Assembly: GCF_000150275.1 (NCBI RefSeq)
Contig: NW_002060946.1
Location: 7,905,494 to 7,969,493, forward strand
Source of the DNA: Trichoplax adhaerens
Lineage: Eukaryota; Animalia; Placozoa
Direction: 5' to 3'
DNA: 64,000 bases
Part shown: piece by piece, positions 1 to 64,000 of the stretch
Position numbering within the stretch: position 1 is the first letter of the stretch
Layout: every line of letters starts with the position of its first letter
The notes under the pieces: generated by a model
Database searches by the model: none
The model's input: the letters and a program-made list of their open reading frames with translations, nothing else
What the model was told of the DNA's origin: nothing
Translations under genes and position numbers: made by a program

Positions 1-3000
1 AAACTCGTGCCGTGCAGTAGCCGATAAGAATGAATTCAAAGAATCATGCAATTAGACAATAAGGCGCTCTAGTAATAACTCAATATAAATTCGCAACAGC
101 TTTTAACTACAAGTGTTCTAAAACTACGAAGGCTAAACCTTCATTGTTATTAATTTACATTTCAATACCTACTACAAGTGTCAAATATACTGTATTAGCT
201 ATTATAGTCAAAACAGCTTCTTATTGATTGATTGATTCACAGCGCTAAGTCAATATTCTGATTCCGATTCAGTAAACATAGTATCAAATAACCAATCACT
301 CGGGAATAAATCTTGAATAGATTATCGTAGTGTCATGAACTCTTGATTTCAAAACTGCATGTAACTTAAACTTACTTAAAATCAACATTTTTCTCCCGTA
401 AACAATTGATCTAATTTAGTTGGCGATGGTGGAGAATTGTACCTATCGGCCAAACAGTATAAAATACTCGAAAATTCACTTACTTAGTAGAAATTGCTGT
501 TATAACTTTAGAAAGAATCGATAAAAGGATGATGTGGTTGTCCAGTTGTATATAAGTAATCTGATCACATGATTATTTTAATTGTCTATAAAAAAATTTA
601 GTGTAATTTTTTCATGTATGAGTAATACTAGCTAAATATATTATTTTTTAGTCTATAATTGTATTGTATCAGTTGCAAGTAAATTGTGAACAACCGTGAA
701 AGATACTTGTATATCGAGTTACGGTGTAAATTTTATTAACATTTTAATTTGCAATTATTCATTTCTTTATACGCGTATACCATAATATCAAGTTAGCGAT
801 GAATAACTCAAGGAGGACTTATAAATCACCAAAATAATTGCTTTTGATTATCATTAGCTAGCCTGCAACGCTAGTAATCATTTTTCTGATTTTTATCTCA
901 ATTTAAAAGGAAAGTAATTGTAGAAGGTAAATAAAAATATCTTTATATGTGCATATGATCAGCAGATAGTGTATAAGCATATTCCGTACGTGTTAAAATT
1001 CTCTTAGACAGCGACTGATCATACAAATTTGAATAGATAGCAAATCTTTGTGTCATATATTTTTTGTTATTATACTTATTGCAACAGGAGAAATTACTCT
1101 TGGATAGTAACCATCATAGAAGATTTAGAAAATCTTAAAAGCTTATATATCTCACATTATCCTTACTGTATCTAACATAGCAATAACAGAAATTATAATT
1201 GATCGTTAAAGTTTTAATACCAGCCGGCAAGAAATTTATACAAATTACCTTTGATATCTTTAGAATTGTATGATAAGTTATTCATAAGCGGTAACGGACT
1301 TGAAATTTTTTATAAATAGCAAAATAGTTTAATTATTTCATAATATTATTCTATCTATCTTTACCATCAATAAGTAACTATTACTATAAGATAATATATG
1401 ATATAATCTATTCGCGTATTTGTATACGCGAATAAACCCCTCTGAGAATCAACCAGAATTAAATAAAATCGCTCTACTTACGATTATGGCAATAATATAT
1501 CCTTTTATAATTAATTGAATGATAATGGTATACAGTGTGAGTATACAGTCGAAATGATTAATTAATTAACTCATTAATATTCAATCTGTCGCTAGCCTTA
1601 AAATAGGAAAACAATTCTAAAACTACAGTAATCAAAATAACAATAGAACTTAATTTACATAGTAAATGTTAATCTAACCTATCCCACATCATCAACAATA
1701 GGACTGAATTTGAATGCTTGAAAAGTAACGACAACTAATAAATCTACATAGTGGAAATAATAGTTTCTATTACTTCTTTAATGTTTCCGACAACTACGAT
1801 TTTGAACAAGATATTGTGGCTATCCACTTCATGTAAATAATCGGACACTATATTGTGCTGTATCTAAGGACAATTGTTAAGGTAGAACTGTTGAATTGAT
1901 TCAATTATCCTTCTCCGTTACTTATTTACTGTCCGGCTATTGCTAGCAGTAGTGAGCAAGGGCGCCGATGGTAACAGCGTGAGAGTCGATTTTCTCTTAT
2001 TATTTTGTCGTCAATAAAGTAATAACTTTATCGCTCTTCGATGTATTTCCACCGTATTTGTACGTGAAACTGCAAGTTAGCCCTGGATGACAAGCTTGAA
2101 ATGCATCAAGGTAACATACATGTAATACCATAAATGAAATATATTAAAAATAAATAATTTCAAACCTATAAATATACTCTGATTTCCTGATTCTTGCATG
2201 AGGACAGATCGAGTAAATAACGACGATAGTGCATACTTATAGCTTAACTAGAAACTCACTTTAGTCTTGCAGCATCTACAATTTATCGCTAATAACATTA
2301 CTAAGAATTGGTAACCTGGCGTTGATGTCATACTGAGAGCCTTTAAGTAACATTATAAATTTCTAAATCGCTTTCAAAGGACTCTGTTCATACGATTTTA
2401 GCCTACAGGCTTATCTCGAGTAATTAGGATCCAGGAATTAATTGCCTTCTTCATGATAATATATCGCTAAAATATTAATTAAAGCCAGATATATCGTCAT
2501 TAATTACGAATATCACCGATTTATGACAATGTAGCATTAATTCCTCAACAGAATTTGCTCGGAACATAGAGACTTTCCATTTTTATTTAAGGTTTTTATC
2601 ACGTCTTTATCGGTGATACGGGATCAATGTTATGAAAAAGCCCTTATTTATAAACTCTACCAATAATTTCTTAATTAATGCTATAAATTGCACTTGAAGA
2701 TGACTTGAGAGAGAATGATAATATATTAGCTCTATTAATAGTATGCTTTACAACCTTAAATTTCATAAAATTTTAAAATTACCGTTGCCAAACTAAGATA
2801 TTACTGTATAGACGAAAACCTTTAAAAAATGATAATTTCATATTGGTGGTGGAACAAATTAGACATATACCATCTCAGATGAAGCCGAGTCTCATTTCTA
2901 AATTGCTATAACTACGATAAATTTATCAAATGCTATTAATTCTTGAGTTATTGATAATAAAAATGTATTCTTCAATATATCTCATAATAGAATGGATAAA

Positions 3001-4029
3001 TGAGTAAAGGTTGCCGTTATGTATTCTTAGTCAATATGGTACCTATTAGAATCGTTGTCTCACTTTAGGATTGCCTTAATTGAGTTCTTCTATATTTTTA
3101 TTTAAGTCTACTTAAAATCGTAAAAGTGAAATTTTTTCACTGTTATCCTTTCAGATTACCATTCAACTATGTAACTTAATTAGCACTTTTCTTAAATTAC
3201 CAAATATTATTGTGTGGAAACTGAAAATAGTCATCAATTTTTCTACTATTCTATTCTTTGAATAAATTGTAATTTAATATTAGTATATTACTACCTATCG
3301 TAGTAAAGAGTAATAAAAGTACGTTATTATAATTGTATTGAAAAAATTTGTACGTTTCCTAAATTTATTTCATTCCTCTTTCCTTTTCATTTATTTCAGG
3401 TATATAAAATATATTCACATTTATTAATGATGCCGACTTGCTACAGCGTAACGTTTTAGATTTATTCATAGATTAAAAATGATGGAACTAAATAGATAGC
3501 CGTGATAAGGAATAGTAGCTACAATAACAGCCTTCTATAATTTACTGCAGTATATCGCTAATTTATGACTTTCTCGTTACATACAATAATATTATTTCAA
3601 TTATTCAATTTTTTTACATCTATCATATTTCTTACTAAGTAAATAGCTCGATCAAGAAACTGATTATATATATTAGCTATCATTGCTATTAAATTGATTA
3701 CTAAATAATGATATTTCACTTTATTAATTCGGTAATTCTTGTATAAATTGATAATCTAATAATAATATCATCGATCTTTTCAATTTTTCTTCTCCTTAAG
3801 ACGGAAATTGCTCCAATCTTTACCTATTACAATGTACTGGAAAGAAAGGGTAATAATTCATAATCCGATTACCTTCATGTCAAGCTACATCATCAGCCTT
3901 AAAACTCTCCTTGAAAAAGACTAATAAATTTCAATCTAAAGATTTTCATTAAATAGTCGTTCTCACATAACCTCATAACTAAACTATTTCTAGTTGTATC
4001 GTTTAAAGTACTGAAGTCTTTTCATTAAA

Positions 4030-5106
4030 ATGAACAGGTCTTGCAATGATGACAACCTTACGGCACCAATATCTTATGCTGTTACTCTGGGTGTCGCCTA
4101 CGGTGTTATATTTGTATTTGCGGTTATAGGTAATCTCAGTTTAGCCATCGGGATTATTCAAAACTGGAGTAAAATGAAAACACTAATGAATGTGTTAGTG
4201 GTCAATTTAGCTATATGCGATTTGGGATTAGCCATTATTGGCATGCCTTTTACTGCAGTTCATGATATTTACTTATACAATCCCCTTGGCGCTGGATTCT
4301 GTTTTGTATGGTTAATCGCTATGGTTGCATTTTGGTCAGCTAATATGATAACAGTAACGGGAATTGCTATTGAGCGTTTTGTTAAAATTATTCACCCGGA
4401 AAAAGCCAAGCTACAAGCCAAAGGTGGTATTATCTTGGTAATCATATGTTGGATTATATCATTCGGCATGGCTATTCCATACGCACTTGATATTGTTAAT
4501 CATTATGATAATCGCCAAGATCGTATTATATGCTATAATATCCAATCCAATTTGATTGGTCGTCGGGCATTCATCATCTTTGTATTTGTGTTCTTTTTTA
4601 TCGTACCCGTTTTGGTCAATATCATGCTCTATTCCATGATTGTCTATTTCATCTATTCTAAAGCAAATGAATTAAGATCTAGAAGTGAGAATCTGCGCAA
4701 AAGAAATAGTAAAGTAGTTACAATGTTAATGATGGTTGTGGCGTTATTTATATTATGCTGGTTTCCATTTCATTTATCACAATTATTACTGAAATTCGAG
4801 CCACAAACTTTGTGCCCATTAAGTGGTCGAATTTTTATTGCCATTTGTAATTGGCTAGCGTTATCTCATTGTATGGTTAACCCTATCATATTTGCTTCTC
4901 GGAGCGAAATTTATGGTAAGGTAATGGCGGGTGTTTGTAAACGTGGAAAGAACCGAATTCATATTTCGCCATCTGTACTCAATACTGATACGCACTCTGC
5001 TGCTGCTAATAAACAAACCATTAGAAAATATAGCCTTAATGACGATCGAAAAAATCGAATACAACCTGTGAAGTTGCGTCGTTCCGCAACTGTACAGAAA
5101 TTTTAA
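4030..5106 (+). CDS. Intronless rhodopsin-like (class A) GPCR, peptide-receptor-like, 358 aa
   Basis: Seven hydrophobic segments with class A motifs: TM1 GN, TM2 NLAICD, TM3 IAIERF (DRY variant), TM4 W, TM6 CWFPF, TM7 NPIIF; conserved TM3/ECL2 cysteines; N-terminal NxS/T sites. Ligand cannot be assigned from sequence. Confidence 0.92.
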   Translation: MNRSCNDDNLTAPISYAVTLGVAYGVIFVFAVIGNLSLAIGIIQNWSKMKTLMNVLVVNLAICDLGLAIIGMPFTAVHDIYLYNPLGAGFCFVWLIAMVAFWSANMITVTGIAIERFVKIIHPEKAKLQAKGGIILVIICWIISFGMAIPYALDIVNHYDNRQDRIICYNIQSNLIGRRAFIIFVFVFFFIVPVLVNIMLYSMIVYFIYSKANELRSRSENLRKRNSKVVTMLMMVVALFILCWFPFHLSQLLLKFEPQTLCPLSGRIFIAICNWLALSHCMVNPIIFASRSEIYGKVMAGVCKRGKNRIHISPSVLNTDTHSAAANKQTIRKYSLNDDRKNRIQPVKLRRSATVQKF

Positions 5107-7584
5107 TCACTGGCTAGACTGATAGCTTATTACTTTTTTTATCGGTATTAAGTACTTCATACAACAATCTGCGCACGGTATTTAGTGTTACTAAATTAAA
5201 ATTGAAGCTTGTTTGAGACAGAATTTAGCTGACTTTTTATTCATTCGCTTTAATTATAATACATTTTAACTAGGCTAGAGGATTACAATTCGTATCTGAG
5301 TATAGTTTACTTGCTTGATCATCTACTCTTATTCACCTTGAACTGGCAAAGATAATGTAAATAATGATCACCTTATTTGTTATTGAGTAATATATAATTA
5401 TCCTTGACTCATCGTTATATCGATCGATGCATAAAATTGAACCCTTTGCCAATTGGATAGACCTCTCTTTAGAGCAGTCTTTTGTTAAATGGAGGTTACC
5501 CAAAAATTACTACCGCTATTACAACTGCACATACGTCGAGATTTTTCTCATTGATTAGCACTTCCTGAAGTAGTTAGAAGGAAGCAAAGGTGTAGAATAT
5601 GTATACTTACAGCATTGAATTGAATTAATTAGTAAGACTTCTAATTAATTTTGATGGATAGCATAAATATGATCGATGTCATATTTATATATTTAATTGC
5701 AAAATTATACGTTGTGTGGTCCAATATAGGTAAGCAAAGAAGTTTTATGTTGCGATTCTTACAAATCACTTAATTTATCAGTGAGGCAATGTCTGTTCAT
5801 GTTTTCTATTTGCAAGATAGATTTGGTAACATTTCCTAGTCTTGATTATTATTTAGTAACCCATAGCTCATATCATAGCTTTGGGTTATACTGTCCCTGG
5901 GATACTCAAAACTTAAAAATTTTACTATTTTGTAGCTCTTGTATCCGTTACAGATTGAAAACTTATTGATTGCGATATCATACGCAGTATCTGAATAATA
6001 CTTTCTGTTACCAATACTTCCAAATCTGCATATACTGTATAAATTCGTAATTTTTAACAATTTTTTTTGAACTCTATGTTATTTAAATTAAATCTATGAC
6101 TTTGTAATTTACTCGATATGTAACTCTAATAAGTTTTTACACTGGTACAATATCCAATAACTTACGATAGCAGATTTTGCTATTCTTACACAATGGATAT
6201 CATGAAATTGCTATTTTGTCAAGAGAACTGTAAATAGCCTTGATTCCTTGCATACATTGTAATTCACTTACGATTAATAGGTAATTTACAATTGTAATCT
6301 CTAACAAACTATAATGAGCTTGAGAAAGTTAATGCGATGTTTTCATTGTGTGCGAGATGATCAAAAGCGCACTTAAGCTACCTGCAATAAACTCATCATA
6401 AAAAAATAAAGTAAATTCTATTTGCTATTTTATTCTCAAGGCGCATCTTCTCATATACTCTTCTTAGGATATAATCGCTTAAGAAAGTACCGTACTATAA
6501 GTTAATTTTTAATGCTGATTATACGTTCTGTAATGTTTGTGATTATATTTATAACTGAGTATTTATTTATAAAATACAGTTAAGGTATTAGGACATGCTT
6601 TAGAGCAGTAGTTATAGTCGTATCCAAGACAACAAGAAAACGTATTATTTTTATTTCTCATTTAAACTATAACTATATGCTAGACCTATTCGTGATCGAT
6701 ATATCGAGAGTGAAATCAGGATAGGCTATACTCCGTGTCAATTTTCTTCTACCAGTTCGATCTTAAAGCCAAAGTAATAATTTTACTTTGTGATCATCCA
6801 TAACTGAGAGTCAATTATAGAACCTTCTATGCTAATGGACAAGGAACTGTACAAAATCTACTTCACAAGCGAAAAAGGAAAAGACGTATAAAATAAAATT
6901 AATCATGTAATTAAGCCATGGCAGGGTGTTGGAAAATTTAGACTTTCCACCATACTTTCTTGCCTTGCAGTACAGACGGACGCTAAGCCTAGATGATATT
7001 ATTGCTACTCATAAATAAATAAATACTTATTCGTTATACTTTTTGTATACTAAAGTCTACCGTGGAATAAGCATTTGTCGAACTCTATGGTAGCACTTGG
7101 TCCTATACTGCTTTCTATCTGATATTTTCAGTGCCTACTTATTCATCGCCAAAATTTGATATCAAACGTAGTCCAAATTATTTGCATTCTCCGATATACT
7201 ATATGTCCGTAAGAATATTGAGTCATAGCTAATGTAATCTACTACAGTTCTTCTTAGTATTGGATACAATGCTGTACGATATTATCAAGAAGAAGCTATA
7301 GCAATTGTACTTATCACCTTGTCTATTGGAGGACTTATGAAAGCCAAGCTAATTCACCTGTAATTGCTCAGGAAAACATCTGAGACTTCGCCTAAAGTAG
7401 TTTTCGAATTGTAGGAAGCTTTCTAACTAATCTCGCTAGCCAAGTATTCCTTTAAATGGATCATGTAGTAGTGGTCAAGTTACTTAAATCAACACTCTAG
7501 TTATTACAAATTTCCGTTCTTTCATGATCAGTAGCTGTTTAAAAATTAAAATTGCTTGAACATCCGTTCATTCATCTGTCATCG

Positions 7585-9680
7585 ATGTACCTGTCCTTGC
7601 TCAAGCGAGTTGCCTTTAGCAGAGGATTGACCAAAATCTATACAAGAACGTTTATGTTGATGAGCCTTGCATCATGTTTAAATACGCATAGTAGATTAGC
7701 AACTAACGTTCGGGAAATATCACATTTAAACATGTCAGATAATACCGAATCCATCAAACCAGACACTAACGATGATGATATCATCCCTTTGGATAGTACG
7801 ATCTTGTCAACGGCTAGTGAACATGGAAGTTCGCAATCGAAGACGAAGCGAATTGATGAAGTTTCACTGTCAACAAATGGTTCGACGATGTCATCGTTGC
7901 CTCTTACCTTCGCCAGCGATGCTCGTAACAGCGAAATTTTAATTACACAAGACCAGTCAAACATGATCGAAACGGTCACAGAGACTGATCTAAGTTGCCC
8001 TGCTGAAGTACCATTCTCGCAAGAATTACTTTACATGGCTGCAGGTAAGTACAGTAATTTTTACAGTTTGTATTTTATCGAGAGTATGACGGTCATCCAA
8101 GACAGAGGCTGCAATATGGAGTCGCGTTCATGTTCCAAGAATTTTTTTCTAAACTTGCAATATTATATAGTGTCATAAAACAGCTTTCGTGATCGTTCCT
8201 GAACTAAACTATCTACTCTTAAAGGTTCCCCGACTAACTCCGGAGATCCTCAGTAAAGGAAAACTAGCTTATTCCTATACTATAGAAAACGATGCCATGG
8301 TGGCCATTTGCACTGTAGATTATGTTACAGCATGCATATTAATAGTTTAGGTGTAAAGGAAACACTCGAACAGATTGATATATTGTATGAATTCTCTGCA
8401 TGATAGCCGAGTAGTATTGGATGTGTAGTTTGTTACTGCATATCAGCCAACTCACTCTGACTAAGAACGCTTCCTTAGCGATAGACAGAGAAGATATTAT
8501 TTATAGCTGCTTTTATATTTACTTTCATAGCTGGAAATTTATTATTTGTTGTCGGCAATACTAGTAAATTGCGATTCTTCTCAAAATATTTATGATCTTA
8601 CTTACTGTACTTTAACGCATTAGCTTTACATGAGGATCAAGGCTTGGTGTGCGATGAACCGAATGTGTCAGCAGAACATGGCGACAAGACGTCAAAGAGA
8701 AGGAAAAGAAAAAAAGCGAAACGCGAACAACCCAATTACTTTATTTCTTTAAGACTGTATAATCGTAATATTCGTCAAGAACTCTCCAAAATTCAGGGGG
8801 AAATGATAGCTCAGGATGAACGACTAAAGTTCGCTGCTGTATCTCCGGCTAAAATTCATATCACCCTTTTTGTAATGGCTTTAAATACAGACGAAGAAAT
8901 TACCAAGTTAGTTGTATTACGCGTGGCGATGTCTTAAAATTATGATTAGTAATCTGCTAATATCGCTATAGTCGATGATTGATCGGATCAAAGAATTGAC
9001 CAGTCGATTTTGATAGCGTTCTAGCAGCATTAGTGGCGTAATATCTATGAAAGCGGCATTAGCAATTGTAAAGGAACTTGATCAAAACAATTCTTCTTTT
9101 ACAGAGCGGAAGTTGCCTTGAAAAGTGTAGAGATGGAATTGCAGGAATACGTATCACAACGTGAACAATCTTCTTCAATATCAATTGAAAGCATTTCACA
9201 TTTCAATCAAGGAGTTGTTTTTGCCCAAGTCAAAGATGACGTAGGATTCGACATGCTTAAAACGATTCGAGGTAGATTAACTTTCAAATTTGATATTATT
9301 AATACGCACCTGTAAATAGGAGGTTATATTTCGATTTGTGCAGTTTTCAGGTACACCGCTGTGAATTTCTCCACGAGTTGTAACTCATTCTAATTGTGAA
9401 ATATCTTTCTATAGCTAAAGTGCATAAACTATTCCTGGAAAAGAACCTAGCAAATTGTGATAGCAAACCGTTCAAACCCCATGTTACTATCTTCAAATTA
9501 TCTAAAAATCCCAAGAAACTGAAGAAATTAGGTATAGCTAAATTAGACCCAAAAACTTACGAAAGCTGGAAAGATCATCATTTCGGAATTGAAAAAATGC
9601 GAGGTCTTCAATTATGTTCTATGCTTTTACCACCTGAAAATGACGGTTTCTATCGATGTATAAGTACTATTGATTTTTAA
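7585..9680 (+). CDS. AKAP7: AKAP7-like 2H phosphoesterase (2',5'-PDE / LigT-like fold), 4 exons
   Basis: Exons 7585 (or ATG 7732)-8044, 8624-8906, 9105-9271 and 9415-9680 join in frame via GT-AG introns (phases 1, 2, 1). Basic NLS KRRKRKKAKR followed by QPNYFISL, two HxT motifs (HITL, PHVTI) and FKPHVT..KLSK, all typical of the AKAP7 central domain. Start codon uncertain. Confidence 0.85.
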
Positions 9681-11206
9681 TCATCCTCCTTTTAATTAGT
9701 TCCATATTGGTAATCGTGCACATTTTTAAAGATCTTTCAGAATAATATTAAGTTCAAGTACAACATGTTAACATACTTATGTTATGTAATGTATATAGCT
9801 ATTTGGTTATCGCGAACATTACTTTAAAGTCTACCATTTTATCGTTGAAATTAATAATAAATTATCGTTACTCTGTACACACTCAGGTACTGCTATATCC
9901 AGCCAAGTCGTCAAATACGAGTCTCAAGAGTGCTTTCTTATATGATAAAAGTAATTGATAGCATTCATTTTATGCTGTTACCTAATTTAATCCAATACGA
10001 TTGCAATCAGTCGCATACTTTTCTAATCTGCTTTCACTAAATTTGTGAAATCAGTAAGTTTGTTGCCCTTAATAATTCACTTAACTGGGAATATACCATC
10101 ATTATGATATATTTTAAGTTAAGTTAAGGCAATCCATTTCAGCTACAAGTTGCATATAAAACTATAAAATGTATTATAGACTGATAGAGATACTTCACTT
10201 AGGACAAGAGTTTTCAACTGTTTAATTGTGTGTACTCGGGTATAAAGTATTTGTATTGTTTTGGTTGAAATCCGTACTAATCTAGCTAGCCCAACATTTA
10301 ATAATTGCAAGATCCTAAACATTGCAGATAGACTTTAAAAGAGTAACTCTTGAAAGTATTCCTTTATTCTTAAAATAATTTGCTGTTTGCTAGCATTCAG
10401 TATTTCTTGCTTTGCATACATTACGTATTGTGACAAATGATAGTCAATTTCCTTGTTTATCATTTTCTGTCGTATATTACCTTACTGTACGAGAATACCA
10501 CCATTCCATCATCATGCGCCTTACTAGCAAAGGATACATTGCAAACCATAGCATAAAATGATAGTATGACCGAGTAATTAAAATAGTGAGTGTAATACAA
10601 ACTCTATAAATTGATTTCATATTAGAATGAGAAATTATTTGAAAAATACGAGTCAAAGAGGAATATTTTATAAATTTTGAAGAAGATTTACGCTACCCGC
10701 GACTGTCTATAACAAGCCCTAGATCAAGCAAACGTTGTTTAAATTTCAACACAGACTTACATCAGGTAGGTTTAGACAAGATCAAATAAATAGTAATATG
10801 CTTTAATCAGGTATGCCCTTGTTAATGTAAAAGATAATATGAATTACTATAAGGTTCATTTTTGTGATGGTGATTTCTCCACAGTGTAGAAATAATTTAA
10901 AAGTAAAGTGTGTAAACGAGAAATTAAATCGTTATGCCTTCAATTCTACCACAAGCATAGACTAACATACGTATATTCAATATCAGCAGTAGTCCATTTT
11001 TTGTCTGCTTTCTACTGGTATTGCATATCAGGTTGTAAATTGATTGAATTCAGTTAATGCCGAGTATTATCATCCGAAAGTATACTTTTAAAGCGTACAC
11101 AACATATGCAATGGACATCAATGGCAAATTCAAATGAGCTCAGGTCATACACATATCCAGTTTACTACTCGTATAAAGTAGAATAATGGCATCAATACAA
11201 CGTAGG

Positions 11207-12172
11207 CTAAAACGGAAGATTAGCTCTGGTAAAGGATGCATTTGCTAATCTAGCTCGATCGTAGACGAATAATCCAACACAAATAATACATACAGTTATG
11301 ATAGAAAACCATGACATGGCGTAGCCAAAGATAATCCAAGCAATCAACGTTGTCATGGATAATTTAATAATCTGAATGAACTGAGTTGATATTCGAGATG
11401 ATTGAAAGAAAGTGATGAAGTGGAGGAGAATCCAGGCAAAGATTAATGTTGCATTCAATATTACTAAGACAGTATAAGATAGGCTGATAACGCTTGATAA
11501 CTTCCATACAATATTGTATTCAAAGAGGATACAATAAACCAAGACGATGCCACAACTAATACGCGTGGTTGCATGAAGTAAGACCAACGAATCGAGCATG
11601 ACTTGATGAGCTAAAGCATTCAATAAAATCAAGCCAACACTGCTGAAGACCACGTAGAGCGCAGTGAATAGAAAGGATGAAAATGAAATTGTTTCTTGAC
11701 TAATAAAGCATAAAATGACACCAGCCATAATGATACCATAGGCAACGTACATGATCGGACTGATACTAGGTGCTCCTTTAATTTGGCGTAGTAGTATGGT
11801 GATCAATGGTATCAATGATGCAAAAGCTTCAATAAATTGTACATTGGCTACCGACAAGGCCAAATATAAGGTAGCACAAATTTGCGCTTGAACAACAGCG
11901 TAAGTTAATATCTGATTATTCACCTTAGAAGGCCAATTGAATTCACTGTCTAAGGATTTACTACTATAAAACTGGCCAAATTTACTATAGCATAGCATCA
12001 CATAGGAAGCCAAACTTACTACAGTTAGTAATACAAAAGTATTAAAAAACGGATAGTGATTGGATGTAATATGCATTAGCCATTTACTGGTGTTGATAAA
12101 TACAACATGGATAAAGACGGATAGCGCCAAGGAGACTTTGGGGCTGTGCTCTAAAGTAGTTAAGCGTTGCAT
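11207..12172 (-). CDS. Intronless SLC35 / triose-phosphate-transporter (DMT superfamily) nucleotide-sugar transporter-like protein, 321 aa
   Basis: About 10 hydrophobic helices; N-terminal 'VFINTSKWLM...YPF' and C-terminal 'IIKLSMTTLIAWIIFG...VGLFVYD' match the SLC35/TPT pattern. Divergent; subfamily not resolvable by eye. Confidence 0.72.
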   Translation of the reverse strand: MQRLTTLEHSPKVSLALSVFIHVVFINTSKWLMHITSNHYPFFNTFVLLTVVSLASYVMLCYSKFGQFYSSKSLDSEFNWPSKVNNQILTYAVVQAQICATLYLALSVANVQFIEAFASLIPLITILLRQIKGAPSISPIMYVAYGIIMAGVILCFISQETISFSSFLFTALYVVFSSVGLILLNALAHQVMLDSLVLLHATTRISCGIVLVYCILFEYNIVWKLSSVISLSYTVLVILNATLIFAWILLHFITFFQSSRISTQFIQIIKLSMTTLIAWIIFGYAMSWFSIITVCIICVGLFVYDRARLANASFTRANLPF

Positions 12173-12639
12173 GATGAAGGTTTACAACCGACTATTGAAG
12201 ATGGAGAGGAAAAGATTAACAAGACACATAAAGTAATGAATCCAACATCCACAAAAAAGATATTGATTTTGAATAAGAAGCAACAATGAATGAATGCTGA
12301 AGAGAGAGATTGAAAGTTGGCAATCAAAACAATCAATCCTTTGATTCTATACCAAGTTGCAACTGTATTGGAATCTATCGACACTGATCACTCCTATCGT
12401 TGGATGACTTCAAGAGAATGGCGCAACCTTATCGTCTTTTAAAAGACAGAGAGCATTGGCTTAAAGTAATCGTTTGCTAGTAGTGGATTTTAGCCAATAT
12501 TGTTGGAGTGAGTTCTGAGCCAGCACGAAGAGGGGCCACAGCAAATCAATCGACTCCAATCAATCAAATCTGTTGCATCGGATCGATGCCACGCAAGACG
12601 GAAACAGCAGTGCCACTGCCCATTTTGCTTCCAGCCTCA

Positions 12640-12912
12640 GTACCGTGCATACTTTACGGTACCGAGTAGTCTGTCTGTCTGTCTGTATGATGGGTCTCAC
12701 TTCAGCTTCCAGTCGAGTACAGTACATTGTACGCCCAGTGTACACTGTACAGTGTACAAAACTTCCAGTCTGTACTGTACGGTAAATCATACAATGAAAA
12801 AAAAAAATGATGTTGTTTTGGACTAACATTGAATGTTTGTACATTTAACAAATGTACATTTTGTTGTACAGTACTGTACTAACATCATTTGTCATTGGAG
12901 TACTGTACAGGT
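12640..12912. repeat. GTAC-rich low-complexity cluster (CAGTA/CTGTA/CGGTA pentamers, short (GTCT)n)
   Basis: Dense runs such as gagtacagtacattgtac, gtgtacactgtacagtgtac, ctgtactgtacggta and tgtacagtactgtac, located 0.5-0.75 kb upstream of the SLC35 start. Confidence 0.75.
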
Positions 12913-12967
12913 AAAAGGAAAGAAAATGTTTTAAGGTTCAACTGGCACTATGCTAACGTTAATGTCA

Positions 12968-14005
12968 GTCTATTATGCCAACGATGAGTATCAGACATGA
13001 GCCATAGAGCATTGAGCAGGCGTACTACCGGCATGACGGTGACAGTACACTCGTGTCAGACTACCTCAAAGCAGTACAATACACAGAGCGCAGTGACGTT
13101 ACTTACTCTACTCTACTATGCCAACGATGAGTATGAGACATGGGCCATTGAGCATTGAGCAGGCGTACTACCGGCATGACGGTCACAGTACACTAGTGTC
13201 AGACTACCTCAAAGCAGTACAATACACAGAGTGCAGTGACGTTACTTACTCTACTCTACAGTCTCTACTATGCCAACGATGAGTACAGTATGAGACATGA
13301 TCCATTGAGCATTGAGCAGGCGTACTACCGCCATGACGGTCATAGTACACTAGCGTCAGACTACCTCAAAGCAGTACAATACACTGATTGCAGTGACGTT
13401 ACTTACTGTACTCTACAGTCTCTACTATGCCAACGATGAGTACAGTATGAGGCATGAACATTTGAGCATTGAGCAGGCGTACTACCGGCATGACGTTGAC
13501 AGTACACTCGTGTCAGACTACCTCAAAGCAGTACAATAGACATAGTGCAGTGGCGTTACTTACTCTACTCTACTATGCCAACGATGAGTATGAGACATGG
13601 GCCATTGAGCATTGAGCAGGCGTACTACCGGCATGACGGTCACAGTACAGTACTGTACACTAGTGTCAGACTACCTCAAAGCACTACAATACAGTACACA
13701 GAGTACAGTACGTACTGTACAGTGACGTTACTTACTGTACTGTAGTCTACTCTACAGTACTGTAACTACAGTATGCCAACGATGAGTATGAGACATGAGC
13801 CATGGAGCATTGAGCAGGCGTACTACCGCCATGACGGTCATAGTACACTAGCGTCAGACTACCTCAAAGCAGTACAATACACAGAGTGCAGTGACGTTAC
13901 TTACTGTCCTCTACTATGCCAACGATGAGTATGAGACATGAGCCATGGAGCATTGAGCAGGCGTACTACCGCCATGACGGTGACAGTACAGTAGGGTCAG
14001 ACTAC
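12968..14005 (+). repeat. Tandem array of 7 copies (last one partial) of a ~143-bp unit, GC-richer than the background
   Basis: Anchor ATGCCAACGATGAG at 12975, 13118, 13270, 13427, 13575, 13773 and 13916 (spacings 143, 152, 157, 148, 198, 143). Conserved blocks GAGCATTGAGCAGGCGTACTACCG and GTCAGACTACCTCAAAGCA. Confidence 0.97.
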
Positions 14006-14172
14006 TCATCTGTCTCTACTGTACGTCTCTACCTCTGCTTTGTTGAACGACATCGAGTCTTGAAGCACTTTGGCCATTGGTGTGCAGCTGCAATCTTCGC
14101 CATCGTTAAAGCCTTTTCCACTTATTTCCTACTTGATACTGATTTGACGTCGACTATCTTCTGACTATCCCA

Positions 14173-17100
14173 ATGAGTTTATTCTCTTTTATCAGTGGCA
14201 CTAAGCCGGAAAAACAACAGAGTGCTAAGGAAACGGTAAGAAATCAATTTGCAATTCCAACCTTGGCAAAATCGACTGCATTGCATCCTATCAATGGCAC
14301 GGTTCCATACTCTCCATCGTGCCTGCAATCACTGTTTTCCACGCTTGCTGTCATGACAGCAAGCGTGGATCATGCCCATCACAGATTAGACTAGTCCAGC
14401 TCAATGACTTGATCAATCTTATGGCAAGAAAGATACTTTGAATGTTTTACTATAGACACTTACCATGGCACGTCTTGTAGACTATCCTTGATTGCTACAA
14501 ATGATGGAAAGGGTTGTACTACAATTCTCGGATTGTTTTAGCTTGCAATGAGGATAAGGGACATTCCCTGTTGAAAACGTAGTCCATACTGTAGAATAGA
14601 GTACCTTCAATCTTACTCCAAGTGATCATCAAGTCTTTTCGCTTCATAACTAGAAATAAGTGGAGTAACTTCGCATGAAACTAGATTGGAATAGGTTCTA
14701 TATCATTCATCTATTTTTACTATGTCTTCAGCCCTGACCAAAATTAGCCTTGTGTTGCAAAAATAGCTTACGCGATCTTACTCCTGGTATACCGTTGATG
14801 TAGTAAAAATGAAGCGATTGATTTCCATCGTACACTATTGACTAACCGCGTATTGGTTCAATGCATTCAACTGTTCCATGGTAGTCCTACTCTTGAATTA
14901 ATACTTGAATATTGATTTCAATCTTGTATAAGATGGGTATGTTATGCAGGGTTAATAGCAGTCTTCAACTACAGGGTAGTCATAGATGGATTGCTGCTCA
15001 TCACTCACTTTACAGTAGGTATGGCTAAACATGATCAAAATCATAGCAGAAATCTCTATTAGTACTGATTGAAATGTAATCAAACAACCATCTCTAAGTA
15101 TACTGTAACAGATATCAAGATTACTACAAATTAGAACCAATCATTTTAGCGTAGATCCAATTGATTCAATTAAAGCCATAGGTATATAGACGTAAAAAAG
15201 AATGACATATTTTGACACTAGGATCATAGTTCAGCACTATAGGCTCTAGCGGAATGAATTCACAACGTTGTGCATACAACATCATGTATCATTCCATGTG
15301 GCCATTGAAGTGTTGCTAGCCTATGCTATTGCCTTTTCTTTTAATTTCGTTTACCCGGGCTTATCAAATTGTGATAAAGGAAATACCGTTGGCAACGCGA
15401 TTGGATAGAAAAGCATGTATACTAACTATTCTACGATCATCAACATATTAACTCATTTCGTTTATGTATAGGTTGAAAAGCTTTGCAATCGTGTTAGTAC
15501 CTCAACATTATTAGAAGACAGACGCGATGCACTTAGAGCATTAAAATCCTTGGCTAAGGTAAAATCAATGGTGATACAATTCAATGTCATAAAATGATAG
15601 ATACAGGTTATCGACATCATGTGATAAATTACCATCATTTACTATACGATACGGCATCAGTAATAGGGTAGATGAAATTGATAATACTGAAATTTCTGCT
15701 ACCCTATCCAGTATAGTAGTGGCGTATATAAACAGCATAAATTTATAGTGCATTCGAGTAAAATATTCCTATAGCCTTTTGAAAGATTGTAAATAATTAA
15801 ATGTACAATTCTTCACTATACAAAATGACTAATACTGTATTGTAGTCATGTAATGTTCAACATTACTGCTACAATCTTAATTTGTACTTTTCACATCTGC
15901 GACTTTACCGTTACTATAGTATAATGTAAGTATATTATGATCGCACATTGCGTAATTGCAATAGAGTAGTAAGCTTAATATATATAATTACGTGTGTGCA
16001 GACTTACAGAGACGAAGTTGGTTCGCAGGGACTACACTTATTCGTCAATGTTTTACAAGTGGACAAGTAAGAATTTCTATTTCTAAATGAATAAATAGTA
16101 TAGCTCTGTTTTCATCTTGCACTACAGGTTTATCCCTTGGTAATCTGAGCTACCTTAAATAGTTGACGTATTATTAACAACCATGAAAACTGTCAAGATA
16201 TTAAAAATTAACTTGACGTTTTGAATGATCACGGTAGGAGCGACGGCGAAAGTGTTGGCTATGCCTTGGATACATTATACAATTTAATGGCTACCGATAT
16301 TCCTCCAAGTGGTTAAAAAATTTCTTTACCTTCACACTACTTCACAGAGTATCAGTCGTAAATGTAATACTACTTCTACTTCCGTCAAAATTTATTGTCT
16401 TTTTTTAAAATAATTTACTGGCATAGATCCTTACTATGGACAAACTGTAATGTCTCCGCAAACAGCTGAACTTGGTCGTCATTTTAGCGAAATTTTCCTA
16501 CAAAATCAGGATAATTTACCCTTAATCATTAGTTGTTTGGAAGTTAGTGGAACTACAAGTAGAAAATCTTTAAATTTTTACAATAATTTGGTTGATTTAG
16601 TATTGATGCGTTAAAATATTTACTTTCCTGGTTATTATGATGATTAGGATTTCGACTTTCAAGTACGATGGCCGGCAACTAAACTACTTACGGCACTGTT
16701 AATAAATAATGGGTTAGTAATATTAAATTTTTCTATATTATTCTATTAGAAAGTCGCACAAACTTGTAAATGTATAATAATGATATAAAATCGCTTTTCA
16801 GGCCTCAAATTCAACAAAGTATGCTCACTATTCCTATGGGTAAGCATATTAGGCAATGCGATTTAAGGTATTAAATAAATATGAAAATAGTAACATTCAT
16901 TAAAACGATTACTACCTATAATTGTAGCTGTCGCAAGAGTTGTAGACTTATTAAGCGATGAGAGAGAAGTCGTTAGGAATGAGGTAACGTTAGGAATTTT
17001 AAATGTAACCTTAACTTATAATAAAATAATCTCAATAAATAGAAAAAGGCATATAATACGACTTTAGACACTGACATTGATTTATTCTAGGGATTACTCC

Positions 17101-20100
17101 TCATGATGCAGCTTACGAAAGCTAATAACGCAATACAGGTAATACGATAGTTGATTAACGGTCTTTAACACAACGTAGTGATGACAATTTTTATTTCCCT
17201 TGAAATAGAAATTAATTGCATTTGAAAACGGATTCGATTATATAATTGATATTATTGCAAGGGAAGGTTATAGTGTTGGTGGTACGTACAATATAGTATA
17301 AATCATAAATTGTATTATTTCCACATCTTATAATTGTCTACCTAGACGAATTTGTTAATTACTTTTTGTCAAATTCACTAAACATTTAATTCAAATTTTC
17401 TGTAGGAATCGTTGTTGAAGATTGCTTACTCATATTAAGGAATTTATTAAATTCGAATGTTTCCAATCAAAATTTCTTCAGAGAAGGAAGGTATTGCATA
17501 CATTGGACGGTATACAGTAAAGTTTACACCTTTTATCCCGCGGCTTTTATAAACTACTGTCATCCTTTTCCTAAATAAGTAACTACTTTTTTTTAGCTAT
17601 ATTCCAAAGCTAGCTGCCTTTTTTGATTTAAAAGCGGCCAGTGCAGCCAGTAAGGACAAATTCAGTTATCTCTAAACATTTATTGCCGTACTTATTTTAG
17701 TGTAAATTGTATTTCTTAAAGATAATATAGACGACTCGGATACAGATGAATTTGATAGCGCAAAGCAAAAAGCGGCAAACATCATTCATATGTTACAAGT
17801 CAGTAATAATTGCCTCCACATTCTAATTAAAAATTTATTACAACCCAAACTGTGATGAATGATTCATGATGTATATTTACATCTTTGGATAGATATTGCG
17901 TTTGCTGGTCTCACCGGACAATTCACAACAATCGTTGGTATTATGTCAGAAAGTAATTTTCCAATGCGGTATGTATGTAGGCCCCCATCCATTAGTGATG
18001 AATTATTTCTTCATGACGACATTTTTTATTAATCATTTTGACCCTCTCTGCCGTTAGGATTACTCAAAGTATTATGCGAATTATTGTTATCGTCCTCTGT
18101 TAGTGAAGACATTGTATTAGAGGTATTTAGTTTACCTACGGATAAGTTGTTGATTGCTCGAGTAAGATTCTTGTAAGGCACTTAAAAATCTTTATTTATG
18201 ACATCTAATTAGCTTCTCATTACTATTGGCGATACCCTTCGGGGAGCTAACCAAAATCAAGATTACTTCGCAAAATTTTCTTTATCTGCAGATGCTCAAA
18301 GGTTCATCTTACTTAATTATTGGCAGTCTAATTTTGACTAAATAATCTTATACATGTGCTCTATTATTTGTACTAGAACTGCGATAATAGTACTTCTCTT
18401 AAACATGGTAACTGATAAAACAACTTATCCATTGAAATATGCCTCCTTATACTGTTTCAAGGTAAGCATAAAAAATTTGATGATTTTTTAATTGATTCTA
18501 GTAGTTCAAATAGCTTAATTTATCTGTAAAGATTTGATAGCTACATAGAAAAATTTAAATTATTCTGCTGTTATTCCCTAGTGCTTTCTATATGGTAATG
18601 AGCTAGGCCAAGCGCAACTGGTAGCTACTCTCTTGCCATCTTCTGTTGAAGGTCTGCTGTATAGTTATCGTTAATAATGTTTACTGATAAAATAGTAAAA
18701 CATCGATCTGTATTAAATATGTACTATATCCTCTCCTTGTATAGCCGCTTCTATTTCGCCTGGACAGTTAATATGCGCTGGATTGTTTAGGTATCCTAAA
18801 TTCATATTGAATGTGAAATAAGTTGATCCTCAAAATTTTCTTTTTAAGCCATCTACTGCATGCACTAACTGATAATAATAATACATTACATATTACAACA
18901 TTTACTCTAATCTAATATGGGTATTAGCCTGGATCAATTTTGTAGCTGGTGTGCAGCTATGGCTATTTCACACATGTTACGACAAAATATCGCTCAAAAA
19001 GAACAATTGTTACGTGTTCAATTAGCTACTAGAGTAGGTAAGTATATTATCCATTTTTATCCAGTCGTTACAATTATCATGGTAGTGATAGTACGATTTA
19101 ATTTGTGATGGTATTTGTGTAACATGCAAATGTCTTATTGACATAATATTTTGGTAATCTGAAGGTAGCCCAGCAGTATCATTGCTACAACAATGTACAA
19201 ATATCCTAAGCGAGGTATGATACTATAAAAATTGGAGGAACCCTGTTGATGTTAACCTTCATTTAAAATATATTATTTTCATAAATCATATATAGAATAC
19301 TGGCTCTCCAGTTGGAATTAACCACCTAATTCTTTTATGTTCTTGGCTGAATGAATGTCCTACGGCTGTTGCACATCTCGTTAACAACCCTGTCAACATT
19401 CCTTTCGTATCCTTATTTCATACAAAGTACCGACTTATTTTTGACAGTGATGTTGTAGTCGTATTGATCTTAATACGTAAACTCTAGCTAACTACACAGA
19501 TAGACAGAGATGCAAACGAACATGAGAAGCTTATGCGTGGACTATCAGCACTATTACTTGGTATATGTATGGTATACAATGATGGTGCCGTTGAAGCCTG
19601 CAATCGGTTAGAAGTATTGATTTTCAAAAGGTTCTACTAGGGCGACCAAGTAATTTGTTTTATTTATGTATTTATTATCTTTATATCACATTTAGAAAAG
19701 CGCTTCGAAACCTGATAGCAAGTAGGATAGGTGTTGGAAAATACAGGGATTGCTTGAACCAAATATCAAAGAATGAACAGTTTGTAAAAGCAACTCACAG
19801 AATGCAGGTATTGTCACAATCGATACGATACCATCACAAATTAAATTGAATTCCAATTTATTAAAATTTGATATATATATATATAAATAGATGCCAAGTG
19901 AGCCAGACGATCATTTATTTTTTGATGAAGAATTTACGATTATGTTTAGAAACGTTGAAGGTGCTAGCATAGACCTTTAGTATATTTTATAATGTAAAAC
20001 GATTTACCATTAAAAATTGGTAACATTTATACTATAATAAATAAATAAAAACTTTTAAGCTGATTTCCATACTCACTTCACTTAGTAATTGTAATGGTAC

Positions 20101-21586
20101 TATTTATCAGGATACATATTAAGAATTGCTAGTTCAGATGACACAAAGCCGGAATTGGATAGCAAAAGAGAATCAACAATTGATGAAGAGGCGATTGTGC
20201 AACCGTACAAAGACCTTATCAGAGAACAGGTTACCACGCTTATTTAATGATCTTAAATTACACGATACTACATATCAACTTGTATTTATTTATAGCCATA
20301 ATGAATGATCTTAATTAAGAAGTGAATTCTTGTTAACAAATTGTAGGATGAAGAGCTAAGAATTTTGCGTAGACAATGTGAAGCATTTGAAACTAATAAA
20401 GATATGGTTTGTTTTATTAGCTAATAATTATTAACGAACCATCAGGTTATGTATTTCGATAGATTGTTCAGTGAATACTATCAGTAGATAGCCTTATTGC
20501 CGTTTTACGAAGCGTACTTGATAGAATATGACAATTTACTTATTGCTACTTTACCTACTTTCTTACAATAAAATATTATTTCTGCAGCAGTGAATTGTTA
20601 TGATATACCATGCCCATTTTTTTATAACGATTTCTAAACTTAATAATAGTTTTATTAAATTTAGTTCTTTTAATTTCAGATTGAACAAGAGCTGACCAGT
20701 GCGTCTCATGAAATATTATCTCTGCGAGAACAAAATTCGATGTTATTATCTGAGCATAGTTAGTAATTCCATCTGAACTTTGTTTATTTGTCATCAGAAA
20801 TAAGCCGATTTGTAGTGATTGAAATCATTACGATGTCTCTAGACAATCATCCAGATGCTTCTGCCAATAGTGCTGCATTTTTTTATCGGAATGATCCTAA
20901 TAACATTAATCAAGAATTGAAAGATATGGAAAGGATTAAGGAATCTCAAGCCAAAGAAATTGCTAATTTACAAGTACAGTTGGAGCAAAAAGTTCGTAAC
21001 TTATGCCGATACCCAATTACATTGCATCATTGATACATTTATATACCATAGCCAGTTATAACTGTTATTGCTTCTATATGTTCATATTGATAGACCACAG
21101 AATTATCAGAGTGTAAAAGTATGATGAAATCAAGAGATGACAAATCTGAAGAGTTGAATGATCAAAAGAAACTGATCAATTCCTTAAACGAACAAATTGG
21201 TGAATTAAAGAGCAGCAACGAAAAACTCCAGAAGAATCTAGCTGAAGAGGTACAATATATTATGAAAATAAACCTGGATTTTCCGTTAGAATCTAATCCT
21301 TTGTCGTTATCATTAACAGTTGAGTGCGGTTAAAGAACCGGAAGGTGTAGATATTTCAAATGTGGAAAAACTGCAGGATAAAATTCTTGAGTTAGATGAT
21401 GCTTTAGAAACCGAAAGAAGAGAGAAAGATAGGATTCAGTGTGAATTGGGTAATTTACAGCATGAGCAGGATGATTTGTTACTTTTATTATCTGATCAAG
21501 AGAAAAAAATTAAGCAGTTAAAGAAAGCCATCCTTTCTCTTGGTGGCGATGTTAGCAATGAGGAGGACGATGATTTTGACATGTAA
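14173..21586 (+). CDS. USO1: General vesicular transport factor p115 (USO1), about 31 coding exons
   Basis: Exon 1 14173-14235 (MSLFSFISGTKPEKQQSAKET) and exon 2 15472-15558 (VEKLCNRVSTSTLLEDRRDALRALKSLAK), followed by spliced segments SVGYALDTLYNL, DFDFQVRWP, LLSDEREVVRNEGLLL, IQKLIAFENGF, GGIVVEDCL, SNQNFFREGS and KEQLLRVQLAT. Ends in a coiled coil with EQDDLLLLLSDQ and an acidic tail EEDDDFDM*. Matches the p115 armadillo head plus coiled-coil/acidic tail. Confidence 0.95.
14338..14369. repeat. Perfect 32-bp palindrome in USO1 intron 1
   Basis: TCCACGCTTGCTGTCA|TGACAGCAAGCGTGGA, with no spacer. Confidence 0.95.
19407..19487 (+). other. U12-type (minor spliceosome) GT-AG intron in USO1
   Basis: Donor GTATCCTT; branch-like TCTTAAT at 19468-19474, 13 nt before the AG; no polypyrimidine tract. 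Splicing joins ...NIPF|LTTQI... in frame. Confidence 0.8.
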
Positions 21587-24500
21587 TACGCTACCACATG
21601 CTATTTTGAATCCTGTTTTCATTCCTGAATTCAGGATAAGTTATTTTTTATTGCTCGCTAACATTTTCTAGCGATTTGGTTTTTATAATGTATTTAAAGT
21701 ACATTATTTTCTGATGCAGTGTTCCATGCATTTCCTTATGATAATAAGAATAGTATCGTAATAGTTTTGACTTAAACAAAATGACCGAGCAGGATTATAT
21801 CCTGATTGCAAAGTATTTCTTCTACTATAGACTTCTATTAACAATGATGGTATGCTCCATATTGAATGGATATAAGTACAATTAATGTAGGCAATACCTT
21901 ATAATAATCAATTTTTATGGATAACAGTTATTAAATTTAGCAGGTTAAGCGTATCTATGTCATTAAGTTAACTAGCAATATCTCCAGGAATCCATTGAAA
22001 ATCGTTTGAAATTGCTACTTTTAAACCAGATAATATATTCAGATTAAATTCTCGGAATGCAATGAATATGTGCCTTATAAATGGCATCCAAAAATATTAA
22101 TAATGATAATTATAATCAATAAATTATGTGATAAATACGGAATATTTGATCTCTTAGACACAGAAAACTATACCCTTCTAGAATGATAAGGCAGTTAATC
22201 CTTGTGATCCATAATGTGATACTATAATATGATTGGAGCTACGCATACTATTCCGCTTTATTTTTACTAAAGTTTGCACAACCATCGACTCTAACGTTGA
22301 TAGGTAGAAACTAATCAAAGATTTATGAAAAATTGATGTCTGGATGCGACATATATCCGGGCCAAATCTTTTACTCAAATATAGAAAAGGATTTAAGAGT
22401 AAATATCTGGATTGGCCATATAATAACTTTGATTGCTGATACGGAAAGGTTCATTTTATATGGACAGTGGAATAATTTTAATGCAACAGTTTACTGTGGT
22501 TGTAATAACCAACACCATAGATCGTGACGGAAGCTATCAAATACGATTTATCCCAATTCGCTCTATCCAGATCCAATAGACCACATCGTCATAATAGTAT
22601 TTCATTTTTTATCTTCTTTTTAAAACTTTAATAACACTAGTTCAAGTATTATGTTAGGAGATTGTCAGCACTTCAAGTTGTACTATGGGTAAAAATCTCA
22701 AGAAGAATAATACTGAAAGAAGATCTCAATAGTTTCTCGTTTAGTAAATATTTAATATACGCGTATTCTCCCGCATCTATATCGTAAATATAGCATTTAT
22801 AAGGACTAAAATCAGCAATCACTAGCCCATATATAGACAAAGTTAGTAATGCAAAAGTTTATTTTATAAATTTATGATCGGGCACTAATGACTCCAGTAA
22901 TGATATTCTGAAAAATATTGAGGAAAATATTATCTGTAGCATTTTCTATTTATTATTAAAACGATTAGGATATAGGTTTTCAAGTAGGAAACGGATAAAC
23001 ATGTATAGATTATCCTTTAGTAACCTTAATTTTTCAAGACTATATGCTCCATGACAAAACAAGGAATTTATTGTCTAATTTAGCTAATTAAAAGTTGGTA
23101 AGCTGCAATCCAAGCAGGGTGAGCCTTGCTATCAGATATATCTATATACATGATTATCATCCGTATCCTAGAAGAAAGAGTATTTCAAATCGAGCTGCAT
23201 TTTAGACATAACATTTCAAAACTATTGCTCATTGATTTAGAGTTCTCTGAGAAGAAAGATTCGAAATAAATTCATTTTAAATTCATACATCGTGGTTAAT
23301 ATTTAAGCAGCGAAAGAACAAAAGTGTTATGAAGATTATCAATATCCATTTTTATTTGCAACTAATGAATGAATCATTATTTTCAGGATAACATAAATAA
23401 GAAAAGCGCTATTTAATAAAATTTGATTAGTTCTCATAACAATATTTGAATAGATTGCAATTAAACACCGAGTGCAAATATTAAAATATTACTTGGGTTG
23501 CTTTTAAAGATGCATTGTTCATACAACTGTTTGAGTATCTAAAAGTTTAATTTAGATCCTTGAAAATATCTGGAAAATATGTATCGAACATCATGAATAG
23601 AATAATACAGACAGGATGTCAAACCTGGAATTTCAACTGTTATTAAATTTCCAGGACAATGCGACCGTTGTCACAATTTAAGGTATTTCCGCTAATTGAT
23701 AAATGTCATTTTCTTCCTCATATTAAAGTATAATATTCATCATGAATGAAGGAGAAGTTATTACAGCAGTTACTTTCTGTAATTAATTTACTTTTATTTT
23801 GTAGCTACTCTCGATATCTAGCAGTGCATTACCACCAAGAAGCAATTCAAAGCGATTGCAGAAATTAAAAGAGAAATCATAATAATTAATAATTGCCACA
23901 TTTTATACTTTTTTGGTCTATGATAATCAACTTACTTTTCTATTACAACTATTCTCAAGTATGACTGCTAATATCGTAGCCAAAGGGCAATTAATGATAG
24001 AGCATGAAATTTAAGAGGAATTTTTAATACTTTATTTACATTCCTAGAATCAATCATTACTGGTTCTATTATGATAACTTATAGTCAATATCGTCTTTAA
24101 CGGTCAACTGTATTTCCCTTATAGAATAACGAAAAGAAATCATGTACTACGGGTATATTACCATCCTATAGCTAATTTATTCTTCTACTGTAGCTATTCT
24201 CAATAACTTCATCTCAATACAGGAGAAACTATAATATTTTAACTAGAAAATGTAAGAAAGAGACTTTATTTCAGCCAAGTCTATTACTATTCGACTGCTA
24301 ACTTGCCGCTATATTGTAGCGATTTCTCGAAAGTATAATTAGCGTGTAGTCCATATCAGTTCATAAATTTTTAACTTCAGTTTACTATTTTATAACACTT
24401 AAACTATTACTGCAGTTGCCTATCGAAAGCTGTCCAATTCGCAAAACAAAATTTGGGGACCATTAAAGAAATTTTTTCTTTTGCCTATTATTGTTCTTAT

Positions 24501-27500
24501 GCTCGTAAAGTAAATATAACGTGATTCTTTCGAGAAAAATTACGATTACATTACTGTTTGCAGTAAACGATCTCAGCGAAAAATTTCTGGACTGTTATTA
24601 CATGAAAAAGAAAACATTAAATATGGTCGCTGCTTCTATTAATACTCACTGTACTAATTGACGCCTTTTCTAGGGCTTACCGACACTGTTACTGTGAATC
24701 AATTAAATTATAAATGGAAAATTACATCCATCTTGACATAAACGATATAAATACGAAAGTTCTTAGTATGTTATCTTGCCAGTCGTATCGTAGTTTGATA
24801 ATTAATTTGCAATTGTTCTTAATAATGCAATTAATCTGCAATTAAAGAAACTCGATGAACCCCTTCCCCTATACAATGTACATAAAAATGAGGGGGTTAT
24901 GCCGATATCTAAAAGACTTATATTTACCTGTTAATGAAAGGGATTAAAAGTGAAAAGGAATTAAATTTAATCGTAAAGCTGTCTGATATAAAATAATCTA
25001 AAATCTATATCGGAATTAGGTATAAAGCGCTATAGCTTTCAAGAAAACCCTTCGATGATATCAATGCATGCCTTAGAGAAATTAATGTATTCATAATTAC
25101 TCAGGGAAAACTCATTAACTTTACTTTCTCTTATCATCTGACGAACATTTATGACATTAGGCCCCAAGAAAAAGTTTTGTTTAGCTTAATCGATCAGCAA
25201 TTCGTATTATCAGAAATTTTTAATAATGTCGCTACATTGAACAGGTAGAAATATTCACATTTTGCAAGGAAAAATTCTTTACATTACTTTACTGCAGTAG
25301 CCTCGGATAAATATATATTTCATTACGAGTTATTGCCGCATTTACTGGAACGATAAAAATTATGATGATTTATGAACAATGAAATTAATTTTTCTTAACG
25401 CCTGCCGTAAACGACTAAGCTATAACTGCTTTAAGCTCCAACGTTCTACTATCGGAAAATACAAGTTACTGATAGAATATAAATTCAACTCTAATGAAGC
25501 CTTCGTTGAAATAAAATTGCACGACTTTACTGTAGCTTACTGTAATAGCGTTGTAACGGACAACCAATTTCAGATAATAAATGCTAATTAAAGAAGCCTT
25601 TTGGAATCGAAAATCAGGTAACGAAATTTGGAAAAATATTTTTGCGTCTGTGTGGCCTTGCTATAGATGAACAAGGCCTGGTGTTTAATTTCTTGTATTA
25701 AAAGTCGCATTGATTAACAAAGTTTATAGTGCAGTAGAGAGAAAATTAAATGGTCTTATTTTAAAACTAATTTTGCTACATCGGCTCTATAGACCAAAAG
25801 CAGGATCTGCACTAAGGTATATTATACAGTAGCCGATTAATTGAATACAAGCGCTTTACTTGCAGAAAATAAATATTTCATTGACTAAAACTTTTACAAA
25901 TGAAGCAAAAACGTTACCGGAAGATTGAAATTACTAATTTTCCGTGCTATATATTATCGGAGTATGATGAATGAGAATCAGTACTTTAATTGTAAAGCAG
26001 GCAAGATTTTAATTGCCTTGTAGCTTTCAATGCAAATGAAGCAGAAATCACTTTATGAGATTCAAGACTAATTCTCCACTTCAATAATATCGTGATAGAA
26101 ATATTCTGTTTTAGTTGAAATAAGTACCATATTTTGCTTTAAGAAATAGTTTTTTATTCTAAATGCTTACAAATACAGCGAAATCATAGTATAAAACTCA
26201 AAATGAAATTTCTCTGTCTTAGCATTGCTTTAGTTACAATAATAAAAAAAGTTTGATGCCTCCTCTTTTAGCGTAAAAAAGGTTTCTTTTGTTAACCTTA
26301 GGCTGTAGAAAATCTGAATATCATGGCGTTGCAGAGATTCATTTTAGTCTACATTTGCTTACAGTATTTGATGTTCTGGTGATGAGTAAAGAAGAACAGC
26401 GTACTGTAGTTTGAACAACTTGTATATGAATTTTCTCTGTTATTAATTGAAGAATTACTTTGATACTCTTCTTAATCCATCATAAGATACTCCCGAGGAG
26501 ATGCGTGGGACATTTTAGAAAGTTGAAGAAAACGCTTCTTCTTAGCTTAATTATGTTACAGTTCCAATGGCACTTTAAAGATAGTCTCCTCATTTGTTAC
26601 GATCGCCACTCACCAAGCAAATCTAAACAAGAGGGTAAATTGGCTTGTTTACTCATAAAGAAATAAAACTAAAGTTTATATGCCAGGATCTTCTTACAAG
26701 AATAAATTAGCTATCCTGGCTCAATGAAGATAAAAAGATCCATTTATTAGCCAACGTTATTGTATCGAAAGATTGGATCAATAATGGCTATAAAGCTGAA
26801 CAATTAATCGTCCGCTATCATATTTTACAATCGGAACGGATCAATCAATATGAATACAATTTTAACACAGGATAGTTTAAATAATTATGACGTCTAGTTT
26901 ACAAATTAATTAATCAATAAAAAATAAAATATGAACAATAATTCATTATTAAGTTAATAAACGTAATTATTTCAAAGCTATGAACAGACTTTGACTGTGG
27001 ATATGAAGCAAATCAGAATAAACTAACTAGAATAAGAAAGTAATTAACGTTAGACTTTACAATTAAGTTTATTTGATATTGTCTAACATTTGTTGCCATT
27101 TGAGTTTCACTGTTAGCGCCTTCTATCAGCAACAAATTGCGATCATCGATGTATCAACATAGAAGGAAGTGTTTTTTATAGACAATTCTCCCTTTTAAAC
27201 GCCACTGTGTCTAGCAATCATCATCGTCACAATAAAATTCGACGAAAATCCAATTTTTTTAATAGAATCAGTCTGTTTTTTCTCTATTGAATTGTTTTCT
27301 CATCCATAGAAACAGAAAGGCTTATATCATTTATTTCCGTGGCAGATATTATTACCTTGGATTCGAATTATCCTTTTCCAACGGGTAGGATCATAGATCA
27401 GTAAATATTACCTGTCAAAGTTTGTCGATTTCAATTTTCGTCTTACTTTCCTAAACAGAATCCCTACTATTAACATTAAACTCTTAACATTACAATAAGA

Positions 27501-27812
27501 AAGAGGTAAGAAGAAATTTTAAAGTGGAAAAGTGTATCAAGTCAGATCGAAATGAAGCTTTAAGACAAATTTACGCCACTATTGATGAGAGTTTTTTTCA
27601 AGAAAATTCTTCATAAATGTTGTTATCCTTTGCTACTTAAAAGAGATACAAAAATTTTATATTGATTAACGACAGTTAAATAACAGAAGTTACACGAATG
27701 ACACTGTTGACAACTTATATCATTCTTAATTAGAAAACAATATCATTCAGTTATAAGAATTTCAACGGATATTAACTTCATTTCATAAACAATTAGTAAT
27801 TCAAGCCGCACC

Positions 27813-28841
27813 ATGCCCACTCCGGATGTCAGTTTTAATAACAAATCAATTCAGTCTATGCCAACCATCCCTACATTGGCAGTACAACTTACTGCTTCGA
27901 TACCATCGGCTATAATCTTCATTTTTGGAATAACTGGCAATCTAGCTATCATCATAACCATGATTCGATATCACAAAACTAAAAGTAAAGAACGTTTCTT
28001 TTGTTTAATTGGCAATCTAGCAGGATACGACATTTTCATTCTACTCTTTTCAATGACCCTTAAAATGACAAATTACTTTATTACTTGGCCTTTTGGATCA
28101 TTTCTATGCCATATCTACAACGGCTTTCAAAGTTACTTTATGGCTGGCTCTGCTATCACAATGACATTTATGGCACTAGAGCATTACCGTGTTGTAATCA
28201 AAGAAGTGAATGCTTATAGCAAAAGTAGCGGAAAAATTATTATTACCGTAGTGATAGCGCTAACAGCATCTATTTGTGCTTGTCCTAGCATTATCTATTC
28301 CAAGTATGTATCTCACTCAGAATCTTCAGTAAAATGCTTCATTCAATTTTTTCAAGATCTTAACCAAGATAAAATAGTATGGCAAACTTATCGAAATTGT
28401 CGTTATGTTATTTTCTATCTCTTTCCACTTATTGTTGTTGTAACAACTTATTTTCAAATGTTACTAACATTGAATCGATATTCAAGGACGTCTTTGGCAG
28501 AATATCATTTAACGAAGGTCAAAGAGCAGAAAAATATCATGAAAATGATTTTATATACCAACGTAACATTTGTCATTTGTTGGACACCTTATTTTATGTA
28601 TGGTTTCATTGTCTATTTCAATCATACGGTTGATGATGGCATACAACTACATCGGCTAATTCGAGTAGCTTGTGAACTAATTGCTTATATCAACAGCGCT
28701 ATTCATCCATTTATCTACGCTAAATATATGCCAATATGTCGACAAGCATTATATCGCCTTTCATGTTTTAGACAATCGCCATCGTCAAATTCAAACTGTG
28801 AATCAAGTACTAGTCACCATGTTACGGTAACCAGTTGCTGA
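27813..28841 (+). CDS. Intronless class A GPCR, 342 aa; distant paralog of the 47.0/51.9 kb receptors
   Basis: 7TM with GN, NLAGYD, TWPFGSFLC, ALEHY (DRY variant), CWTPY and HPFIY (NPxxY variant). TM1 and ECL1 align by eye with the 51895 receptor. Confidence 0.9.
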   Translation: MPTPDVSFNNKSIQSMPTIPTLAVQLTASIPSAIIFIFGITGNLAIIITMIRYHKTKSKERFFCLIGNLAGYDIFILLFSMTLKMTNYFITWPFGSFLCHIYNGFQSYFMAGSAITMTFMALEHYRVVIKEVNAYSKSSGKIIITVVIALTASICACPSIIYSKYVSHSESSVKCFIQFFQDLNQDKIVWQTYRNCRYVIFYLFPLIVVVTTYFQMLLTLNRYSRTSLAEYHLTKVKEQKNIMKMILYTNVTFVICWTPYFMYGFIVYFNHTVDDGIQLHRLIRVACELIAYINSAIHPFIYAKYMPICRQALYRLSCFRQSPSSNSNCESSTSHHVTVTSC

Positions 28842-30028
28842 CATGAATTCAATCCCAATCAAAAGCATGCTATTCTGACTATTTTGAGTAGGTTATTATT
28901 TTACTAGTACTGAACTTAGTAGACAATATCCTTATCATTTTATATCAGTTTCTATTAATTCACTATATGTGCTAGGTAATACTAAACGAAACTTTAACTT
29001 GAAATAACAATCAGATCTTACTCTTAGACGTGCATTTGTACAGTACACTTACACAATTTAGCAGATTTTGAAAAATTTATAACCAATAGTTGTCGATTTT
29101 TTACTGTCATTATAATAAATAAATCAAAAACCGTACTCGATAATAATACACCGTGTTCATTAAAATAATTTGTATTTTAATAACTCCAATGGTTCTTCTG
29201 AAACATATGAGATTCAAATAAAACTTATTTTAATGACCATAATTCGGACTGGTATTTCTAGTAAACAGATATCATTGTTTTGTATTGATCGACATCGACT
29301 ATACGAATAGCTTGCATTTAATGTTTTTGGTGATATTAATAAGCTACCTAATAAACAATCCAGAATACTACCGTCAAAACAGACGGTAACTTACAAAATC
29401 AATTAGGTGATCAGCGAAGAAGTAGCATTTAACGATATCATATCAGATCTCGTTGTAATCTACAGTATTGTCCATATTTAGAAATGTTTAGTACGTGATT
29501 AAGAACAAAATTAGAGTTCTTCAAGTATTAAACAAATCAAATAATAAATATTGTAAATATATATGAATCAAATTTTTAATTTAAGTCATTACTCTATACC
29601 TTAGTAATGGCGAAAAAATAAATTTAATGCAAACTGTGTAAGTTAAGCAAGATCGTTAAACGAACAACTCATTTTTCTATCAATAGTACGTAGTAAAATA
29701 AATTTGACAATTAATAGATCATCATCGTAATAATACTGCAATTTTTAAGTAATTAAAATTTAATAAATAGCAGCTATGAAGGCATCATCAGAAAAATGCC
29801 GTAAAAGAGCAACAAAGTTTGATTTCAATTAATATATGCCTTAAAAATACGACTGACAATCTAATTAAAACTAATGCAGGCAAATATTAATTATTGATTT
29901 AAATTACAGAGCGTTTGTGCCTTAATAATTTGCAAAATAAAGACTTTCATTATTGAGGCATCAATATCTAAGAGCATTAATATCTACTTAATAACATAGT
30001 CCTTTTTCTTCATAGATCAAAATAACTG

Positions 30029-32854
30029 CTAAAGGATAACAGCCGTATTATCAGGACCGCAAAAAATATCTTGCGCTGCATCTTTCAAAGGCACCTAATA
30101 TCGTTGGCACGCGTGAAATAATTGAAACTTAATCCATGACAATTATCGAAATCATAATTATCATTCACCTATACCTATAGTAATAAAGCATTCTAATTTT
30201 GTGTCGTCTCCAGTGCACTGCACAAGATACAAAACTTACATGACATGGCGCAAAAGCATCTTCATCGTTACCTATACCAAGTTTACCAAAAGAACCTCTA
30301 CCCCAAGTATAGACTTTTCCAGTGTCTAGACATAAAAGATAGGTTTGCCCGTAAATAAAAAGTTATTTGCAACACATTATTACTAAAATGTACCAGATAG
30401 TGCAACTGCATGATTTATGCTGCATGCAATTTTCTTCACTTTTGCTCCATCTGGAAATCGAATTAACCGCGGTTCACGACAATCCATGATCTCGTTACCA
30501 ACTCCCAATGCACCAAATCCCCACACAAATACATTACCCGTCTCTATCGATGTGAAATGAGTAACAACTTAACATTTGATCATGCAACCTCAGAATTAAA
30601 GCTTTAACTCATCTCCCTTTAAACCCTACCAGTGCATGCTAAACAAAATGAACCTCCAGCTGCTACTTGTACAATCTTCTCCTTTATGCAGTCTAAGCTT
30701 ATACGTTTGGGAAGACAAATCTAAAGTTTATAAATAATTTTAAAGAAGCAAGCGATGAGACAGACTTCAGTTAACATAAGTTTTCATTATCAAGTGCTTG
30801 GGTCTGAAGACTCCAAAATAGAAAAAAGGCACCTGCTTTGCATCATCATCAAACTGTAGCTGACTATATTCTGTATCACCCCAACCATAGACAGAACTAT
30901 CATCTATTTCAAAGATAACAAGAAAATTACTGGATTGCTATACGTACAATATTGCTTTACATAATCAAAACACTCATATCCCAGACCTGCTAGAGCTAGC
31001 ACAGTATCAGCTGAAGTGGCTATATGGACGATTGTTTTGTGCTTTAGCTCTCCTTCAACACAGGTAAATTGGTAAATATTTTCATGTTTTCCCAATCCTA
31101 CGCGATAGAACAAATTCATTATACAGTAAATCTATTAAATTAGAGACGATAGGAATCAACAGCAGGCAACAATTATCCTCTAGCATACTTGCGAAGTGTT
31201 AAGTACTTGCCTGATTGGCCGTCGCTGCTTAAACCACAGGAAAATACCTGGCCATCGGTTGTAACTAATAAACTATGATCCAGTCCACAGCAAATCTGTC
31301 AACGATACAAAATTAGTAAGTATATTGTAAGCGCTTATTATATGAGAACTAAAATGAAAGCATTCAAAATTTCAAATACCTGTTTGAAAGATAAATTGGG
31401 TAAAGACTCTAATTGCGTAAACCTTGTGACCTCTGGCTCATGCGATTTCCTATAGAAAGACATGACATGCGAGCAATTAAAGAGGAGCTCAATTCCAGCA
31501 ATGTTTCTCCTTCCATAATTGTAAAATTCAGTAATAATTACGGGTATCAGTAAGCAATATTTACTGGTTAATTCCGCATTGACCAAACAAATTGTTACCA
31601 GCTGCATAGACTAAAAATGCAAAAATACAATGCATTACTAGAAGTTACTACACGATATAATGTAGCAAGTTGCACAATGTACATATAACTTTCCAGAAAC
31701 ACTGTTCACATTAATTAACTGGTACAAATACGAAACGGAGAAGTAATGGTGCTTTAGATAGCTCAACATTAGTCACAACAGAGCATTATAAATCGATCTT
31801 AAAATAATATTATATCTAGTCAGAATGCCTTGCAATCGTTGTCAATATGATTATCAAAAAGCTACATTGGTAGTAGTTGATTGTATTCAATTAAAGTAAT
31901 ACCAATTTGGCTTGTATGTTACTAAGCATTACCATAGTAAAGTTAATTTGATACCTTGATTGTTTGTTGTTAAGATTAAAGAATGACTTCTTCCACAAGC
32001 AACTTGTTGAATAGGAAAGTTATGAGGCATTTCGACTGATCTTATACCTGAAATAGAACGAGCGTTAGCGATTATTAATTACCATTATCCATGAACAATT
32101 AAATTGGCTATTTCTTCTGATATCCATTAAACGATCGCGTAATAAAGGATACTAAAGCTAGTTTGACAATTAGTGCGCAACCTTCAATACATTCATTTTC
32201 AGATGCCGGTAATCCTAGCTGTGAACGTAAATTTAATCCAGTAACAAGCACATCAGACGTTGCATCTGCCATAATAAGATAGTTATAGCCAATGCCAAGG
32301 CTAGTAATCTGTCCGGTAAGAGAGTGCAATTAGGAACTTTATAAATTAACTCTTATGCAAACAGCATCCAATTTAAACTTATGCGTACAATCAAGCAAAC
32401 TTGTCACCAATATTGTAATCTTTTTTTTTTAATCTATAAGGAAATATCTGTAGAACTAGTGCGACTGACCAATAACGAGAGTCCAACAAGGCATCTTGTT
32501 CAATTACTAAATGCTGAATTTGATGCAATGCCTCAAGCAAACTAATCTCTAGTATTCCATACGTTGTATTTATGTCATTCATTGCAGCTATACCTGTGGT
32601 GAGTCCAGAAGCATCGGTTTAGCAATATACTGTGTACTTAAAGTGCCATCAACCTTTTTTTCTACCAAATTCTGGCCTAAAATACCGCTATCAGCAGCCC
32701 CCCAGAGATAAACTCGACCTGCACGAATGGCTGCTGATGATATTGAACGGCAATTAACAGCAGCTATCCTTGTCGTAGTAGCGCTGCATCGTAATCCTCG
32801 TGGACAAAGATGTAACACCTTGGTCATTGTAGTTAACTTGTTCCATAGTACCAT
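30029..32854 (-). CDS. RCC1L: RCC1-like mitochondrial protein (WBSCR16/RCC1L), about 12 exons
   Basis: Exon 1 (32854-32594) has an Arg/Ser/Thr-rich, acid-free presequence, then RVYLWG. RCC1 repeats follow: QVACGRSHSL, AGNNLFGQCG, ICCGLDHSL...VFSCGLSSDGQSGLG, VYGWGDTEYSQL, VAAGGSFCL...GNVFVWGFGALG, VYTWGRGSFGKLG. Last exon VPLKDAAQDIFCGPDNTAVIL*, stop at 30029-30031. Confidence 0.88.
31098..31210 (-). other. Non-canonical GC-AG intron in RCC1L
   Basis: Minus-strand donor CAG|GCAAGT and acceptor CGTAG|GATTG. Only this donor yields the conserved DGQSGLG; the nearby GT 4 nt downstream is out of frame. Confidence 0.8.
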
Positions 32855-33009
32855 CCTAAAGACTTCAAGTTTTGCAATTTTAATGGATAAGCTTAATCGC
32901 AGGTAGTGATGAAAGTAATAGCCAATGTTTAACGAGTAGTTACCATAGCGAATAGTTCGACGATGAGCATTTTATTCTTAACCTTAAATCCTTAATTACT
33001 CAGCTTCTT

Positions 33010-33220
33010 TAGTACGGCTCGGCTCGGTTCGGTACGGTGCGGTATTTACTTGGACAGAGTTGGACTCAGTACAGTACTGTACTGTACAGTACAGTGTACA
33101 GTATAGTATACAACGTAGAGTACATAGTACTGTGGTGCTGTACTGTAAGATACAGTACCATGTTAGTGATCCGGCTGAGACTAGTGGTCTAAATGGTCTG
33201 ATGTGGTCCGGTCCGGACCC
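33010..33220. repeat. Pentamer cluster (CGGNN and CAGTA/CTGTA) immediately upstream of RCC1L
   Basis: tacggctcggctcggttcggtacggtgcggta and cagtacagtactgtactgtacagtacagtgtacagtatagta, plus ggtccggtccggacc, located 150-370 nt 5' of the RCC1L ATG. Confidence 0.8.
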
Positions 33221-33832
33221 GAGTCTGCAGAATGGAATGCAAAGTATCATGGAGCATGTCTGCCTCCAAGTTAAGGCAACAGCTGTCTAACGAAAACATG
33301 AATAATATGACCGATCTTGGTCCTACTGCATGTATTTATACTATAATTAGTAGTAGCAGTCGTTATACCCTAATATAGATTCAATCTAGCTATTTACACA
33401 TCAAGAACTACTCATGGCAATTACCGTGACACTACAATTTTTCTGGAAATACAGTCGTAGAGCAGACTTTTTATCTCTATGCAGTTTGACTAACTTTATT
33501 GTGAGTTGTAGCAGTAGAGCAGAATAAGATATAGTCGATAAACATACTCTACAGAATTGGCGTAACTACTTTGAAAACGATGATACCTAACTTGTTGACA
33601 ACGTGAAGACTGTTAACAATTTAACGTAACTTCTACTGTATTTTAAGATCAAAATTAGCTACCATATTGATCATAATCAAAGCATGGGTGTTATACTAAC
33701 TAAATACTGTATACAGCTTGACTGGTATTCTTACGTTGTATAATTCTAAACAGAATGATGTTGCCGAATAGTAATAAATTCTAGCCTGAAGCTACAATAG
33801 TTTTACAGTGCACAATCTTGAACGAGAGTTCC

Positions 33833-34335
33833 AAGAATTAACCATCATTACAAACTATACGGGTATATCACCAAACTACAACGACATTGCTACAATAATT
33901 ATAAAAATTAACTGTTATTGCATGCAGTATATGCATATCACCTAACTAAAACAATATTGCTAGATTAATTATAAGGATTAGCTATCATTATATATATCAC
34001 CAAACCACAACGACATTGCTAGAATAGTGATAAGAATGAACCATCATTACATATATATGTTATATACATGTTACGGAAAAACGTAACTACAACGATTTGC
34101 TAGCATAATTATAAAAATTAACCATTATTACACACTGTATGTTACCGTAACATATATACATATAAAATAATAAGAATGAACCACTATTACACATGCAGTA
34201 AATATATATTACCAAACTAAAGTGACATTGCTTGATTAATTATAAGAATTAGCCATCATTACATATATATATATGTTATATATCACCAAACTACAACGAC
34301 ATTTGCTAGAATAATTATAAAGATTAACTATCATT
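33833..34335 (+). repeat. Degenerate minisatellite, about 7 units of 59-81 bp
   Basis: Recurring core ATATCACCAAACTACAACGACATTGCTAGAATAATTATAAGAATTAACCATCATTAC with variable TA-rich linkers; anchors near 33833, 33903, 33973, 34032, 34113, 34172, 34243 and 34319. Confidence 0.85.
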
Positions 34336-34389
34336 TCATATGTAATTGGCCATCCAAAAATATCAAAATGATTCTAATCTTTGCTTATC

Positions 34390-34504
34390 CCCTCTCGGCT
34401 GATTTGTCAACTATTATACAATTGCGCGTGTTGAAAAGGTACTCTAATTGACAATATTTTAAAATGTTATCGTTGTATAATAGTCCAAGTATCACCCGAG
34501 AAGG
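34390..34504. mobile_element. Possible small MITE relic (imperfect ~32-bp terminal inverted repeats)
   Basis: Left arm CCCTCTCGGCTGAT...ACTATTATACAA pairs with right arm TTGTATAATAGT...ATCACCCGAGAAGG. No clean TSD. Confidence 0.4.
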
Positions 34505-35386
34505 TACTGTATAATCACATACTTTGCTCTAGATAAATGAATATATATGTTACGTATGTTATGTATACATATCCATTTATAATACGTGCATTGTTACTAA
34601 GTTTGATTATGGTACAATAACTATACTAACTTCTAAAGCAAATTATAATAGCAGCCTAGACAAATAAAAATAGGTAGCATAGATGTACATGAATTGAGTT
34701 TATCTTGAAAATATCTACATATGCCTTCTCCATCATCATAACTGCTTTCCGATGAATATTTTTAGCCGTTAATCACCACGGAAGGACTTAAAATGATGAT
34801 AATATATCAGTACACAATATTTCTTTTATTGGCAGAATGATCTAATTCCGATGTCAGCTATGTGGTAGTTACCTATAGTAATTACCGGATTTCAACTAAT
34901 TCCATCATTGTTTTTGCTATACTACGCGTTCTTACTGAATTGTCACCTGAATGCCAATATACACCATGCAGTGGGCATGTGATTATTCAAATAATTTGAA
35001 TAATTTTTATTATTGCGTAAGAGGGAGCCGTTAACCCAATAAAAGATGCCATGAATAATTAATTAACTTTGCTAATCAATTGCTTTTTCAACTCCTTGTT
35101 ACGATAGGCTGTAGTTACAAGTAACGTGAAAGTTATGTGAACTAGCCAGTTGTAACTTGTAACTGTGCCTAGTAGTAATCGAAATTTTACTTTCTTCGAC
35201 AAGGCACGAACTTTAAAGGTCATTTTACTACATATAATTCTTTTAAGATATTGCTTCAACTATTCAAAACCATCTATAATTATGATAACGTGAAGAAATG
35301 AAACAACAATAATGTTGACGTCAATTATTCCCACTGTAATGTGATAGCTGATATTGCTATCAAAACTTCTACAGACAACGCCAGCA

Positions 35387-38300
35387 ATGAACGTCAAAAT
35401 CAAAAACAGAAGTCAACATGCGATCGCCAATGAAAATTTTAATAATGGTAACTACCAAGCTGCACTTACATTGTACATGCAAATACTGGAGGACTGTCGC
35501 AAAGTTGATCATCAAATCGACAAGGCAACCCAAGCAGATCTATGTAATGCCAACTTAAATGTTGCCAAAGCCCACTGTATGCTTTATCATAGCCAACAAG
35601 CAAATCACTTTTGTTGCCAATCACATCAATTAGCTAAGCAATTAACCGATAATCACTTAATAGTAGCCGAATGCCATGATTGCTCTGGTGATATTAAAAG
35701 ACTGGCTGGTCGATATTGTGAAGCATTGGTAGAATATCAAGAATCGTTTAGTACTAGAATTAGCGTCAAAGGAGAAGACAATCCGAGTACGGCAAAGTCA
35801 TTTAACAAAATTGGTAAAATACTTTATTTACAACAAAAATATAATGAATCTCTTCACATGCAGCAAAAAGCACGTAATATTTTATTACTACAAGTAGATA
35901 ACAACAATATTCCAAACATCGATATTGCCGAAGTTTATTCCGATATTGGAATGGTTTACATGTCACAAGGAAATTTATTAGATGCAAGCATTCTATTTGA
36001 GAAATCGTTACTCGTTATTATTAAAATATTAGGAGAGAATAATCTACGAGTAGCGGATATATATAATAAACTTGGTTCGGTTTATTTAATGCAAAATCAA
36101 TTAGAAGAAGCTACAGCTATGTTTAAAAAAGCTACTAATATAATTAATGAGATAATCGGTCTGAATACTTTAGAAGCAGCTACGACTTTTAATAACTTTG
36201 CTAGAATTCAACTAGCGCAAGGCAAATACGACGAAGCCGAATTAATGTGCTCAAAATCTTTGAGTATACAAATAGTACGATTAGGGAATAATCATTTAAA
36301 AATCGCAGAAACCTATACAACTCTAAGCCAAGTGTATAAAGGAGTCAAGAAATACAATGAAGCAATAGATGCCCTACAAAAAGTCATAAACATGCAGCGT
36401 ATGATATTAGGCGATAGGCACTTGATCATTGCAGAATCTTACTTTAATATAGGTGAAATTTACGACTTACAAGCCAGCTATGACGATTCGCTATTATTTT
36501 ATCAAGTATGTTTAAAAATTCGACTAGAAATTAGTGGGGATATGGATGAAAATGTGGCCAAAACCTATCATCGTATCGGATTAGCCCAGTTCTCACTAGG
36601 AGAATATAACAATGCTCTAAATCACTATCATCATGGATTACGATGCTATCTAGAAATGATTGGATTTCAGAATTTAACTGTAGCTTCATTACTTAATGAT
36701 CTTGGATTTGCTAATCAAAAGTTAGAAAATTATAACGAAGCAATTAGCGTTCATTCTCAAGCTATATCCATACAACGGCGATTGCTGGGTCAATGCAATT
36801 CATCTTTAGCTTCATCATATAATAGCATTGCAATAGCTTATCAACTGAATGGCAACTTTAACCAAGCTATATGCATGCTACAGAAAAAATTAAAAATTCA
36901 GTTAGTATTACTGGGAAAGAACGATACAAAAATTGCTAATACATACAGCAATCTCGGATCGTTATATCAACTACAAGGTAAATATGTTGATGCATTAGTT
37001 ATGTATAAAAAGTGTAAAAAAATTCTACTCAAAGTCTTGGGTAATAACAATATAGATTTAGCAGAATCACACCGTAATATAGGATTCATTTACATACTAC
37101 AAGGTCGATATGACGATGCAATGTCATTACTTAGGCAAAGTTTACAAATTTATTATGAAAAACTAGGCCAAAATGATTTAGAAGTAGTTAAAGTGTATGA
37201 GAATATCGGATCAATATACAATTGCCAAAGAGATTTCAGTAGCGCATTAGGAGCCTACCGGAAATGTTTAGCAATAAAGCTAACGCTGTTAGGAAATAGT
37301 CATTTTGATTTAGCGGTGACTTATAGCGATATTGCTTCTATTTATTATTCAATTGCTCAATTCGATCAAGCTCTAGATTCTTATGAGAAATGTTTAAAAA
37401 TTCAAGAAAACCATCTTGGTCTCGATCATTTACAAGTAGCAACAACATATTATAATATTGGAAAGATATATTATCTACAAAACAAGCAAGATACCGCTTT
37501 AGCTATGTATAACAAGTGTAAAAATATCCAACTGAAAAGTCTTGGCGAAAAAAATCCTACCATTGCTAAATTATATATCAGCATAGGATTAGTACATGTA
37601 TCGAAAGAGCAATATGAAGATGCTATGTTGTTATATCAGAAAGGATTAGCAATTCAAATAAAATATTTGGGTAGTAATAATTCGCAGACTGCATCGACTT
37701 TATCAAATATAGCATCAGTCTACAAAGCTCAAAATAAATTTGATGACGCTATATCTTTATATAACAATTGTATTTCTATCGAAGAAGAATTATCGGGTGA
37801 TCATCATGGATGCATGATAATATTATATCAAAATTTGGCCTCAACCTATGAATCATGCGATAAATTAGACGATGCAATCAAGGCATATCACAAATGTTTA
37901 AATATTCAACAACACCTATTTGGAGAAAATAGTCTCCACGTCGCTTCCACATTTAATGATATTGCTTCCATTTACGTCAAGCAAAGCAAGCACAACGATG
38001 CAGCATTTCAATGTGAAGAAAGTATTAAGATACTTAATAAAGCTCTTGGAGATAAGAGTCTACTAGTTGTAACTATGTATAATAAATTAGCAAATATTTA
38101 TGCAGAACAAGGGCACATAGATAAGGCTTTAACCACATTACATCAGAGTCTGGACATCTTTCTAGCACTTCGAAAAGAAAAAAGCTCCAAAAATGAAACT
38201 ATTTTATTTCGAGACGCCTTAGAATGCAAACAACAATTTAAATGTTTTGATCAGATGTCATTATTACAAAAGACCGTCGATATTCAACAGAATTTTTTGG

Positions 38301-38800
38301 GTGACTACAATTCACTTGTTTCTATGTCAAATCATAACTCTGGAAGCACATACCTAGCAGCAGATAGATTAGATGATGCATTAAAAATTTGCAACAAATG
38401 CTTAAAAATTCAACGGCAAATTCTTGATGACAACCATCCCGCTTTAGCTAAAACCTATTATAAGCTGGGGATAATTTATCTACAACAGGACAATCATAAG
38501 GATGCTCTGAGCATGTTTCAGCTATCTATTGATATCCAAAATAGAAATGATGACGATAACGATGCTCTGTTAGCCAATTGTTATCAAAGCATTGCTTCGA
38601 TCTATAAGCTAAGCGGTAATAAAACTTCAGCAATCATGATGTACGATAAATGTTTAAACATTCAGAAAACTCTATTTGGAGAAAGTTATCCAAATATTTC
38701 CGAAATTTGTCAAGAGCTGAATGAAATCGCTATAACCGACTCGCGTAAGTTCTACAATATTGAAAAAATAATTAGCCCACAATGTGAATTTTATGTGTAG
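35387..38800 (+). CDS. Single-exon tetratricopeptide-repeat protein with about 24 42-aa (kinesin-light-chain/TPR_12-type) repeats
   Basis: Uninterrupted ORF (open from 35354, first ATG 35387) with recurring consensus LGxNxxxVAxxYxNIGxIYxxQxKYDDALxxYxKCLxIQ. No recognisable non-TPR domain. Confidence 0.9.
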   Translation: MNVKIKNRSQHAIANENFNNGNYQAALTLYMQILEDCRKVDHQIDKATQADLCNANLNVAKAHCMLYHSQQANHFCCQSHQLAKQLTDNHLIVAECHDCSGDIKRLAGRYCEALVEYQESFSTRISVKGEDNPSTAKSFNKIGKILYLQQKYNESLHMQQKARNILLLQVDNNNIPNIDIAEVYSDIGMVYMSQGNLLDASILFEKSLLVIIKILGENNLRVADIYNKLGSVYLMQNQLEEATAMFKKATNIINEIIGLNTLEAATTFNNFARIQLAQGKYDEAELMCSKSLSIQIVRLGNNHLKIAETYTTLSQVYKGVKKYNEAIDALQKVINMQRMILGDRHLIIAESYFNIGEIYDLQASYDDSLLFYQVCLKIRLEISGDMDENVAKTYHRIGLAQFSLGEYNNALNHYHHGLRCYLEMIGFQNLTVASLLNDLGFANQKLENYNEAISVHSQAISIQRRLLGQCNSSLASSYNSIAIAYQLNGNFNQAICMLQKKLKIQLVLLGKNDTKIANTYSNLGSLYQLQGKYVDALVMYKKCKKILLKVLGNNNIDLAESHRNIGFIYILQGRYDDAMSLLRQSLQIYYEKLGQNDLEVVKVYENIGSIYNCQRDFSSALGAYRKCLAIKLTLLGNSHFDLAVTYSDIASIYYSIAQFDQALDSYEKCLKIQENHLGLDHLQVATTYYNIGKIYYLQNKQDTALAMYNKCKNIQLKSLGEKNPTIAKLYISIGLVHVSKEQYEDAMLLYQKGLAIQIKYLGSNNSQTASTLSNIASVYKAQNKFDDAISLYNNCISIEEELSGDHHGCMIILYQNLASTYESCDKLDDAIKAYHKCLNIQQHLFGENSLHVASTFNDIASIYVKQSKHNDAAFQCEESIKILNKALGDKSLLVVTMYNKLANIYAEQGHIDKALTTLHQSLDIFLALRKEKSSKNETILFRDALECKQQFKCFDQMSLLQKTVDIQQNFLGDYNSLVSMSNHNSGSTYLAADRLDDALKICNKCLKIQRQILDDNHPALAKTYYKLGIIYLQQDNHKDALSMFQLSIDIQNRNDDDNDALLANCYQSIASIYKLSGNKTSAIMMYDKCLNIQKTLFGESYPNISEICQELNEIAITDSRKFYNIEKIISPQCEFYV

Positions 38801-41800
38801 TAATTTGTCTTATATTCTTCAAGTGAATAACGCCTGTAATACTGCATATTTTATCTAGCAAGAAATCAAACTTCTTTATTCAAGAATTGTAGACAAAGCT
38901 AAGAAATTAAGACGTACATTCAGGAAAAGTATTCATGTATTTCTTAAGGTATAACAGGACATTAGCATAATATATTTGAGGTATAAGTATTACTTTATGC
39001 ACTTACTGAACAACATTCATGAATTACTTGTATATATACAAACGAAATAATACATTGTAGCAAGGATAAAGCCTATACCAGTGCGTAATTTAATACGGTA
39101 GTAAAGTAAATTCAACATTTGATAAATAATAATCAGATAAAGGCATTTTAACTCGAACAAATACTGTGTGCAGTAACACTTATACAGATAATTTTCTACC
39201 GTCAAGAAAAGTTCGTTATGATACCCAATTAGTCTTACGTAACAGAATTTGTACCGGAATTTTCAGATTACCGATGATATAAACTATTTTTGGCAAGTTC
39301 AAATACATATATTACTTAATTTCACTAATAGAAACTATATTACAAGATCATAGTATCTATTCGGTTGAAATATGAAAAAGGGATACTGTTAAATTTCTTA
39401 TCCGTAAACTTACATTTATCATCTGCTGTACAATTGTATACTTAGCAGATAATTTTATTTTTATTTCAGACAAATAATAATTCTATCACGTAATTAAAAA
39501 ACGATGATAGCATTCATGAAATGATAAATAACTTGATCAACTTCTACTAAATTTAATGTAGCATAAGGGTATATATTGTATAAACTTGCATGAATTATGT
39601 TATACTTTTCTAAATCGTAACTATTTTCATTCTAGAATATCAATTTTACTTGAAATTGATTTAAGGTTAAATAGCTAGGTCTACCATGATTTGTATAGAT
39701 AATTGTATTGCTGGAGCAATAAAATTGCTGTAGATGAATCTGCATGTTGTATTTAGCTGCAATTAACTGAAAAGCCATTTTTAACGATACTTATTTGTAT
39801 CACTTATAACATTCAATGTTAATCTCTTGAATAAATGCGCGTATGTCTTCATAATTTTAACTTGTAGCAATTTATATATTTTTTTCTGGTACTTAGTTCG
39901 AATAGCCTTAGATAATTATGTCTAAGATCTTTAGTTTGCTCTAAAAAATAATGTCATTACGATCTCACTCCATGATGAATTCCCTGTGCGCACTTATTTC
40001 ATTTAGCCCGGACTAATTTTAGCTATCAAGTAAAACAGGATCCATTTTTTATAAGTATTAAATTAGAATCGCAAAATTCAATATGTTACTAGTACAGAAA
40101 GAAAAAATAGTATTGAATATGAATTTAGATAAACATACACACTAAGTAGAGGATATTGCCATAAGATCTCAATTGCTAATTACAGCATAGCATGAAAGTC
40201 ATTTCTTGGGAACAGAGTTAAGTGCGTAATATCGAGCTTTGTAGAATAATTTTATGAAGTTGCATTCACAACTACGGTTTCTGTTAAAAGCGATGCAAAT
40301 TATGTATCAGACTTTCTTATATCAGTTTAAGACGGAAAATACTATAAACCTTAATACTTTATACATAAATACATATTTAGCGATTACTTAATTCTAGGTT
40401 ACAATTTCTCGTACTAGAACTCATGATTAGTAGAATATTTTAGATATCCGTATACCCGTATCCGAATGTTCTGCCTAGCGATTCCAGGCTGAAAATTACG
40501 ATCTTTCAACCCAAGAAATAATAATACATAGCAACAATAAGTACATATCCATAACATATTTTCCTCAAATGATACAGCTATATTGAGATTTTAAGATGAA
40601 GTAAAGATAGCAGTGAAAATCCTATCTTTCCGTTTATAAGTTTGTTTACGCTCTTTCTTTTATGCGATATAAATATATATTGCAAAAGGAAATTTATAAT
40701 ACACATCCTTTTAGAAAATTAGTATGTTATAGGCTAAATTTATTAATGAAGGAGAAATGGTACAAGTAATCTGTTCACCACTTGCATAATATGGGTTTAC
40801 AATTAATGTCTTATTGACTATGAATTGCACTGGCTGGTGCAATCGGAAAATATAAAGTTAATCTTAATTTACTATCTAATTTAAGAAACGATACTAAATT
40901 CCCATAAAACTACGTACATTCTCATACTGATGATAGACTACGGAATTTGATGGAACGTTATTCTAATTGTGAGTTATTTCGGCGAGAAAAGTATGAGCAG
41001 GATAGCTAAAGTGAACGAAAATCTATAGGTTGTTAAACGTATGTTAACAGAATGCAATTTACTTTATATATGCGATAGAACTGTTGAGTTGATTTCAATA
41101 ACTATCTATAAGTCTATAAGATATTGACTTATTTTCAAAATAGTAAATAAAATGGAATAAGATTTAGCTGAATAATTAGAGAGTCTAGACATACCTGGAA
41201 ACATAAAGCCTAACTCTAACTTAGCTTCTAGCTAAACTGCTGTATATAATTGTATAATTTTACATCAAGGTCAATTAATTAAGCTAAAATTTTGCCTTAC
41301 ATTTTATCAATATTATAATCTTTAACTTTGTGACGATCGTATTGACGTGAAATTCAATTGATTAAGAAATTACCATTCAAGTGGCTTACGATATATAACT
41401 GAAGAATAGGATGAAGCAAAATTTTTTATTAGATTATATCAAATTGTGATTTTAGGTTAATAGGATTTATATAACATAAAAATTGAAAATTTTTCATTAC
41501 TTTTATTAGTAATCATTGAATATATTGCAGAAAATTAAGATAGGTCAATATTGCCATCATCTTTCAATATGACACGCAACGGATTAATTGGACATGTGTC
41601 TGACAAATAATTACCATAAAAAAGAGCATTTTATCATGGAGAATTATATGCAATTTCTTTCGCTAGATGCTTGCTAATTTGATGTTTACTGTTTCATATC
41701 ATAATCTGTGCAAATTGATGTAAATTTTTTACTGGGTTTTTTCGATAATTATAGACTATGTATGACATGATAACTTCACATCATTTGGTCTATGAAGTTT

Positions 41801-43699
41801 ATTTTTAAATTAATTTAAAACGAATAGACAGGTATAAAATACACGTATAAAAGATTAACAAATAACCTTTACAGGAACTTGGTATTTAAAATTTCATGAC
41901 AAAGCAAGAAAAGGATTCCTCTTAGTTACATCCATATTAATCATGGCGATTATTTTTCTACGTAATTTCCTGCTCATAAAACATTAACTTTTTCCGTTTT
42001 TTCCAAAAAATTATATTCGACATTGTTTATATCATTTAGACAACATCGAATTAGTTAATACATTGGGATTCATAATCAAAAATCTAAGTATTAAAGATTT
42101 TCAAATAGCGAATTAAGAGGCCTGTTCTTCGCTACTGAAATTGTAGTCACAAAAGAGCATTTGAGTAGAACATTTAACTGCATACTTTATGATTACTTAA
42201 TGATTACGTTATATGTACAGTATTAGTGCTTTCGTATATTGATAAGCAGAATTGAAGGAAAGAATTAAAATTTCGTTGTGTTTATGTGAAAGTCCAGGAC
42301 TGGACTGTACTGAGGGCTATTTTAAGGTATAATTATTATCCATAACATTACTTCCTTTCGATTTTATCGATTTAGGTTTGCTTTTGATATCAAAATATTG
42401 CGACATACATGAAAAATTTACCAATTCATAATTTGAATAGGCTTTATGCAGCAAGATTAATACTGTTTACGATCTGATACAATACAAAGAGTATCAAATA
42501 TCTATTGTTTGTGCGAATTATTCCCTCAAAACAATTCCATTATGATATAGAGTATAAAGCGCTGCTATCGCATTAATTGCAATTCATTATGAATTAATAT
42601 TAATATTCTCAGTGAAATAGTCATGATTTTGACGCTTATAATACTAGCATCCTAACAATAAAATCAGAATTTCAATGATTTAAGAATAAAGGAAGTAATA
42701 ATTAAGTAAATTAAATATATTGAATAAAAATAGATAAAATAAAAAATATTAGAGCTATCTACCGTTTACAAGATAAAAATTTAAGTATTACACTAGTTTA
42801 CGTGACTAACCGTGTAAATTAATTAAAATACAATTCGCTTTAGTTTAATTTCGGGATGTCGAAGCCTTCAAAATAAAATTCTAAACTGTTGCTGTTGTAG
42901 TTTATGTCTCCTAATTACTATAAAATATTATAATACAATATTAGAGTTAGCTAATTTATATCGCTATGTTAAGTAGAATAATTTCAAAAACTACAACATT
43001 ACAATAATCATTCACTTATTTTCTATCTAGTATCAGAGTATCGAATAAATATTTGATTACGCTCTGGAGAACGAATAGTAGATAGCGTACTCACTCATAT
43101 AAGATTTTGCGGTTAACTGTAAGTGCCGGCACGATCAAGCATTGCACTTCTGCAAATACGATGTTCTTAATACTCAGCTAACAATTGCGGACTTCTCTTA
43201 CAAACACAAACCATATACCCTCTATTTAACGTAACAGAAACATTAGAGAAGGTAGTCTTAAAAATTTGACCAGATCTAAATCGTTAATAGGTATGTGCCT
43301 CATTTTATCGGTACCTTTGGAAATCATCTAACCATCAGCATTAAATGAATTAAATGTTCAATCCTTATATTCAGTTGTATTTGCTAATCAAAGTATCAGC
43401 ATATTTTTTAACATGCTATTGAAAAATAGGTTTGGATATAATCTTTCGACTTTTCTAGTCTTTGAGAGCAAGGCAGTAATTATATTACTGTAAAAAATTT
43501 TCCCTACGCCGATCAGATATCAAATAGTTTACTAAGGAAACAATGTGAAAATTCTCTTTATTAGCGACCAAGTAATTTAATCCTTAATGTCATTTCAGAT
43601 TAACTTGCTTTGAATGACAGCTAGAAACATCACGATATTTGAGTACATTCACAAAATCAATCCATTAATCATAAATAAGTAAACATCTTGCCGACTGTA

Positions 43700-44673
43700 A
43701 TGAAATGACAAGTGTAGAGATCAAGCTACAAAACTTTAACAAACTTTGATTCCACTTTCGTTGCACTCCGGTCGACTTAGCAAAACTTTGACATCAAATA
43801 AAATTTGGGGAAATAACCGAACAACAATTTATTACAAAACAAAAATGGAGAGAAGTATAAACCGAACAACCTTACAAATACTTAGCTTTAGGTATTATTA
43901 TTATAAATGACAGACTTAAAAACTGTCAACGATCAAACAACCTTTCGAAAAGAAGAACGTTTTAACTTACGACAATTTGACCCCGAAGGCCTTTTAAATT
44001 CAATAAGTTCTTCAAATAAAATCTTCTTCTGCTCTTCCTCCAAATTTTCTAATTGCACTATCATTTATAGGCTTCGTAGAGCCGTCAGAGGTATTTAAAA
44101 CTAAACATTTGCTAACCAACCGCTCTCAAGATCCGTTTTAGAAAACTACTTTGCACCATTTATCGCCATTTAAGAAAACAAAAATCATTCAAAGTTCAGA
44201 CACAATTCACCCTACGATTCCCTTACAAAACACTATAAAACTAACAAACTAACTATAAAAATACATCAAAACTTCACTTCTAACATAATTTCTATCATTA
44301 ATACACTATAAAAGTCTAAAAATCAACCTTTAAACATCAAGATTTAGTCATAAAAATAACATTCTAACTACTTAACAATCAACACAACCTCTGCCAATTT
44401 CCATCTTATTTTCTATTTTTCCTCACTAAATTCTCCTAATGTGACTTCAAGTCACGTCATAAAATTCCAAAGTTTCAAATTCATAACAAAAAGTCCAATT
44501 TCAAAAATCAACTCTTACGATATTTTTCATAAACTAAAATCCAAAATTTACAACAGAAAAATTATATGACATAAATTAAAACAGGAAAATTATATCGGAC
44601 ACAAACCCAACTGGTACCAGAATCCGAAAACTATTTCGGACATAAATCCGGAAAAATTCGGTTTTTATAAAGA
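43700..44673 (-). mobile_element. Putative degraded mobile element (strand-skewed segment with a Helitron-like A|TC end)
   Basis: About 1 kb that is G-poor and A/C-rich on the + strand, unlike its flanks. The right end reads ATCTTTATAAAAACCG on the - strand next to short CCGA/TCGG hairpins. No CTRR 3' end or intact ORF found; left boundary approximate. Confidence 0.3.
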
Positions 44674-47000
44674 TCACAGTAATCGCTTATCGAAAAAATT
44701 TATATGACTATTACGACTACTTTTCTGACATTAGTATCGCTTAGTATTCGCGAGTATGGACAGTTGATGTTTTAGCGTCAGATTGTACTGTAACTGTACG
44801 ATTATAGACTACTGTACATTACAGTACTTTATCGTCATGTTATAAATCCCCTTTCTCTAAGGATAGGGTTTTGCTACTAAGTCAAATTCCTTTACAATTT
44901 GAATAGACGATCAAACGCCCTTTCTTTAGATTAGCCATTTGCTCTAGGGCTACTTCGATAGTAATCTATATAATACCTTGTAAAATAATGAAGAAGAAAA
45001 GATGGCGACATGATGATTTGGCAGGGTAAAACTTTAAGACACTATCACTTTCTAGGTATTTTCTATAGTAAAATAATACTAGTTACATACTAAAAGCTAC
45101 AAAGGACTCTACTTTTAGTCCTTTACTACACGGCAATTACTCAATAAGTTATCTCTCTTTATGTGAGTAACGAAAGCATAATAAAAATATAATAATAAGC
45201 TCTAACTTCTATTGAAATTATAGGTATAATAAAACCATATTATAGGTCTGGCGTGGATATTAAACGGCTTTATCTAGATTCAATATTGAGTAGTTATATC
45301 GATATTTTATAAAGTAATGATCAACCATCACAGTCTGAAAAACGAAACACCATCAGTTATCTTGTTTTACACAATAGCCCAGATGCATTTTATTTTATGG
45401 TAAATAACACGAAGCAGGTTATTGCTTCAAACTTGCTTTTCAGAATATAGATAATTTAATTATTATTACCTTTAAGGTGAATATGCAGTAAATATATAAT
45501 TTCAAGCTAAAGTTATCGTCAGGATAACTTTAGGTAATGTAATTCTAACGCCGATATGAATTCAAATGGGCGTTATGCTTACTGCATGCGTTAACTTAAC
45601 GTTGCTGATTTTTAAATAATTACCAACCATAGCTCGACTGGAAAATAGAATAATATTAACAAGATTATTTCTTTGAAACCTTACAAATTATGCGCAAGCT
45701 ACTTAAACTTGGATATTCATTATTAATAACTTTGTTGTCCTAAAGAATGTACGAAGGTGAACATAAGTAGTGATAACATTTTATCGTAACTGATATAAGG
45801 ATCCATTGCAATGTGAATTATTCCATAAGCACTGTGAATAATGTCTCAGAATAACACGGATCGAAATTAATATCACAATTAAAAATCGAATAAGTATCAT
45901 TCATCACAATGAAATATCATAATTGAAAACACATTTTTTGCCCGAGTAATATTAAATATTTAATATTAACACATAAATAGAATTATTTCGTTAAAATACA
46001 ATTTAAAAAAATGTAAATGTCAACAGAAGGAAATTTTCATATATCTATCCATCGTAAGTTTTTCGTTATCAAAATTTGGCAGAGATATTATTTTAGGTTA
46101 TTAGGAAGACCTGATCTTTCAATCAGTAAATCTTTACTTTATTTCCAATCACATAAGCGTTTATACAACGAATCAGTAGATCTCTTTTACCTAGCTGTGT
46201 GTTTGCAAATAATAATTATATTTTATTAGTTCGCTCTATAAGTATCTGACTGTGTCTACAACGATATTATACTGTAATCAAAACAATCTATTAGTCATAA
46301 ATATAAGTTGACTATAAGGCTAAAATCATTCAGTAGTCACATTTCAATCCTTACTGCACATCTTATTACGAAGCTTAGCAAATTAAGAGTAGTTTTTGTA
46401 ATTAATTTTTTATGAATACTGATATGTAATTAGTATATACTTAATATAATAATATATTGACAGATACTGCATACGATAATATTATCCTTAAAAGATAAAG
46501 TATTCTATCTAGTACGGTACATTGAATTCTACCGGAGAAAATACTTCGGAATCCAAGGTAATGTTTATTAATGATCTGCCATTTTTAAATCGTACGTATT
46601 AATACCAGAGTGGTAGATTTTTAGGTTACTACGGCCTCATCCTGGTTAAAATTCGTATCCTTAGATCAGTTATTATGTTACAATGCTGATAAACTCTGCA
46701 ATTTTGCTGAAATTCTGCTTTATCCTTGATTCTATTTCTTAATTTTTTTTAAATTAAAAGAATGTTCTAACTCACAGTGAGCAGCACCTACTTAGCGCTA
46801 GATATTCAGCTTTCGGACTATTATTTGTTGATTTATTGTAATATAGATCATAAGCTCAAGCTATCAACTTCCCTGGGGTAAACTACATTGACAAATCTGA
46901 ACGAAAATTTCCCGCATAGAAAACTTCGCAAATTAGATAGTAACAAATCAGTTCCCGTATATAAACGTGTTCAAATTATTCGAAGTTTACGCTATATATT

Positions 47001-48040
47001 ATGTCAGCCAATAATATCCAACTCAGCAATGAAACAAACCATCAACTGGTATCGCTATTAGGACTTCGACTTATTGTCGGTATACCTTCAGTTATTATTT
47101 TTATCGGTGGTTTGATTGGAAATATATCTACTGTATTTACTATCATTCGATACAGAAGAACGACAACCAAAGATCTCATGTTCTACTTAGTTGCTAATTT
47201 AGCAATGTATGATATTCTTGTCATGTTATTTGCTTTACCAATTACAGTTATCCGAAAATTAGCTTTCACATGGCCGTTTGGAGCTTTCCTGTGTTATACT
47301 ATAAATGGTTTCCCTCCTTTCTCGGGAATAGGCTCAGTAGTAACCATGGTTTCTATAGCAATCGATCGCTACTATGTCGTTTTACATGCAGCAAATCCAA
47401 ATCCAAAAGAGAAGAAAAAGGGGCTAATTCTTTCAGCAATATTTATAACAGCGCTAGCCGTTGCTTCACCAGCATTTATATTTTCAAAATATGATGACTC
47501 TCAATCAACTCCTTATTGCGATATTGTTTTTTCTACTGATTCTGCCGTTCAAATTATCGGATGGCGAATTTATATTACATTATCGAGTATTCTGATTTTA
47601 TTTCTACCAGTTACGGTCGAATTAATCATATATGTCAAGATTTTACTGGTTTTACGGCAAAGATCGAAAAATATTACAACCCGATTCAATTATGCATATG
47701 TTAAAGCTCATAAGAATACCATCAAATTGATGTTGTTAATGACTATTACTTACATTTTTACCCATGCTCCACTATTTATTTGCTATCTTATATATCATTA
47801 TCAAGGTATATCAACCGAAAATGTTATACTATTTTAACTCATATTTGTTATCGCACATTTTTATGTTTTTATTCTAAAAGTTTAATTAACCCTATAATTT
47901 ACACTGGCTTTATTCCTAAACAAAAAGAGCGACATATTTATATATTTAGCTTTCAATTTTTAAGGCCTTGTCTGTCGAAGAATTGTAGCTTGAATTTCAA
48001 ACGAAATGCTGTTGCTCCTAAAACCATCTCGACGACATAG
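47001..48040 (+). pseudogene. Class A GPCR pseudogene, close paralog of 51895-52932
   Basis: Relative to the paralog: CAA>TAA nonsense at 47835-47837 and a 2-nt T insertion about 20 nt later (CATTTA>CATTTTTA) that moves TM7 (KSLINPIIY) into another frame ending at 48040. Confidence 0.85.
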
Positions 48041-49028
48041 CGGCCAAATAAATAACTGTTAAATAATGTTGCAAAATACGGTTATTACTTTTTATACCAT
48101 CTCGCGCTCTTTTAACTTCCATAACAGCAGAATTATTTACTAATTACTTTATTTAATCTAGATAAATATCATTTTAGTATTTAATTTTTGTTAGAAACCG
48201 TGCCCGGGTATTTATCGTGAATCTTTGCCAGCGCGATTTCGCACGAGTTTCGTTTAACTAAAGCTTGGTTTTTGATTACCCAATGGTCAGCGCTAAGAAT
48301 AACTCTTTACCAATGATATCATTCTAGAGAGTATTCTCGATACAATAACAAGGATGTTCACTGAAGAATTGGAAATGAACTATAAAAATCAAAATCAGTG
48401 AGTACTAAGGGCACATATGTTCCTTAGTACACTTAAAGAAATGGTTGTTATTTTCACTGACGTCAAGTAGAGCACTCGCTACTCATTCCATAAGTGCTGT
48501 AGTGATGCATAAGTTTTCAACAAGTGCCAAGAATTTAAAATCTAGCTTATAGTTAAACAAATTATACGCATACAAGTGCGGATACTAGTAAATATATACG
48601 CGGATACATACATAATACACCTAGTTTTGGCCATATACGTCACTTATAATGTATCCGGACATGAAATTAGCCTGCTTATCATTCCATAGTTTCCGTACTA
48701 AAGAATTATTTGTGAACAACAGTTTATCATTCTAATCAATTTTTGGATCATTCACATCCTTTTAAAGCATGGATTACAAGATTGGCCACTGTTGTTCCAG
48801 TAAAGTAGTAGAAATTTTATTATAAGAACATATTATCCTATAGTACCGTAATTAATCAGTAGAGATTACTTACATCGTGAATTTTTGCTCAGAATCTGCA
48901 ATGTCCACGAGATAGATACTCTAAACCATCCTGAAGTTGATGCTCTGCAATTATTTAAGCTTCTGTAATGTCGGTTTTTGAAACTATAGATATACTTAAA
49001 GTAATCAAAATTTGCCAAGTCTTATATC

Positions 49029-49705
49029 TTTGGTGCACTAATTGCTAAACTCAATCAGAGGCCATATAATGCGCATACATCCAAATATTGTCATGATAAA
49101 GGGAGATCCAAACATTGTTGCAAACCAGTCTATTACTGAAATTACATTGTGATGGAGGGTTCGATATCTCGGAGGATTGAGATTTAGTTGCCATTTACAA
49201 TTAGTGCACCAAAAGTTGTATAAAAGTTATACTTTATTTTAAGTAGTAAAGTAAGTACGGTGAGGTAATTACGGTAGATCAGCGTGAAAGCTGTCGTGAG
49301 TAACGTGTGAAGACTAACTAGGAAACTAACGATTTCTGAGGTGGGAAACGGCGGTATTTATAGTTTTAAAGATAGAGCACATGCAAAGAATAGGATTATA
49401 GAATTAGATACAACATATACCATAACAGGTTACAACATAGCTGATGATTGTAGCAAACAGCGAGTACTGTAATAACTAAATACAGTAGCCTATATATGAA
49501 TGTGAAGCAAGCGGACTGTAGATATGTCTAAATATAAGAGCAATACAACATGTCTATATTTAAGAGTAGAATATAGTTACAGTATATTCTAAATACACTA
49601 CATACATAAATACAGCTATTACTCAATTCGTGTATAAGGCAATATTATGTCTTTGTAATAAGGTCGACTATATCTTATTCTACTCTACTATTATAACTCA
49701 CAACA
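49029..49705 (-). mobile_element. Probable LTR-retrotransposon relic: ~490-bp LTR (49214-49705), PBS-like TGGTGCA and truncated gag-like start
   Basis: Minus strand starts TGTTGTG (49705) and ends TACAACT (49214); TATA-like CTATAAATA at 49355-49363; AATAAA at 49233-49238. Directly downstream come TTTGGTGCACTAATTG and an ATG encoding MATKSQSSEISNPPSQCNFSN. No TSD and no pol. Confidence 0.45.
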
Positions 49706-51894
49706 GAATTAGGCAAACTGAATAGAGATAAAAGTCTGCTTTATCATACAGAAAATTGTGCAACACACGAATCTATCTCTAAGCTCTAATTAACTTTCTA
49801 GCTCACCAATAGTTTCCTTACATATGCTTAATTTTTACATCGATCTTAGTAAAATGTTATTCCTTGTCTTGTCAGAGGGTCTCATATCATGTTAATCTCT
49901 TAATTTATATCCCTCATGCAGACAAGATCTTATCTGTTTCATGAGATTGCTTATGTTTATAATAATTAAATTAAGATGAAGTGAGTAGATGTTATATGGT
50001 ATGATATCACTTAATATTCCCAGTACACAGATATTTACATAGATACATGTAAGAAAATAGTGTTGTAACCAATTTAATAAAATAATTTTGTCCTTACAGT
50101 TATTCAATTTAGAGAGTATGTGTGTGAGTTTATGTGTCACTAATGCCGCTATGCCTCTAAATTAACCAGAAAGTAAGCAAGTTTATAATAAAATAAAATC
50201 ATTTTATTGTAATCAAATATGGAAATCAATATCATAGCTGATACCATATTTATCAAGTCCTCCGTGAAATTTTGGCAGGATATCAAGCGTAACGCCTTAA
50301 TTATAACAAAATAAAATGAAAAGTAAAAATCGGAAGATGCATGTCATGTTTTCTATGTCATATGCCATGATTTTTTTTAATAATGCCTGTAACATAACTG
50401 CGATGATATGCTAATTAAATCTAGAGATCTGCGATATTATCTGCTAATTACTATGTCAATCTTCTGATAAATGAGATATATTAAAAATTCAAGTGAAAGG
50501 TTCAACAAAGCTCTATAATTGGAATTATTACGACTTAAAAAACACAGAACGCTAATAACGCAATGATAATTATACGGAATGTCTATGAACAATTATACTA
50601 AAATAAAAGGAGAAACTTTACTAATAAACAGAGTGCTGAGTATCATTGTAAATTATGCATTGGGAAATTTTAGTTCATTTTATATTATCATAGAATATGA
50701 CCCAGGTCTCCTTTATTGAAACAATTTAAATTAAATTAACATTAAAATAAAAGATGCAGTAGAATATTACTTAAAAGATTTTCGTTCCGAAAAATATATT
50801 TTGATCTAGAAGTTTATTAAACTCACATACCAAATAATTATACATCTATTCTTTTATTGATCAAAATTAATATCGATCAGATTGTAAGCTGCTGAAAAAG
50901 TAAAAAAACGATAATTTATTTTATTGAAAAGGAATAACTGAATTAAAATATCAGGTCGCACTTACAGCACTTACTGTAATTTAAACGAAACTAACAGTTA
51001 TCCCGCAATATCTATTACCACACACGCTCAGACCTATAACCTATTAAATCGATTTACTGTATTTCTGAGACATTCGGATTAAAGTCGCATATAAGGACCC
51101 GTTCCTTTAATCTTCTAGAATCAAGATCTAAATATATATTACCCTTATTAACTATCTATTGCATTCCCAACAATAATGCACTCAATTTGCTATCAAAAAA
51201 TCAATTACTGATATCCATATTTGTAATGTCGCATAAGCAACATTGCAAATAACATACCAGGTGTGCAATATCTTAAAATGAAATCACACATCCGATTCAA
51301 AGGAAAAAGGTCAGCAGCATCAATATTTATAAAATTATTAAACAATAATACAAATGATTGATTTGCTTCCGATGAAAATCGTAATTAGTTTCATAAAATT
51401 TTCTCCTGCGTGATAGCTGATGCATTATATAGGTGATCCTTAAAACAACAAAAAGAGCTATAATCTTATTAATTTTTTGTTTATGCCTTCATTAGACTGT
51501 TTTAATTACAATAAAAATGACTTCAAGATCAATAACAATATCTAAGTTACAGTAATCTTTAATTTACCTGTTATTAGACCCAATAAACATTGTTACTTAC
51601 TTATAATTTCGTAATACTCATTAACTCAAAATATATTTACAGCTGAGAGAAAGAGTATAAATTAGAAAATCATTTGTTGATCAAATCAGTCTACTTCAAT
51701 TTTAATCTTCAAATATATCTACTGCTGACTCAATCATTTTCCCATAGAGTCCTTTAGGCCTAAGCATTCTTGCTTACATCTATTGTGAATATACTTCAAA
51801 TTTTACAGCACCCCAAGATATCAACTTGAAAACTAAGAGTGCATTGGCACTACTGATAGTGTATGTAACATCAAATTTTTAATTCTTAATCAAC

Positions 51895-52932
51895 ATGTCA
51901 TCCAACCATATTAGACTCAGCAATGAAACAAACCATCAACTGGTATCGCTATTAGGACTTCGACTTATTGTCGGTATACCTTCAGTTATTATTTTTATCG
52001 GTGGTTTGATTGGAAATATATCTACTGTATTTACTATCATTCGATACAGAAGAACGACAACCAAAGATCTCATGTTCTACTTAGTTGCTAATTTAGCAAT
52101 GTATGATATTCTTGTCATGTTATTTGCTTTACCAATTACAGTTATCCGAAAATTAGCTTTCACATGGCCGTTTGGAGCTTTCCTGTGTTATACTATAAAT
52201 GGTTTCCCTCCTTTCTCGGGAATAGGCTCAGTAGTAACGATGATTTCTATAGTAATCGATCGCTACTATGTCGTTTTACATGCAGCAAATCCAAATCCAA
52301 AAGAGAAGCAAAAGGGACTAATTCTTTTAGCTTTATTCATAATAGCATTAGCCATTGCTTCACCAGCATTTATATTTTCAAAATATGACGATTCTCAATC
52401 AACTCCTTATTGCGACATGGTTTTTTCTACTGATCCTGCTATTCAAATTATGTGGAGACGAATTTATGTTACCTTAGTCAGTGTTTTGATTTTATTTCTA
52501 CCAGTTACGTTCGAAGTAGTCTTATATGTCAAAATTTTACTGGTTTTACGACAAAGATTGAAAAGTCCTACAGCTCGATTCAATTATGCATATGTTAAAG
52601 CTCATAAGAATACCATCAAATTGATGCTGTTAATGACTATATTATACGCAACTACTCATACACCGCTGTTTACTTGCTACCTAGTCTATCGTTATGGAGG
52701 TGTAGCGCCCGAAAATGTTTTAGTATTTCAACTTGTATACATCATCGCGCATTTATGTTTCTATTGCAAAAGTGTCATTAATCCTATAATTTACACTGGC
52801 TTTATTCCAGAACATAAGCAGTGGCTACTTTGCATAATTAATTTCAAATTTATACGGCCTCGCTTGTCAAGTACAAGTATCTTAAAATTCCGGAAAAATA
52901 AATGTACTATTGCTCCAGTATCAGCCTCATGA
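51895..52932 (+). CDS. Intronless class A GPCR, 345 aa
   Basis: 7TM with GN, NLAMYD, TWPFGAFLC, IDRY and TM7 NPIIY; atypical TM6 (THTP in place of CWxP). Confidence 0.92.
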   Translation: MSSNHIRLSNETNHQLVSLLGLRLIVGIPSVIIFIGGLIGNISTVFTIIRYRRTTTKDLMFYLVANLAMYDILVMLFALPITVIRKLAFTWPFGAFLCYTINGFPPFSGIGSVVTMISIVIDRYYVVLHAANPNPKEKQKGLILLALFIIALAIASPAFIFSKYDDSQSTPYCDMVFSTDPAIQIMWRRIYVTLVSVLILFLPVTFEVVLYVKILLVLRQRLKSPTARFNYAYVKAHKNTIKLMLLMTILYATTHTPLFTCYLVYRYGGVAPENVLVFQLVYIIAHLCFYCKSVINPIIYTGFIPEHKQWLLCIINFKFIRPRLSSTSILKFRKNKCTIAPVSAS

Positions 52933-54889
52933 TTTAGTCATGAAATGCTCATCATGGAGCACTACGGGGCTTAACCTTATAAAATGGCTTTTATTGGATA
53001 TCTTGTATCTCTCTCGATTTTATAATATTCTATTGGATTGAGAGTAATATCATTCACTAAATATTTCTGCTAAATATTATTATACCGGTGTGACTAGTAA
53101 ACAATACTATGTAAGACTAGAACAATATATTCATTATCTATGATAAAATGAAACATTTTAATCAAAATTTTCATTCAACGTCACTTAAACTTTCTGCTAA
53201 GATTCGTGTTAGTATTGAATACTACAAAGTATGGTTGATACTTAGTTTGTAAAATTAATACTCTATCATTGTAAGCTTATTCTAAATAATAGATTCCATA
53301 TATCTTGTATTTAGAATCTTGAATATCTCCATATAACGTAACTTTTCTTCTCAATAACAAGGCTAAGAAATTTTTTAACTGACTAGTGTTGTGTGCAATA
53401 CAATTTTACTTGTACAATATCCGTTAGAATGTTAAATTTTCTAAATGGCTTGACATGATTTGTAACCCTTACCTTATACCGTAAGTATCAAAGCCATAAG
53501 TTTACACCTATATTAATACTATGATTAATCCTTCACTTCTCTAGAAATAAATTAGCACACCAATAAATGTATCAACACTTACCGTACTACTTGTTTTTTC
53601 AGCTCTAGGCAGAATAGTGCAATACTTACGAAATATAAATATTCTCAACTGCTACGATGACTTATTGAATTAGGGTATTAAATCTACCATAGTCATATCC
53701 ATAGTCGGTATAAGGCAATGGATTTTTCCTCTAATATAATAACTCCTCCTTCATTTATTCAGTAAGGTATTATAGATTAAAGTTTTTGAAAGTCGTGTTA
53801 GCATATTAAAATTTGGAATAGTCTTAGAATGGCAATTCTCTAAATAATGTTTTTACGTATTACTGCACTTATCATTAATTTTTAGATGTAAAGATACAGT
53901 ATCCATGGCAAAGCATTTATGTTTCAGCATTCTTATTCAATATGATTATTCAATAGTTGTAGAAGTAGGATAATTTAGTTGTACTTCTTCACTTTATCAT
54001 TCCTGTCGTATGAGTTATTTGGTGAAGTCATTATCTTCTGTACTTGATGATCGTGTGTGCTTGTTACGGAGACATGCTCCGAAATATTAATTGCTAAGTT
54101 AATTAAAATATCTCATTTAAATTATTGTTTGCTCCAGTAGCTTATTAGATATCAATGTTTATTCATAAGTACTTGTTCAATATTGTTGACATGTCGGAGC
54201 TAACACGCTTAGTCTGTAAACGTTAATTAATAACACCTTAAGTGTAAGATTAATTACTTTGCAGAGCCTTGAGGCTCTAGTTGCTATACTAGGATATGTA
54301 TACTGTACAGTGTAAGCCGCTATTTCAAGAATATTCGCAAGTGTACCATCGGCGAGGCTATAAAAAGCGGAGCAATAGCTTAGCTTCTCAGTTCCAGTTA
54401 GTCATTTACAGGATCTTTTGACTATCTTTTGACTATTATTGCTAAGAATATTCTTACGTTTTTCTTTAGTACATTTTACGACTAAGGTTAACGAAAATAA
54501 AGTAAAGTATTTAAACCTATTACTCAATAGTAGTTTTTTTGTGTAGCAGAGAGTTAGTTCAACTACGATAGGTCCCTAAGTTAGTTGGGAACACAAGTAC
54601 TAGTGAAGATAATGTTTAAGACCCGGTTTCTTGTTACAAAGAAGTAGATTTGTAACAGTGATATACTGTGTCGTCCTGGATAGTCCTGTAAATGTTTCCT
54701 TATCTCTTTCCTCAACAGTTCTGTACATCGCTTCTCATGTTATTATGCTTGCTTGCATACTGTTCCTATTTGACTCAGTTTAATCTCTTGAATTCAGCAT
54801 TATTGAGTGTCCTTATACCCGGTAGATTCTATGTATATTTTGAAACGAAATGAACCTCCCTTAGAATAAAGTACTGCCGTCGCAAGCAG

Positions 54890-55485
54890 TCTCTTTGTGA
54901 TAAAATTCTCCAGAATATGTCTCAATATTAAATAGAGCCTAACACCTTAAACTGGTTGCAATAGATCACAGTGCCACACGTAATTGAAATACTAGGAATG
55001 TTGTCTATTTCAAGCGGTTTCTTCGAGATCAAATTCTCTCGAACACACCACAGGTTTAGAAAGATATTACTGCAATCCACGAGCTAGTAACTAGAGAGAA
55101 TAAAATTGATTTACGACACTCGTTTCCTCTATATATGCGGGAAAGTTCGACTAATAAAGGTGAGATCAAACACTTATACCTTAAACTGATTGCGATGGAT
55201 CACGCTAGTAAACCCAATTGAAATAGTAAAAACATTGTTCTATCCTAAGTGTTTTTTGTGATAAAAATTCTCCTTAATGGGTCAAAACATTAGATTTTAC
55301 TGCAACATATGAGCTGGCTGTTTGAAAGACCATGAAATCAGTTTCGAAAGAATAAATTGACTTCAGACTTTCATGTACTCCATTTTTGAGAAAATTCAAC
55401 CAATAAAGGTCAGATCTAAATGGTTATACCTTAAACTGATTGCAATAGACCACAGTAGTAGGCGTAATTAAAACACTAGAAATAT
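54890..55485 (+). repeat. Old degenerate tandem repeat, unit about 235-250 bp, about 2.5 copies
   Basis: ACCTTAAACTG(G/A)TTGC(A/G)AT(A/G)GA(T/C)CAC at about 54943, 55178 and 55428; secondary anchors TTTGTGATAAAATTCTCC, AGAT(A/T)TTACTGCAA and AATAAAGGT recur in the same order. Confidence 0.75.
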
Positions 55486-56988
55486 AGCAGCATATTAAAT
55501 TTCCATATATTAATCCAGTTATTCCGGGTCTGAGAGGATGAAAGGGGAAATTAGTAAAATTAAACATTGAAAATTGAAAGCGCGATACATGAGATACCTG
55601 CAATATCTAAATACTAGTTATATCACGTATAATTTGCTGTGTGCAGCTTCACCTTTTTTAGTGAAAGTAACCTCTTCTCATAATGCAAATTATCAAAAAT
55701 AATTATAATATCACCAAATTAAAATGTTATGCTAAACTGAGTCAGCATGAAACGCTAACTTCTATTGTGAATACATTACTGGAACAGCGTAAAAGCTGGA
55801 TTTAGCATTTGCTTAAGAAAAAATAGATAAGAAAATAAATCTCGTTCTTCTTAAATCTCTACTCAATATCCATGCATTTGCTTAATATGTAGCTACACTC
55901 TATGCGACAAAACAAAACACGCAAACTGGGTGCCATTACACAATAATATTCTATTGAACTCGCGAGCATATATATTTAATGATAAGAAATACAGACTAGA
56001 GTATGCTTAGCAATACATACGAAAATAGTGTGTCCAATAGCATATTTCATCTTATGTTCTGCATGTCTGCATATAGGTTAATATTCCTTGCCTAATAACG
56101 CAAATGACGACTGCCATTTATTAAAATCATTGCAACGGCAAATTTAAAATTTGTAAATACGTATTCATTACTATAATTCAGTCGATTTTTTATTTCTTAC
56201 ACAAAATTCATTGCACGCTTGATGATATTCAAAAGTATGTGCAAAAAGAAAATAGTTGTATTTAAATATCTTTCTCGATAATTACTGCAACATATCGTTA
56301 GTTAACTAATTCTGAGGCTAACTGTAGATAGAAATGAATATCATATCACTTACTACTATTGTAGTATCAAGAATCAATTACAAACGGTATAAAAATAAAA
56401 ATTCAGTTTTACCAGCTATTGAAGTTAGGAAAGTATCATAATCTTATTTCCTTCTTGATACCAAATTACAGTTTTAGATAAAGCTTATCAAATTTACCAT
56501 TTAATGAAATCAGCAAATTAATTCTTGCAAAGAAATAAGTATAATGTTTAATGTTTATTCAGCCTTACTGACCAATGCCAGTATCGATAAGAGAATATGC
56601 GTGCTCTAGAATACCGTAATGTAGTGATTTCAGCTAATTACAGTAGTTTTGTGTAGGCAATACAGTGATAGCATACAGACACTACACATAATGAGACGGT
56701 TTACCGATGTATAATTTCACCGTAATTGATATCATTCTAACCATGTTAAAGTTTTGTTTACTATACCATCCGAAAAGGGCTAACAAGGGTATTAGGAGTA
56801 AAATAGAAAAATAAAAGAAAAAGAATTTTTGAATTGAAATTGTATTCGCTTCGGAAATATTGCATTTAAAATCCTGAAAAGGCATTAATGACTATTTTAG
56901 GATATAACAATCCTTTTCTGTGTCTTGATCAGGATTATAGCGTATACTATGCAGTTTCTTCCTTGCTACATATCATATTTTGGAAATA

Positions 56989-57226
56989 TAGTATTAATTT
57001 CAAGATAACGTTATTACAATTTTGACCTTCGACCTGAAAATTTTACTCAGAAAAAGTTTAATCAATAACTTAAAATGATCTAAAACTACCGCAACATGTT
57101 TATTTACTAGTATTAATTTCAAGATTGCTTTACTATAGTTTCGACCTTCGACCTGAAAATTTTGCTCGGAAAGTTTTCCATCAAAAACTAAAAAATGGCT
57201 TAAAACTACTGCAGCATGTTTTTTCA
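56989..57226 (+). repeat. Tandem duplication, 2 x 119 bp
   Basis: TAGTATTAATTTCAAGAT at 56989 and 57108; both copies carry GACCTTCGACCTGAAAATTTT and TAAAACTAC.GCA.CATGTTT. Confidence 0.9.
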
Positions 57227-60200
57227 ACAGCGCAAAAACAAAAAATATTTACGGCTTGCGTGATCAACTACTAGATCGGAAGATGTTCTGTCGGAAGTGT
57301 CTAAATTTTCGACTTTGGTAGACAGTTTCATCATGACCAATTTGACAAAGGCATAATTTGGCGTGAGCCCAATTCATACCTGAAATGCTGAGATAGGAAC
57401 TGAAACTTTTTGTCTAAATCAATGATGCACATATTGCTCGTACAATAGCTATGGATATCTTTAGGCATTGCGTTACTGAATGGGAATATAATTTTTCCCA
57501 AATTGCAAAGTATTTCATTACAAAATAATCCACCTATGATAATCTTATAATTGAAATTTTCTTCATTCCAATTATCTGCATTGGGTTCATTCCATTATCT
57601 GCTTGCTTTCAACTAGCCTATTTATTTTGTCGTAGACAATAGCTATAGAGACAACAGTAATAGGCATCAGCATTTTATTAATGGCGATCGAAAATTTGTA
57701 GTCTGAATAAACGCTGCGGCATTAGTGCTTTGGAAATAGGTTATGCTCTACTACTGATAGAGGTCCAAATTATGCAGATGTAATCATGATAGCCAATAGA
57801 TTTTCCCTACCTTATTGATATTGACATCGAACTACTTCATGTCTCAATATTAATAAAATTCTTTAGACCGCGTCATGCTACCACTGATAGTGTCTTTTGA
57901 TCTATCTCAGTAGCCTCAAACTCTCTTTAGCAATAATACATAATTTATTATATCTGTAAATATCCATAATTCGAAATTGTTGAATAAAAATTGTCAGTAC
58001 CACAAGCTGGTGGTCGAGCCTATTAATACTATAGCTATTTAAAGAAGCAAAAATCAGTAATTGCAGAGAATTAATTATAGTTTGTAAAAGCAAGGCATTA
58101 GCAACTTTATATTTCCAATAATTACTGTTAATTATTAATATTGTCTACAAGGATTTATTGTTCAACTATAATAGTTACTAGATTACTGCAATAGCTGTCA
58201 CTTTATCCTGTAGGTCAATACAAGTACGCTTATAACTATTTTGCAGAAAATAATTTAAGCATCATTAATGCTTAATAAAGATCCTTTACTATAACGCTGG
58301 GCTGATATCGATTTTTTTTCGTAGTCGTTGGCACTAGGCATTTAAATATTAACAATTTACGAGCTGAAGATTGATACAAAATCTACTTTTTTCACCAAAA
58401 AAAATGTATATAAGATATATATAGCTGGAGTGAATAAATAATCATTTAAATTATTTTATATTTTTTAGACAGTATCCTATCAATGGATAATATTAAACTA
58501 CTAATTGTACGAGCGTACGTGATCTTTAAAAATAATAACAACGACGGCATAGTCTACCGATATTTACCTGTGGTCACGTTTACTATACTCTATTTAAAGT
58601 TACTTCAAAGAAAAAAATAGATATATAACCGTAGTTGCTTTCGATATGAAACAAAAAGTATGTATCCTAATAATGAACTTCATGCTTTTAAAATAGCAAT
58701 ACATAGCTACAAATAGTCGCATGGCTAAATAACAAGCCATCATTCAACTGGTGACCAATAAAATATCAAGAGCTGTAGTATATAAGTGGATTAGAATAAT
58801 TCTTTGTATATTAAACAAATGTGGTATCAATACTCAATGACAGCCTCTCTTTCAGTCATTACAAGTAATTTTTTATGTATTTTAGTAATATGACACAACA
58901 GGCCAATATAATTAATGTATTTAGTAACCAATTTACCGCGTTTATTACTAATATTTAGAAATGGAACGCGAATTGAGTCAGGTTAATGAAAAGCTACGGC
59001 AAAATATCTTCAGTTATATTTATAGAAATAAGAAATATTGCAATAAAACAAAATAAATATCGACGTTTATAAACATGATACAATCATATATAAGATAAAT
59101 TTAACGGTATAGAGTACCAATATCATCTTACGCTGGAATAAATGCCGCGACATCATGATTGATTAACTAAGTACGTAAAGCATCTTGAACATAAATGACT
59201 TTAGAAGTTGACCGTTAATATATATATAAAGACTAACACAGTAGAAAGAAACATTATATATCATAACAACCATAAAGTAATATATTTTAGGTGATTCTAT
59301 TTCATTTTACTATATTCACGTAACATTTTCACAGGGAAAATGAGCTTAGACATTAGAACCGTAAATACTTTCTAATTCCAATTTTTGCAAACAATATTTT
59401 CTCTTTTCCTAATACAGCATAGACAAATGAGATAAGTATCCTTCCCATTACAATTATACTTATTCCATACTAATAAGTAAAGCCCAGGAATAAACAATTG
59501 ATATAGCTAGATGTAGTAACAACAATCAATTTTCGCTCATGCACAATAAGCACAATGCTATAGACAGTCTATAATCAGGCAATACAATACTAAATTTAAA
59601 AAAATTCCACATTTTCGCTTGGAACAATTGCTATGCACTGTTATAATTTTTATCGCTATTAAAAAAGCCCAGTGACAAACATTCGACGCAGTAAAAATTT
59701 AAGTACAATTACTAGTGTTCGTTCATAGACAATAATATGAAGCTTTCTAAAAGGAATAGGCATTATAGAATACTAAAATAGGAAAATATCTGTTTTATTT
59801 ACGAATGTCTTAATCTACTATATTATTTGTAGACACAGTAAGATGCAGTTGCCTTATGAATTAATATAAAGCGTACCGGTACTCTATAATTTACTTGCTT
59901 AGTACTTGTTATATCACTTTTATTATTTAATATAGTAATTGATTTAATTCTAAGGCATATTCAAATTTATTTAATTGCAATCCTATTTTACGGTGCTCGA
60001 GCCATCATCAAAGAATTTCCATATGTGGGTATACGAACAAGTTATGTGCAATGCATTTATCCAATTCATTATAGTTTATTTTGTAGAATTTGCAAGGGTA
60101 TACGGGTCTACGCAAGCTCAAGAAACTACATCCTGCGGAATTTCCGTGAGATCTGTTGGTAATCAATATCCTTATCTGTAAGTAAAATAGTATCTACTCC

Positions 60201-63200
60201 ATCAAGACTCGATATTTCTATCAACTGTGTAAGTAGCCTCTAAACTTTTAACGCTTTAAATTGATAGAATGGATCAATTAACCAAAACAGTAGTAGAAGT
60301 TAAAAACAGCTTTCTAGTAACAGACATTTTTTCTCGCTCTACATATTTTGCATTTATTCATGTCACCTACGTTAATTTTTCCGTAGAAATTGCATTTAAA
60401 GTCTTACTTTATATTGATTAAGGAACACTGTTAAAATTGATTAAGATTAAAAGTAGTAGTCTTTAGAGCTGGAGTATAATTTTGCACCCGTTCTCTTGCC
60501 ATTAATACTGTTACTGGTAAGCGGACATAAAGTAGTTCAAAGTACAAAATGGGTGAAAGCTCTATCTGTAGCATTACGGAATTGGGAAGTTGGGCGGAAC
60601 AAATGTTACTTCAGTCATTTAGAGTAAATCTCTTATAATAGGCCTTTAGAAAGTTAAAAAAATCGACGCCATAATTCATTTTAATCATATAACGATACTT
60701 AGTAACTTGGTTCAATTTGTGCCATAGTTAGCGGTATAACAGTGACCGAATTTAGGAGACTGAATGCATTTAAGTAGTTCATAAACTGTCAAAGTAGTTA
60801 AAAAGTGTCAAATGAACTGTCATGTTTTATTTGGCATCACCACTTACGTATCTATGCAAAGATAATATAACGCTATCACTTCATGTTTTTAATCTGGCTT
60901 TGCGATAGCTCGCTATACGTTTCTTCTCCCCTCACTGTATATCGTACCATTCTTCTATCCCCACTGAATTGAGAATAGCGTCGCTAGCATTTACTAATAA
61001 AATATAACTGACAATGTCACCCCTAGTCGTTAATCAATTTCCGGTAGCTATCGTGATTAATTACTTAACATTACAATAAAAGAGTCAATTTTTGCGTCAA
61101 TCTAAGCACTCGTATCCTGATATGATTACCCTATCCGATCACCTAATATTGATACTTTTGCCTATTTTAGGATTGACTTCTACAGAACCACATCAAGCAG
61201 TATAATTAGCGTACCAACTGTCGACTACTGTAACATTTATAGTTGTAGTATTAAAAATGGACAAAATCACACTTAAATCAATGGTAACAACGAAGTATAA
61301 AGCAATTTTTGCTACGTGACTGGATAATTGTATTTCTTTTAGTGCGAACCAATTCAATTCTAAATTGCGTATGCTTAAAATATTTACGCAATTCTAATCT
61401 GTCATACCATTATTTTGTTTTGATTATAAGTCGCCATTTTAACCAGCATTTAAATGAATATGTCCGTGTAAATGGAGGTACGCAATTTTGATCGATGCTT
61501 TTCTCTAGGCGGACATTCTGACATTAGAAAAATGAAAAGAGAAATTTCGACAATAGACCTTGTTCATTATTCTATAAATTGTAGACTAAGGATGACTAGT
61601 AAATCACCCTATTTATTTTAACCTCCAATCTAGCTCTTTACTAATTATTATGAAATTAACAAGTATCCTTGACATAACCATTCTTGCCACTGCTCCTTTT
61701 CTCTACCGGATCTTCAATACCTATATTACTTAAAATAATACAAGATAGCCTGTAAGCTATATGATAAAACTGAAAGCCTTTGATATACTTTGAAAAAAGG
61801 CTACCAACGAGTGTTTGATTTATGGTTCGTCCGGTAAGTTATATTTCCATAACATGAGAATACTAGAAGCCAGCAACCCAGTAAGATATCCAAAACTTTG
61901 GGATAGCTGAAATATTAAATTAAAATAGTTACTCACCAACTATTATATAAAATGAGACAATGGCTTACTTAAAATGAGATAATAGGTCACGATAATCACG
62001 ATATAAATAAATAGATATCACTTTGACATCGCCCATCTGTCAATACTACCCATCTCGTATATGCTAAATAGTGCAGAATATATCAAAGTATGTAATTGTT
62101 CTTGATATTGAAGGATATAAATAATTTATCACCGCTTTTATATTGATGTATGCGTCAATAAATAATCTATCACTGCAATCAATAAAGTAGATTTTCTAAT
62201 TATTCCATATTACTATAAAAATCGAATAATGAAATATGTCACGCATAAAGGCTTGCTGGTCTGAATGTTATATTATCCTTTTACAGGTTATAAGACAATT
62301 TAATGTCAGTGAAATGGTTGTTTGACGCTACTATTGAACTATGACGATGTAATATTTCCTTCCTATAAATATAGGCTAATATTATGATTAATTACTATTT
62401 TGGAACGATTTGTACATTGCCGTGAATACCACATCCTAACTTATATTAAATGAATCATTTTTCTAGTCAAAAAGGTAATGCGCTTACTTGCCTGTCACGG
62501 ACTACTCTCCTGTCAAAAGATAAAGTTTAGTATTCTTCTCTTCTAATTTATATAAGTTACTACACTAACACTACCAATGCTATCTTATTCGTGAAAACTA
62601 CAAAATCGGTTAACAATGAGCGAATTCCACAATTACGTACAAGTTAATAATATAATTAAAGTTTAGTCAACCTAACCTATGTTGGCAGAAATCTACTAAA
62701 ACACAAGTACTTAATCTATAGTACTATTCTTGGTGTATTTGTACCGTGACATTACCAGAAAGATATTTATTACTATCTTCATTTACTGTACAGTAGACTA
62801 TTTTTTGAATTAAAGTGAAAATAATCCTCTTACCAAGAAAAATCGAGCGTAAATTGTATATAAACTACTTTCAATGATAACATTTTCAGGAAACTTCGAG
62901 GTGTTATAGCATTATAACGGCTGTAAATTATTCTCAGCTTTAGAATCCATTACGTTAAAATTTGTGAACACGTCTCAATCAAATAATATTGGATTATTAT
63001 GAAGTTATAGGGAGTACGGTAGTATCTGTAAAAATGTTAATACGATAAACTAATCTGATTAAACTTCTAACTTTCACCTCAAAAATTCGCGCGCAAGTAC
63101 CTACCCTTGTAAGCCACAACGACACTACGCAATTGAAAATTTTCTTGCCTACGGCAAACTAATTCCTACAATTAAATATTGGGTCATTTTAAGAAATCGG

Positions 63201-64000
63201 ATTTGATCATCACAACGAGATTACCTTCCTTGTCAGTTTTTACCAGAGCTAATCTTCTGGCATTTAATTACGAATTCAGCTTTTCCAATATTTCTTTCTA
63301 GTACAATGCAAAATTACTTCCGTAGCATATTATACAATCTTTCAAAGTATTATATATTCTATAATATTATACCTATCGAATAAAATGATCTAAAGGTATA
63401 ATTTTGATAGAACATCACTAATACTACTCTTAACGCTTTTCAGTATTCTTCATTTTTAAATTGTTGACGCAAATCATGATCATTAGCAAAACTATCATTT
63501 ACCAGGTAATTGATGATGTGTCTTATAGAATAAAAGATGTTAGTCAGTCATGTTTCCTTAAGTCAAGAAAATATGAGATAAGAATGATATTCGTCTGTAT
63601 TAAGGTTAATTGGGTAAGAAACTGTTGATTCTAAATTGGAGCCTTTCATTCTTAACGGTCAATGAAATTAAGACATGTTAACAATTGACTGCGACATAGC
63701 ACGTGCAATGATCATCTTGTAGACATTCATTTGACAGTAAACAATTTACTACATTCTATAATTGCGTGTCAATTTTACTTGTAATTGTCCACTGCTCAAT
63801 TTCATCATGAGTTCGCATTATCAATATTGGTTATTTTTGTTTGTATTTTCTTAATTTTTGATTACAATTAAAACCCACGCATTCTTGACTGATTGCGTAG
63901 TATTTAAATCTTGCAATATCATCCAAATACAGTAATGAAATGTAGATTTACCGTTTAAATAAGTGATTATTCTATAGTCCATTAGTTTTTAACAAAAATA

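Follow-up and report, generated by a model that had tools for sequence, protein, structure and literature searches.

In the genome of Trichoplax adhaerens, we found that the copies of a tandem array differ by insertions of a five-nucleotide unit, CWGTA (W = A or T), at TA dinucleotides, that isolated units with TA at both ends are in large excess genome-wide, and that the central letter of neighbouring units is set almost at random. The best explanation for the 5-nt differences between the copies of the array, albeit not a proven one, is that they are scars of the repeated excision of a Tc1/pogo-type element, a reading to which we assign a probability of roughly 45%. A broader proposition is put forward more tentatively: the dominant microsatellite of this genome and its promoter arrays might together constitute ~10^5 Tc1-type scars of transposons that have since been lost, scars that may have been co-opted and may still be forming via an unrecognised low-copy element.

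Pentamer insertions in the array

The window, i.e., the whole stretch of 64,000 nucleotides that was analysed (G+C ~31%), contains an array of seven units, whose lengths from u1 to u7 are 143, 152, 157, 148, 198, 143 and 111 (partial) nt when anchored on ATGCCAACGATGAG. It lies between a minus-strand ORF (11207–12172) and a plus-strand ATG at ~14183, and therefore occupies a divergent intergenic region. Common substitutions define a 3-unit higher-order pattern (u1~u4, u2~u5, u3~u6), and a genome-wide search found no further copy of the 143-bp unit outside the array. The array and the pentamer units in and around it are as follows (positions in the window; only the array is assigned a strand, with the method in brackets where one applies):

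12975–14026, plus strand: tandem array of seven ~143-bp units, the last one partial (anchoring on ATGCCAACGATGAG, MAFFT)
12715–12910: unit cluster in unique sequence just upstream of the array (at 12718, 12773, 12867–12878 and 12901)
13284–13290: TACAGTA in u3, +5 at GAG-TA-TGA, absent from five of the seven units (MAFFT)
13441–13447: TACAGTA in u4, +5, identical in site and orientation to that of u3 (MAFFT)
13646–13657: TACAGTACTGTA in u5, two units, +10 at CACAG-TA-CAC, a 12-nt perfect palindrome (MAFFT, unit removal)
13690–13696: TACAGTA in u5, +5 at CAA-TA-CAC (MAFFT)
13704–13719: TACAGTA-CG-TACTGTA in u5, +14, GAGT(G>A)CAG, where sister units have GAGTGCAG; two canonical units plus a 4-nt non-canonical piece (MAFFT, unit removal)
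13733–13744: u5 tail, TACTGTACTGTA, a gain of 10 nt where tails of the u1/u2 type have ACTTACTCTA; a C>G substitution at this place in u3 and u6 leaves the parse ambiguous (unit removal)
13753–13764: u5 tail, TACAGTACTGTA, a gain of 10 nt and a further A, at CTC-TA-CTA (unit removal)
13767–13773: TACAGTA spanning the u5/u6 junction, +5 at the junction TA, CTAC-TA-TGCC (unit removal)
33067–33157: second promoter-type cluster with a five-unit core, central letters A T T A A

A preliminary description of this DNA had listed the array insertions, stating that nearly all length variation between copies was of this type and that copy 5 had gained its 55 nt mostly in this way. Re-reading of the window bore out its coordinates and sequences, and the seven units aligned with MAFFT indeed differ almost solely by CWGTA inserted at TA. 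As for copy 5, we carried out a unit removal, deleting every C[AT]GTA directly after a TA: ten units came out of u5, reducing it from 198 to 148 nt, so that canonical units make up 50 of its 55 additional nucleotides. All ten fit TA+CWGTA, with more than one parse possible in the u5 tail. The stripped u5 differs from u2 by 2 mismatches, a 4-nt extra (TACGTA versus TG) and an 8–9-nt duplication of u2's own. Since u3 and u4 are not higher-order homologues yet have a common +5, this insertion reflects either two separate hits on one TA or gene conversion from a neighbouring unit. Two other kinds of change were also seen, namely the 9-nt AGTCTCTAC duplication in u2/u3, which is of a different type from the CWGTA insertions, and the origin of at least two of the array's TACWGTA heptamers by substitution (CTCTA>CTGTA common to u3/u5/u6; ACACT>ACAGT in u7). 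In the window as a whole, TACWGTA occurs 73 times as against 14.0 ± 4.1 in dinucleotide shuffles, with none of 100 shuffles reaching 73.

A second array, unrelated to the first and 120 bp long, lies at the locus L020 and has GAATAGAG in two of its units and GAATACTGTAGAG in a third; its single 5-nt indel lies at a TA (GAA-TA-GAG) without resemblance to the motif. The insertions are derived relative to the paralogous copies, and two independent arrays support the birth of units at TA without a local template. Further, unit density is 0.36 per kb in long ORFs versus 1.71 per kb elsewhere, as expected of insertions that shift the reading frame.

We also compared the window with assembled contigs of four public runs from two organisms, covering 5.9 kb that lie partly within the repeat and differ from the window by ~0.5% in unique sequence. 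One contig of organism B (run X8; 182 nt over 197 reference nt) lacks exactly 5 nt at 13690, among 17 gap letters in total across u5; in the flanking 5 kb, with its ~ten isolated units, the four-run contigs show no such indel. Over these 5.9 kb, none of the contigs carries an element at a scar position, the only such difference being the 5-nt presence/absence at 13690. This points to a recent change in the densest cluster and to at least one u5 unit being polymorphic between close lineages, and is suggestive only, because the contigs were assembled in a repeat. Exact-protein look-ups with three window proteins, for orthologous DNA of other strains, found nothing on record.

TA anchoring and orientation of the units

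We then counted the unit in a 280 kb sample, which comprises the window, 200 kb of contig C1411 and five small loci. As the sample statistics rest on one contig plus the window, whole-genome pattern counts were added from the assembly of 105,631,681 bases in 1,414 contigs. First, TACWGTA is the sole outlier among the 32 TA-NNN-TA families of the sample (429 versus 63 expected, 6.8×), the next being its own centre variant TACSGTA (2.3×). Second, among maximal period-5 fragments of length 7 in the same sample, an excess is seen only in the T-start phase (177 versus 67), with the other phases at expectation. Third, after masking 200 bp around each run of at least 9 nt, TACWGTA remains at 134 versus 44 expected (3.06×) and ranks first among the 64 W-centred palindromic heptamers (median 0.96); the four non-TA phases in the masked sample, ACWGTAC, CWGTACW, WGTACWG and GTACWGT, are at expectation, together ~1.1× (observed/expected 24/20, 53/46, 46/44 and 27/19.5). 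Fourth, exact 7-nt fragments were counted across the whole genome, with flanking letters chosen so that the pattern could not run on and with the reversed pattern as a control; this gave 60,534 versus 15,263 for HTACWGTAD (4.0×), in contrast to 8,135 versus 6,144 for VACWGTACS (A/G phases; 1.32×) and 32,244 versus 23,169 for BCWGTACWH (C/W phases; 1.39×). The genome-wide excess of TA-anchored CWGTA anticipated in the preliminary description is hence present, at 4.0× versus 1.3–1.4× for the other phases, and amounts to ~45,000 excess isolated units with TA at both ends. As in an excision footprint, the target is TA and both flanks are TA.

Two further origins of the isolated heptamers were considered and discarded. 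Debris of decayed or contracted microsatellite runs would be expected in all phases, and was therefore rejected given that the other four phases are without a comparable excess. A splice-signal or codon origin was dropped by reasoning: it would be expected to show strand bias and would not need a flanking TA pair. By our own estimate from the 280 kb counts, units that deviate at one position (TACSGTA, xACWGTA, TACWGTx) are modestly over-represented, which suggests a mean unit age of several percent substitutions per site.

This anchoring bears on a self-propagating, hairpin-prone pentanucleotide, (GTACW)n, as a source of the units without any transposon. As GTAC is self-complementary, a strand of such repeats would fold with W·W mismatches and slippage would add units; template switching or quasi-palindrome correction would flip A and T; and stalled forks would seed nearby copies by templated repair. 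Such a process leaves unexplained both the enrichment of isolated units in the TA...TA form only and the births at plain TA without an adjacent template, such as that at GAA-TA-GAG in L020, and the six separate TA sites hit in u5 are beyond what slippage could seed. We regard the hairpin-prone repeat as somewhat unlikely, with the points in its favour coming from the longer runs and the clusters, to which we turn below.

Runs of three units (TACWGTACWGTACWGTA) occur 12,137 times per strand genome-wide versus 2 for the reversed control; they are short in unit, tandem and abundant, as a microsatellite is. The central letters of these triples are, genome-wide, as follows: AAA 2,094 and TTT 2,227 (sum 4,321); ATA 991 and TAT 1,032 (sum 2,023); AAT 1,523 and ATT 1,532 (sum 3,055); and TAA+TTA 2,738 for the remainder. 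Of the pairs of neighbouring units, 59.5% have the same orientation, and the triple counts can be described by a first-order chain. The runs are (GTACW)n with W set almost at random, rather than (ACAGT)n. The A/T centre and its near-random choice agree with a footprint, in which a mismatched pair of overhangs would decide the letter afresh every time. The mixture favours the hairpin-prone repeat in one respect, the excess of same-orientation neighbours, and goes against it in another: palindromic neighbour pairs are a minority (40%), so correction to perfect palindromes is not dominant. Flipping of units by point mutation was rejected, as substitution would give G/C transitions at least as often as A<>T transversions, while C or G at the middle position was seen 430 times (3.4% of the genome-wide three-unit runs), ~5× more rarely than the 2,023 middle-unit flips. 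Separately, we observed that the palindromic junctions in three-unit runs are slightly asymmetric, with AAT+ATT at 3,055 versus TAA+TTA at 2,738.

Clustering, promoters and the missing donor

The units are strongly clustered. Ten of the ~12 array insertions fall in u5, one of seven near-identical copies: ten units at six TA sites there, versus ~two in the other six copies, has a probability of ~1e-6 under equal rates by our own estimate. Of the u5 TA sites, 8 have no hit, 2 have one and 4 have two, which is roughly what a Yule process would give at a high local rate. Chains of at least two units number 38 versus ~1 expected under a uniform Poisson/Yule model (~30-fold, with the expectation being our own estimate), and unit counts per kb have a variance of 9.5 at a mean of 1.55. 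The units are thus not a product of independent events with nesting by chance re-hits. The concentration in u5, the excess of chains and the over-dispersion therefore mean that the footprint model needs extra assumptions: targeting of promoters or accessible DNA, local hopping, or slippage. To our knowledge, Tc1/Sleeping Beauty elements are neither promoter-targeted nor hyper-local. The clusters are 100–200 bp long, which would fit the targeting of nucleosome-free promoter DNA. The start phases of runs of at least 12 nt (T13, A8, C7, W19, G8) show no visible TA bounding, and the base preceding a chain of at least two units is G in 65% of cases; decayed edge units could account for the absence of TA bounding in the long runs.

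Two observations on the sequence of the clusters may be recorded here. A recurrent 7-nt variant, GTAC-AGT-GTAC (TACAGTGTACAG), is seen at 33090–33103 of the window and at L012:890–905, with 6 occurrences in 264 kb, and may represent a non-canonical unit lengthened by 2 bases. At L012:190–205 and 685–700, the words TTGGCGCGC and TTGGCGCCAATGG adjoin a 1-kb field of pentamer clusters, and may be a separate promoter or loop-anchor motif.

The local and self-reinforcing character of the clusters is what the hairpin-prone pentanucleotide would produce, as is the near-uniform phase of the long runs. The polymorphism in the densest cluster next to the stability of the isolated units in the flanking 5 kb also fits it, and it makes a donor element unnecessary. 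Moreover, the repeat is already known as the dominant microsatellite of the Trichoplax adhaerens genome, (ACAGT)n (Wang et al. 2010, Biol Direct 5:18, PMC2871265). On the other hand, the hairpin mechanism offers no reason for the abundance of the motif in placozoans only.

The position of the clusters raises another alternative, namely that TACWGTA is a cis-regulatory word—the site of a dimeric factor or an initiator-like promoter code—whose abundance and whose arrays at housekeeping promoters would be due to selection rather than to mutation bias, with the array insertions being incidental. In the window, the clusters lie at two housekeeping-type intergenic regions (12.7–14.0 kb and 33.07–33.16 kb), and none is found upstream of four plus-strand intronless ORFs for rhodopsin-type GPCRs (4030–5106, 27813–28841, 47001–47837 and 51895–52932). 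Genome-wide, 54% of the ACAGT loci are found upstream of a gene at a distance of no more than 1 kb, and genes for ribosomal proteins and kinases are enriched among these (PMC2871265), and a recent preprint with a Hi-C/Micro-C sequence model picked the ACAGT repeat among the Trichoplax motifs associated with chromatin structure. A heptameric site also predicts enrichment in the TA...TA form only. However, selection does not itself make new sequence, and a selected motif should arise mostly by point mutation, whereas ~twelve units arose by exact 5-nt insertion and ~two by substitution; ~45,000 excess isolated units, together with equally spaced nested runs, are also many for a factor site. Our search of the literature found no functional assay of the repeat. 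Taken as the origin of the units, a regulatory word thus appears improbable. Elsewhere in the window, we noted a 1,148-aa ORF (35354–38800) made up almost wholly of TPR_12/TPR_10 repeats.

For excision scars, the reading that we favour, a donor element might be expected. The CAG of the inserted units matches the termini of Sleeping Beauty. Within the 280 kb sample, the candidate TA|CAG...CTG|TA pairs were all artefacts composed of the pentamer, and none had genuine TIRs. Profile matches in the genome comprise four HTH_Tnp_Tc3_2 and one DDE_3, with no match to the mariner-type Transposase_1, and we found no convincing TIRs around the five Tc1-like loci. One ORF stands out:

L001:895–1971 (= G000:C1409:3537595–3538671): intact 358-aa ORF with HTH_28 and a weak DDE_3 match (33.7 bits)

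This ORF has no flanking TIRs and no PDB match by sequence search; it may be a domesticated or low-copy Tc1-like transposase. Of the DD34E/DD34D transposase or CAG-ended element that the preliminary description had proposed to look for, the genome offers Tc1-like remnants, without TIRs and, within the 280 kb, without a TA|CAG...CTG|TA element. In the same sample, neither the 8-nt fill-in footprint TACAGCTGTA (1 versus 2 in the reverse-order control) nor the 4-nt Tc1-type footprints are enriched. An earlier survey of T. adhaerens reported 11 mariner/Tc1 fragments, none of them active, three complete single-copy mariner/Tc1 ORFs, and a TE content of 0.13% with no active element (PMC2871265). A low-copy element whose excision far outpaces its decay would leave many scars and few fossils, and the missing donor therefore weakens the footprint model rather than refuting it. 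Separately, L005:2153–2467 carries nested imperfect inverted repeats of 41–49 nt with GGCGCGCC, beside several pentamer units, and might represent either a small element of the MITE kind or a TIR of Mutator type.

A recent change in u5 would be hard to square with an extinct element. It raises the alternative of an endogenous TA-specific enzyme that still makes units at open promoters, a candidate for which would be a domesticated single-copy Tc1-like transposase (e.g., the L001 ORF), perhaps with a few unrecognised mini-elements. The u5 polymorphism suggests a recent process of this kind, and both the intact HTH_28+DDE_3 ORF without TIRs and the three complete single-copy ORFs of the 2010 survey (PMC2871265) might supply the enzyme. 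However, with a weak DDE_3 match and no match to a solved structure, catalysis by the L001 product is putative, and a transposase without transposon ends provides no source for the constant CAG. We give this alternative little credence.

Returning to excision scars, we picture a TA-specific insertion process that would convert TA to TA-C(A/T)G-TA, each event making a second TA open to a further hit. Its most likely source would be a cut-and-paste element of the Tc1/pogo type that inserted and excised time and again, its termini reading CAG and its cut being staggered by 3 nt. The donor site would retain two CAG 3′ overhangs, which could pair with a central A·A mismatch, and repair or replication would then set the centre to A or T at random. 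Over a long period, ~10^5 scars would have accumulated in a genome now nearly without transposons—isolated ones everywhere outside coding sequence, and dense 100–200-bp clusters at constitutively open promoters—with ordinary slippage later adding some same-orientation copies. Three parts of this picture are inferred: that there was such a transposon, that it preferred promoter DNA, and that it has been lost or now persists in very few copies. Without extra assumptions, the model yields the TA anchoring, the constant CWG, the random A/T centre and the 5-nt gain, as well as nesting via the new TA and depletion from coding sequence. The preliminary description had claimed serial insertion/excision scars and had held that simple slippage explains them poorly. 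The second point holds, as slippage explains neither the TA anchoring, nor the constant CWG, nor the random A/T centre; in the first, the TA-anchored, randomly oriented and derived units stand, while no donor was found and the clustering and nesting go beyond independent insertion.

The overabundance of ACAGT in Trichoplax has been unexplained since 2010 and has lately been tied to chromatin structure. If the units are indeed scars, a nearly transposon-free genome would hold a hidden record of intense cut-and-paste activity, in which footprints seed microsatellites and perhaps promoter architecture. Such scars would offer a measure of past transposition where the elements themselves have vanished, and the promoters of placozoans would naturally chart where transposons choose to insert. 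Should the transposon reading prove wrong, a TA-anchored, randomly oriented unit excludes plain slippage and points to a specific mutational mechanism.

Comparison with known systems

The closest counterpart of the unit is the footprint of Sleeping Beauty and other Tc1-like elements, TAC(A/T)GTA, in which the three terminal bases of the element are left between two TAs (PMC6943129). The preliminary description had identified the array heptamers with this footprint, and they are literally the published canonical forms, TACAGTA and TACTGTA: the heptamers, the TA flanks and the 5-nt gain at TA are all shared, as is a centre equally likely to be A or T. The differences lie in the setting. In the known cases, the element is present and its scars are sparse and scattered, whereas here a cognate element was not found and the scars are nested and gathered in 100–200-bp promoter clusters.

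Mutagenesis by template switching at quasi-palindromes drives sequences towards perfect palindromes and requires an existing repeat. Like hairpin-forming microsatellites of this kind, (GTACW)n is self-complementary except at W, and its changes are confined to W. Unlike in quasi-palindrome mutagenesis, non-palindromic neighbours are the majority here and units arise at plain TA.

Within placozoans, Mutator elements are reported to reside in promoters where expression is high, and a part in regulation has been suggested for them (Kim et al. 2025, Nature, PMC12221973); promoter targeting by a DNA transposon thus has a precedent in this group. These are likewise DNA-transposon sequence concentrated in promoters; in contrast to the present case, in which only 5-nt units remain, they are recognisable elements with TIRs and a different motif.

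Finally, there is the (ACAGT)n microsatellite itself, whose identity with the inserted units the preliminary description had overlooked. The pentamer, its overabundance and its position upstream of genes are shared, and the clusters of the window together with the inserted units are instances of it. Slippage, in which new units copy an adjacent unit and have no fixed phase, does not describe what we observed. The 2010 study tallied perfect repeats, regarding them as a microsatellite and possibly as a site bound by a factor (PMC2871265); it makes no mention of a near-random mixture of ACAGT and ACTGT, isolated units bounded by TA, births at TA, or excision footprints. In the literature at large, we found no paper that connects the Trichoplax ACAGT repeat with footprints or describes its anchoring on TA or its mixed orientation. 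As a sequence feature, the repeat is known; its TA anchoring, the random orientation of its units and their birth at plain TA appear to be new.
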